DNA from: Setoptus koraiensis
Taxonomy: Eukaryota; Animalia; Arthropoda
Reading direction: 5' to 3'
DNA length: 64,000 bases
Assembly (NCBI GenBank): GCA_048013815.1
Contig: CM106585.1
Coordinates: 13,268,001-13,332,000, forward strand
Shown here one piece after another: positions 1-64,000 of the stretch. Made by a program: the position numbers and the translations under genes. Within the stretch, counting starts at the first letter, position 1. The number at the start of each line of letters is the position of its first letter. Below the pieces are notes generated by a model. That model saw only the letters and a program-made list of their open reading frames with translations, was not told the DNA's origin and ran no database searches.

Positions 1-147
1 CTCTCTCTCTCTCTCTCTTTGTCTGTCTTGCTGGCCAACAATGGAGCGAGCCGAGGTTGTGTTTGTCATGACACAACACTGGCCAGAGACTAGATTGCCG
101 CTCACCGGAAGTGTCCCTCATTCTGTGTGTGTGTGTGAATGTGCCAG

Positions 148-330
148 AAACAATGGTCGATGGACGGATTCACGGGCACACGAATAGTGAGCGAGTCGGG
201 CACACTTTCAATTGGGCATACTCGTCGCTTGGGTGCAACAACTGCGAGCCAGCAACAACGACAGCAGCAACAACAACAACAGCAACAACGACAGCAGCAA
301 CAACAACAACAGCAACAACGACAGCAACAG
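148..330 (+). CDS. Candidate upstream coding exon of the expansion-like gene
   Basis: Acceptor-like gtgccag at 141-147 and donor CAG|GTGAGA at 331. The donor is phase 0, matching the phase-0 acceptor at 2967. Translation KQWSMDGFTGTRI resembles the recalled Expansion MH2 segment INGSDDGFDGMRI, but the rest diverges and ends in polyQ. Confidence 0.35.
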
Positions 331-2966
331 GTGAGAGATAGGATTGGCAAAGGCGGCAACAATTGCGCAACAGAAACAACAACAACGCTGTTGCAACGCG
401 ATGCGAAGCGTGTGTGTGTGTGTGTGTCTTTTTAAATTATACCAAGTGAAAACGGCAACAACAATATGATGGCTACGACGATAATTACGACCACGATGGC
501 GATTGCAATCAAGCACGCGCGATCATGATGAGTAGAGCAGTCGCCATGCCCACTGTTACCAGCAACAAGTTGACCATTTGTGGACCATCTCTGAATATCT
601 GAATCTTTGAATCTTTGAATCTCTGGATTGAGCCAAACATCTCACACAATGATGTGCCCGTTTGCGACAAACAATTGCGACAATGTCCGACCGAGAACAG
701 GTTGTTGCACACACGCACTTGACACTTGCCAGCCATTTGTTGGCCAGCGTGAAAAGATGATTTTGTTGGCTGTTGCTGTTGTTGTTGTTGTTGTTGTCTT
801 CATCGCTGACCAGCTGACCAGCTGGCCAGCTGGCGCTCGCCGTTGATGATGGGAAAAACGGAAATTAATAATAACGATGGATTTATCGCGCCACAACAAT
901 ACGGAACAAGGCCAAATGCAGCTCATTAAATATTACAAAACAACAACCATAAAGCACCGTTTAGACATGCACACCGGCGGAGATGCAAACTCTGGCCACT
1001 TTGGCCACTCTCGCTAACAGCGCCATTGTTTGGCACGATGGCTCGATTGCGCAAGCGACAAATAATTGAATAACAATGTTATCACTGTCATCATCTGTCT
1101 GGGCACAATTGTCAGACTTGGGCCACTTTGCGACTGCAACAAATTGTAAATTGTGTCCACACTCGCCGGCGCCCATTCCGACGACAGTATCCGCTTCTTA
1201 ATTGCGCCCCAGATTGCGTCGGATTAGACCAGAGGATAATGCACATTACACTCTGGCGTGTGCGCTCTTGTGTGACGGAAAGCGGCCTACAGAATATACA
1301 AAATATTTCGACAATATTCACACTTTTCAGCTACTGTGTGCACTTTGCTGCAACACGAACATGGCTTTCAATTTTAGGCCACTCCGCGGGCCGACACACC
1401 GGGAAAAAAATGGCGACATTCCGGCAAAAATATCGACATACCGGCGCAAAAATATCGACACCCTCCCGTTTGTCTTCCGACGATATTGCGGACCGCTGGC
1501 GATCGCACAATATTCACACTAATACTGATGATAAATACTGATGATAGTCCGGCGCGATGCATTGATGATTTTATTTATATACGTTGACGCTGATAATTGT
1601 TTCATCATCGCTGATACTCGATCGCTTCGTCGCTATGTTTGTGTCGACGGCGATGCTGGCCATCATCGCAATGCTTGCTGAGCCATGTTTTTGCACTGGC
1701 AACTCGCTACTTTCGAGTTACGTTCGGGTTACGTTCGAGTCACTCTCGAGCTACTCCCGAGCTGGTCGCAACTCACACCAAATCTCACAAATTGTCGAGC
1801 GATGAAGCAGGCCAACTAATGGCACGATGATGAATTAGTTTATGTTAATATTAGCATTGTAATGAAGATTCAATTACTTGCCGTTGTTGTTGCCGTTGTT
1901 GTTGTTGCTGCTTTTGCTGCTGTTGTTGTTGCATTCATTATTATGCATGCTGCGCCATGTTGAAACTTAAAAAATGAAATGCAACAACAGCAACAGCAAC
2001 ACCAAGCTAAACTTAGGTGTGTCCGCCGTTTGTTTGTGTTGTGCAATATTTATCATAATGAGTCATTACGCGAGCAGCATCGCACACTTAGGGAGAGAGC
2101 TGTGATTACCATAATGGTATCACAATGCTGTTAATAACTATGTTAATAATTGGCACACTCTCGCAATACACACACACTCACACATAATAATTATCGCGCC
2201 AGCCTGCTGATAACTTTTCGTTTTACATTTCGTTTGTTATACATTTGTTTGTGAACTTTTGAGAAGTTTCACAAGTGATAATACAAATATAGTTGCAAAG
2301 TTGCGTGAGCAAACGCGAACATGAGCGAGCGCATCATCACGGACCAAGGGGCTTTGTTTTCGGGAATGCTCATGATTCACAAATTGCCTTTTGCCTTTCG
2401 CCTCTTGCCATTTGCCCGGCCGGCCGTTTATCCGTTCGGCCCGGCTCATCCGTTTCGTTGTCGGGTGTATGTTTAGCACCACTAATGAAATATGCCCGCT
2501 CTAGTTGCATCACCGTTGCTGCTCCATCGCTAGTGGTTGTCGACTTGGCTCGCCGACAACACGGCACACTGAATAAGATGTGGCACACAATCGCGATCAA
2601 TATGTTAAGCAAAATATTATTTGAGTATAATTAGCCGATTATAAGCCCTCACGAGCACCACTGGCGCACCTGTCGATTGTTGGCGGCTGGCTGACTCACT
2701 TCCGGGACAACGCACAACAACAATAACAAAAAGAGCGCCTGCTTTTTCACGGCGAACTGTGTTCGCGCGGCACAGCCCGCCGGAACTTCCTGATCTCTTC
2801 GTTAATCGAGCTGTCGCTTGATGTTGCTGTCAAACTGTTTGCAAGCCAATAATCATCGCTAACTAACCTTCTCGCTAACTGAAACTAACTAACTAAGTAA
2901 TTATTGTTTCGTGTCGCATCTCTCGTCACATCAAATCTCCCTCTCCCCATATGAAAATATCAACAG

Positions 2967-5900
2967 GGCGTGAGGATCAAAATCGACGATTCGGGCGACA
3001 TTTGGGTGAAGCGTCTAAGCAAGTGCAGCGTGTATTTGCGCAAAGTGGGCGCCTCAAACGCCAATGCCAATGCCAACAGTAGCAACAATAATAACAATTC
3101 GGCTGGAAACAGCAGCTCCAGCAGTGATTCTTACATGGCCAACAGTAGCAACAATAGTGATTTAAATGACTTTTACGGAATAGTGGGCTATCCGCCGCAC
3201 AATGCATCGTCGCACAATATTAATCAGCGCCACTCGCACAAGCTGGCGCCCGCAGACCCGTCAGCAATTGGCATTTCCGGTTCAAAGGGCCAACACAGAC
3301 AGCAGCAGCAGCAGCAGCAATCTGCTGGCGGCGCCGGCAAGCAACATGGAAATGGAAAAGTGTCCTCCAACAATCAATTTATAATGCTCAATTCGTCCAG
3401 TTCCGCCGGAAGTTCCGCATCGTCGGGCGCCGGCTCCACCTCTATCAATCAGCAGCATTCTAGCGGCAGCAAGCAACACTCAAATGCAGGCAAAAAGTCG
3501 CTCATGTCATCGTCGTCTGACATGGGACAGCAACAGGACAAAAAGGGCTCCGCTTCAAAGTTACTATCGGGCGAAATAAACAGCTACGGCTCGGTGTCGC
3601 TGGACACGGATGTGGCCCACAAAATATTTGACATGGACGCTTTCAAGCAGGCCCTGGCGCACGAGTTGCGCCAGTCGTGCCCAAACCGATGCAAACTGCT
3701 GAATTGTTGCATATCGATCATCAGTTTCGTCGTGGACGACAAAAAGTTACTCAATTTGCCCTCTTGGGTCATGATAATCAACATAGTGGCCATAGATTTG
3801 CTTAAAACGGAACTCGGTCTCACCGATCAGGATCTGCTCAATCCGATGAGCCCTGGCGCCCTGTTGGGCCAGCCATATTCGCCCTCTCAGCTGCACCGTC
3901 AGCAGCAGCAGCAGCACCACACCAACAATTTGTTTGCATATCGGGCCAGCTCGCACGCCGGCAAGAGCCGCCTAATGAACGGATCGTCGCAAGACGACGT
4001 CATGTGCGCCTCCGAAGCGGCCAACAACGACGGGCCCACAGGCAAGCCGTTTCAGCATTTGCGAACGCGCATCACAAATAATCACAAGAGGAACTTATTT
4101 AACAATATGGACGACACTTGTTTGTTTTCAAATTCGCACAACAGTCACCACAAGCAGCACAATTTCGCCAACGGCGCCAGCCATCTACTGAGAAGCTCGC
4201 TCAGTCAGGAGAATCTGCTATTGGGGTCCGAGCAGCACCATACACAACAGGGCGGTTACAATGGTTCACATGTGAATATTGGCAAAAACGGTCTTGCAGC
4301 GGCACGAAAAGCGTTTGCTGACGCGGCCGCAGCGGGAATTTACAATCAAGTCAAACTGACCTCTAACGGGCCAGACTTGGCCATGATGAACGCCAACGGC
4401 AACGGCAAGAACGGTCTGGCCCGCTACCGGAACATACAAATAATGAAGGGCGGCGCGGGCGGCGGCCATCACCAATGCGACGAAAATTGTCCCATTGCTT
4501 GCTCGCAACAACAACAATCTAAGGCGCTTTTCTCGCATCCGCACAGATTGAGCCAATCGAAGCACGACATGACCAATGTGGACGAATCGTCGGAGGGCTC
4601 GTGCTGCCTCGAGGAGCCGTGCTGCTGTCACGGGCACACAGGTGAAATGGCCCCAACAAACGGTATGGCCGGCAACGGCGACACGGCCAAGCACCATTCG
4701 TGTGCCTCAAAGAACCAGAATGGCAGCACCAGTAGCCAAAATTTATCCTCGTCGTCGGGATTCGATAGTCACAGTTCGTCGACGTTCACCACGACCGAAC
4801 AGCAGCTACTTCCGGCCGGGCAAGCCAAGACAAGCGGTGCAAAGGCGCCCGACAACAATCGGGCCGGTCAAATGGTCATGAGCCAGCAGGCAAGTCTCAG
4901 CGGGGCAGACACCACGAGCGCCTCTATTTATGGGCCCATCAAAATGTCAGCAACTAACGACGATATTGATATTATTTGCGGCGGCAAATGTTGCGATTGT
5001 CAACAGTGCACAACAGCAGCGACTAGTAACTGTTGCAACGAGCACGACAGATGCTGCCCGCAGACGGCGAGCCAGCCGGCCCAACAGCGATATTTGTCGC
5101 ACGACGACTGTGCCGGGCCGGCCGGCGAGCTGCCCGTGGCCAAGCAGCACCACAGCAAGTACCTTCATTCGGCCTACCACAACCATCATCATCATTATCA
5201 CGGGCGCACTGTTGAGCAGGGCGCCAATTTGCTGTTGGTGGCGCCCACTGGATTATCGCCACAATTGCCTACGAAGTTGGCCCATACGCCACACTTTTCT
5301 ACCATTCAGTACATAGACGGAAACGGTCAATGCAACGTGTTACATAACGACATTGCTGAGTTGAACAAGGGCAAATCGGCGCCCGAGAAAACCGGCGCCG
5401 CTGCTAGTAGCACCAGCACCAATATAAATAATGGTAACGGTTCGCCGCTGCCGCCCGGTATTCCGGCCCACGCTCAATTGGCGCCACCGGCCACACAAAA
5501 GCACATATTGCGTTACGTAATGTCGGCGGTGAAAAATGTGGCCAACGGAACGAATAAACAACAAACTGCCACAACCATGCCCGCCACGGACAACAACAAC
5601 AAACAGCAGCTCAACACCACGAGCAACTTCATCAGCAAGCAGCGACCCTTGCCTATTTTGCCCACGCAACAACAGCAACAACTGAAGCAACAGCAGCTAT
5701 TAGGCCGGCCTAGTCAGCATCAGCAGTACGCTATGGATCAAGAGGAGGACAACCTGTATTATTGTGGCCTGCAAGCTAGAGTGCCCGCATTCAGAAGGAA
5801 CCCCACGGCGGGCCAATTGTCGTCGCCGGCCAACATCAATGCAATTCTCACTGACATCAATGGGAAAATTGTTGCCAGACGAGGGGGCGCCTTCAACGGA

Positions 5901-6347
5901 TACAATCATCAATACAATAATCAAATGTATCACAGCAGTAAACATCATCATCATCATCATTATCAATTGCAACAACAATCTAATCATTTGTCTAAATCCA
6001 ATCTAGGTGGCGCAGTTTTGGGACCCAAAAACAAATTATTATTGGATCAATTGAAGATGTTGTCTAGTGTACAAAATCATCCAAATGTTTTGTCTTCTTC
6101 CTCTAATCTATTATCAAATCATCACAACTCTTTGTTCCTAAGTGCCGACAATCTGAATCATGTCCACAGATCAAATCCGTTGTTGTCCACAACAGCGGCA
6201 ACAGCAAAAACAGCAATCAGTGGAGCTAGTTCAACGAAGAAAGAGAAAAAGGGAGTTAAATTGTTTTCATTGTCGTCGTCCTCATCCTCGAACCAGTCAA
6301 CGGATCAATTGGCCTCGCAAGACCAAGAAAACAGTTCGTCCAAGCAG
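2967..6347 (+). CDS. exp: Expansion-like atypical Smad (MH2-domain) protein, main exon
   Basis: Acceptor caacag|GGC GTG after CTAAC-rich sequence; the ORF-track GTG start at 2970 is not the real start. GVRIKIDDSGDIWVKRLSKCSVYLR and KIFDMDAFKQALAHELRQSCPNRCKLLNCCISIISFVVDDKKLLNLPSWVMIINIVAIDLLKTEL match the Expansion/Rebuf MH2 C-terminal half. EDNLYYCGLQARVPAF matches the recalled Expansion C-terminal conserved motif (YYCGLxARxPxF). Donor CAG|GTGAGT at 6348. Confidence 0.88.
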
Positions 6348-6445
6348 GTGAGTTTAATATATCATAAGGTATCAAGATATCATTTTCATATCACTTTTCT
6401 CCATCATAAATCCATAATCATGCTAATGCCAATCCGTTCAATTCG

Positions 6446-6450
<5 letters not shown>

Positions 6451-6492
<42 letters not shown>
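6451..6492. repeat. (CT)n microsatellite in the last intron of exp
   Basis: Perfect TC dinucleotide run. It explains the SLSLSL read-through in the ORF track. Confidence 0.95.
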
Positions 6493-6495
<3 letters not shown>

Positions 6496-6523
6496 ATCCG
6501 AAAACTAACTCTGATAAACGCAG

Positions 6524-6571
6524 AAAGCGTCCAAATCAACGAAACGCACCAAGACGACGCGCAAAAGCTGA
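6524..6571 (+). CDS. exp: Probable terminal exon of the expansion-like gene (KASKSTKRTKTTRKS*)
   Basis: Branch-like CTAAC at about 6505 and acceptor cgcag|6524. A phase-0 join to the donor at 6348 gives a 176-nt intron. AATAAA at 6682 and 6716. Confidence 0.55.
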   Translation, partial: KASKSTKRTKTTRKS

Positions 6572-7249
6572 CTCTGGCCAATCGCTCGGACAAACAGATC
6601 GTCCACCTGACTGTTTCTCGTGTCGTATACATAAAGAAATATTGATCACTAATAGTGACAAAACGAATATATAAAAAGTGAATAAATATTGTAACCCATA
6701 GTCGTGTAGTCTGCCAATAAAATTATCTAGCTATAATCACATCAACATCATCACAATGGATTGTATATATCAGCTCTAAATCACTTCAATCTCTGATTCA
6801 CAAGTCAGTAACAGCAGCTGGATTTAATGTATCGGTTTGTGCGAGATTTGCCTAATTGATTCTGTTCGTGATTGTACTTTTAGAACTGTTGTCATCGGTT
6901 AGCACATATCGTTCTGCGAGGATACGTTGATTAGGCGATTCGCAGGATAATAAAACAAATTGTTAGTGTGTGATGTTGTTGGTGGTGCTGGCTAACACCA
7001 AGGACAGCAGCGGGGAAATCTATAAACATTATTTCGATTATCTTGATCCAAGAGCAAAGGGTTAGTGAAGTATTTCGAAGAGCGAGAATCATTTTTATCA
7101 AGATTATGATTTTATTTTTACAATCGTATCTTAATCAAACGAGATCCAAAACTGTCAGTTATATTGTATGGCGTTCATCTAATTTGAACCGGGTACTTGT
7201 ACATACCTTCGTTTCACGCCACTTGGTTGCTCGGCACCGGTTGTAGGTA

Positions 7250-7634
7250 CACCGAGCTGGCAGAAACGTTTAGACTATCCAGACTATGTATAGAAAAGAT
7301 TCGATCAAAATAGCGGACATGGAATTGTTGCAACAAGGAAAGGGATTCACAGCATTGTCATGGCGGCGATTCCTCTAGTTAATAGTATGAATCAACATCC
7401 CTGTGCCATAGACATATTGCACCTTTCTGGCACCATTCGTGGTTGTTTTAAAGAATCCAAAAAGCATCATCTAAAGTTCATACGGAAGAGCATTGGTGAA
7501 AAAATAAAAACGAAGTAATGTGGAAAAACCTCCAACACGCTCTTATCTTCATATCTGGCAGCGAATTCCATTTTATTTAGTCTCTCTTTTCTATACATAG
7601 TCTTGATGGTCTAAACGTTTCTGCCAGCTCGGTG
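7250..7634 (+). mobile_element. Tc1/mariner-type non-autonomous (internally deleted) DNA transposon
   Basis: 50-bp terminal inverted repeats at 7250-7299 and 7585-7634 (CACCGAGCTGGCAGAAACGTTTAGAC..., 2 mismatches), flanked by TA on both sides. Internal + strand remnants MELLQQGKGFTALS and KKHHLKFIRK/HW*KNKNEVMW resemble Tc1 transposase HTH and pre-catalytic segments. Confidence 0.78.
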
Positions 7635-7841
7635 TACCTAAGAACGGGCCTTTATGTGCAGATTGAATAGCTCGATCGAATTCTGAATTCTACAGCAACA
7701 CTGGTGAAATAAGGTTTCGTTCTGGCTAACGAAGAGAGGCCGGGCGAGCTCGCTCCCAATCTTATTAAATTAATTATTATTTAATTATTATTATTATTTA
7801 ATTTTATTATGATAATAGTGACAATGATAATGATAATGATA

Positions 7842-9100
7842 TTATTGTTGTTGCTGTTGTTGCTTCTGCAGCTGTTGTGGCGGATCCACCTCCATCTCAG
7901 TTGGTCCTGCTGCTGTTGCTATTGGTGTTGTTATCGGTGTTGCTGTTGTTGTAGTTAGAGCTGCTGCTGTTGTTGGTTCTGCTGATGTTGTTGTTGGTGT
8001 TTTGGTTGTTGTTGGAGCTGCTGATACCCGTTCGCCCGCCTTGCCCGCGGCAATAAACTCCATCCTGGCGATTCTCGAGTCGAGAGTCTCGCCAGGACGT
8101 CGGCGGTGGCCGGCATATTCGTCGGCCTAGACCTGTAGCACAGGTCGGATCAGGGGCCTTGGTCCGAACACTACAGGCTCAGGCCGGCGAGGTTGTTTGT
8201 GTTGTTGGCGTTGGTGTTGTTGGCGTCGGCGCTGGGCGGCGGTGAGCAGTGGTGGTGGGTGCTGCTCTTGGTCCTGTTTTTGCCGGCCACCATAGTGGTT
8301 GACGATGCAGTTGGCGTTCTAGTTAGAAAACATCGCCAACTGCACTAATAAAGCGGATGATGATAGTGGTGACGACGATGATGGTTTCAATAATGAGAAA
8401 ATGCGACAAAATATATTCTCTGAACATTGTTTTCACAGAGTTTGAAGATCCCAACGAGTCGCAGGTTATAGAAAAGAAGAAGTCTAACCAAATCACCACA
8501 TGTATTCGGAACAGGGAAATAATGACATGTAGCCTAAAACGAATATCTCGCGACTTATTGCTCCGTTCGGTTCTTCTAGCTAAAGATGATGAATTTTCCG
8601 TTACCACTCGCGATGGCCTGGTGGTAAACCTGTCTCTTTGATTTCTGGCAAGTTAATTTCCTAAGTCACAACAACATTGATGCCATTTATGATCCCGCAA
8701 GAATCTTTCGAGTCTCTTGCATTTGACAGGGAATCATAACAGGAGGTCTTTGATGAATTGAGAGTCTTATAACTACCGGTTTAAGAAAGTGATGTTCTAA
8801 ACCCAATGAGAAGCTTGGTTCGCAAGATTGGTCGGAAAGGTCTCTCTGCGGTGCCTACGATCCATCTGTAATCGACAGTGAGACGCTTTCGGATGTACTC
8901 TGCAATTTCCACGTGGCTAGTATCGACAATCACTGCAGCACTATGACGCAATAGGTGTGTGCATTATGCCAAATCAGCGTGCCTTCTGTAGTGCATCGAT
9001 TAAAATCTCGTTTTGAAAGTTGTAGCTAACTTGTCGAATGAAGTGTCATTGGAAAGCTATTGATGCGATCTATATGCTAAGATGTAAATATAGTGAAAGA
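7842..9100 (-). mobile_element. Possible degenerate retrotransposon gag remnant (Ty3/Gypsy-like)
   Basis: A stop-ridden minus frame gives LSNDTSFDKLATTFKTRF ... EIAEYIRKR, reminiscent of the retrotransposon gag pattern (W..L...F..RF ... E....Y..RF). Downstream GPTEMEVD resembles the Gag PMEVD motif. No pol or paired LTRs seen. Confidence 0.3.
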
Positions 9101-9980
9101 ATTGATCTTGGAACCCAATGAGCGGCCCGGGTACCGAATTTTTCTCTATTTTTTTTCATTTTTTCCTATGGTGCGCATGGTTTTTTAATTTTTTTTTTCG
9201 CTCAATTTGTAGAGTTTTCATTTCTCTACACAATGAGCTATAGTTCGTAAACCAGTTCGCGAGATATAGGGAGTGCGGATAAAAAAGGGCGCACCGCACG
9301 GGCTGTGCAGGCCCGAGCGGTACCCGGGGGGCGGGACGGAGCCACCTGGTGGTGGTCAACAAAAATAAAATATGGTCTTCGCCCAAAAAAGAAGTCTCAA
9401 AACACCCCTGTTTTGCACCACGTCCTTGAGGCCGATCTCGGAACAACTGAAATGCTGACATTTGTTGCTGACTCTCTAGTTGTGTCAAAGCCAACAGAAA
9501 TGGCCAAGAAGACAAAGTTCGAGAACGAAAGAACGTGAAAAATAATTTCCTTCCAAAACATGTCTATTTAATTGACGGTTCAAGTGTATGATGGTCAATA
9601 GCAACGATATGCAAAATTGATTGAATCACCAATGGGTGAAAGCCACGGAGCCAGATGCTCAACAAATGCCGATTATTTAACATGTGTAATTCGCGTAGCT
9701 CGAACGAAATAGCTATTTAAGCTAGTGATCTAGGGAAACAGGGAAACGTTTTCCCAATGGTGAATCCCATTTCACATCATGCGAGCGACAAAGGGAGCGA
9801 AAAACAGGAGAGATGGGAGAAAAATCGAGAACACTCGCAAAAACTGATTCTACATACTTTCGACAGCCGAGTTTTTTTTCCTCAGTTACAACAAATCTGC
9901 GAGTTCAATCAGGAAATTATCACATACAAAAAAAAATGTTCTGATGCCGATCAGAACAATGTATCAAGTTATGTTATACG

Positions 9981-9990
9981 TTTATTTATT
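9981..9990 (-). promoter_or_regulatory. Overlapping AATAAA polyadenylation signals of the orphan secreted gene
   Basis: TTTATTTATT on the + strand, about 130 nt past the stop at 10120. Confidence 0.5.
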
Positions 9991-10119
9991 GTTTTAAGCG
10001 ATTTTATCTGCCAGTTGTCGTTGCAGGACCTAGCTCAATCTTTGCGAATACATTTTGTGTGCCTTGGTGAATCGATATTCTAATAATATCTTTACACCTA
10101 GCACGTCGTTTCAGCACGC

Positions 10120-11409
10120 TCATTCATGTTGCCAATAATACGAATATGGCTCTGGTTTGACACAACTTCTATAAGGGCACGACGGCACTCGTTTTAGCTG
10201 AACTTGCTTCCTTGCTTCCCTGGCCTTTCTTTCCGCCTCTCTCTTGGCTTCTCTCTGCTCTCTTCTCCTCTTGTACTTTTGTTTGGCTGCCTTTTGATTG
10301 GCCTCATCTAGCTGCTTTCGCATTCTGACCTCCGCTTGTTTCAGTAACTCGGCAAACCTTTTCGCTGCCTCAGTCTTTGCCTGCTTCTTTGCCTCTTCCA
10401 TCTCGGTCTGCTTCTTTTGCTCTTCCAACTCTGCCTGTTTCCTTGCCTCCTCCATCTCTGCCTGCTGCTTCGCCTCTTCCGCTGCTTGCAAATCTTTCTG
10501 CTCGACCTCTTTCTTAAACGCTTCAAACTTTTCTGATTCCTCCTTGAGTTTTGAATCGCAGGTATTTTTATCAGTTGTCATCTTTGCGAGCTCCGCTATC
10601 TTGGAGTTTTTCGCTGCCTCGCTCGCACTTAAACTGCTTTTCGTTTTGGCCAATTCAGCTTCGCACGCGGCCGCCTTGGCTGCCTGTGCCTGCAAGCCAG
10701 ATAATTTGGTTTCGTATGATTTTTTCAGTTCATCCAGACGAGCATCGCACTCAGCTTTGCTCGAGGACAATTTTTTCGTTGCATCAGCCAATTCTTGTTC
10801 TTTTTGTTTCAGTTTATTCGCGGCGTCCTCAATCAGTTGCTTCTGGGCCTCTATTTGTGCTTCGAAATCCTTCTTCACCGTGGATAGTTCGAGCTCGTGC
10901 TGACTAGTTAAAGATTCAATTTCTTTTTCGTGGGCTTGTTTGGTTTCTTTCAGCTCAACAGACGTCGCAATGAACGCTTTTTTCGCTTGTTCGAAATTTT
11001 CGCGAATCACTGCATTATAGGTCTTCATTTTCATTTCTTTTGCTCTCAGGCCATCGAGTTGTCGCTGTTTTTCGTTTAAAGCTTTGGTTAACACAGTCAT
11101 TCTTTCTTCGTCGTCATGCCTATTGCCATTTTTACCGAATACCTGCTTATTTTTGACATTAGTTGTAACATTTATGACGGATGGACCTATGCGCTCGCCA
11201 TCGTCATCGTCCGAAATCGTGGCAACGGCCGAAGAGTGCGCCCTTCCGCGATTGCTGTGATTTTCGACCGACGAGCTCACTCTAGCCGAAAGAGATGGTC
11301 TTCGAGTAGGCGCGATCGAGACTATACTTTGAGGCTTCGCCAAAATTACCGGAGCAAGTAAAATACATGCCACCAACGAGAGTTCGACAATTTGCTGTTT
11401 AGTCTTCAT
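10120..11409 (-). CDS. Orphan secreted coiled-coil protein, 429 aa, single exon
   Basis: First ATG at 11409 (the track start at 11448 is TTG). Signal-peptide-like MKTKQQIVELSLVACILLAPVILA-KPQ, then an S/R/D-rich linker, a long heptad coiled coil, an E/K/A-rich 9-aa repeat and a basic tail. The frame is fully open and has a downstream polyA signal. Confidence 0.85.
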   Translation of the reverse strand: MKTKQQIVELSLVACILLAPVILAKPQSIVSIAPTRRPSLSARVSSSVENHSNRGRAHSSAVATISDDDDGERIGPSVINVTTNVKNKQVFGKNGNRHDDEERMTVLTKALNEKQRQLDGLRAKEMKMKTYNAVIRENFEQAKKAFIATSVELKETKQAHEKEIESLTSQHELELSTVKKDFEAQIEAQKQLIEDAANKLKQKEQELADATKKLSSSKAECDARLDELKKSYETKLSGLQAQAAKAAACEAELAKTKSSLSASEAAKNSKIAELAKMTTDKNTCDSKLKEESEKFEAFKKEVEQKDLQAAEEAKQQAEMEEARKQAELEEQKKQTEMEEAKKQAKTEAAKRFAELLKQAEVRMRKQLDEANQKAAKQKYKRRREQREAKREAERKAREARKQVQLKRVPSCPYRSCVKPEPYSYYWQHE

Positions 11410-13627
11410 TATCAATCTTGTTGTTAGTACTGTATATTTCCGAATCAATCGATCGAATCAGATCGAAGCGAACAATTCTCTAGCGAAGTTTCTCGAAAAA
11501 TGATATATCTGTCTACGTTTATCTCCTAGCACTATAACAGTAGTTCTGAACAAAGCCAGCAGTAAAATTTGCATCGGCATACGTGTCGTTATGCCGCTCT
11601 ATGCACCAAGTTGAGCGCTTCGAATACAGCGAGACTATCTACACTTTTGACAGTCGACAAGAAATAATCTATTTTCAGTTCTTTGTGTGCGAAATTCTTA
11701 ATTTAGATTCACTGTTGCGGTTTAAAAAAGTTGGTGCAAATAAATGCTACGTATCATATTAGGTTCACAGACGGGAGTGCTGGTTTCAGCCGCAGCACAG
11801 CAACACTTTTCGTCAAGTCTAGACTGTGGAAAAATTTCTGTGCGATTAAATAATGCACCATTGCAACGAGAAATTGTTTAAATATAGAATGCTGACTATT
11901 GTCGGTGCTCTGTCGCCGAGATCCACAAATTCCATATAGCCTATATGTGAGTCGCAATAGCGCCCCTGGTTCCAAAAACCAGACACTTCGGAACCTGAAA
12001 GGGGCCACAGAACTGGTAAATAGTGCTCCTTGTCTCGCCCCAAAAAGCGGCTGGTTAACCCCGTCGTTGGCGCCCCAGACATTGCCGAAAGTAGAGGTTA
12101 CTGTTAATAGTTTTGCTGTCGCAAGGGCCAGCAGAATAATTCTGTTTCGCCCATTCTATTTCTGGCTGGGTGAAAGCTCTGAAACTCGCCTGCGAACATG
12201 TCACATAAATGATTCGTTTGAGACATTTTTTTTCCCACCGAAATACCGAATTTAGCAACTTTTTCCTGAATGTTTGATGGTCGTATCGGCCGAATTTTCA
12301 CTTATCCACCGAAAAAGGTCAGGTTCTTGCACGATTTATACGGTAGAAATTCTAGCGATTTCTGACAAGTCAACCAGCCGTTCTGTCGGCCCTAGCTATC
12401 GCTAAATGTGCCAAAACTGTGGCAGAAATTAATTTCTGCCATTTGCAACCAATTTGTTTGTGCCGGGCTGTTGCAGCGTATGCGATGTTGCACGAAACTT
12501 GATATTGCACCCATTGTGTAGCTGTCATTGTTCAGACTAACCAGACTCAACAACAACAGGTTGTTCCGTTCGATCGCATCAGCAGCTTGGCAACATTGCC
12601 GAAATAAGCGGAGCTCGGTTGAAAAGGCTGCAGCAACAGCAACAGTTGCAGTTGAGCATCGCGTAACAATGCCATCGCCATCAACAGTGACATAATTGTT
12701 GTGGTTAGTGTCACAATCACGTTGAGCAGAACGGAAATGGATCGAGTTACAATGCAAACAACTTGTTCGTGGGCGACATCAGCGCGTTCGGCGTAACAAC
12801 TGCAACAAGAGCAACAAGTGCACCAACGGCGACACTGGCAACAACTGCACCAAGTGCACCAACGGCGACAGGTGAACTGAATTGACAGTGATCTCGCTGA
12901 CCGCTGCCCATTTATTTGGCAGTGACTTGCATGAAAAAATGTGATCTGTCACATCTGCAGGGCCTCGAAAAGTGGGCTATTGGTTGGCGCCGGTTTCGCG
13001 TTGGACTCATTGTGAGTCTGCTGTCATTGTCATGCAGATTGCCACAAAGTTTATGGCGTATAAACGTAATCACTTTTTGCCGTTGCCACGGTGATGCGAC
13101 AGCGACGGGCGACGGGTGTCGCCCAGGCCGATTCTTGTTTTCCTCGGCCGTGTCCGCGGGTTGCGTTTCGGATCGCGTTACGGCATGAAACTGTCAGAAG
13201 TTTCATTCATTGGCGTGATAGCCGCGCAAAAAGTGCCGCTGACGAGCCACCTAATCAACGGATTGGTGCCTGACAGGACAGAGGGTCGCCCACGGCTCGA
13301 CACATCAGCGCCATTGAACGGATTTGAATGCTCCACAAACAAAAAATCTCTCTATCTGATGTCAGCGAACGGTTCGCTGTCACATATGTTCAGCTCGCAG
13401 GGTGTGAGGCGTGTAAAAGAATGCGCGCAAATGCGGCCGAATTATGCAAATGAGCCCGTTGATCTGGCTGCTGATCGCAACAGAGTGGTTTGTTTGCGCC
13501 AGTTGTCGCACCGAGCTTCAGAGAGCCAATTCAGCCGCGAAACAGTCCGAAATGCAGCCAAATAATCAATTTTCGACCTTGTTCACACGCGCAACCCAGC
13601 CAACTGGCACCGCGTAATGTGTCAACT

Positions 13628-16600
13628 ATGTGCCAATTAATCAACAAGTCGCTCGTCGCTGTCATGAGGTCAGCAGTGTCGGATTATCGGCTCAACAGCG
13701 CACCAGCAGCAAACGACAAACTGAGAACAGCAACAAACGACAAACCAAGAACAGCAACAAACAACGAACCAAGAACAGCAACAGCGGCGCCCACGTCGAC
13801 CAATTGTCGGGCTAAATTGTTAGCGTCGCTGATCCTATTTATAATCGCCTCAATATCAACAGCATTTGCCCTCGAGAAATTTGATGCAAGTCAGCAAATT
13901 GCGCACGGTTGCGGAGAGGGCGCGCTGCAAACTTTCGAAAAGATATCAATGTCGTCATTTGAGCCGTCGCCAATTTTCATATCGTCGCCCTCGCCGTCGC
14001 CGGCGTCCGGTGTTGCCGGCAACCAGATCCACTTCGACCAGAACGGCCGAGTTTTGGCGCAGCAAGACGACCAGGCGCTCACCAGCGAGTGCGTCGAGTT
14101 GTGCAAACTGCAATCAAACTGCCTGTCGTTCGTCATCGACTACAACAAGTTCGAGTGCAAATCCTACGCCATAACCCAGCAGCAACAACAACAACAACAG
14201 CAACAACAGCAGCAACAACAGCAACAACAGCAACAACACCAGCAACACCAGCAACAACAACAACAGCAACAACAGCAGCAGCAGCAACGAACGACCGATG
14301 ACCGCGGCCGGAACCCGGCCAACGACACCCGCTCGCGACCGACCGAGCAACTGTTGCCCTCGACATCGGCCAACTATTTCGAGAAAGTGTGCCTCGGCGG
14401 CCCGAGCACCGGGCCCCAACTGGAGCGGGTGTGCGGCCCGGACCGACTGTGGGCCGTTGAGCGGGTTGTGGACGCCTTCTTGGAGGGCTACGACGAGAAA
14501 CAATTGACAAATGTCACCAGCAAGAACCAATGCTCAAGCAAATGTCTGACGGAAACGCAATTTGTTTGCCGCAGCGCCCAATACGATCAGAACACCAACG
14601 TGTGCCGACTGTCCCGAGAGGATCGCCGCAGTCAGCCGCACGCCTTCCGCACCGAAAACGCCACGGGCCGGCACTACATCGAGAATCAGTGCTGGGGCAT
14701 GTCGGCCGGGCCGGGCCCGTGCACATACGAGCCGAAACAAAACGTTGCGGTTGCCAGCATGGACGCACTCAAGCATGCTCAAAATGTCTCTGAATGCCAG
14801 ACGAAATGTTCGCGCGAACAAACGTTCAATTGTCGCTCTTATTCCTATCACAACAACAGGTGCTTCCTGTCGGGCGACGACAGCGTCAGTCTGAGGTGGC
14901 CTCTTGTGCGACTTCCGGTCAAAATCAATTGGCACTACGGAGAGCGCAAGTGCGACAAAAGCGCCGCAACAAGCACAAACAACAAGCACAATAAAGCCAA
15001 CCAAAACGATTTATTTGGTCAGACATTTTTCACAAATTATGCGCCACCAGCCAGCGCCGAACCGATTTTTTCGCCCCCAAAAGTCGCATTGGTGGCCCCA
15101 TCGGAGCCCTCTAATCACATTAACGTTTCGTCTTTGGGGCCCGCGAATTGGCAACAGCAAGCGCACACGACTTATCATGACCAATGGACGCTGCAAAAGC
15201 CACACAATGAGCCCAACAGTGATAATAATCAGCTGTCACAGGATGGCCCCTTCATCCGGCAGGCGCATCATTATTCGCCGGCGCCCACGTTGGCGCAAAC
15301 AGAGAGCTCAGTGCCACTCAATCAATTCGCTTGGACGGCCAGTTCGGAGAAACCCGGCGGCTACTCGTATGCGGCGGACAGCGGCCCGTACACGCACACC
15401 GGTGGCCAGGAGGGGCCCGGTGTCGAGACGGGCCGGTTTGGGCAGACAACGGCAAGCAATTTAGACGGTTCGAACAATGACAACAATCAGCACTCATTCG
15501 CGCTCAATGGCGACCCGACGACAAACACGCAATTGCAAACCGCCTACTATTCGCGGTACGGGGTGACGCGGTGGCCGCAAGCAGCGCCCAGCCCGCAGCA
15601 AGCAACCGGCGGCCAGCAGTTGGACCAATCGGCCAGCAGTGTTCTGTACCATCAGCAGCAAATACCCTACGACAGGCCCGCGTTGCACCAGAGCCCGAGG
15701 TGGACCCCGGGCGCGCGCAACGGCGCGCCCCAAACGAGCAACAACGACAACAACCGTATCCACTTCATCCAGCCAACAACCAGCGGACACTCGCTGGGGC
15801 ACGATTCCAGAAGCGGCCCCAGCACTGCGAACATTCCGTACAGCGGACTCGCGCCCGGATACACGAGCGTTGGCAAAGCCGCGGCCGGATATTCGAGCGC
15901 CAGCGGCAACAATTTAGTCTATTCGGCGGCCTCCATGGACGAGCCAGCGGTCTCGCCGGCGCCGCAGCAGCAAAATAGAGCGGAAAATCCGCGCTTCACA
16001 CCATCACAAATGGCCAGCCAGCATCAGCCGTTCGGAAGTCCGTGCAAGCCGGGATTCAGCAGCCTGTGGGGCAGCTCGCCGGAACTGGCGCCGGGCTTCC
16101 CTGCCAAGCACCAGGCCGATTCGCTGTACGCGAGCGGTTCGGCGCAAATTGTATCAAATTCGCTGGATGGGGCCGCCACGAATCATGGGCCGCCGTCGGT
16201 CAGGTTCAGCAAGACCGGTCCGAGCACGCGCATTAGGAGCGCGTACATTTTCCACGTGATTCGGGCCTCGTCGCTGGCCGACTGCGAGCGGGCTTGTGCC
16301 GGCTTCGCCGACCAGTGTCGGTCGTTCAACTACCGGGCTTTTTTCGAGGGCGAAAACTGCGAGCTGAGCCGTAACGATACGCGCAATTTGAAGCAACCCG
16401 TGGACAATCCGTTGTATTTCGAACAGCACGCAGCGTTTGACTATTACGAGCGCGACCCGACGACGACGGGGTCGGCCGCGTCCGCGGCGGCAGCAGCCGC
16501 CGCCTACCTGAGCGTGCCCTCGATGATGCCCGGCGCCGATTGTGCGGACGTCACGCAAACGTGCACGCCCGACGGAATGGAGTTCACGCTGCGCACCCAG

Positions 16601-17875
16601 GAACCGTTCAACGGGCGCATCTACACCTACGGTCATCACGATTCGTGTTTCTACGACGCCGAGGCCGCAACGACAAGCGTGCTCCGAATTAGCCGCACCA
16701 ACGGGTTTCCGCGTTGCGGCACCCAACAAATAGGCGACCTAATGACCAACATTGTCGTTGTTCAATTCAGCGATTACGCGCAAACAAGCCACGACAAAAA
16801 GTACAATCTCACCTGTTATTTCTCGGGCCACGGCGAGACCGTGGTGACCTCAAATTATCTGGACACCAAAATAGACGCCAGGGGGAGCCATCCGATGCAA
16901 ATAGAGCATTTGCCGCCGCAAAACGTAGTCACGTCAAATGTTGTGCTGCGCGTGTTGTACAGGGGCCAGCCGACCAACACGATAGCGCTGGGCGACTTGC
17001 TGACATTTAGATTGGAGGCGCGCGGCGCGGGCCAGCACCGATACAACGATCCGCTGAACAATGAGATATTTGCCACCAGCGTGCTGGCCAAAGATCCCTA
17101 CACCGGCCGCCAGGTTCAATTGATAGACTCGCGCGGCTGCCCGCTAGATCCCGTGTATCTGTTTCCCGAGCTGCAGAAGACGCCCGATGGCGCGCTCGAA
17201 TCGGAGTTTTATGCCTTCAAAATACCCGATTCAAACTTTTTGATATTTCAGGCTACCGTGCGAACGTGCAAGAGCCCGTGCGAGCCAATCATCTGCACCG
17301 ATGCCAAGAGCAGGCACGGCGCCCAGTCGGTGCCGTCGTGGGGCCGGCGCAGGAGACGACGACGGGACGCATCGGATGCGGAAACCGATGTTGAGCGGCT
17401 GCATACGGTGACAATACCGGCCCGGCTGAGGGGCCACTCCCATTTCAATTCTACGGCGAGCGGCCCGGCAAGCGTCGTCGATGTTCGGACGAGAAATTTA
17501 AAGCGGTCCGACGACCCAAAACGGCGCACCGACCAAAGTGAGCCGGTCGAGCACGAGATTCAGGAAATGTTCAGGGTGTACGCGTCGCGTGACCGCATTC
17601 CCGAACCCGGTTGGTTGGCCATGTCGGCGAGGGGCGACACATCCTCTGGCGACACACCCTCTGGCGGCGCACGGTCGGGCGCGGCCAAAGCGGCCAAAAC
17701 GAGAAACAGTCACAAATTGCGAGCAACCGACAGCGAGGATATTCGAGAAATGGGCACTGTTTGCCTGTCGGAATTGGGCTACTATTGCATGGTGTCCGCC
17801 ATAGTGTCCCTCTCACTGCTGATTGGCTCGATGGTGTGCGTGGCTGTTTGCCTGATGAAAAAATCACAAATTGCC
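13628..17875 (+). CDS. PAN/Apple (about 4 domains) + ZP-domain transmembrane apical-matrix protein (neyo/morpheyus/nyobe-like), exon 1
   Basis: First ATG at 13628. Hydrophobic KLLASLILFIIASISTAFA segment. PAN Cys patterns (e.g. QCSSKCLTETQFVCRSAQY, DCERACAGFADQCRSFNY). ZP domain from CADVTQTCTPDGMEFTLRT to CKSPCEPIIC, furin site R7 at 17345-17365, and TM YYCMVSAIVSLSLLIGSMVCVAVCLM. Perfect donor GCC|GTAAGT at 17876. Confidence 0.93.
14177..14287 (+). repeat. CAG/CAA polyglutamine tract (37 codons: 35 Q, 2 H) in the PAN/ZP gene
   Basis: Direct reading of the sequence. Confidence 0.95.
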
Positions 17876-17980
17876 GTAAGTTGATTGCCATTTCCGACAC
17901 TCTCCAGCGATTCGTTGCCGCCGACGAGCAACTAATTTTTTCACCTTAAACCTGACATTTCGCTTCTCGCCAATATCCAG

Positions 17981-18037
17981 ATCAAACAGATCGTTGCGGA
18001 CGGAGCGGGTCCGGTGTGCCTAGCACACAAGCCATAG
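17981..18037 (+). CDS. Probable terminal exon of the PAN/ZP gene (IKQIVADGAGPVCLAHKP*)
   Basis: 105-nt intron 17876-17980 with CTAAT/CTGAC branch-like motifs, a pyrimidine tract and ccag acceptor; phase 0. An in-frame alternative acceptor lies 9 nt further on. Confidence 0.6.
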   Translation: MKQIVADGAGPVCLAHKP

Positions 18038-18684
18038 GTTGTGCATGGGTAGCGATTGTTCGACATGGAAGAACCACGATTTTCGGAAGGGCAGTTTCTC
18101 GGGCGCCGATTTCGCCGGGCGGCTTCGCCTCGAACTCGCCAGCCCGAAACTGGGTCGAAAACGAAAATGAAAACGAAAGAAACAACCGGACGCCGACCAG
18201 CAAAACAACCGAATCAGACGTGTGAAAATCTGATTTTGAAAGTCAGATTTTCATTCAATTTGAAATATCCGCCCAGAGGATCGCTCTGTCAATATTCTCG
18301 CCTGCTCCTATTGGTCGCACACTGCCGAACGACCGGCTACCGAGTGTTCAACTATTTACTGCCATTTCGAGCCTCTCGAACAGCAACAAAACACCGGAAC
18401 TGAGATTTGGAGACCACTTCCGGTTTGATTTTCCGAGGCGCAGAGGCGCTGTGAAATCTGAGCAAGCTCTTGGCACGACCGGGTGACAGTACGCGACGGA
18501 TATTTGGTGCGAGCGCGACTCGCGAAAAAACAATGGACATTTGCAGCGTTTTTTGCGTTATCACTTGGGCGCTTTTTATTGGGGACTTTGCAGTGTGCAC
18601 AAAGTACACAATTTTTCGAATTTACATTAAATTTACATAGAAATCCAATTTACATATGTGCTTGTGTGAGAGGGGGCATTACCA

Positions 18685-21027
18685 CTATAAATTAGTTTCG
18701 GGTGGTGGTGTTATTGTGACGCTTATCACTCGTTTCGTTGGCTTGCTCGTCTTGTTGGTCGCGAGGCTGGACGGGCCGGCGCCGTAGATGCTGCCGCTGT
18801 TGTTGTTGTTGTTGTTGTTGTTGTTGTCATCCACAGGCGGCGAGTTTGTGGGCTGTCTGGGCGGTGGCTTGTGCGGCGCGGAATACACCGAGGCGGTGGA
18901 CGGGTGCTGGTGCGATTCCGCCGGCGGTTGCTGATGGGCGGCCGCGGGTGCGTTTTGGCCCGCCGTGCCGCCAGCCGGGCTGTTGGTGGTGGTGTGGGCG
19001 GTAGATGGCGCCTGCTGCTGTTGCTGCAGCGTTTCGAGCCGGATTTTCTCTAGCGACACGTCGTCGTCGTAGCACATGTCCTGGCCGCACAGGTGATCTA
19101 TGATGGCGCAACCTATTGAGTTTGCCCAAACGTTCACCAGGGTGCGGAAGCGATCCAGTATAAAATCGACAATGTATATGAGCGACAATTGTAGCACGGG
19201 CAAATCTATGGCGTTCAGCACGATCACAATGGTGAGCATTCCGCACGAGGGCACCCCGGTCGTGCTGACCGACGCCACTGAGGTGGCCAGTCCGATGACC
19301 ACAAGCGAGCCGAGCGTCAACTGAACGCCAATCAGTTGCGCAATGTACACACTGGCGACAGCCTCGTAAATGGCTGTTCCGTTCATGTTGATGATGGCGC
19401 CCAGGGGGCAGCACGATTGCACAATTTTTCTATTTATCTGATAATTGATCAGGCACTTGATTGTGATGGCCAGCGTGGCCGTGCTAGATGAGGTGGCAAA
19501 GGCCATCGCGAGCGCCTCTACCATTTGCCTGAAGAACTTCATGGGCGACTTCCGGGTGACCAGGTAGTACACGAGGGGCAGCACGAGCAGGGCGTGAAAG
19601 GTGAGCGCGCACAACACGGTCAGCGTGTACAACATGAGACTGTTGGCCATGGTGCCCAGATCCTGGGCGCGGGCTATCTGGCCCATAATTAGGAAGGGCA
19701 CGCACAGGGGCGTCAGATTGGTGAGCATGAGCGCCAGTCGGGTAGTGAGCTCCGCAACGCACCCGATCATGTCGACGAGCGGTCGGGCCGCCGGCGGGCC
19801 CATCTGCTGCAGTGTCACGCCCACCACAGTGGCCACCACCAGCAAGCCTATCACGTTGGCCCGATGCACTTGTTCCTGTTTGAAGGGCCACTCGCCAGGT
19901 GGCGGCTGCAGCCGGCCGTTGATAATGACAACGTTGGCTGGCTCCAGCAGCTTTGTGCGCGTCTGACTGACGGCCGCACCGACCGCGTTGTCGGGCACCA
20001 GGTTGCGCAACAGGTCCAACACCACGTCCACGGGTATCTCGTTGGCGGTCTTGAAGCGCTCGTTGTTGTACAGGTGATGCGTGGCCTTGGCGTGCGTCAC
20101 CAGGTTGATGGGCAGCCGGCCCGCGTCCCGGTCCCTGATGGGCCGCGTGGCGTAATTGTTGGCGCCCGGGTAGTTGTTGCTGTTGTAGTTGTAGTTGCTG
20201 TTGTAGTTGTTGTTGTTGTTGTTGTTAGTGTTGGCAGTAAATGCGGCGTTGACCAGCAGGGTGGCGCTGTCGTCGCTGAACTGGTGGTGGCGCGCCTGCT
20301 GCTGCTGCGACGGCGACGGGTAAAAGTAGGAAGTGGCACCGGAAGTGTCCGACATGGCGTCTAGGTTGTAGTCGCGGAAATGCGCCTGCGTTGGCGGACT
20401 GTGGTCGCTGATGGTGGCAAACTGTTGCTGCTCGCCGGACCCGGTTGCGTCGCCGCCGCCGCTCCGGAACAGACCGCCGGGCCGGGGCCCGAGCGAGTCC
20501 GCCGCGTCCACGTCCGCCGCCGCCGGCTGCTGCTGCGCCACGGGCCCGCCGGGCCTAATTAATATCACAAATAGCACGCCCTGCACAATGGCCAGAGCGG
20601 TGGTGAACAGGCAATAAATTGAGGCGCTCTTGCCGATGCAAATGGTAAATTTTGTTTGTAACGTGGCAAATGCCTGTGCCACATTGGATACAACGAGCGG
20701 CACAATGAGCAAATTGAGCGCGCGCACAAACAACTCGCCAGGCACCTCCAAATACATAAATTGGCGCTCGTGCCAGGACGAGGCCACCCGGCGCAACAGC
20801 AGCCCGAACACTATGGCAACCGCAATGGATATGAGCGTGGACAGGAGGAGCCAGTGGTGCGCAAACAGGGCGCACAGGCGCTTGAATTTGGAATTTCGCT
20901 CGCCAATCTCATAGTAGAATGTGATGGGACTTGTGAGCGACGTGTTCCGCTGCGACCCGTTGTTGAATTTGATGGTCTGCGCCGATCTGCACAACGAATT
21001 TCTGTGCGGCCGCGACTCGAAATTCAT
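18685..21027 (-). CDS. SLC1/EAAT-family dicarboxylate/amino acid transporter, intronless, with atypical cation-site residues
   Basis: FMYLEVPGELFVRALNLLIVPLVVS (TM2), FATSSSTATL (HP1), PLGAIINMNGTAIYEAVA (TM7), GVPSCG (HP2), VDFILDRFRTLVNV (TM8). In-frame stop just upstream of the ATG; AATAAA at 18575-18580. Confidence 0.95.
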   Translation of the reverse strand: MNFESRPHRNSLCRSAQTIKFNNGSQRNTSLTSPITFYYEIGERNSKFKRLCALFAHHWLLLSTLISIAVAIVFGLLLRRVASSWHERQFMYLEVPGELFVRALNLLIVPLVVSNVAQAFATLQTKFTICIGKSASIYCLFTTALAIVQGVLFVILIRPGGPVAQQQPAAADVDAADSLGPRPGGLFRSGGGDATGSGEQQQFATISDHSPPTQAHFRDYNLDAMSDTSGATSYFYPSPSQQQQARHHQFSDDSATLLVNAAFTANTNNNNNNNYNSNYNYNSNNYPGANNYATRPIRDRDAGRLPINLVTHAKATHHLYNNERFKTANEIPVDVVLDLLRNLVPDNAVGAAVSQTRTKLLEPANVVIINGRLQPPPGEWPFKQEQVHRANVIGLLVVATVVGVTLQQMGPPAARPLVDMIGCVAELTTRLALMLTNLTPLCVPFLIMGQIARAQDLGTMANSLMLYTLTVLCALTFHALLVLPLVYYLVTRKSPMKFFRQMVEALAMAFATSSSTATLAITIKCLINYQINRKIVQSCCPLGAIINMNGTAIYEAVASVYIAQLIGVQLTLGSLVVIGLATSVASVSTTGVPSCGMLTIVIVLNAIDLPVLQLSLIYIVDFILDRFRTLVNVWANSIGCAIIDHLCGQDMCYDDDVSLEKIRLETLQQQQQAPSTAHTTTNSPAGGTAGQNAPAAAHQQPPAESHQHPSTASVYSAPHKPPPRQPTNSPPVDDNNNNNNNNNSGSIYGAGPSSLATNKTSKPTKRVISVTITPPPETNL

Positions 21028-21037
21028 GTCGATTTAT

Positions 21038-21090
21038 CTGGCGCTTCCGGTTGCTGGCGCTTCCGGTTTGCTGGCGCTTCCGGTTTGCTG
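21038..21090. repeat. Three copies of a 16-17-bp unit (CTGGCGCTTCCGGTT[T]G) just upstream of the EAAT ATG
   Basis: Direct reading. Each copy carries an ETS-like CCGGAAG on the minus strand. Confidence 0.85.
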
Positions 21091-22584
21091 CGGCGCTCGC
21101 TAGATTTTTTTCTGTCGCTTTTTTCCGTCTGTCGCTGTCTGTCTGTGTTGTGTGTGTCGTGGCGATTCTTTGCCAAGCTGATGCGGATGTCGCACCGATG
21201 CGGTTCGTGTGATTGTGTGGTTCAGTGATTTGGTTCAGTCTTGTTGTGGTTGCTGCGGTTGATGTGGTTGAGCTTGTAGCTGCTCTAATTGCTATAATTG
21301 GGGCGCGATTTTCAACTGCACTTGGAGCGCTGGCTGGGCCGGTGGCGATTCGATGATGATTCGTGGATAAAGTTGCTGCGACGATAGGCATGCTCCAACG
21401 CTGGCGTCTAGCATCGCCGTCGGCAACATTGTGTCTACTCCAGGTCTAGCTATCCAGTTATCCAATTGTAAGCTTTTTTTCTCTCTCTCTCCCTCTCTCG
21501 CTAGTTGTCTAGTTGTGTGGCTGTTCAATTGTCTAGTCACTTGGCTGGCTGCTTTTCGTAATAATCGACTGTCTATTTCGGTTTCGTTGTCGGGGGCCTA
21601 ACGCAACAGGCCGTGACAAGCAAACATTGCAGTGTGCAAATGCGCAGTGTCGCAGTGGTTTGCGCTCAAATTCAATTAGTTTTACAATATTCACCTAATT
21701 AGAGCGGGCCCAATTGGAGGGCGATCACTGGATCACTGATGGCCTAATGTGCCCAATGAAGGGATAATTGTTGCAAAATTCGTCAGAGTAGCGAGAGTTC
21801 TAGATGTCGATGTCAACGTTGTTCAATGTCGCTCAATGGTTCACGGGCTGCGAGAACATACCAAAATAGGCGAGTATGAGCGGATAATCGACGAGCTGAA
21901 CGACGAGCCGAACGACGACAGCAACGACAAACAAAACAACTGCCAGAACGATGGTGTGGGCCAAGATAACACAACACTAGGCAAACATGTGAGTATGAAT
22001 ATGAATACGGCTGACGTAATCGTCATGCTGTTGCTGTTGTCGCCATCCGGCGACAATAGCGACAGCCAATTGGCAACAACAGCGACAACAACAATAACAA
22101 CAGCAACAGCAACAACAACTACATCAACAACGACAACAACAACGATAGCAGCAACAACAACGGCGGCGGATATTAATCTAATTTAAACATATGCAATTTG
22201 TGTGCAATGATATCATCATTACAATATTGTCATCGTTGCGATGAAGTTCTTTATAAATTAAGTGGCAACACTATTTTGCATTTCGCTGTACGCCGCCGCT
22301 TGTCAGACAGCTCAAGCTTGTTGTGACAACTTTTGTCGCAACATTACCAGCCACATCTAGTCACACAGTCTAGTTGTATTGGCTGACAGGTATCGACAAC
22401 AGCAGCAGCAACAACAAGAGATAAAATAACAACAACATGACACGGTGCACGGTATGCCCACCAAATGGGACGATAGCAATAACGACACGATTAATTAACG
22501 CCGCCGATGAATATATTAATATATATATACATACAGCGGTATTATCTGTTTGTTTTGCTCCACCGCACTGTGTCATATGTGTCG

Positions 22585-22698
<114 letters not shown>

Positions 22699-22853
22699 AA
22701 AGGATTGATCGGATTGATCCAATTCATCACCTGTCAATTGTGTGATGACACTTCATATTTATTCATGATTGTCGCTTGTTGCAACTTGCAACCGGCGATC
22801 CTCGACAGCGGCAACCGCAACAACAGCACCACCACCGACAACTACAATGACAG

Positions 22854-22967
22854 CATCGACAACTGCAACGACAACATCGACGACTGCAACGACAACATCG
22901 ACGACTGCAACGACAACATCGACGACTGCAACGACAACATCGACGACTGCAACGACTACATCGACAA
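22854..22967. repeat. 21-bp minisatellite (CATCGACGACTGCAACGACAA), about 5.4 copies
   Basis: Direct reading. Confidence 0.92.
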
Positions 22968-23135
22968 GTGGCAAAGGTTGTTTGCTGCACCAATTGTGGC
23001 ACCCAATTTAGACACGGCCACAATGACATCATGATCCAGTTGTCGTGATCGGTCTCTCACAGTTGTGGTTGGCTTCTTTCCGTCTTTCGGCTTGCCAGCC
23101 GGGTTGCTGCTTTTTTCACTACTGTTGCAGCCCAT
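22956..23135 (-). CDS. Candidate small protein or first exon with an N-myristoylation/palmitoylation motif (MGCNSSEK...)
   Basis: ATG in a CAAAATGG context. MGCNSS fits MGxxxS with Cys3, followed by a Lys-rich stretch. 59 aa if unspliced; GTGAGA donor at 23060 after codon 25. Confidence 0.4.
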   Translation of the reverse strand: MGCNSSEKSSNPAGKPKDGKKPTTTVRDRSRQLDHDVIVAVSKLGATIGAANNLCHLSM

Positions 23136-24119
23136 TTTGCGACCCACTATCCCGTCGCTTGTTAGGCAGCAATTAATTAGTATGCAAATTGAGTCAAATT
23201 GACAAGAGTCACTCAATTAGAGATTGAAAAAATAGTATGAGTAGCCACTGATGAAGCACTAAAAACAGTGGTATTTGCATGCAAAGAATATGCCCCCATT
23301 CCATCGAACCATTCCATTATATCCACTGACAAATGAGCTGATATTGTTTGAGCGTTTGTCGCCGATATGCCAGTGGATGGCACAGACTGGACGAGAGCTT
23401 GGCGCGCTTGTCGACAAGCTCTCGTCGAGAATCTTCCAACTTCACGACGGTGCGAGCTTTACCGAGTTGCATCATGCAATTAATTAATCGTTAATTGTGC
23501 TCAAGTGGCTCAAACAATTATTACATATACATATTATATGTACATGTTGACAGTGTTGGCAGCCAATTAATTACAATGATGGACACACGAGCCAAGAGCC
23601 CGCTGAGGAGGCTGCGAGCATGCGGAAAACCGCGCACACGATAATTGCTACCCTCGTTGTCGCCACCAACTACCAATTTGCGACTGGCCCATTTGGCTGC
23701 GATTAGCAATGCCGAAATGATGCAGAAATGTTGCCGAAATAGTGCAGAAATGCTGGCATTAAGCCACTCTGGCCCAGGCCGAATCTGGCCTCCAGTTTCT
23801 GAAAAATCCTCCTTCTGAAAAATCCTTATTCTCGAAAATTCTCATCTCACATAAGAGGCGGAATGGACTCGGCCGGCAGCTCTTTTCGGAAAATTTTTCG
23901 ATTCGTAATGATATTTTGCCGCTCGAACTGAACTCATACCGTGTAACGTCAGTGTCTGAGACTGGCCAGATGATAACGTCGGCCACATCACCTGTTGGCG
24001 GTGCAACAGATCGCCAGCACAACTTGTGAGTCACAAGTGGTTGATGATTGCGATATTCGTATCATTTATCCTTGCTCACTTATTCTTATTTGTGGCTCGC
24101 TGATTCGCTGGCGGCTGCT

Positions 24120-24189
24120 CACCTGTATTCCGTTCACCTGTGCTCCATTCACCTGTGCTTCATTCACCTGTGCTTCATTCACCTGTGCT
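24120..24189. repeat. 15-bp tandem array, 5 copies, each containing CACCTG (E-box)
   Basis: CACCTG at 24120, 24135, 24150, 24165 and 24180. Confidence 0.9.
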
Positions 24190-27138
24190 CTCATTGGGCT
24201 GGTCATTGGGCTGGCCTGAACAATATGTAGCAGCTTGCATGAACTGTTGACAGGCACTGTTGCATCATGGCCGCGCTAGATCTCGCCGGTTAGATAAGCC
24301 GTTGTGAGCTAGTTTCGTTTCATCCGCAACAACAGCTGATAATCGTATCTTATCTCCGGCGAGTATCTCAGTCAGTTTTTTATCAGTCTCAGCGCCGCTT
24401 TGAACCTCGGAATGCGCTGAGATTTCAATGCGAGGGAGTAGGCCAATTAATCAGGCGCTTGCATCATCAGCTGAACAAGGTTGCATAATGAATAATCAGA
24501 TGCGCGAATCCCGTGTCATCGCACACGACGATAAGAGCACAATGATAAGAGGCTGATATTATTGCCGAGATTGTTTATGATGACAACACATCATAATGAG
24601 ATTGCTTTGTTTTCTGGTCTCGCTTTTTTACGTGCGCTGCCATTCGCGCGCACCATACACACAAATATAAACAAATATAAACAAATATATAATGACCATT
24701 GTTGCTATTCATCCACCGGCCTCCGCAAACAAGACAGCCCAGTCCACTTCCGCATGCCGAACAAATGCAGATAAGTGTGCCCATTTGATGGGTCCCGCTT
24801 TCAGCGCTAACACTGCTCGAGAAGGCAATCAAATTGTTTGATTGCGAGCCAGTTGCATCAGCAGTTGCGAATGATACTATCCGACCAACTGACAGCAACT
24901 GATTTATGGAATCGGAAGCGGCCACTTTTTAGTTGTCGTCATTGTCGAGTCGTCACAGACGAGGACGAGAGGAAAATTTTCTTCGTCTGAAAACGCTGTT
25001 TGTTACGATGACGATCAAGTGTGACTAGGCTAGCGGCAAACCGGAAACGGCCGTTCGCCCGCCCGCCCGCCCGCAAATCAATTAGCGCAAAAGAGCGAGA
25101 TTTCGCGATATTTTCAAAGGGTTCCAATGGGTGACAATGGTGCAAATGTGACACCATTGTCATAATTGAAAAATGCTCTCATTTTCTATAGCTCGATCGA
25201 TTTGCTATTCGCACATCCTGTTTGCGAGCCAACATTTTTGTTGAAAAGTGTTCCGTTGCAGGCATTGCCAGAAATAGTGCTGGCGTTGTGATTATAATTG
25301 ATTTTGGCCCTGATCGCTGATGGTGGTCAGAAGAGATTTTCTCGCTGGCTACATGGCCGACAAACTTTCACAACGGGCAGCCAACAAATTGTATGGGTAC
25401 CGAGGCGAAGTTGCGGCCACCACGATTTGCGGTGGCTTCATTCTGTTGTTTGTCGTTAATGTAACATGTTACCAGTTGTTTTTGATACTTACAACCACTT
25501 ACTGTTAGTTTCAGATTTTTCTAATTTTTCTAATTGAAGCCGCTAGGGGAACATATATACATCTTATAATCTCTAGGAGAGTGTAATTAATACCCCTTCT
25601 GGCGTGCTAATTGGACTTTTGGCCGTGATGCGGGCAGCATCAATGGCGCCAATCGTTGCTTCGACGGCACCCGTGAATCGCGCGCCAGATTAGTGGCGTC
25701 GAAATAGCGCTCCGGCTTTCGGAGCGGAAACAAGGCCAACTTGTTGATTGTTTGGAAGGGTTGTGCACACTTTGGCCCTTCTCAGACTCTGACACTCACA
25801 GCTTGCTCACGCCCGATGTGATATCGGCCCTGATCGGTCCGAGCCGCGGCGGATATTTATGCCAATTGGTAGCCGGGTCGGGTGATCAACGGGCCCTCGA
25901 ATTGGAAATCCGGCATGGCGCGGCATATTCACGAGTCGGGCCGACAGCCCAGCAGGCTTGTCGCAGCACCCTGTGGCCGGTCACAGTGGCGCCGCCGTTG
26001 GTGCATAAATTAGCGTGAGCAGAAGACGTGACTCGCAAACAGGCAGCCCCCATTGAGGATGCCGTTGGTTGGCATTGTTGTGCCGGTCGGGCGACGGGCG
26101 CAGTTGCGCAACGTTGCCGCGAATCGGGCGACACAACATTGTTTACGACAATGTGCGGCGATCACCGATTGCATTGCCGATATGTTTTCGACGGCGCCAA
26201 ATTTCGTGACTCGGGCCGCCCAGTCGTGCCTGCATGCGGTGCCGAGACAATGCTCATTGGCGCGGCTCATGCAATCCGTCTAATTGCGGCACAAATTTTC
26301 CGAAATGCGGTAAATATTCAAAAATATTCAATGCGGCGCGGATCGGGCGAGTTTGCGGCGCTTCAGTGCAAAACGATCGAAAAACTTATCGCTGATAAGT
26401 TATCACTTGACAATCACGATCGATGTCTCTATCGAGTCGGTGCGTTATCGCCGGATATCGGCGATATCCGGCGATAGTTTGCAAGTGCGACTGCATGATG
26501 ATTGTCGACTCGCATAGCCGGCGACAAAGTGATACAAAGTGATACAAAGTGAGACAATGTGAGACAATTGTGAGCGTCGTGCGCGCAATTTCTCGGCTAC
26601 TGGCCGGTAGTTGTCGCCATTGTCATTGCAACTTGCGTTAGCAAACTGTGCAACACTGTTTGCTGGCCAGTCTGTGGCCAGCCGGACTGGCTGTTTTGCT
26701 TTATTATTTGGTCGCTTATTAACGGTCATTTCATATTCATATACATGCCAACAGAGAGCAACAAGTGGTTTTGTTGTTTTGACATTGTTGCTCCCTGAGT
26801 AATCTCGTCTAATAGTTTATAGGAAGTGGCCGCAACGAGCGGCAACTTGTCGCGGACGGGCCGGCTCTCGTTGCGGTAGTGGCTCATGTGCCGCATGGGC
26901 TTTGCCCGTCGACTTAATTTAAATACGCAATTCATTCAATTGAGTGTCGCTGTCGCTTTGTTCGAAGCGAGCCGGCCAGAGATAATCTGTTTAGGGGCTG
27001 GCTTGACACAAGTTGTAACTTATACGCTTGTGTGCGACTGGACAGTTATTGTTGTTTGCAGTTTATGGCAACACACACACACTTAAACACAACAACAAAC
27101 ACAAACAAATGTGTTTCGTGAGCACATCCGAGGGCGCA

Positions 27139-27222
27139 GACGACAACAACAACAGCGACAACGACAACAACAGCGACAACGACAACAACAGCGACAACGA
27201 CAACAACAGCGACAACGACAAC
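27139..27222. repeat. 18-bp tandem repeat (GACAACAACAGCGACAAC)
   Basis: Direct reading; about 4.5 copies. Confidence 0.9.
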
Positions 27223-28969
27223 AAAACATCCATTTCGCTCGAACCAGCATTCAGCCCGATTGTCCGGGCTTGGGCTGTTGCGCAATTGTGCGCTCGCCAG
27301 GCCAGGAAGAAGAGCAACAGGTTGTTGCAAAGGTCACTGACTTGGCCGCGGCGCGGCGACGGGTAATTGGAGAGCGGCGGCCCGACAAGTGCAAGTGTAA
27401 CAATAGTTGAAGGTTACACTCGTCACACCGGCAAAGCCCGGCCAAAGTGGCCAAGCCAAAGTGGCCTAGTGCACGCCAACAGCCAGCGATGGGCGCCCGA
27501 ACGCTGGCACAAAATGCGGCCGGCCAGCTCACACAAAATCACCGCTAAATCAAATTAATGGAATATTCTAATTCAGTTCGGTTGGCCCGCTCGACAAACA
27601 AAACAATGCCCACAAGTCACGAGCATCGCTTTTTGTTTCTCTCCAACCGTTGCAGTCCAACGGTCTCGCCAACCGACGGTCTCTCTAATGGTCGCAAATT
27701 GCGCAAATCGCCAAGCCAAACAACAGTTAGCGACTCAGCATTGTTGAGTCAACAGTCGCAAGCGAAACAGTTATGAATATTCGCCGCTCGCTAATTATCT
27801 CTCGCCGTTATTATTTTGTCTGACTCGCTAATCATCGTTTTGTTTGCCCACCCACAACGTTCTCACTAATCAGCTCGCCACTTTGGCCGCCACTGAAAGG
27901 TGCACCAACTAGCACACTAGACAAGCATTATATCGCAACACTATCAGTAACTTGCGAACATCATTGTGTCAATTTGATCTGTCACTCGATCAGGAGCAAA
28001 ACGCGAATTTGCAAACAAATTTCTAATCGCATTTGGCCAGCCGATCCAGTTACCAATCCTGTGACTTGCCCATTGACTGGCCAGGGTGCTAGCTTCACGA
28101 TGTGCGCCAATTGCAATCGATCGATCAGGCCAAATTGACCCAATTGTTTCTAATCTGATCGCTTTTCTCCTCGCTCGGCCAAGTCTATGCGCTCGCAACA
28201 ATCGTTACACGATCGTTTAATTACCTGTCGCTATGTTGTTTCAGCAATGTGTATCGTTTCAGATAATGGTTGAATTGTAATAAGCGAGCTCGCACTCAAA
28301 CAAACTGCTTGCGCCTCGATCAGTGAAAAATTCAATTTCACAATCATCGTTATATCATCATTAGCGCCGACGAAATGCCTTGAAAATCGACCTTTTTTTC
28401 TTATCGTCGACCGAAAACTCTGCGACTCGTCGTACGCGGATGGCTCGATGTATTGTAGTGGTCTAGAATGCATTTTTTTTTCACCGAAATCCAAATTGCC
28501 CCTTTTTTGCTGTTTCCGTGAACAATATTGAAAATTTTTCCAACAGACAACTTGACTCAATGGTTGTTGAATTTGAATAGTTGTTGCCTATTGAATAGCC
28601 TGATTTGTTAGGTGGGTCCTCGCGACCCCGTAGGACTTTTTGACAACATAGTGAGTTTTGTTATGGAATAAACGATGCCGAAATGCATCGAGTAGATCGA
28701 TAAGCACACATCGAAATCAGATCGTCTGCTCTTTGAGCGCGCGAGTAAAAAAGCAGACGAAAGTGTTCAAATTTATCGCCGACCGGCCTGTATGCCTGGC
28801 GCGAGGCGATTCGGAGAGCAAGATTCAAGTTGTACAGTCAGTTGTGAGCGATATGCGCCGAAAAATACCAAAAAACCTAGTTTTCTAACTGGCGATACTA
28901 TCGCCGCGACAGTGGTCCGAAAAATGACCGAGGAGCAAGAAAAAAGTACGGGGGCAGATTTTTCGCGAC

Positions 28970-29072
28970 AATTTTTCCGAATTTTTCCAAGTTTCGAATT
29001 TTTCGAAATTCCGAATTTTTCGAAACTCCGAATTTTTCCAAGTTTCGAATTTTTCGAAACTCCAAATTTTTC
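28970..29072. repeat. AT-rich internally repeated tract (GAATTTTTCGAAA/GAATTTTTCCAAG units)
   Basis: A roughly 56-bp block is duplicated and built from near-palindromic TTTTCGAAA subunits. Confidence 0.8.
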
Positions 29073-29671
29073 GCTGGCTCATCGAGCGATCGCACAATCG
29101 AAAGGAAAAATGAGCACTTGGCGACTCGTAGTACTTTTGTTTGTCTGTTTATTATTATATAAAAGAATATGAATATGTAATTTATATAGTTGGTTGTGTA
29201 GTCAATGTTGCTATCAATGTGATTCAGCGGTATTAGTATCATTACTGATATCACTGATTTGTCATAGCAATGTCATGGCGACCTGTGGTGTGCGTGTGAT
29301 TCTCACGATGGGCAGAAGCAGCGCGCTTGGGACAACGACAGAACGAGAGAAGAAAAAGATTAATTATATTCATGAGTTATTATTACATAATTGTCACCAT
29401 GCGCAAGCCATTTAGCAGACCAAATAACTGTTATCCCATTTGCTATATAACTCTTGCTTGTTTGCCGATCGACTATGTTGACTTGACAACTACTGTCATC
29501 CCTGGTACAGTAGTTTTAAGTAAAATAATTTCAAATATAATTGGTTGATGATAATTTTAGCAAGCATTACAAACACATTACGTCATTGCGCCACATTGGT
29601 TGGGCCCAACTTTGTGACCAGCCGAGAATAGAGAATGTGATTAAAATGAATGTTGCTATGAAATGTGGCTA

Positions 29672-30331
29672 TTAGTGGCTTTCCATGGGGCGCATTATGT
29701 ACCAGTTGCGATTGTTGGAAGCGGCCGCTCTGGCGCCCTTGAGGCCGTCCTCGCTTTGGCGCTGTTGTTGATCCTCTAACTGTTCGAAGGTTTGGCCCAG
29801 TTGTTGATTGTTGTTGTGATTGATAATTGTGTCGTATTGGGTGGTGATGGCGGACGAGCCAGCGGGATTGTTGTTGGCGTAGTTGGCTGGCGCATTGTTG
29901 CGTCGCAAATCGGGATTAGTGTTGTATTGATTGGCACTTAATGAGTTGCCCAAAATAGGCGATTGAATGGTGGTTGTCTGGACCGGAGAATCGTCGAAGT
30001 TGTTGTTCAATGCCTGCTGCTGCTGCTGCTCTTGACCGTCACTTCCGTCGTCCTTGTCGGCTATTTGTTGTGGCTGTTGTTGTTGTTGCGAGTAGCCAGA
30101 GTTTCTCGGTTGTTGCTGCTGCTGCTGCTGTCTAAACTGCTGTACTGGTTGCTGTTGCGGGTAGACGGCCGGGCTTCGTTGGGCCTGCCCAAAGGGCAGC
30201 GGAGTGGGCGCCGAAACGGATTGCGGACGAGCGCCGTATTGCTGTTGCTGCTGCTGCTGTTGTTGTTGGCGCTGGAGGGCGGCGGGTCGGAGGCCGGCGT
30301 TGGTGTTGGTCTTGGCCGGTTGGCGTCCGTA
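29672..30331 (-). CDS. Exon 3 of the chitin-binding (CBM14) gene, Q/N/P/Y-rich tail
   Basis: Branch CTAAT and acceptor tcacacag|TAC at 30331. Open frame YGRQPAKTNT...MRPMESH* with no stops, in phase 0 with the exon-2 donor ACG|GTAATT (34732), and with the same composition as exons 1-2. Confidence 0.72.
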   Translation of the reverse strand, partial: YGRQPAKTNTNAGLRPAALQRQQQQQQQQQQYGARPQSVSAPTPLPFGQAQRSPAVYPQQQPVQQFRQQQQQQQPRNSGYSQQQQQPQQIADKDDGSDGQEQQQQQALNNNFDDSPVQTTTIQSPILGNSLSANQYNTNPDLRRNNAPANYANNNPAGSSAITTQYDTIINHNNNQQLGQTFEQLEDQQQRQSEDGLKGARAAASNNRNWYIMRPMESH

Positions 30332-30569
30332 CTGTGTGAATACAATATGCGGATTGTAATTAGGGATTTAGCGAGACAGGAGGAATTAGCGAAATAGCTT
30401 TTAGGGCATAGGTTAGCTAGCGTGTCTAGACTGAGTGGCCAATTAAACACAGCGAGTGGTGATTTATTCGCTGTGTGTCTGGCGTTATGACGGGCCGGAT
30501 TAGTGATTGTGCGGATTTGATTGCCGAGGGCACTTTGTTGGTTGGCCGGCGGCGAGCGCAATATGGCAC

Positions 30570-30620
30570 GATACATTTGTAAGGCCGATACATTTGTAAG
30601 GCCGATACATTTGTAAGGCC
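30570..30620. repeat. 17-bp perfect tandem repeat x3 (GATACATTTGTAAGGCC)
   Basis: Direct reading. Confidence 0.95.
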
Positions 30621-32864
30621 GGGATCCGTTGCGCAATGCGCATCCGCGCTGTCCGGACTCCGGACACAAACGTCACGCATCGCATTCGGTCATCTTTGGT
30701 TGTGAGTGCGCACAATTGGCACTGGCCGGATAAGTGGCGCCACTGACATAAATCAGCTGGCGCGCATAATTAATAAGGATATCAGCTGGCGCTGCTGTCA
30801 ATTTGGTCAACGGCGACAAAGTTTCGCACAATTACCAAAAATTACCTGTCAAGTGGCCGGTGGCGACTGCAACACGGTTGCGGCACGGGCGCGATTATCG
30901 GTCTGGCCGACTGTCCGAGCGACGGCACAAACGGGCTGGCCGATATGCCGGCGTGGTGACGGCAAGTGACGCAGCGATTGCACTGCGTTGCAATTAGAAT
31001 AATAACACTCGTTGTCCGTTATTACGTTATCATCATGTTATTACGTTACGCGCTCACAAGCGAGTCAGCTGAGCGCGTCTGACAGTTGGCAGTGTTATCA
31101 ATCATCGTTGGTTAGTTAATCACTGGCGTTGGTTGCGTAACGAGCCGCTTAACGGCAACATTGGCCGTCGTCGTCGTTGGTGTGTGTGTGTGCTCAACTA
31201 AACACACACACACACACAATCGGAATCATCATGTCATTGTTGCGGCGGTCGTCTTCTTATCGCGCTGCGTCAACGCAACAACAACAACGACAACAACAAC
31301 AGCCACAGCAACGACAACAACAACAGCCACAGCAAAAACAGCAGCAGCAACAACAGCGACAACTGCAACAGGTTGCCGGCTTACAAAGCTGAACAGTTGA
31401 GGGCCACTCATTAAGTCGCCGAGTGGCGCCGTCTTTGTTTGTTGCAACGGCAATTTGGGCCGCAGCCCGCGTAGCCAGGCGAGGAAGTGCGCTTGTATTG
31501 TTTTTTAATTGTTGACACTGCCGCTCGGCGGCCGGCGAGCATTGATTTTCTGAAATTATAATAATAATAACACGGCCATGATGATGTTGTTGGCACTGGC
31601 CGCCGCACGCCAAACAATTATCGCCGTCTCGCTAACGCCGGCAACGGGTTGCCGGCGCTAAACGGGCCGCCGCGCCAAGCTCTGACAACTTGCCCGGCGA
31701 GAGCCGCTTCTGGCCGAGACAGCGGCTGTCCCGGCCAGAGGGCGGGTGTTGCTGGCAGCGGCGGAGCGATGCGAATTCGCGGATGCCCGGCCCGACGGCC
31801 CGACAGCCCGACAGCCTGACAGCCCGACAGCAAGACAGCCCTACACAGTACACATACACTGGCGATTTCGGGCGGCCAGACGAGCCTGGCGTGCGGCGCA
31901 AAACGGCGTACGGGCGCAGGAAAAGTGCCCAACGAGTTCGGCGGGCCTGAGCGCAAGCGGATCGCTCAACCATTTGTCACACCGGTGATTCGATCGCCAT
32001 TGATTAGTGTCGGCCGTCGTCGTCGTCAGTGTGGCCAGACGGACGTTAAATTGGCCGCACAAGCGCACAGGTAGTCACAGGTAGTCACAGGTAGTTGTAC
32101 TGTACGGCGCAACAAGTGATTATGTCGTTGGCCACCGTTGCGAGCCGGACATAATCAAGCTGTTTGTTGGCCGCTCGCATCGGCATGTTATTAATGGCGT
32201 AATCAACCGATGGCCGGCCAACAATGCCCTGTGCCCATGCCAAACGCACTGCTGATTACGCAACTGCTGCCTCTTGACACAGTGACAGCGGTGAGAGCGC
32301 GCCAAAAGCAATTATTAGCGGACGGTGCAAACCACATGTGATACAATGATGATACGGGACAGCACGGCACGGCACAGGATGATGATTCGCCAGCGCTGCT
32401 GCTGCCGCCACTTCCGGTTGGCGGCAGCACTGTTGCTGTTGCTGCTGTCGGTCAAATGGGCCGTCGCACCACACTGGCCAACTGGCTCACTGTTACAGCG
32501 ATATACTCTTATTGCGCAAGCGTAACAGGGCCACCACCAAGCCACAATTCTCTCGTCTCCCGTTCCATTATTCTCTCGTCTCCCTAATCTCCCTTTCGCC
32601 TCTCGGAGCTCCCCTCGCGCTCTCTTAAGGCCGCGTTCTCGCGTTATGTGTGTCTATGTGTGTCTGGGCGCCAGAGGCGTTCAGCTCAAGGCAGCAGCGG
32701 ATTATCCGCGCCAGCGCAAGTAGCCACTCGTAGCCCTGGCAAGCGGCTCGACGGCCACCAGACCGTTGCGTGCCGGCCTGACGCAATCGTTCGTTGGCTT
32801 CCAATTATCGGCTGACAACTTTCGAAACGGAGCCTTTTCCCATCGTCATAATGAACATCATCGT

Positions 32865-33008
32865 GGTCATCATCGTCATCGTCATCGTCCTAACCGTCAT
32901 CATCATCGTCATCAGCGTCGTCGCCGTCATCAGCGTCGTCGCCGTCATCAGCGTCGTCGCCGTCATCAGCGTCGTCAGCGTCGTCAGCGTCGTCACCGTC
33001 GTCATCAT
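32865..33008. repeat. CAT/CGT trinucleotide-derived tract with an 18-bp higher-order unit
   Basis: CAGCGTCGTCGCCGTCAT copies embedded in (CAT/CGT)n. Confidence 0.88.
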
Positions 33009-33612
33009 TGGCATCGCCCGTTAGTAATGACGCAATGCGTTTGCTGGCCGAATCAGCCGAAGAAGCGCTCAAATGACAGGTGGTGACGCAACAGTGAGCA
33101 ATGAGCGGCACGCACTTGCCACTGCGACAAGGGCGACGGGGCGACAAGCGCGCCAAACACGCACTGGGTCAGCTGGGCCACAACAGGTAGGCACAGGTAG
33201 TTTTGGCCAATTGTCTAGACTGACCAGTATCCAGCTACTTGCGAGCGCACATGCGAATGGTAGCAGTTACACTTTTTTAAACTGGGCACAACTCGGCACA
33301 GCTCGGCATTGACCGCTCACAATGCCGAGTTGTGCCGATGTAGCGCGCAGAAAGTCGCCTTGGGCTCGTCGTAATCAACGTGCTAGCACATTACTGGCAC
33401 GCACGATGACAGCTGTCAATATGTGAGCCAACAGCTGACTCTGAATGACAGCTCGCCTTGGCCTCACAAATCAAATCAATTGTGCGCGTGCGTCAATTGT
33501 TTGTAATGGCAACAAGTTGTGTTATAATACTTGTTAATTATAACAGAGTCGACGGGCTCGTCGAGACGCCAGCGCACGAGTGCCATGCAATGAGTTTTTT
33601 GTCAGCTCTTGA

Positions 33613-33669
33613 GCTGTTCAGCTGTTCAGCTGTTTAGCTGTTTAGCTGTTTAGCTGTTTAGCTGTTTAG
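33613..33669. repeat. 8-bp tandem array (AGCTGTTY) x7
   Basis: Direct reading. It ends in a fold-back; see findings. Confidence 0.9.
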
Positions 33670-34732
33670 GGTCCCCTAAACAGCTGAAGAGCCCGAGAGA
33701 CGAGGAGCCGAACAGCCGAAGCTCGGCTGTAGCGCGCACAACAGCTGACAGGTGAATGACAAAGCCGCGTGTATGATAATCGAGATCGGAGAGTATCAAG
33801 TCGATCGAGTGGCCGACAATGCGATCAACACTTGACTCGACTCGAGCGGCAACAAGTGCGCCCATTGTTGCCCGTCGACGGTGGCCGCAAAGGGTGATAT
33901 ATGAATAGATGGCGGATTAACCTTTTGCGACTCACTCACACCCGATCCGATCCGACTGACTGACTGACTGGCTGGCTGGCCGTGTAATCGTATCTTGTCT
34001 TATTAGCACCTTGCGTTGCTGTCACTATCGAGCGAGTTTGCGCTCATAGTCAGGCTCATTGTCAAATTCATTCACAAGTTGCGTATCATTGCTGGCCAAA
34101 ATAGCGCCCTATTGTAGCGAGTTCACAATCGAGTTCACAATCGAGTTCTGGCATAATTAATATCACTGGGCTTGGCGGCAACCTTGAAAAAACAGATTGT
34201 TTCATTGGCAGTTGGCTGGTAATTGCATATTTGTATATCTGCCTATCTGTTGTTCATCATCTGCGCTCGCTCGTCTCCATCTCATCGAGCGCATTATCAT
34301 CTCGTATCATTGCATGTTTATCACTGCCAAGATCGCCAACAATTGCAAGATGGTCGTGCCACGATCTTGCAATTGTTGTTAGCGATCAGCTGACAACTAT
34401 CCGGCGATCAGCTGACAACGATCTTGGCGATCAGCTGACAACTTCGCTTGTGAGCGCCGATGACAATAAGAGCCAATAAGGCACACGCGCGAACACATTG
34501 CGACACACAATTGCGACATGACAGACGACGACGCATCGCGCGCTCCAATGACGAGCCAACACCTAATCATTACGCCTGACAGCTGACAGCTGATGTCGGG
34601 CACGCGATGTCGCGCCAAACAGACAGCCAGACTGACAAATAATAATAGCGCAAATAATAAACAAAAAGACGCCATGGTGCGATATGGCAATATGCAAATA
34701 TTTCAAAGGGGAGAATAGCAGCTTATAATTAC

Positions 34733-35424
34733 CGTTTGTTGCAACGCCTGCGCGTTGTTGTTAGTCTGGCCGTAACCGGCACTTATGGGCACGCCGCCCG
34801 CCGATGCGGACACGGGCGACCTTGGGTAGTCTTGGCTGGTGCCGGCGATGTTGTTGTTGTTGTTGTTGTATCGCTGCTGCTGCTGTGATCCTATCAAGGC
34901 GGGCGATGATGCAACGGGCGAACTCCTGGCGGGCGCATTGTAATTGTTGCTCTGCTGCTGCTGCTGTCTTCCGCTGCCGGCTTGGCTCGGCGATGCTTGT
35001 CGGGCCGGTTGTTGCAATTGTTGGGGGGCGCTGGCGGGCTCCGACGAGGATTTGCCCAGCTCGGCGTTGACGCTGTAAAATTGTGACGATTTTGAACAAT
35101 CAACCGAGTGCCAATAATCGCAGGCTAGAATTGCCTGATTGAACACGGTGCCTACGCCGCACAAGAACGCCTCGTGCCGGCCGCTCCAGCACACGTGATA
35201 CGCCTGACATCCGGTTTCCTCGTCGGCGTAAAAGCCAAAATCGTAGCCCTTGCCCTCGCAAGTGAACGATGTCTTGGGTATTCTCGTGTAGGCGGGAAAG
35301 TCCACGCCGGGCTTGCCCGCGACCGAGCCTGCGCGACCGCCATCGATCGTAGGTACATCGGCATTATTATCGGCATTGTTATCGTTATTATTTTCGGCAT
35401 CATCATGGGTATTGTCCATAGTGC
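34733..35424 (-). CDS. Exon 2 of the secreted chitin-binding protein, carrying the peritrophin-A/CBM14 domain
   Basis: GKPGVDFPAYTRIPKTSFTCEGKGYDFGFYADEETGCQAYHVCWSGRHEAFLCGVGTVFNQAILACDYWHSVDC: six Cys in ChtBD2 spacing (CPAP1/U-scoloptoxin-like cuticular family). The 5' boundary is uncertain (35424 or 35328). Confidence 0.9.
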
Positions 35425-35592
35425 CCGTGTTGTTGGCAGGGTGGGAGAGTGTTTGGTGGGGGGTATTTGTTATTTAAGAGTGTCACATTGGGGCGAAAAA
35501 TATCACCGATCATATGAGATATGATGATATTTATGATATGATGATATTTATGTGTGTGATATTTGCGGGTAATGGCCCCGAACGAAACTTAC

Positions 35593-36088
35593 CGTAAAGG
35601 GCGGGCTCGGAGTCAGCCTCGGAGTCTTGCTGATCGGCGTTATTGCCGCTGGTGTAACCCGAATCGGGCGAGCTCGGGCCGGCCGGGCCCGATGTGTAAT
35701 CGGGCGAGTCGTAGCCGGCGCTGTTTGCCTCTATGGCGGGTAGTTGTTTTTGTTGTTTTGGCACTTGAGCGGGCGCGTTACCGTAACCGGCGCCCCCCGA
35801 TTGTCGCGACGGCGCACCGAGCCCCTGAGTCTCTGACGGGTACCCGTAGAGCGACGAGGCGGGCGCCCCGGTGCCGGCCAACTGGTTGCTTGCGGGCCTC
35901 TTGAATTGATTGTTGCCCGGTGAGGCGGGCCGCTGTTGTTGTTGTTGCTGTCTGATGGGCGAATACTGTTGGCCGTTGCCTTTGATATCCTGCGCTCGGG
36001 CCAGCAACGAGGCCAAAATGATGGGTGTCACTAGCAAACAAAGGGCCAACAGAGGGCCCTTTCTTGCGTTCACTGGGTGCGATTGCAT
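35593..36088 (-). CDS. Exon 1 of the chitin-binding protein (signal peptide + G/P/Q/S/Y-rich region)
   Basis: ATG at 36088 (alternative 36112). MQSHPVNARKGPLLALCLLVTPIILASLLARA-Q is signal-peptide-like. Donor G|GTAAGT at 35592, phase 1. Confidence 0.85.
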
Positions 36089-36416
36089 AAAATTTACTGA
36101 ATTACTGGTCATTTTCTCTAGCTTGTTGTCTTGATGTTTTGCGTGCCTAATTGTTTACTTTTTTGTTTTTCTAATCCGTTTCTGTCTATGAGCGGATATT
36201 TTCACTTCGCGATATTGGACTAGATCACTGTTGTTTGGCGCCGTGCTCGACGAGTGTCTTGAAGATTGAACGATTTGTCGGCTTGCTTGATTGCTGGACG
36301 TGATCTATGGAAACGTAGCGAGACAATGACTTATCCACTGTCGTGTGTATTCTGTCTTGGCGTGCTCTCGTCGGCGCTTGTTAGCGATTGATTTGGCCCA
36401 ATCGGCTGGCGGCACA

Positions 36417-36424
36417 TTTTTATA
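36417..36424 (-). promoter_or_regulatory. TATA box of the chitin-binding gene
   Basis: TATAAAAA on the minus strand about 330 nt upstream of the ATG, with an Inr-like TCAATC about 35 nt downstream. Confidence 0.5.
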
Positions 36425-38501
36425 CTCGCTTTCGCTTGTTCGGGCGGGCTTCCGTCGCTCACTTTCACTCTCGGCTGGCAGGGCGAAAAACAAACTATTC
36501 AGCCATCGCTACTACTGGCGGCCAGTGGATAATGACTGACAGCGGATAATGGCTTGGCTGGCTTGAGCGCGCGCGCGCGTAAGGCATTAGTGGTGGCCCG
36601 GATAATGGATTAAAAGAGTTCTTTCAGGCCGATACCCTGGCCGGCCGGCCGAACGGGGAAAAGTGGCTTCGTCGGGCCGGCCGCACACTAGCGAGCGAAT
36701 CGGTTGCGGTAGAGCATGTTGCTCAAGCAAAGCCCGTCACGGGCACAACGACGACGCGCGCGCGCGTCCGGGGAAATTCTCGCGGGCCCGCCCAGTCCGA
36801 GAAAATTTCGCGCGCGCGAGCTTCTTTCGCGGCGACACACTCGGCTGAATCTTCGCTCGCTAATTCGTGTGATCGCGCTGGCCAAGACGAGACTTGTCAG
36901 ACGTTTTTGAATGGCTGGCATGGGATTAGCAAGGCGGCCGGCAGACTCTCACTTGCGTGCGAGCCGTCACTTTCTTGCGAACGGGCGGAGCCTGTCGGCC
37001 GTTGTCGGTCTCGCCGAAAAATCCCCGTTTTCCTTCACGGCGACGAAGTCCGTTGTTCGCTCGCCGCGACGAAGCCCGTTGTTTGCCCGTCGCGAAAAAA
37101 AAAGTGATTTCCCAAAGTGCAAGAGCCACTTTCGGGGATTTTTCCCGGCGCTCGTTGAGCGGTGAGCTCGACGACGGTCTGGCCGCGCTCGCCGAGACCG
37201 GCGCTGCTGTGACTGTCGGTGTCGCGAAAATTGATCAGTTCTCATCATTATCACACACACACACACACATACGCACGGCGAGCGAGCAACAATTCCAGAA
37301 TGACCTTTTATCGTCGCCGGCCGGCCGGGCTTTGGTTTGCGCTCGCGGGAGGCGAGATTCTCCCATCGTGTCCGAGACAATTAAATGTCATTCGAAGGCA
37401 CAGAAGGCACGGCCAGCGAAAGCGATTGCCGATGCCGCCAATCAATTTGCAGTTCAAATAACTTTTTTGCCTAGTTGGCCGCCGCCGGCCCGTCCGGCAC
37501 GACGGCGGACTATCCGCGGCGAGCGGCGTCGGCGTTGCCCTGCAAATCAGCTCGCAAGCAGTGTCTCAATTGCGTTTATTCAAATGAGCCATCGACTGGC
37601 CGCAATGTCCGGAGTTGCGGCGCGCCGCAATTCCGGACACTGGGTTGCACGGCCGTCGCTTGTGGTCGTTCGGGCCACAGTTTCGGCGGTGTTTCTAATT
37701 GCAAATAATGGTCGCCGCGGCAACAAGTGCCGGTTGTCGGTGGCCAGTCGAGCGCCGGCATTTCATTTGCCGGGGCAGCCACGATTCGCAGATCAGAAAT
37801 CGATCAGTCGATCGGCTCGACATGAGCGTCGCTTCCAGATGAAGCGCTCAAAATTTGCCGCATCCGCTCGAAACGTCGCTCGGTTGCTCGGTTGATCGGA
37901 GAGCATCGATTGGCCGGCCGGCGCGCTGACGGCCGCTCGGAATGCGACGCAACGCCGGAACCGGCTCACATATCCGGCCGCCATTTCATAGAGTTCTCAG
38001 TAGAGTTGTCAGAAGAGTCGTCAGTAGAGTTTGAGAGTTCGAGAGTCCAATTGGCCCGAATCCGTTGCCTGATGGACGGATAATTTCTGCCGGGCCGCAC
38101 AGGTGGAGGCTGCTGCGTCTGCGCATCACACATGATAACATGATAACATACCTGTTGTGAGTGTGTGACGGCGCAAATGATGCTGCAATTGGCAGCTTGA
38201 TTACGGTGACAGCGCGCCGGATAATAACAATGCAGCCAGCACCGGCAATTAACTCTGGCTTGCCGTTGATTTGTTTGCTTTGAGCTGTCATGCTCGCTCG
38301 CTGTGGCTCGGCTGTCGCTGTGGCTCGGGTTCGCGTCGCGGCTCAATACGATCGCCGCCGCCGAGACCCGGGCCGGCAAGCAAATGCTGACCGCGACAAC
38401 GAGAGCGACAAAAACAATGGACCTTCAAGTGTTCCGACTCTGGCGGTCGCGGCGCCAGATTGGCACCTTGTAATGCGAGGCTTGCGCCGTGTCGGACTCC
38501 G

Positions 38502-38568
38502 TCAGGCGCTATCGGATCAGGCGCTATCGGATCAGGCGCTATCGGATCAGGCGCTATCAGATCAGGCG
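38502..38568. repeat. 15-bp tandem repeat x4.5 (TCAGGCGCTATCGGA)
   Basis: Direct reading. Confidence 0.92.
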
Positions 38569-41500
38569 GTTCCGCCGGTCTCGGGCGATTTCGGGCGGCT
38601 TTGGCGGGTTCGGGCGGCTTTGGACGGGTTCGGGCGGCGAGTTGGTGCACTCGAACGGGTCCGCCGAAACGGGCGGCCGCGACGGGTCGCGACTCTCGAG
38701 TACGCAGACGGTCGCTTTGGACACGACTGACAAGTTGTGAGTGTGCTGAGCGGCAGTCCGCTCAGGCTGACCGTCGGCCGGCTCGGCCGAGTGACCGACG
38801 TGCGAGCGCTACCAACTAAAGAGGATGAGATTACCTAATAATGAAATAATGATAATAATTTAAATAATAGAAACTGGTCGCCGTTGTTGTTGCTGCTGCC
38901 GCACTTCCGTTAGACACTGGCACTTGGCTAAGTTGCAGCTCATCAATGCTATCTCAATCGCGCCATCTCAGCAGCTACAATAACACAACTGAGCTGGCAT
39001 TTAGCACACATTTAGCCGGCCACTGCAGCCAGCGGACAGTGTAAGGGTAAGCCTGGCCAGATCCAGATTGGCAGGTGAACAAATTTGCATAATCGCTCCA
39101 CCTGTTGGCGTGCCGCGTCTCTATTAGAGAAGAGCGACAACAACAGTTACAGCGACAACAGTTGCAACAACGCAAGCAACAGTTACGGCATTAACAGTTA
39201 CAACAACGGCAACACTCGCAACGAGAATAACAACAACAACAGCAACAACGGCAGCGTGTCCAGCGGGCCGATCACCTGTGACAGAGTGATTGTTTGCACT
39301 TGGCCAGTTCGCATTGTTGTCGGCGTTGTTTTAGTGGGGGCCAAGTTCAGACGGCGTTCGGCGGACTGTTCGGCTCGCAGGCCGTCCAAAGAGCGCCGGT
39401 CGCGAACGTTCGCCGACGTTCGCGAATCGGGGGCTCGAGCGAATCAGACGCTCGGCCGGCCGACGTGCTCATCTGAGCAGATCGAGCCGAAATGGCTCAA
39501 ATTCGGCTGGATCGGTCTCTAACAATCGGGACGATTGAGCGAGCGACTACAAATTAGTTGCCCCGCTCGCCGTCTAATCAATATTCAATTATTTGCAGCG
39601 GCAACTTTATCTCATGGCAGCGCCGTGCGTATGGCGTGCGATACTGCCATATCCACCGCCTTGCCTGTGTGTGTCATCATAATCACCTGTGCAAATATTA
39701 ATTCTTAGTTGTTAATTATGTCGTTTCAGTATGTGAGCAGCCAGTCGCGAACGTTCGCCGACGTTCGAGCGAATCAGACGGCCGGCCGGCCGGCCGGCCA
39801 GCACACGGCAGCTAGCGAGCCGTTGTCGGGCTGGCGGGTATCAGGCGTATATAAGGCGTATATAAGGCGGGTATCTGGCGGGTATCTGGCGGGTATCTGG
39901 CGGGTATCAATTGTGCGCTGGCAAACAAAATTGATCGCTTGATTAACGCGTTAGCGCCATTGTTGGCCGATGCGACTAAGGTCGCCCGGCGATCGCCGAT
40001 TGGCGCGTCTTTAACAAACAAACCAGCGCGTTACCCGACGAAACTCGCTGGCCATCGAGCGCGAGATAAACGGCCAATTAACAATTATCCTCGAACTTTA
40101 TTCATAACACGGCCGTCGTAGCGCCACTTGCAACTGGCGACTGATATAACTGGCAACTGGCGACTGATATAACGGGCAACTGACGCAACTGCCAATGTTA
40201 TAATTGAGATATTTGCCCGAAAACGGGACACAAAGAGTTGAAACTATAACATGTTGCTGTTAACATTTTCATTATTTTATCATCGCAACTAAATCGCTCA
40301 ACGACAGTCGCACAATAATTGATGATAATTTCTCATCGTGCACAGTTTGCAGTAAAACGAGCCCCGTCCGTGTCCGTCGGCGCGCTCTGTCGTGCTCATT
40401 TAACTCCATTTGCTCATTTAACTCCATTTGGTCGCCATTTAATTCCGTCTAACTCATTTATCCGTCGTTGGCAATTGTCAGTGCCAATGAGCCAAACGGA
40501 TGAACGGACAAAATCAGCCTGCCCACAACAATAATAGCTAATAACAATAATATTGTTATTTCATGCTGGCCGGCCGGCCGAGATTATTGTCTGGCACACA
40601 ATTATCGCGTATTGTTAGCGTCGAGTGTGTGAAATATGCACTGCAAACAATTACCGTTTTATTCGTCTTTTATTTGTCGCTCGATGCGACAAACAAACGA
40701 CTAATAACAAATTGCGAACTTGAGCTCGCCAATTCAATTCGCGCGAACGAAATGAATTAGCTGGCCATTCATTGAATCGGCCATCTCGACTTGATGATCA
40801 AGTTCATTCCGACACCACAGTGCCAGAGTGGCGCCGACAGGGCAGAGATATCGATCATCACGAGCTCGCCAGCAACCATTGACACTTGTTGCCGTTTATT
40901 GGCTATGTGGCCCGTTTACGCTCGATACGAGCCACATAATAATTTTTTGATAATTTGCAACTTGCGAGCTTGCCATTGCGGCCGCAAACTTGAATCGGCA
41001 CTAGGCAACTTGCATTGGCGTGCAATTCAATAACGGCCCGTTATTAACGGGCCCGGCCAACCCGATTGGAGGGCGCCATCAATTGTTGGCGGGCGACCGG
41101 GCGACAACGAGCAACCGTTAACACGTCGGCCAGACCGGTGGCCACTCTGCGTCTCGTTTGCTCTTATCGGCGTCGTTGCGACAACAACACCGACAACAAC
41201 GACGGTAATTGCCCGACATTGGATATTACGACACTGGATATTACGACACTGGAGCCGGCTTTTATAATGATAATGTGTCATCGCTATCACACACCATCAA
41301 CGGCTTCGAAGCCGCCATAAACGGCCGGCCCGTTGCAAGTTGCAATAAAAAGCGGCCCGATAAAACGAGTCGAGACTGTCGACTCGAGAGTGAACAACAA
41401 CAACAACAACGGCAATTGGACACACATCAACGCATGGCGTAAATAGAGCTAGCTAAACGAGCTGCGAGACACTGAAATTTGCATTCGACAATGCGCATTC

Positions 41501-41574
41501 AGATGCATATTTCAGCAACGATGATGCAACAACCCAGCCTTTTCTTGCAAAGACATCATGCTACGGGCATCGTA

Positions 41575-41643
41575 ACAACAACACCGACAACAACGACAGC
41601 AACAGCAGCAGCAACAACAACAACAGCAACAACAACAACACCG

Positions 41644-41725
<82 letters not shown>

Positions 41726-41735
41726 CTGCAACCAC
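41575..41735. repeat. (CAA)n-rich trinucleotide tract
   Basis: Long, nearly perfect CAA run. Confidence 0.95.
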
Positions 41736-42300
41736 AAAACGTAAAATGAAAAATATAAAACGGCGAGTGTTGGGCAACAGGCGGACCCGGTGAAACGAGC
41801 CGCTGGCGTGATTTTCCGTTGGACACACTGTGACTTGTTGTTGCACGACCATGATGAGAACTGATGATGATTCGTGTGTGAGATTTTGCTGTTGTTGCGA
41901 GCACAAGTGCAGCGAGTTCCTCAAATGGCCCAATTAACTAGTGACCACTAATTACGCATAATGCAACAGGTAATGCAAGCGCGCACGCCAAGTCGCTTGG
42001 CGGGCGGCTCGTTTTTTCTCGCGCCAATTTGCCAATTTGCTGACTTGCGCCACCGAGCGCCGCCGCCGGCGCGTGATTGACGGACTCGCCGGCTCAAACT
42101 TCCGCTCTCTTGCTATTATGTGCCGCAGTTTTGTATTGTGTTGCCAATAGTGGCCGGCAGACAGCGCGTTATTGAGGCGACTCTGGCAACTCGTCCTGCC
42201 AACAGGCTCGTGGCCAGCTCGGCCTGGCGAGCGTCGGATTTGGCGTGCGAAACGGTCGCTGTCTTTGAGCGCTGATCCAATGATTTGTGCCACCGGTGGG

Positions 42301-42420
42301 CGCCAAATCGCAGCCAAATCGCAGCCAAATCACAGCCAAATCGCAGCCAAATCACAGCCAAATCGCAGCCAAATCACATCCAAATCGTAGCCTAATCGCA
42401 GCCAGATCACAGCCAGATCA
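42301..42420. repeat. 11-bp tandem array (CAGCCAAATCR), about 11 copies
   Basis: Direct reading; degenerates at the 3' end. Confidence 0.92.
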
Positions 42421-44155
42421 TCTGGACAGGGCTCCCGCTCGGATTCCGTCTCGGATAGTCGTAGCACCGTTTTTCGTGAGCCGGCGCGGGCCGGCAGTGC
42501 CGAGACGAGCCCACGAGCGGGAGATTGGGCGGCACAGGGTGCCGCGACGGACCGTCTTCGGACGAGTCGGATCGGACAACTAAGTTGTTTTCTTCGAACA
42601 CAGTTTGCAATTGTTTCTTTTTCCACTCGTTTCGCCAGACACTTTTTCGCACGAGTCGTCTTGCGAACGCGACGGCTCGCAAGCACAACAACTCGCCATT
42701 CGCGAACACAACAACTCGCCATTCGCGAACAATCAATGGCCAACCAAAACTGGTGCTGGCACAACCAGAGCAAACAACAAATTGTCATTGTTGTCAACAA
42801 TGGCGCCACTTAGCCAGCGCAGCCGCATTGGTTGTTGCGGCCCGTGCCCGGTTCGGCCAATGGTCTTGCCAAACTGAGAGCCAGAGTCACTTGCCTTGGC
42901 TGCTCGCTGGCTAATTAATCAGGGCTGGCGTTGCTGTCGACAATGCACAATTAAAGCACTTGTCGGGCTGACCGTCGTTACGTGCGCGCATGCGACAGTG
43001 ATATAGTGAGCGCTCTTTTTATCGCCAATTTATCCAGGCCATTGTATGCAAATGCAACGGACAAAATCTGGCTGAAATTGCGCTCGACAGCGACGTCTCG
43101 ATTTGTAGTGTTTGCACTGCCACTGCCGAGCTGGCCATTGATTGTTCAGGGCTGTTCGCTGGCGAGCCGAGGGCCGACGCCGCACGTCGAGTCGAACGGC
43201 TGATTAGCCGGGCCGGCCCATCGTCGGGCTCATCGTCGGGCTCACCGCCGGGCTCACCGTCGGGCTCGTTGTCGTCCGGCGAGCGTTGGAAACAACGCAA
43301 ATGTGTCTGACAACATCGAGTGCGATGATTAAGAATCGACGAAAAAATGAAGCGGCTTCCATTAGCGCGAGCGACTTTTTGCGAAAGTCTTGCCAGCAAA
43401 TCGCGAACATCCGACAACATCTAAACAGTGAAAACAATTTGCCATCTCGCTCTCTAATGATTCTGTGCCCGTCTATGCGATAAATATCGCATTCGCAGCC
43501 GACACTGCTCACGTTCAAGGTCGCCTGTTCATTATCCATAATGAGCAGGCTAACCTCGTGATTGCCGAAATGTTTGTGTGTGTGTGTGTGTGTGTGTCCC
43601 ATAAGTACGTAACGCAAACACTGCATTGAATTGTAATTAGCGGCCACAGGTGAGCCCCGGCAGCCGGTTGGCAGTAGGTGAAAAACAATGGCACAGCCAC
43701 CTGCCGGCCCGCTCGATTTGCGCGCTTTTTTCTCCGCTTTTCTAGCCATTTTCCCACAGCTCGCAATGTTTTGTCGCTGGCAATATCGCGCAATATCGCG
43801 CAATATCGCCATGAGCGAATACACATATAAACATAAATATATTTGTATATAAATCGCTGACGAGCTCGCCAAAAAATACAGCCAAAAAGTACGCCGGCCA
43901 GGGCCGCGAGCGCAGTCTGGGGCTGGCAAAAAGCGACCAAGCAGCGGTGCGCTATGCAGACGCCCCAAAACGAGCGGGCCTAATGAACGGCGTGCTCATT
44001 CTTTTTATTTTCATGTAAATCAAGCAGCGATCTTAATGAGCGGCGGCGGCGGCGGCGATAACGGCAAGCTGCGAACAACAAACGCGATTGTAGCCGTTGT
44101 CTCGTGATTGAATTGAGTTGTGCCGAGCTACTGTTTGTTTGTCTGACAAACTTTG

Positions 44156-44250
44156 TCGGGTTCGTCTGTCGAGCTCGTCTGTCGAGCTCGTCTGTCGGGC
44201 TCGTCTGTCGGGCTCGTGTGTCGAGCTCGTGTGTCGAGCTCGTGTGTCGA
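44156..44250. repeat. 13-bp tandem array (GTCGRGCTCGTST) x7
   Basis: Direct reading. Confidence 0.9.
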
Positions 44251-44555
44251 GATTGCGTCGGCCGTCGGCCGACACAAGCTAATCGGCCGATTGGCATCGC
44301 CGGCAGCCAGTCGGCCGATCGACAGCGCGCTGATGAGCTTGTTGATTAATTACATTCGCGTTTTCACATTGTCAGCGCACGAGACGGCGATCGTCGTGAA
44401 ACGGTGCGCGAGCCCCCACTGAGATGGCGCCCTTTTTTCAATTAGAGCGAGCTCTTTGGCGACCAGCGAACGGCGAGCGGGCCGAACGGCGAGCGGGCCG
44501 AACGATGAGCGAGGCGACGAGCCGAGACAAAACGAGACCAGCGACCGAACGACGG

Positions 44556-44616
44556 CGAGAACGAGACGAGAACGAGACGAGAACGAGACGAGAACGAGAC
44601 GAGAACGAGACGAGAA
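44556..44616. repeat. 11-bp tandem array (CGAGAACGAGA) x5.5
   Basis: Direct reading. Confidence 0.92.
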
Positions 44617-45879
44617 TCTGAGAAAACGAGCGCAAACGAGAGAGAACGAGCGAAAACGAGACGAGAACGAAGGCAAAACAATTAGCGCGACCCCGCCAGC
44701 ACAATTGGCGCCACGTGCTCGTCGCCAGGGCGACGCGCGCGCGCTGTCAGGCAGATCGGGCAGGCGGGGGCACGCACAAGCGTTGCGTAACTGGCCAGTT
44801 GTCAGCTAGCTGGGCAACAAACCGGGAGAGAGGCGCGAGCAACGGTCAACGACTCGGCGGCAGCGGCAGCGGCACCGTTGTGAGCCTAATTGAACTGTGG
44901 TCATCCGCACTAACGGACTCGGGCACCAGCGCTCTCTCTCTAGGCAGGCACTATTCACACTGGCACCATTCACACTGGCACTGGTCGCACCGCCAGAAAC
45001 AACCGCCAGGCGACCAACAGCCCAATAACAGGTGAGCAACGGATGACGGAGCGACCGTTGGACTGACACCCGTTGGGCGCCCGCCACTTTTGCCACTTTG
45101 GCCACCTTTGGCCACCTTTGCCACTCTGGCCACTCTGGCCACTTTGGCCGGCCAATTGTTGTTGCCCAGGTGAACTTGACACTAATCTTATCTCGCGCTG
45201 ATGGCGCACACTAATGAAATGAAACTGCACTCCGTCCATCAGTCAAACATACTGTTTTTAAATAATGTAATAATTACAACTGTTACCCAACTGGCAGAGC
45301 GTGTGCGGTGGCAGCAGCAGCGGCGGCGCAAGTCAACTTACAACTTTGTTAGCGCAACAAGTTGCGTAACTTATAATGCCAACAAAACTACATAATCATA
45401 TGGCATCTCTCGTTGTCGTTGTATCACACACACAATATCTCGGCTCACCTTTGATACTCGCTCACAATTTGACCACTAAATCAGACACAGCCACAGACAC
45501 ACAGAGTTCATTATGTCCATTGTTTTAGTGTCCGCCGGGCCGACCGCCGACAATTCAAATAAGATTCAAATAAGATTCAAATAAGATGGCCAGCAAACCA
45601 TTTTCATATCTCTTTGCATCGCTCGCTCTCGCTCTCTCGCTCGCCGGGCCAGGCCAATTGGCGTGTGTGCGCTTTTGTTGGCAAATTTCGGCTGGCGTCA
45701 CTCTTACAAAACAACAAAATTTAATTTTGATACAAGCCAACAATTGTATCATTGCCACTCGAGCTACTTGATCCGGGGTCATCATAATCAAACAACAACA
45801 AGTGTCCGTGCTCTACTGGTCACACCGGCTGTCCGTCAAGTGTCCAGTCAAGTGCGATATCTCGTAATCCTTTTGTGTG

Positions 45880-45926
<47 letters not shown>

Positions 45927-47306
45927 GCTGTTGTAACCGTGTGCCAGCGTAGTGACAGAGGCCGGATAATCTTCTTTTTCGGCCCTTGTTGGCGTTGCCT
46001 TCGCCGACACTCGACGCACACACGCACGACGCACACGCACGACGCACACGCACACAACGCACTATTCACGAGCCCTCTGGCGAGCGTTGGCATGACACCT
46101 CTGGCGTGTCGGGCAAACGATCTTGCCAGCGAACTGTCTGCTCGACATCAACATTTGCGCGTCAAATCCGACGCAGCGCATCGTGCCGACGATCGCAGTT
46201 GATATATGAATTATGATTGTTATATAATTATCGCTACTTGGCGGCCAGAATTCATCGCCACGGGCCAATTGCGCCACGGCCAATCTTCACAAGGTCACGC
46301 TTGCTTGCCCCTTGCCCGCTAAACCGTTCACGCGAATGCCCATTTACCCAGTGTTTGTTGACTGGTTTACCCAGTGTCTCGACTGGTTTACCCAGTGTCT
46401 GTTGTAGGTATTCACGCGTGAACAAGAGATAGAAGCGCCAGCTGGCGACGGTGATCCGCACCAGAGACATTGTTACCAGGTAACGATTGACTTGGCGAGC
46501 TAGTGGGTTACGTTAGCTCGGCTGAGCTGACGAAACACACCATTAGTAACTAGATGGCGCGTCAGATGTCGCACCATTGTTACTCACAGTTTGTGAGACT
46601 TGTCTGGCTGTCAATTATTATCGTTCTCGCCGGATACACACCACCGATTAACACTGTTCGTATCCGGACGACAGGTGAGCTGTCCATGTTAAGAGCGACA
46701 ACTTTTTTTGTTGGTTGTTGGTTTATCGTTCGCGTTGGTTGGAAAGGCGCGAGCGCGTGGCACGTGACATGTTCGTCATATTTGGCCCGCAGCAAAGTGG
46801 ACGAAATCAATCAACTAATGAGCATTCGTTTGTCGCCCGTTCATTTCAATTGGAGTCTCGTCGCCAATAGCAGAGCAATCATAAGACGTCTTGTCGAGCG
46901 GAGAAAAATGGAACCATTCTCAAAACATTTGCGTTGGACATGTAGCTCCGACTCAAAAAACAGGAGAAATGCCTAAGCACCCGGGGACCCGCTCAAAGAA
47001 TCATCGAGGCAACTCGTCGAGGGAGACAGATTTTCGAGACAGCCGGTCAGGTATCAATGACGTGTTGTACACCGTGTTTAGTAACTCTTTATTTCGGACT
47101 GTGTGCTCATACTTATACTCTATGCTATATATACTTAAACTGTGTCTTTGTATACATTTAAACTTTATATAATTATCAAAATTATCTAGTTATACAGTTG
47201 CTCAAGATGGATGGATATCACATTAAATTACCACAACGTAGCGATGTGCTAGTTGTTTGCTAGTTTGTGTGTGTGTGTGTGTGTTTGCTGCAAACGGCGA
47301 CAACGG

Positions 47307-47960
47307 CTAGACATGGTTGAGCCTTTGACCCGGATTAAGCGTTATGTGAACTCCTGGAACGCTAAATATGGATTCGCGTTCCGACAGACTGTGCACATCG
47401 CTGGGCAAACCGGCAAAAAAGGGATCCTGTCTGGCCGCATCGCACGATATTCTCTCGGATGGGCGATATTTGAGAAATTTCATTAGCAGCGCCATACCGT
47501 CGGCGTCTAAACGGGGCGCCCGGTGTATGAGTTTCTCTGGCTTGAAGGGGGGGAAATTGTAGCGCTTATATTGGCCGTTGTCCAATATCTCGGGCCACAG
47601 GTATTTGTTTGGTGTGCCCAAGCAGCTGAATATAAGATACAATTGTTGCTGCACGCTAGAGCCCGGGAAAAAAGTGCGTCCGCTGGCCATCTCGAAAAAT
47701 ATACAACCGACGCCCCACATGTCAATGGAGTGGTCGTAGTCGGTGTTGCCCAGCAGCACGTCGGGCGGCCTGTACCACAGTGTGACAACCTCGTTGCTGT
47801 AAGACTTGGTGGGAATACTCTTGGCTCTGGCCAGGCCAAAGTCGCAGATTTTCAATTCGCCCCGTCTGTTGATGAGCAAATTTTGCGGCTTCAGGTCCCG
47901 GTGCAACACTTGGCGCGAATGGCAAAACGACAGGCCCCGCAGTAGCTGGTAGAGGAAGAG
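47307..47960 (-). CDS. CDK16: PCTAIRE-type cyclin-dependent kinase (CDK16/17-like), exon 2, C-lobe
   Basis: Acceptor cccacatgcag|CTC after a CTAAT branch. [72 protein letters not shown] at 47088-47093. Confidence 0.95.
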
Positions 47961-48139
47961 CTGCATGTGGGAGAATAGTGACAACAACATTAACAATTAG
48001 TCGATTGGTTGCTGGAAAAGTGGCCAAAAATTGCCAAAAGTTGCCAAAAGTTGCCAAAAGTTGGCCCAATTTTGCAATCGGGGCAACGGGATCTTTGGAT
48101 TTTTGTATGGCTTTACAGTGGCAGTTTTGTGAGGCTTAC

Positions 48140-49109
48140 CCTTGCGTTGTGCATGCTCAGGATGTAGTTGCAATCCTTCATGTAGGCGTACAGGTCCTGG
48201 CCAACGTACTCGAACACCAGCGTCAGCTTCTCCGGCGTGTGACAAATGTCGTGCAATGTGACAATGTTGTTGTGACGCAACAATCGCAACAGCGACACCT
48301 CACGGATGGCCGTACACGGGGCGCCCTCGTCGTGTTCTTTGAGAATTTCCTTCAGTGCCACCAGCTCGTTGCTGAGCCGACTGCGGCCCTGATACACGGT
48401 GGCGTAGGTGCCCTTGCCCAGCTTTTGCAGCTTGAAATAGGACTCGATTTTGCCGTAGCCCAGGTCGGACAACGATTGCCGCTGCTCCGATCTGCTCAGT
48501 CGCCGCTGGGGCACCAAGCACACGTTGCCTGCGCCACAGTCGCCCTGCAGTGAGCCGGCCGGCGAGCTCGAGCCGCTACTGGCCACACTGCCGCTGCTGC
48601 CCTGACTGCCCCTGGCCCCCGGCCCGGAATACGCCGGCTGCGGAAGGGCGCCTGTGCCCGCCAGGCCGCTACCGAACTTGATTCTGTTGTTAACTTGTTG
48701 CTGTAATGCTAGATTTCGCGCTCTCGGCGACGAGCTGCTGCTGGCCATATCATCATTGGCCGTCACCGTCAGCGGCGAGCCCACTTTAGTGGCCGCCTTC
48801 AGCACTATTGTTCCGTCCAAATTGAGGCACGGCGTGTCGGCCACAGTGATCCGCCTAGACATGACCGCACGGGCTTGCTGCTGTTCCGGCTCGCCGGCGA
48901 CAACTTGCCCGGCCGTGTCCGCTGCCGGCTTGTTGTTTTGGTGGTTTTTGGGGTCCGGATGCTGCGCGCCCGATGCATGGCTGCTATCAACGTGGTGCGG
49001 GCTTACATCAACATTTATATTAAAGCTTGACGTTGTCGGCCTGATGGCCAGGTGAGAGGGGTGCTCGATGAAAGAGGTGGATTTGGTACGATAATTGCTA
49101 GTTTTTAAT

Positions 49110-49140
<31 letters not shown>

Positions 49141-50050
49141 CGACGTGCCCGTCGTCGTCAACTGCAACCGTCTGCGGCGCTGTTGCGCCATCAGAGAATT
49201 GGGGCGAGCCGGCCGAAAAACTAATCGACGACGACGACGAATCCGACGACGCACTGCCCAAGTTGCGCTGGTGAGCCAGTTGGTGGCTTGAGAAGCGCCC
49301 GCTACTCAATAGAGAATCATAGGAGCCAACTACCTCTTGGCATGAGGCCGACACGACCATGCTAGAACGGGGCGATGGCGTTCTGTTGGCCGATTTGCAT
49401 TGGCTCACGCAGGGCAAGTCGCGAAGCTCGTCGTTGTCGCCGTCGTCGTCCACCAAATCATTCTCTTCCTCTTCGTTGAACGACGACGACGGCGACGTTG
49501 AACCCGTCAGGGGCGATCTGATGTGAAATCTCGACAACGGGCCCATTGGCGACAATCGGTCAGTGGGACTGCCCTTGATGATCCTCTTGTTGTTTGCGCC
49601 GGCGGCGCCATTTATTTGGATAGGCAAAGAGTGTGGCCTCAGTTGGGCCGCCTCGTTGGCTTTGCTGTTGTTGCTGCTTTTCAGCTTCATGGCCTTAATA
49701 GACTGCGTGATGTGATAAAAGGGAAACTGATCCAGTTTGTTGCTCTGTTTCAAACAGTTGGTCAGTCGATCGGCCTCGCATCGCATCTGCTGCTTGGCGT
49801 CTGAACTGCTGTTGTTGTTGTTAATTGTTGTGATTGATGTTTCATTGTTGTTGACAACGGTGCTATCGTTGTTGTTTGTTTTAACTGATGCATAACGGTG
49901 TAGGTGATCCATTTTTGTTTGAATCTCATCGAGGTTGTTGTTGTTGCTGTTGTTGTTGTTGTTGTTGTTGTTTATCTCGTTGTGTGATATAGTTGCGTTG
50001 ATTGTTGGTGAGACAAATGTTGTCGCCTCTCGTTCACTGTATCTACCCAT
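48140..50050 (-). CDS. CDK16: PCTAIRE-type CDK, exon 1 (long low-complexity N-terminus + kinase N-lobe)
   Basis: [51 protein letters not shown] (PCTAIRE, not PFTAIRE). Donor AGG|GTAAGC at 48139 and a 179-nt intron in phase 0. The start is uncertain: ATG at 50050 or an upstream exon. Confidence 0.93.
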
Positions 50051-50185
50051 CACTAGCGATGATTTTGTATTGTCGTGTCGTTGTTGTATATGTCAAATAT
50101 ATGTATCAGCAATGACCATTTATTACTTCTGTCGAGCACATAAATTTTGTTGAGTTAGTAATGATATAGAATGCTAATAGAAATG

Positions 50186-50196
50186 GTGTGTGTGTG

Positions 50197-50286
<90 letters not shown>
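50186..50286. repeat. (GT)n microsatellite
   Basis: Near-perfect run of about 100 nt. Confidence 0.96.
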
Positions 50287-50287
<1 letters not shown>

Positions 50288-53200
50288 AATATTGCTATCT
50301 ATCGGATGATCATACGCAGAGAGACAATAGTGGAGATTGTTGCAATGATATGCACCGATCAAAACAACAACAGCAACGATCACAATTGCTGCCAGTGGTT
50401 GCTCGAACAACAATAAATAAAGTGATCAATAAGTGAGAGGGGATAATAGCAAATCCGCGGCTAATACACACTCACTAATCCCGCGCTCACAATTGTCAGC
50501 CTTTGATTGACTAACTAATGCTGTTGCTCTGTCAATGTATATAATCAATCACTCACCCACACAATATTGCTATTAAAAATAAAAACTAGTCGATCGATTG
50601 ATCCTTATGTCTTGACAACAGGACGAAGCTTGTCGTGTGGCCACCATTTATGGAATGCCAACAGTGATAGTAGCAGTGATGAACTTAGTAAATGTTGTTT
50701 TTGGCGTGATTCACATTAGATTATAATTTTTCATATATTTGATTATAATTTTGCTTATTTGGGTTGTGTGCGCGTTATATTCTCGCATCAATGCGCAAAT
50801 ATGATGTGTCGATCACCAATAAAAAGCAATGATTTCATTGTCAAAAAGTGTGCCTTCGATGGGCGCAATTGATCTCACTTAAGCTCACTTTCGCTTGTTG
50901 GCTGAATCCGCATCTATGGGCTTTCGTTGTTGTTGATTTATCTTGTATTGCAATCTGTGTGCTGATCGCTTGTGTGTTTGTGTGTGTGTGTGCGCGCGGC
51001 AACAATCGCGGCAATCTTGGGCTCGATCAAAAGGTGTAGTGGTGGTGGTTGCATCAATAATATCAGTATTTGATGTTATTATTATTATTAATATTTGTGT
51101 ATATTAATGGGGAGAGAAATTGGCCGTGGCGACGATGACACTATTGTTGTGGTTCAACTAGAAACTAACAACTGCAACAAGTTACTAGTAACTGCGACTC
51201 GACTAATAACAAGAGATTTGTCAATGTTGGCGCATGCTAACAAATAGCAAATTCATACATGTACTGTGTGTTTGTGAGTGTGTGTATTGTTGCTGTTGTT
51301 GAATAATAATAATAAAACGTGGATACGGGTCACGGTTAAACGATGCCAACTGAAAGGGGTTGCTGGTCGTGTTTGGCTGCCGTCGTTCGCCCGATGCGAT
51401 CAGTTTATCAATGTGATGTCCCAACGGCTCCGCGGCGCCTTATATAATAAGAATAATAAAAAATATCTGGTGATACACTTTCAACAGGTAGCACATGTGA
51501 CTGTGACATGGTCGCGTCGTATTGTTGTTTGTGCTTCGAATGACAACTCACTACTGACAACAACTCATCGCTCGCCGCCAACAACTGCCGCTGCTGGCCA
51601 CGCTTCTCGCCGCCGCCGCCGCTCTGCCCGTCTCTACCTGTCTCTGCCTGTCTCTACCTGGCGGCTGTCTCCACCTGACTGGCTGGCTGGCTGGCTCCGA
51701 TCCAGGCTGCGAGTGCTGCTCGGCTAGTTGCGGTTGCCAGTAAACACTGGCCACACCACACACACGAAACAGGTTCTTGAGGGCGCCTCCAAGTGGCCAG
51801 ACCACTCAACTACTACGCCAAACATCCTGGCGCCAGTTTGCTGCTGGTTAGGCTGGTGGCGGCCCGACTATCGCTGTCACACTAACCAGTCAGCCAGCCA
51901 GCCAGCCAATCTCGAGCCGGCTCCATTCAATAGACTCCATTGGGCTCAAATGAGCTCCAAGCTAAGCAAGTCTCTCTTGATATGCTAGCTATAACCAGTT
52001 TAGTCTGTCGTTGCCAGCCAGCCAGCAAGCAACAAGATTGCAAATAGTTGATTGCTGCTGCTAACAACGCCCGCCATTGCCGTAGTCGCTCAATTTATCT
52101 CACCCAATCCAATCCAATCCGATCTGAACCGATCCGATCCGAATTTAGTATCTGTTGGTTGTTTTATTGCAACTGCACTGTACAAATAACAGGCAATTTT
52201 GCAACAGCACTAGCCCTATCCCTTCTGTTTGCGCCGGCTTGCCAAAAGCGTCCGCCAGAGGCGCTCTCGACGCTCGAGAATGCACACCCAAGCGTGTGGT
52301 GTCACGTTTCAACGCTGCACTTGATTGCTACCCTTTTGCGTGCAAGCTTGGAACGGGACGAGCTCGACGCAACAGGCGGTGCACCGTGTGCGCGCTGACG
52401 TTGCGTAGCAGCGCCGCCCTCGCGGACGCGCAAGAGAAGCTGTTTGTGCAAAGGAGAGGAAGCGCAGTGTTTGCAAGAAAGCAGGTACACTCGAAGTGGC
52501 TAGCCAGCCGACTAATGCGACTAATGGCTAATTGGCGCGCAAACTGCCAAATATAAACTGCCGCGACAACCACAACAAGTGCTCAGATGGAGCGAGCGAT
52601 CTTGGCGTTTGCTGGCATATATTGTGCTCGCATGCCGATAATAGGGCGCATATGCGCATCGTTACGACAAACAAACAGAGACGGCGTAGGCTCATTAGAC
52701 ATCGCAATGAATACAGTGTATTTAAGTGGCAGCCTAATTGAATAGACTGCTTACGTGATGCTCGCCGAGCGACCAGCGAGCGAGTCGGGCCGGCAGCTCA
52801 CGTAGTCGTCGTCCTACTATCACAGTGACAGTCAGATGGGTGTCAGATGAGTGTCAGTGATAGAGGCAGCGAACAGTAACAACGCGACTCGCGCCCCTCT
52901 GTCTGCCAGCCACACTCAACTGTCTGTCCTCACCTGTCTTGCTGACTCGAGTTGGCATCATTATGGTTGACACTGTCAGCCGTATGATAATGGTGCCATT
53001 CGGCGCTGCAATCAGTGCTCCGCCCCGTCTAGACAGCGGCGCGGCAACCGCAGGCAGCGCCACCGCGGCAGAGAACGTCGAGTTCGCTGTCAGAAAGAAT
53101 CGACCAAGTCGACCTGACATGTTGTAAGTCAACAGATTATGTAACGACGCCAGCATCACGTACTCTGCGGAGCACGTACACACACGCCGACACAGTCGAC

Positions 53201-56200
53201 AGTTGATTTCGCCGCGTTGGCCGCGCCGAGTCAACAATCACGCCAGCATCCATCACGTACGCACTGGCTCACCTGTGCGCCGCACAGGTGATGATAGCTC
53301 ACCTGTGTTTTTGTTGATGTCGACTGTGTGTTGTGTTGTCGATTGTGCTCAACAATGTTGGTGCCACCATCGATCATTGGGACGCCGGGCGCGCGGATTA
53401 CGCCGAGCGACAAGCGTGACTATTTGCGCGATGCCAACACACAACGCGGCGGCCGGCCGGTTGTGTCACGATTATATCACAACAACATAACAGACATGTA
53501 ATAACAGACTCACGGCCTGTCAGACAGTTGGCACGGTTGACAATGAGTGTGCCCATTAAACGATTAAACCTGGTTGCGTTTGTGGGCTCGCAAACAAGGC
53601 GAATAGCGCAAATAACGCGAATGGCACACAATTAACGCGCTCAAATGATAATAAACTCGGCTCATGCTTGACCGATTGGCCCCACAAATTTATTAACAGG
53701 CAACCGGCACGAGTACGAGTCAATGACCAGCTTCAAGTTGGCTCGCAATCGAGTGGCCGAGTCAAGTTAAATAGTGGCAATGGCGACAGTACACACACAA
53801 GTGGCTGGTCGGCAGCATTTTTCAGCGACTATTCGTCGTCTATTCGTTATTTATCGTTTATATTTCGCACTCACAACACAATCGCTGGCGCTTGCCACCT
53901 TGCCAGTCTCGCCTGCCTCGCCAGCCTAGCTTGCCAGCGTCGCCAGCGTACAAACGTAGCAAACAATACAGGCGAAATGAACGAATGCCAAAAACAATGA
54001 TCAAGGTCCCTGCCAGTTAGCAAATCCCTTGCTCTCTCTCTCTCTCTCTCTTCTTGTGTGATGCCTGCTCGCTATCGCGATTTCGATCTCTTTATTGTTA
54101 TAACGAGAGAGAGAGAGAAAGATTTCATTATCAATTACCAGCCAGCGCAACAAAAACAATGAACTAACCAACTCACAACATCTGACTTGCCAGATAACAG
54201 AGATGGAGGGGACAGATTGTGTGACAAGTGCCACACACTCACTTGAGCAGCATGTACCAAAACATTGATCAACAAGTGTATCAACTGGCGCGCTATTTAG
54301 AGCTTGTAGAGCTTTTTAGCTTGTCGGGCGTACTTACCGATCAACTGACTGATGCGGTTACAACATCATCTAATAATAAATCAAAAGCCAGTTTCTCCAT
54401 TTTCTCCATTTTATCTCTGCTCGCTTATCCATCGATCATCCGCCGAGCCATTTGTGTGTAAGTAACTTTGTATGGCACTCAAGACAAATGTAATAATAAT
54501 AGTTAATAATACTATAATGCTCATGTTCTAGTGTGTTGCCTCCTCTGTGACTCTTTATCCAATCAGATCAGATCAAACCCACTCTGCTCTTGATCTTGCA
54601 TCTTTCAACAGGCGCCATGTACACTTACGAACACATATACGCACTTACGCACCAGCCCAGGTTACGCTAGATCGCAACAGATTATTTAGTAACACCTAAC
54701 CAGTCAACTAGCTAACTAAAATTTATAAGCATCAGTGTATCCAGTTGGCCTGCTGCTAATTGTAGTTGCCAGATTGAGTTAGTTTTTATTATATTGTATT
54801 TGTATTGTATTATCCCGCCATTGCGTTGATCGGGATAATGCAATATATAATAAATACGACAATACGACGCTCATTCTTATTGGCACCGCTCGCATTAGAC
54901 ATGCATGCTGATTAATAATGGTGATTAATCATTATAACAAACACAAAATCAATAACAACACTCAAATGTAACGCCAATCACTTGTATTTATATATCTAGC
55001 GTTATGAGTAATCCTCTGCGATGATTCCTCGATCAAGTGCACACACACACACACACAACACCACCACCAGTATGTTATGTAATACTGCTACTGCTGTAAT
55101 CTGATCGCAGCTTCCCTTCAACTTGCTGCCAGTGCTAGCGATTCCGAGAATTTTGTTTCTCTAGTCAATACAAACGCCATATCACAGGATATGCTGAGGA
55201 TGCACCGAACATATACGGCCGATATACTCAGCATGATAATAAGTAACTAGCGATAATAATAAAAAAGAATAACACTGTCAATTTGCACCATGGCTGACCT
55301 ACAGGTCCGTTGTTAGCGGTTTTGCTCGCTTGATAGCCAAACGCTCAATGGATAAACTCCAATTGATCAATCTCTTAATTGATTGGTCGATTGAAACCCG
55401 ATACTCTTGTCACTGATATCTTGTCGACGATTAGAGCATTGCGCTGCTTAGATGGCCGCTCACTTTCAAATTGTTGCGCCATTAAAAGGCTTATTCCGTT
55501 TTGCAATTCTGACGAGTTATTTGGTTAGTTTTCAAGGGCCTTAAATCTAGGGCCTGTCCCAGTCACAACGCAGTCCCTGAAAGGTGACCAATTTCGGGTC
55601 TTGCCAAGAACGTCTTGGCGTGCATCAATAGTCGACAAGGTCTTAGTGAGCTCGCGTTGAGTTGAAAAATCCGGTGTACAATTCAGGATCTGCCCTCTTG
55701 TGAATATTCACACACATTTGTGTGTGTGTCAACTGCATCGCCTGTATAATTATAATAATAATTATAGTTGTACAAACAGATAATTGATGCGATGCAATTG
55801 AATGCGCGACTACTACCAAAGGCGTGAGAATATCGCTAAAAAGAGGTCACTGCCACCGGCTGGTCGATGACAAAAACAGCTAGCGGTTGATGGCTATCAA
55901 AACTGGTGGCAGCTTATTATTACTACAGTTTATTATTAATTTTAATTAATGATGATCGAATTAACGCGATGCCTTGCTGTGTGCCGGCCACAAGTGGCTG
56001 TCTAGCGGTTGGGTAATGTTGCGCAACAACAATTATGGCCTCCAATTAATGTTGGTTCAAGCCGAAAAGCGTTTGAGACTAACGGAAAGCGTGCACAAGC
56101 CGTTCAATACTGTTCAGTGAAGGGAATAATGTCACCTATTTATTAGCCTTGTTAGAGTGTGTTGAATAGACAGATTGAACTCCCACGAAAATCATCGTCG

Positions 56201-59200
56201 TCGTACAAATATTGACTGACTGCAACTAGCTGCCAAAAGCGCATTGGACAGCGCATTGGTTAGCCACGTTCGCATTCATATTCACAGATAATTGTCGGCT
56301 AGCCAATAATTGGTGGCTCAATCAGCCAGGCCAGCAACTGCTAAAGACGATGCAATTTATTCAATTATGGTCGCAATCAATTCAAGTTTTAGGTGAAGTG
56401 ATGCAGATGTGCGAAACGAGTACGGGCACAACGGCAACTGCAAACAAGTTGCTGCCGTAGATAAACCAATCGAGCCTCGCTACTCAATATCATATTGAGT
56501 AGTGAATATTGTATTGAGTATTATATTGAATATCATATTGAGTCTGCTATTTCTACAGCGTCAGCCAGACCTAATATGCAGGCTAATGGAGAGGCTAATA
56601 CAGACAGGCGACGGATTTTGTTGTTGCTGGTGGCGCTCGTGAGCTTGCAAAGAAGCCAAAAGAAGGCAGTAAAAATGAATTTTAATTGCATGCGGAAAGC
56701 ATGCTGCCTGGGCGCGCTAATGATAGACAAATAATAACAGCGACAGCAATAGTAATAATAATGATAATACATATAGTAATAGTGATAATAGTTATAGGAA
56801 TAGTAATAATAGTTATAGGAATAGAAGTAGCGAGCAAGGCGACAAACCCGAGCCCGCTGTTGGCGGTGCAGCGCAAATTGAGAGTTATTATTGGCGGAAA
56901 ACATGTTGGCCGACGCGAGAAGGATTGCCACTTGTTGCTTACGACGATATTCGCGATATTCGCATTCGCTCATACACAAACAACAAGAGCAGCAACAAAA
57001 TCTCTGGCTCATTCCTAGACGGATTATAAAATCATGCACTCCAGCATTATACATGTTTTCGGTTCAAGTGCAACGTTTCTCTCTGTGTAATGTAATCTAA
57101 AATATCTATAACTCAGACGAGCCAACAACAACAACAACAACAACTGCTGGATGCTGGATGTATTCAATGCAACTTGGATGGAATTTCGGCGTCGGATTTC
57201 GCAGATAAACGCGACTCGGCGGCGTTCATTTGCATGCCGGCGCACTCTCTACTTTCGAGCCACTTTCACGAGCATGAATCCGAATGATTATCGCCATCAA
57301 TGCGAAAGTATGCAAAGCTCAATGGCTGTATGAGTCTCATAGCATGAGAGAGCAATCTGATTGCAGGCAACAACAACAACACATCTCGTCTGTTGCCAAT
57401 AACAACTAGAGTGACGGCCGAACGAGATACACATCATAAAGGGTTGCACGATGCAAGATGATCATTCATCTGGGCAATCTCAAAATTAGCTCTTAGAAGC
57501 CTTCTCCGAGATGCTCGTTTTATGCAGCTGACGATGCCATTCTGTACAATGAGCCCGCTTTTGCATGAGATTTCCGGAACCTATCGCAACATCATCAATT
57601 GCCAGTCCATTGTTGCCTGTATCAACCTTTGAATTTGATTTCTCGGAACTTCTGTTCTCGGAACTTGTGTTGCCAGTGCGCGCAACAGACAGAACAGAAT
57701 TCGCACAAACAGAATGTTTGTGAGAGAATTATTGTGAGTATCATGCCATTTTTGCGATCACTAATGCCATCCTGTGGGCGATTGACCTATTCGTTGGCCC
57801 ATTAGTTGCGAATCGTTTTGAATGAGCCACCTTGAAAAGTCACTCCGTCGGCTTATACGTGATCGCATCGCTTTCCATACTTGAATCGAGTCGACTCAAT
57901 GGGAACTCACGCAATTCGCGGAAGCAACTTTATTTCGTACCCGCGAAGACATACCTGGCCATGGTATGATTAATGCCCATGGTATGATGCCCAGGCAGGC
58001 GCTCTGTCGACGCGACCGACAAAACTGTTGCGAGACTGAACTAAACAAATGCAAAATGCATATGTATGATGTCTAATTGAAACGAGCAACAACAGCACCA
58101 ACAACACATTGTGCAAAAGTGCTGCCAAGTTGCGAGTAAATTTTCAGAGGGCGAGTTCATGGCGAGAAAAGAGTTACTCGCTCGCCGGAGAGCATAATCA
58201 CGGTGAACGATATTACATAAGTTGCTTCCGATTTGGGGCATTGTCCACCAGAGAGCAGCCGTCAAAATTGTTTGCTCAATGCGCGACAGCAGCACACTCA
58301 CATTGATGCAACAGCAACAGGTTGGGCAAGATTGTTACAAGTAGGAAACTTGGTCACGTAACACTCGCTCGCTTTATGGCTTATCGCTGCAATCAGCACT
58401 GTGAACTTTCTCTGACTCTTATGAGCTGCCTATGATTCCCCAACCAATTAGTGCGTTGCTGGCGAGGCAGCAGTTGAACAGTTGAGTCCACTTGTTCAGT
58501 CCACTATTACTAGTTCCATTTCGCTCTGTTGGGCACTATTGGGCAGGCAGCAAGAATAAAGGAGCGAATCCTTCCTTGCGAACCAAGTCAGACGAGAGAA
58601 TGGGACGGCATAAACCGACGGAATAATTTTATTTTACACCGTAGCTTGTGGTAGCGACAAGCCCACACATTAGAGCCGCTTCTATGCGCCTAGCCAAAAA
58701 TTTTGGCTGCCTAAATGTGTGTTTGTGTGTGTGTGTGTTTACGCGAAAGGTAATATGTTAATTATTAATCATCAAGACGTTTGTGTGTGTGTGTGATATG
58801 GTGCATAACAAGCTACGTCATTCGAGTTATTTTTCTTCTTTTCTTCGATTCTCATTTATCTGTTCAATTCCATTGATTCAATAGATTAGTTAGTTAGTTG
58901 GTGTGTGTTCCGTTGTTTTTGTACACCTGTAATCGCAATAGTGAGCAAGCTTTCTGAAAGACGAGAAATTGTTGTTGTTGTTGTTTGGGTTGGCAATTTT
59001 AAAGCGACTAATGGCTTCGTATTAGAAATACAAGCCGAACATCATGATTGTCGGGGCAGCGGTGCAATTGAAAGTCGCAGCCAGACAGAAAGTATGTTTC
59101 AAGACCAGCAAACACTCACAAGTGGTAGCTCTCAGAACTCACATAGTATGATATCGTTGATGATCGTCATAATTGAACGCTTTACATGCTGTTGATGATG

Positions 59201-62200
59201 ATCTTACATGGTTTTAAATCAGGATGACGTTGCTGCTGGATCAACAGTCGGTACAGCCAGTACAATCATCGATCACAGTCGCATTCAAGTTGATATCTAA
59301 GTCAACAACAACAACAACAATTGCAACAATTGCTGGTGTCGCTACATTGACGTAAATTGATTGATTCAATTCATAGATCAATTATGGCCGGCTGACATTA
59401 CATTGGTGTGTCTTATTGGAACAATAATAATAATTTCTAGTTAGTCTCGAGCCATTAACTCGCGTATCGGTGTCAGGCTCGCACCGCTTTGTATGAGGCA
59501 ATGCTCCAATCAACTTGCAAAGGTTAAACCTGACGAGCCGGCTCGACATGCGCTGGCATCTCACAGGCATTGTCAGTGTAAGGCTTAGCCACAAAGGCCA
59601 CAAGGTGTAGATGAGATTATCCACAAGGGAGAGATTTTCAAAAACAAACTTGCAACAGCTTGTAAATCATCACTATTGCTCGCTCGAACACAACCATTGT
59701 TGGACGATCGTCAGCTGACTGTTGTGCCCTATGATGTAATTGTTATACTGTGCTCACTTGTCAGCGATTGCGGCGACTGTCGAGGATTCGCCAGACGCAC
59801 CGGCGACAAGCTTGCATCGCATGAGATAGGAGTCGTATGTCAGCCAGGCGTATGTCAGCCAGGCGTATGTCAGCAGCGTCGCGGGCTCGTATGGCTCCCA
59901 GAGAGCGGAGGAGCCACCGTCGGCTGTCATCTGTCATGCACACGAATATGATATTACGAATGAGCAGTGATCACCACAATCAATTTACAGTGATTTACAG
60001 TGATTTTTTATACTGGTGCTGCATGATAAACCTCAAATAAATCTGCACAATTGCGACACCGCCACCTGCCGCACGTCAAACAATAACAATTATGGTCGAT
60101 TGTTTGCCGATGGGCCCGCCCGGCTGGCTGACAATCATCTGACAATCATCCGACAATCGCAACACACTACCAATTGAGCCGGCTGCTGTTCGCTGTAATG
60201 CTGGCAATTAATTGCGAGTGACCTCGCTAATTAATTCAGGAGCGGCAGCAGCGAAAATTGTCTTCCATTAGCATTAGCAAGCATTTCACTGTTAGGCTGT
60301 TATTTGTATATTCACCATGCACTGTGTTTGCTTGAGTGGCGCCACTTGACAAGCCCGTTCATGCAGCTCAACTGATGGTTGTGATGGCAACGTTGGCAAT
60401 GTCAATTGATCGACTCGGCTGTCGCAAAGAGCACAATGCGCGCCACCATCAGCCCACAACACGGCAATCAGTGGCCATGACAATTGCCGATGGCAGCCAA
60501 CGGTAGAATCAGCCAACGGACAAACGGAAATGTTAGCGAATCTTTCATCGGGATTTAATTTACTCTCTGTCTCTCGCTCACTTGCAACGACAATAGGCGC
60601 TGTTATCATTAAATTAGCGGCGTGTGTGTGTGTGTGAGTAAGATCCGATATCCAAAGTTTGCCTTTTGCAAACGCTAACAAGTGATTAATTTGCAGCCAA
60701 TCGGGCGAGACACAAATTTAAATGCGATTTGCGATGCGCAGACAACACAATGACAGGCGGGCTCATCGTTTGTATGAATGCGATGCCCTTTGTTTAATGT
60801 TGTTTTGCGCTCTCTGCGCTAGCTATTAGCTAGTAGCTAATGATTTACGCCTGTACGCTGCGACAACGACGACGCCGCACGCCGAGCGCCCATCGAAGGC
60901 CATTTGTGTGTGCTCACTTTAGACAGCGACACACACAAACGAGAGCGCTCACACCCGTTCATGCCAAACTAGTGCAGACGCATGCGGGCAGGCACATTTC
61001 TGCGCGCACTCCAGTGAGCCCATTAATGGCGTGATGATGATAAATGATGCGATGGCAAAAATGCGCCTTTTTGTCAATTTTAGTCAAATATTAAGCCTTT
61101 AATGGCTGTTTGTGTCGCTCACTCAAGAATGTAACAGAAAAGTTGCTTTTATTCGGAAAATAAAAGCCACGTGGCCTAAACATTTTGCCGCTAGCAATAT
61201 CACATTTGTGATACACAATTGCAGATTAAATTTCTGCCATTAGTGAGTCGCACAACTCGCCCATTGCAAGCTGCCGAATTGTCTGTGCGGCGATATTGGG
61301 CAGATGAGTCGGCCGAGTCCCCAAACGGGAGCTGTCACGCATGTGACAAGCGCAATTGTAGCTGATGAGCAGGTGATACGCGCGACCTTCAATCGAGAGT
61401 GTCTTGTCGCGAGAGCTTGCACATCAGGAGCTCGCAAGATCGGCGATATAATGGCGCGCGCCGAAGAGCATGCCTCAATTGGCTAGCTCTCTGGTGTCTA
61501 GATTGGCCTGTCTAATGATTAATTTGGCTGACTGGTTGAATCGCGAGTCGCGAGACAAAAAGCGATTTATCTCTCTCAAGTCGGCCAGCGCTTACTGTAG
61601 CCTGTCATTGTGATGGCAAGCTAACACTTGCGATAATGTATAATGCAGCCAACCAGTGAGTTAGTCAGTTAGTGAGCCAGCCAGGCTGAACGTTGGGCAC
61701 AATTATAATTTGCTCACGGCGACGGGAAGCCTGAGAAGGAAGCGAGATAATTGTTTACTAGTTCCAGCTACTGCTACCACCATTGCTACCAGCAGCGCCA
61801 GTGAGACACTTCTCTGCGCTCTCTTTGACTTTCTTTCGAATCGACAACAGTTTTCTTCTTTTAACCTGCACTCAAACAATCCATGCAGCCTCGTCTTCGA
61901 AATCGCAGCGGCTGCCGGCACCTGTTGCTGGTGACGCTTGCCACACGCTTATATGTGTGTGTCCCCGGTGACGCCATGCACTTACATTACCAGCTAAGCT
62001 AACTAAAACGACTACACAGACAGAGGGCTGCTGCTGCTGTCTAGACGCCAACAGCACCAGCAGCAGCGTAAGCTACCGACGTGCCATGTTTTTAATTGAC
62101 GCAATCAGCATCACAAATAGCAACGCAGCAATGGCCAGGTGAAAATCGGGCGCAATCCGGAAGGCGGAATGTGGAATGCGAATAGTGGAATGTGAACTGA

Positions 62201-63594
62201 TGAAGTGGAGCCGATAGTGGCTTCGCTTGCCGGCTCTGCTGGTCCAGTGATAATAAATGGGGAATTATCAATAGCGCCACTTGTTTCACTTTGGATGCTT
62301 CACTCTCGCTTCTTCGCATTTGTTGCTGCCAACTTCATCATCGTCGGCGTCGTCGTCAGCGATACAGCCAGTGAATACAGATGCCAGTGAATAGAGGAAA
62401 CAACCACAACTGGACCACACTTGCAAGCTGGCTAATTATAGCTAGACTCGTGGACACACCAAAAACTCACTAACAGATGCCAATCTCACACTCAACTGAT
62501 TAGATTGAGCAACCACACACTTGCACACGCATCTGAATCAGATGATCTGATCTCTCTGTATTACAAAGTCTGTAATGAGATCAGATTAATTCCGACGAGC
62601 GCTGCACACAAATTGAATTACTATCGGAAGTTGGGTTTTTTCGTGGAGGCACGCATGTAACGTTGACATTTACAAGTCACTCTCAAACACTAGCTGCTCT
62701 GCGTGAGATCGCCAATTGAAAACTTTCCATTCATGGGGTGAGTGCTTAAATTGGCGAATTGTTCGCAAAATGACGCCACAAAGCCTGTCAATTGTCGTGG
62801 CCAGACATCGATCAACTAAACGAATTGAAATTCAGCCGTTCAACTGGAAATTGTTAATCGAGCGCCAGTGACACTATACTAGATAAATGACCCCATCAAG
62901 CTGTATGGATGGTCAGCTAAGACGCCAATGAGACAACTTTCACTGAGCAACAAGTAAAAGTTTCGAAACTCATTTGAGTCAAAATGCTTGATTCTCGATA
63001 TATTTTCGCCCGACGATGTGTGTGTTACCACATGTGGGGATAAACGATCAAAGACACGATGTGGCAATTATTGCAATTATCGTCTTTCGCTCCCCCTATT
63101 TACAACTATTTCTGGCTCGCTATCTATCACTGAGATTTACGTTCTCTATTTTAAACATCAAACGGAGAACTCGGTCGGCGGTTGCCAGTCAAGTCATAGG
63201 TCAGTCCAAGATTTTCGGCAACCATTAAATCATGAGACGACTTCAGCTAGACTAGCAATGCAAGTTGCACAGTGTTGCTACATGACTTTATAATCGGCTC
63301 ATATGAGGCAACACACATCACTTGATATGAGTTTTTCGTAGCCGACACCGTCTAAATGTATAAACCAATTGAGCTAATGAGATTATGTGTAAGTGGTGAT
63401 AGATGAGGTAGGCAGCCTAATGAACTCGCTGGCTGGCCGTGTGTGTGTGCCAAGTTGAAACCTTTCCCTCGCCTAAATCATTTCTGGAATGATTTCCGCC
63501 CAAAATGGATGCACTTGCGATGGTTTCCGTAGTCAACAATTTTTCTCGCTAACAAGCAACACAATATATCTAGACGAGAGTTTGCACCACCACA

Positions 63595-63640
63595 AACAAC
63601 AGCAACAACAACAACAACAACAACAACAACAGCAACAGCA
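63595..63640. repeat. CAA/CAG trinucleotide tract
   Basis: Direct reading. No gene context recognised. Confidence 0.9.
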
Positions 63641-64000
63641 AATTCAACGCCCGTGGCAAGAGCGAGAGAGCGAGAAAAGCTTGTTAAAAGCAAGCGAGTC
63701 TAATATCTCATTTATTATATCGTTCAAATTCAAGTTCAATGACACCCACTTTGCCTGTGTGCACTGTGTATCTGGACACGCAAGAACCGGATCAAAATGT
63801 TAATTATCTCGCTCGTTGTTGTTATTATTGGGGCGTAGAGGCATGGAACAGTCGTGATGGCGATGCAAATCTTGATATCTAAATATCTTTAGAACATAAG
63901 GTGGGGAGTCACTTCCACTTGCCAGCCAATAACGCTAATGTAACTCTGGCATGTTCTTGTGAGTTCCTGTTGTTGAAAAACTGCTGACTGCTGAGAACAA

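What the first reader, a model, noticed from the sequence alone, without database searches (positions are those of the whole stretch)
19090..20650. EAAT with all three Na+ sites altered but the glutamate/aspartate site intact
Seen: TM7 reads GAIINMNGT (canonical GATINMDGT); the Asp is AAC/Asn at 19381-19383 and the Thr is Ile at 19393-19395. TM8 reads NVWANSIG (canonical NVxGD), with Asn at 19120-19122. TM3 reads YCLFTT (canonical YYxxTT/S). HP2 reads SVSTTGVP (canonical SIGAAGVP). Established (GltPh numbering): D312 and Y89 belong to Na3, D405 to Na1 and T308 to Na2. Asn at 405 is typical of H+-coupled bacterial GltP/DctA, and D-to-N mutants at these positions cripple Na+ coupling in mammalian EAATs. 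Substrate ligands are retained: HP1 SSS, T314, D394, R397, T398, N401 and the TM7 proton-acceptor Glu (YEA). Inference: a Na+-independent SLC1 (H+- or K+-coupled, or an exchanger), or a substrate-gated anion channel or sensor. This could be an adaptation to a low-Na+ plant diet if the host is a phytophagous mite.
Basis: partly seen in the sequence, partly recalled or inferred. Interest (0 to 1): 0.82.

Follow-up and report, generated by a model that had tools for sequence, protein, structure and literature searches.

The report
Mite glutamate-transporter relative lacking cation-site aspartates
This is an intact, conserved gene for a glutamate/aspartate-transporter-like protein from a mite-specific subfamily that has lost the two buried acidic residues that normally bind sodium and potassium. 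It probably moves acidic amino acids without the usual ion coupling, but nobody has tested this.

Summary
A single uninterrupted 780-aa ORF (18685-21027, minus strand) encodes an SLC1/EAAT-fold protein. It has Asn at both cation-site aspartates (GltPh D312 = N549, D405 = N636), and it also carries T308I, Y89C and a changed HP2 tip. All acidic-substrate ligands and the proton-acceptor Glu are kept. Contigs of four public runs from four samples show the same codons.

It is not a one-off. It is the earliest-branching member of a well-supported mite-specific clade (22 other sequences in the tree, including Aceria tosichella A0A6G1SCM2). All 22 others checked, and one further metagenome member (L011), have NMNGT and lack D405 (Gly in 15 of 18 aligned, else Ala or Ser).

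Clade members also share:
- conserved N- and C-terminal motifs that AlphaFold2 models as strands
- a long disordered insert between TM3 and TM4
- changes at anion-pathway residues in TM2

Core dN/dS among close clade members is 0.02-0.045. The window protein breaks only 2 of 45 family-wide conserved columns.

"All three Na+ sites altered" is overstated, because Na2 and Y89 bind through backbone atoms. K+ coupling is unlikely, because the K1 site uses the same two aspartates.

The most likely function is an acidic amino-acid carrier independent of Na+ and K+, either H+-coupled or facilitative. This is inferred, not shown. D312N alone is common in nature.

The parts
18685..21027 (-). Complete single-exon CDS of 780 codons plus stop for an SLC1/EAAT-fold protein.
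   Evidence: ORF list. Pfam SDF E 2.5e-74. EAAT1 E 1.3e-82. It aligns end to end with clade members from the N-terminal to the C-terminal motif. The AF2 core has pLDDT mostly above 85, and Foldseek gives TMt 0.92 to inward-facing EAAT3.
20905..20928 (-). Clade-specific N-terminal cytoplasmic motif PITFYYEI (residues 34-41). Residues 35-40 are predicted as a beta strand.
   Evidence: The motif P(V/I)TF.Y.I is present in every clade member with a complete N-terminus, including the degenerate P0304. DSSP strand E35-40 in the AF2 model. The same strand appears in P0016.
20656..20685 (-). TM2 segment with N115 (EAAT1 S103) and Q124 (EAAT1 D112). Both differ from the canonical state in the whole clade.
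   Evidence: Canonical S is 100% and D is 91%; the clade has N in 19 of 19 and Q/H/K/E. EAAT1 numbering was counted from the alignment. The role of S103/S65 in anion permeation is from PMC5472439. The role of D112 is from my own knowledge.
20599..20616 (-). TM3 YCLFTT (Y138-T143). C139 corresponds to GltPh Y89, and T142/T143 correspond to T92/S93 of Na3 and are kept.
   Evidence: Y139C is one of only two departures of this protein from columns that are at least 95% conserved family-wide. The rest of the clade reads LYLGSN (T92S, S93N).
20038..20547 (-). Low-complexity insert of about 170 aa, rich in A, N, Q and S, between TM3 and TM4a. By SLC1 topology it is extracellular. It is disordered.
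   Evidence: Absent from canonical EAATs and present at variable length in all clade members. pLDDT below 50 for residues 182-327. One run carries an in-frame 3-nt deletion at 20499.
19468..19491 (-). HP1 tip SSSTATLA (S513-A520). The substrate-contacting serines are kept. S279 becomes T and P283 becomes A.
   Evidence: S514 and S515 are invariant across all aligned sequences.
19363..19401 (-). TM7 GAIINMNGTAIYE (G543-E555): T308I (I545), N310 kept, M311 kept, D312N (N549, AAC at 19381-19383), T314 kept, Y317 kept, and E555 corresponding to EAAT3 E373.
   Evidence: No variant was seen in the contigs of four runs. NMNGT is present in all 23 clade members listed.
19249..19272 (-). HP2 tip SVSTTGVP (S586-P593). 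G351S and A353T relative to GltPh; G to S and A to T relative to the canonical metazoan SIGAAGIP.
   Evidence: Canonical G and A are 100%; the clade has S and T in 19 of 19.
19120..19167 (-). TM8 DFILDRFRTLVNVWAN (D621-N636). D390, D394, R397, T398 and N401 are kept. W to F (F622), G404A, and D405N (N636, AAC at 19120-19122).
   Evidence: The other clade members have S/T then G (or A, S) in place of G-D.
18703..18729 (-). Clade-specific C-terminal cytoplasmic motif VISVTITPP (residues 767-775). Residues 767-772 are predicted as a beta strand, probably paired with the N-terminal motif.
   Evidence: The motif is in every clade member with a complete C-terminus and in P0304. DSSP strand E767-772. 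P0016 has E647-652.

Best explanation
The gene encodes a functional member of a mite-specific subfamily of the SLC1 (EAAT/ASCT/GltPh) elevator-type transporters. It branches first among the known members.

Shown:
- The fold, the two hairpins, and every side chain that binds an acidic amino acid are kept: HP1 serines, T314, D394, R397, T398 and N401.
- The proton-acceptor Glu (EAAT3 E373) and M311 are also kept.
- The two buried carboxylates that make Na3, Na1 and the K1 potassium site are neutralised: D312N, and D405N here (mostly Gly in the relatives).

Inferred:
- The protein still binds and carries glutamate or aspartate, but without the canonical 3 Na+ in / 1 K+ out cycle.
- With two fewer buried negative charges, the empty transport domain can return without K+, and the substrate site no longer needs Na+ at Na1 and Na3 to form.
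- Transport would therefore be facilitative, or an exchange, or driven by the retained protonatable Glu (H+ symport).
- The changes in TM2 (S103N, D112Q) and at the HP2 tip suggest that the gating and the anion leak were retuned at the same time.
For: Identity and integrity:
- Pfam SDF, EAAT1 E 1.3e-82, AF2 plus Foldseek TMt 0.92-0.94 to inward-facing EAAT3 and ASCT2.
- Only 2 of 45 family-wide conserved columns are broken, against 25 of 45 in the degenerate relative P0304 and 0-7 in ordinary members.
- The codons are the same in contigs of four runs. The only differences seen are synonymous, conservative or in-frame.

Subfamily:
- The clade is monophyletic with 100/100 support, and the window protein is sister to the rest with 100/99.
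- All members have NMNGT and lack D405.
- Core dN/dS is 0.02-0.045 between close members.

Mechanism:
- The K1 site uses the D312 and D405 carboxylates. D312N and D405N lose 40 and 84 kJ/mol of K+ binding energy. EAAT2 D399N and D486N reach the membrane, respond to glutamate and are K+-independent (PMC6769379).
- EAAC1 D454N has under 5% of transport current but normal exchange-mode currents. D367N mainly affects Na+ binding to the empty carrier (PMC2151618).
- Bacterial homologues became Na+-independent and then H+-coupled, with D405N as one signature (PMC12668577).
- The Glu at the EAAT3 E373 position is invariant in the clade.
Against: - No functional data exist for any member, and expression of this gene was not shown. 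No run that holds it is identified as RNA.
- Asn carbonyls can still coordinate Na+, and D405N GltPh still transports.
- Na2 ligands cannot be judged from sequence, so some Na+ dependence may remain.
- The bacterial H+-coupled signature is met only at D405N. T92 hydrophobic, M311L and S279E are not met.
- D312N with an intact D405 is widespread in other eukaryotes and prokaryotes, so D312N alone does not prove loss of Na+ coupling.
- Whether the same genome also has a canonical EAAT is unknown.
Confidence: 0.45

Rival explanations
1. It is still a Na+-coupled glutamate/aspartate transporter with lower stoichiometry or affinity. It would use Na2 and Asn-carbonyl versions of Na1 and Na3, without K+ counter-transport.
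For: M311, N310, T92, T93 and N401 are kept. D405N GltPh transports (PMC6769379). Many natural homologues carry NMNGT with an intact D405, which suggests D312N is compatible with some working cycle.
Against: Both carboxylates are gone together. In most of the clade, position 405 is Gly, which offers no side-chain ligand. EAAC1 D454N and D367N cripple net transport. The clade also changes T92S and S93N.
Confidence: 0.2
2. It is mainly a substrate-gated anion channel or a glutamate sensor with little net transport, an extreme form of EAAT4/EAAT5-like behaviour.
For: D-to-N mutants of EAAT2 and EAAC1 keep glutamate-modulated anion currents while net transport is lost. The TM2 residues tied to anion permeation (EAAT1 S103, D112) are systematically changed in the clade. 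The conserved cytoplasmic end motifs could serve signalling or anchoring.
Against: In canonical EAATs the anion channel is opened by Na+ and substrate binding, and the Na+ sites are altered here. S103 replacement reduces rather than enhances anion flux in the cited work. No data exist for N at this position.
Confidence: 0.17
3. It is a K+-coupled transporter adapted to K+-rich, Na+-poor plant food.
For: The relatives come from plant-feeding eriophyoid mites.
Against: The K1 site needs the D312 and D405 carboxylates, and their neutralisation abolishes K+ effects. The plant-feeding spider mite keeps the canonical residues (P0025).
Confidence: 0.04
4. It is a decaying or non-transporting copy (pseudo-transporter), or the substitutions are assembly errors.
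For: A relative, P0304, has lost NMxGT and DRFRT, so degeneration does happen in this group. The window protein sits on a long branch (1.93) with an atypical composition.
Against: The ORF is intact at 780 aa. 43 of 45 universal columns are kept. All substrate ligands are kept. Four runs give identical codons, and the only differences are synonymous, conservative or in-frame. The same losses are conserved in a clade with dN/dS 0.02-0.045.
Confidence: 0.05

Closest known systems
Metazoan excitatory amino acid transporters (EAAT1-3; solved structures 5llu, 6x2l, 7xr4)
   Same: Same fold and domain order. About 26% identity over the structural (Foldseek) alignments to EAAT1-3, with TMt 0.92. HP1 SSS, N310, M311, T314, Y317, E373, D390, D394, the R477/R479 pair (EAAT1 numbering), T398 and N401 are all kept.
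   Different: D312N and D405N remove the carboxylates of Na3, Na1 and K1. Other differences are T308I, Y89C, HP2 tip G to S and A to T, W to F before DRFRT, TM2 S103N and D112Q, an extracellular insert of about 170 aa between TM3 and TM4a, and conserved N- and C-terminal strand motifs.
Mite-specific SLC1 clade P0001-P0023, including Aceria tosichella A0A6G1SCM2 (uncharacterised)
   Same: NMNGT, loss of D405, HP2 S-T tip, S103N, W to F, G442C, the TM3-TM4 insert, the N-terminal P(V/I)TF.Y.I motif and the C-terminal (V/I)ISVTITPP motif. Clade support is 100/100.
   Different: The window protein is only 44-52% identical in the core, against 62-98% among the others. It keeps canonical T92/T93, A307, I309, G150 and G639 where the others have S/N, S, F, A and V. 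It has N rather than G at 405, and uniquely Y89C. It lacks the loop motif RYREYHPMFYH. It does not share their neighbouring genes, where SDF is followed by ASC.
Bacterial H+-coupled GltP/DctA-type carriers and the reconstructed Na+-independent intermediate (PMC12668577)
   Same: They are a precedent for a switch away from Na+ coupling within this fold. D405N is shared with the window protein.
   Different: The bacterial signature also has a hydrophobic residue at T92, M311L and S279E, and it keeps D312. None of these holds here. NCBIfam GltP and DctA models score far below their cut-offs.
Other natural SLC1 proteins with altered cation sites
   Same: D312N with D405 kept occurs in nematodes, Seison, Macrostomum, green algae, amoebae, Physarum and many prokaryotes. 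Bivalve glt-6-like proteins have D312N/S plus D405H/Q. A hard-tick 'EAAT2' cluster has D405Q with M311L.
   Different: They are separate lineages without the mite-clade hallmarks. The tick and bivalve proteins also change N310, M311 or D394, so their substrate sites are not intact. None is characterised, to my knowledge.

Membership tests
SLC1 / DAACS (Pfam SDF PF00375) fold family | Significant match to the family profile over both halves | tested here: met
   PF00375 E 2.5e-74 at 251 bits, against a cut-off of 27.9. 45 PDB sequences at E <= 1e-3, all from SLC1 or GltPh/GltTk.
SLC1 / DAACS (Pfam SDF PF00375) fold family | Eight TM helices plus two re-entrant hairpins, elevator architecture | tested here: met
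   AF2 model with core pLDDT mostly above 85. Foldseek TMt 0.92-0.94 to inward-facing EAAT3 and ASCT2.
SLC1 / DAACS (Pfam SDF PF00375) fold family | Signature NMDGT in the unwound part of TM7 | tested here: not met
   It reads NMNGT (N549, AAC 19381-19383). This variant is also found in many other natural members.
Canonical Na+/H+/K+-coupled EAAT (functional class) | Na3 ligands: D312 carboxylate, N310, T92, S/T93 (Y89 through its backbone) | tested here: not met
   D312 is N. N310, T92 and T93 are kept. Y89 is C.
Canonical Na+/H+/K+-coupled EAAT (functional class) | Na1 ligand: D405 carboxylate in the NVxGD motif | tested here: not met
   NVWAN: G404A and D405N.
Canonical Na+/H+/K+-coupled EAAT (functional class) | Na2: M311 sulfur plus backbone carbonyls of T308 and the HP2 tip | tested here: inconclusive
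   M311 is kept. T308I and the HP2 tip changes G351S and A353T alter side chains only, and the geometry cannot be judged from sequence.
Canonical Na+/H+/K+-coupled EAAT (functional class) | K1 potassium site formed by the D312 and D405 carboxylates | tested here: not met
   Both are Asn. The site definition and mutant data are from PMC6769379.
Canonical Na+/H+/K+-coupled EAAT (functional class) | Proton-acceptor Glu (EAAT3 E373) and acidic-substrate Arg (R447/R397) with D394, T398 and N401 | tested here: met
   E555, R628, D625, T629 and N632.
Canonical Na+/H+/K+-coupled EAAT (functional class) | Na+-dependent, K+-stimulated concentrative glutamate uptake | not testable with these tools
   Needs expression and flux or current measurements.
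Bacterial H+-coupled glutamate/dicarboxylate carriers (signature of PMC12668577) | [T/S]92 hydrophobic, M311L, D405N and S279E | tested here: not met
   Only D405N is present. T92 is T, M311 is M and S279 is T. NCBIfam GltP scores 116.7 bits against a cut-off of 638.
ASCT-type neutral amino-acid exchangers | R447 replaced by Cys/Thr and E373 replaced by Gln (from my own knowledge of ASCT1/2) | tested here: not met
   R628 and E555 are kept.
Mite-specific SLC1 subfamily (defined here) | NMNGT plus loss of D405. N-terminal P(V/I)TF.Y.I and C-terminal (V/I)ISVTITPP motifs. TM3-TM4 insert. S103N, W622F, HP2 S-T tip. | tested here: met
   All are present in the window protein. It groups with the clade at 100/100 support.

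The most novel reading that the evidence does not exclude
A whole lineage of animals (eriophyoid-type mites) has turned an EAAT-type neurotransmitter/amino-acid transporter into a carrier independent of Na+ and K+, either H+-coupled or facilitative. It did so by neutralising both buried cation-site aspartates while keeping the glutamate site. This would be a metazoan parallel to the bacterial switch from Na+ to H+ coupling. The window protein would preserve an early step of that path: N/N with T92 and T93 still canonical. The subfamily would also have gained a new cytoplasmic clasp in which the N- and C-terminal strands pair, joining the scaffold and transport domains.
Probability: 0.35. Interest if true: 0.72.

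Novelty: new variant of a known kind. Interest (0 to 1): 0.55.

Why it matters
D312 and D405 (EAAT1 D400 and D487) are treated as the core of Na+ and K+ coupling in glutamate transporters, and what is known about them comes from mutants that cripple transport.

Here nature supplies a strongly conserved animal subfamily that lacks both residues yet keeps the glutamate-binding residues. The window protein is a less-derived branch and the main clade a more derived one, so together they offer a stepwise series.

Expressing these proteins would show directly whether an EAAT scaffold can work without Na+ and K+, and which compensating changes allow it. It would also show how tiny plant-cell-feeding mites handle glutamate.

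The same survey shows that altered cation sites in invertebrate SLC1 paralogues (ticks, bivalves, nematodes) are more common than the standard picture suggests.

Tried and rejected
1. Sequencing or assembly error: rejected. Contigs of four runs agree at the three codons.

2. Hidden intron in the 170-aa insert: rejected. Every clade member has an insert there, one run carries an in-frame indel in it, and the ORF aligns end to end.

3. Closer orthologues of the window type: none found. The word-indexed protein search and the exhaustive representative search found none. The metagenome scan with the protein itself found none. The scan with the clade alignment gave only main-clade members (L011-L013) plus prokaryotic NMNGT homologues. 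As a result, dN/dS on the window's own branch could not be measured, because dS against the clade is saturated.

4. Synteny with the main clade (SDF, ASC, RRM) or with P0304's locus: none in the 64-kb window. Orthologue versus old paralogue is therefore undecided.

5. Canonical EAAT in eriophyoids: a search with P0024 returned only other arthropods among the best 120 hits. P0024 is itself a generic chelicerate-like EAAT. Whether these mites also keep a canonical EAAT is unresolved.

6. RNA evidence: the single run search was made with kind 'any', and no run that holds the gene is identified as RNA. Expression is untested.

7. Literature: no paper links eriophyoids to glutamate transporters. 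The Aculops genome paper does not mention SLC1. 'NMNGT' gives no relevant paper.

8. ESM Atlas and NCBIfam added nothing beyond the SDF family.

9. The bacterial promoter/terminator scan is irrelevant for a eukaryotic gene.

10. The third protein-database search was left unused. Naming the organism more precisely would not change the verdict.
Full report
**1. What is there**

The region lies inside one uninterrupted ORF on the minus strand, 18685..21027, of 780 aa. It matches Pfam SDF (PF00375) at E 2.5e-74. Its best solved relatives are human EAAT1, EAAT3 and EAAT2, then ASCT1/2 and GltPh/GltTk, with EAAT1cryst at E 1.3e-82.

An AlphaFold2 model built on a 54-sequence alignment has a confident core, with pLDDT mostly above 85. 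It superposes on inward-facing EAAT3 and ASCT2 with TMt 0.92-0.94.

Other ORFs in the window carry cuticlin/PAN and peritrophin-A chitin-binding domains, so the host is an arthropod. The scan's index describes a genome of about 775 windows on two pieces. The best named homologue is from the eriophyoid mite Aceria tosichella. A tiny-genome acariform mite is therefore likely, though I did not prove the species.

**2.

The HMMER alignment to EAAT1 and my alignments show these motifs:

| Element | Window protein | Canonical |
|---|---|---|
| TM7 | GAIINMNGT | GATINMDGT |
| TM8 | NVWANS | NVLGDA |
| TM3 | YCLFTT | YYMSTT |
| HP2 | SVSTTGVP | SIGAAGIP |

The codons are exactly at the stated coordinates: N549 AAC at 19381-19383, I545 ATC at 19393-19395 and N636 AAC at 19120-19122.

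The substrate ligands are kept: HP1 S513-S515, T551, D625, R628, T629 and N632. Y554, E555 (EAAT3 E373) and M548 (M311) are also kept.

Contigs of four public runs from four samples agree at all these codons. The only differences in 2.8 kb are T681T, V557V, L54M and one in-frame 3-nt deletion in the loop. These are assembled contigs rather than raw reads.

**3. It belongs to a conserved subfamily**

A protein search returned 23 sequences at 45-53% identity over the transport-domain region, residues 380-660 (P0001-P0023, one named Aceria tosichella A0A6G1SCM2). All carry NMNGT and NVW(S/T)(G/A/S), that is D312N and no Asp at position 405.

In a maximum-likelihood tree, the window protein plus these sequences form a clade with 100/100 support. 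The window protein is sister to all the others (100/99), and the clade sits among arthropod EAATs. The others are 62-98% identical to each other in the core, but only 44-52% identical to the window protein.

The exhaustive representative search shows a large score gap after the clade, from 780 to 375 bits.

Features shared by the clade and absent from canonical EAATs:
- N-terminal motif P(V/I)TF.Y.I
- C-terminal motif (V/I)ISVTITPP
- a long disordered insert between TM3 and TM4a
- TM2 S103N and D112Q (EAAT1 numbering)
- G442C
- HP2 tip G to S and A to T
- Q to S after the HP2 proline
- W to F before DRFRT

Where the main clade has further derived states, the window protein keeps the canonical one. 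These states are T92S, S93N, A307S, I309F, G150A and G639V. The window protein has N rather than G at 405. It therefore looks like an early branch that records the first steps.

Its neighbouring genes differ from those of two main-clade loci. I cannot say whether it is the orthologue in a deep lineage or an old paralogue.

**4. Selection**

Core dN/dS between close main-clade genes is 0.02-0.045 at dS of about 1.

For the window's own branch, dS is saturated, so I used another test. Of 45 alignment columns that are at least 95% conserved across clade and canonical sequences, the window protein departs at 2 (Y139C and F561Y). Ordinary members depart at 0-7. A degenerate relative, P0304, departs at 25; it keeps both terminal motifs but has lost NMxGT and DRFRT.

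The gene is not decaying.

**5. How unusual are the substitutions**

The table gives the D312/D405 states among about 155 nearest 50%-identity representatives and reference sequences.

| D312 / D405 | Count | Notes |
|---|---|---|
| D / D | 103 | canonical |
| N / D | 20 | nematodes, Seison, Macrostomum, green algae, amoebae, Physarum, a planctomycete |
| D / N | 3 | not examined further |
| N / G | 3 | mite clade representatives |
| N / N | 1 | the window protein only |
| N / H | 2 | bivalve glt-6-like proteins (P0319, P0323) |
| S / Q | 1 | bivalve glt-6-like protein (P0333) |

Many prokaryotic metagenome homologues read GATINMNGTAIY with NVTGD. A 37-member hard-tick cluster has NLDGT with D405Q and D394N.

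D312N alone is therefore common and uncharacterised. The double neutralisation combined with an intact acidic-substrate site is, in this sample, confined to the mite clade.

**6. Mechanism**

This section combines established knowledge with the papers I read.

- *Na+ sites.* Na1 and Na3 binding reshapes the NMD loop and forms the high-affinity substrate site (PMC12668577).
- *K+ site.* The K1 site is coordinated by the D312 and D405 carboxylates. D312N and D405N cost 40 and 84 kJ/mol of K+ binding energy. EAAT2 D399N and D486N reach the membrane and respond to glutamate, but are K+-independent. D405N GltPh still transports (PMC6769379).
- *Mammalian mutants.* EAAC1 D454N has under 5% of transport current with normal exchange-mode anion current. 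D367N mainly weakens Na+ binding to the empty carrier (PMC2151618).
- *Bacterial precedent.* Bacterial homologues first became Na+-independent through allosteric changes. They then acquired the H+-coupled signature: T92 hydrophobic, M311L, D405N and S279E.

The window protein shares only D405N with that signature. It keeps the protonatable Glu.

My reading (inference) is that removing two buried negative charges lets the substrate site form, and the empty domain return, without Na+ or K+. That would leave a facilitative, exchanging or H+-driven Glu/Asp carrier. I put this at about 0.45.

Residual Na+ coupling through Na2 and the Asn carbonyls is about 0.2. A mainly channel or sensor role is about 0.17. 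K+ coupling and decay are each about 0.05 or less.

The TM2 changes touch a residue (S103/S65) reported to affect anion permeation, although its direct role is debated (PMC5472439).

**7.

- Na2 and the Y89 contribution to Na3 come from backbone atoms (my own knowledge of the GltPh/GltTk structures), so T308I and Y89C delete no ligand. "All three sites altered" is too strong.
- K+ coupling is disfavoured by the K1 data.
- The diet hypothesis is untested, and the spider mite keeps the canonical residues.

**8. An extra feature**

In AF2 models of both the window protein and P0016, the conserved N- and C-terminal motifs are each six-residue strands. These are residues 35-40 and 767-772 in the window protein, and 26-31 and 647-652 in P0016. 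Their pLDDT is 65-79, amid disordered tails.

Both ends are cytoplasmic, and the only other strands are in the extracellular TM4 loop. They most likely pair with each other (inference; I could not inspect contacts). The pairing would link TM1 of the scaffold to TM8 of the transport domain.

**9. Limits**

- There is no functional test and no RNA evidence.
- No raw reads were examined.
- I do not know whether a canonical EAAT coexists in this genome.
- No close orthologue of the window type was found.

Noticed in passing
window 20905-20928 and 18703-18729; P0016 residues 26-31 and 647-652: The clade-specific N-terminal (ITFYYE) and C-terminal (VISVTI) motifs are each predicted as six-residue beta strands in two independent AF2 models. 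They probably pair on the cytoplasmic face. Both motifs survive even in the degenerate relative P0304.
   Followed up: partly
L006:10001-12277 (P0304, Logan SRR33927463): A 758-aa relative from a compact AT-rich genome keeps the terminal motifs and the insert, but has lost NMxGT, DRFRT and 25 of 45 universally conserved columns. It is a likely pseudo-transporter within the same mite group.
   Followed up: partly
P0268 cluster (hard ticks, annotated EAAT2); P0319, P0323, P0333 (bivalves, glt-6-like): Other invertebrate SLC1 paralogues also have altered cation sites. Ticks have NLDGT, D405Q, D394N and E373A. Bivalves have D312N/S with D405H/Q and changed N310/M311.
   Followed up: no
L014-L090 (metagenome contigs), e.g. 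L022:3584-4816: Many prokaryotic homologues read GATINMNGTAIY with NVTGD (D312N with D405 kept). They score below every NCBIfam cut-off. This is an uncharacterised but common variant of the family signature.
   Followed up: partly
main-clade proteins, TM3-TM4 insert (e.g. P0001, P0016): A conserved His/Tyr-rich motif, RYREYHPMFYH, sits in the otherwise variable extracellular insert of most main-clade members. The window protein lacks it.
   Followed up: no
window 20499; 18784-18836; 20168-20238: One run (X5) has an in-frame 3-nt deletion in the loop region. Logan contigs break at the two AAC/CAG-type repeat stretches that encode the poly-N and poly-Q runs.
   Followed up: no
window 20676-21300 in run X5: Depth in run X5 is very uneven across the gene: 52-140 at the 5' end and upstream, 2-10 elsewhere, and none at 19910-20285. 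The run's kind is unknown, so it may be RNA or a low-coverage mixed sample.
   Followed up: no
window 13490-17884 (+), 34703-35419 (-), 48113-50053 (-), 2970-6674 (+): Neighbouring long ORFs are: a 1464-aa PAN plus cuticlin-N protein convergent with the transporter gene, a peritrophin-A chitin-binding protein, a protein-kinase exon, and a 1234-aa ORF with a weak MH2 hit that is below the Pfam cut-off.
   Followed up: no
L001:8048-9424, L005:3280-4620: In two main-clade species the transporter gene is followed by a convergent DEG/ENaC (ASC) channel gene and an RRM gene. This local gene order is conserved there but absent from the window.
   Followed up: partly
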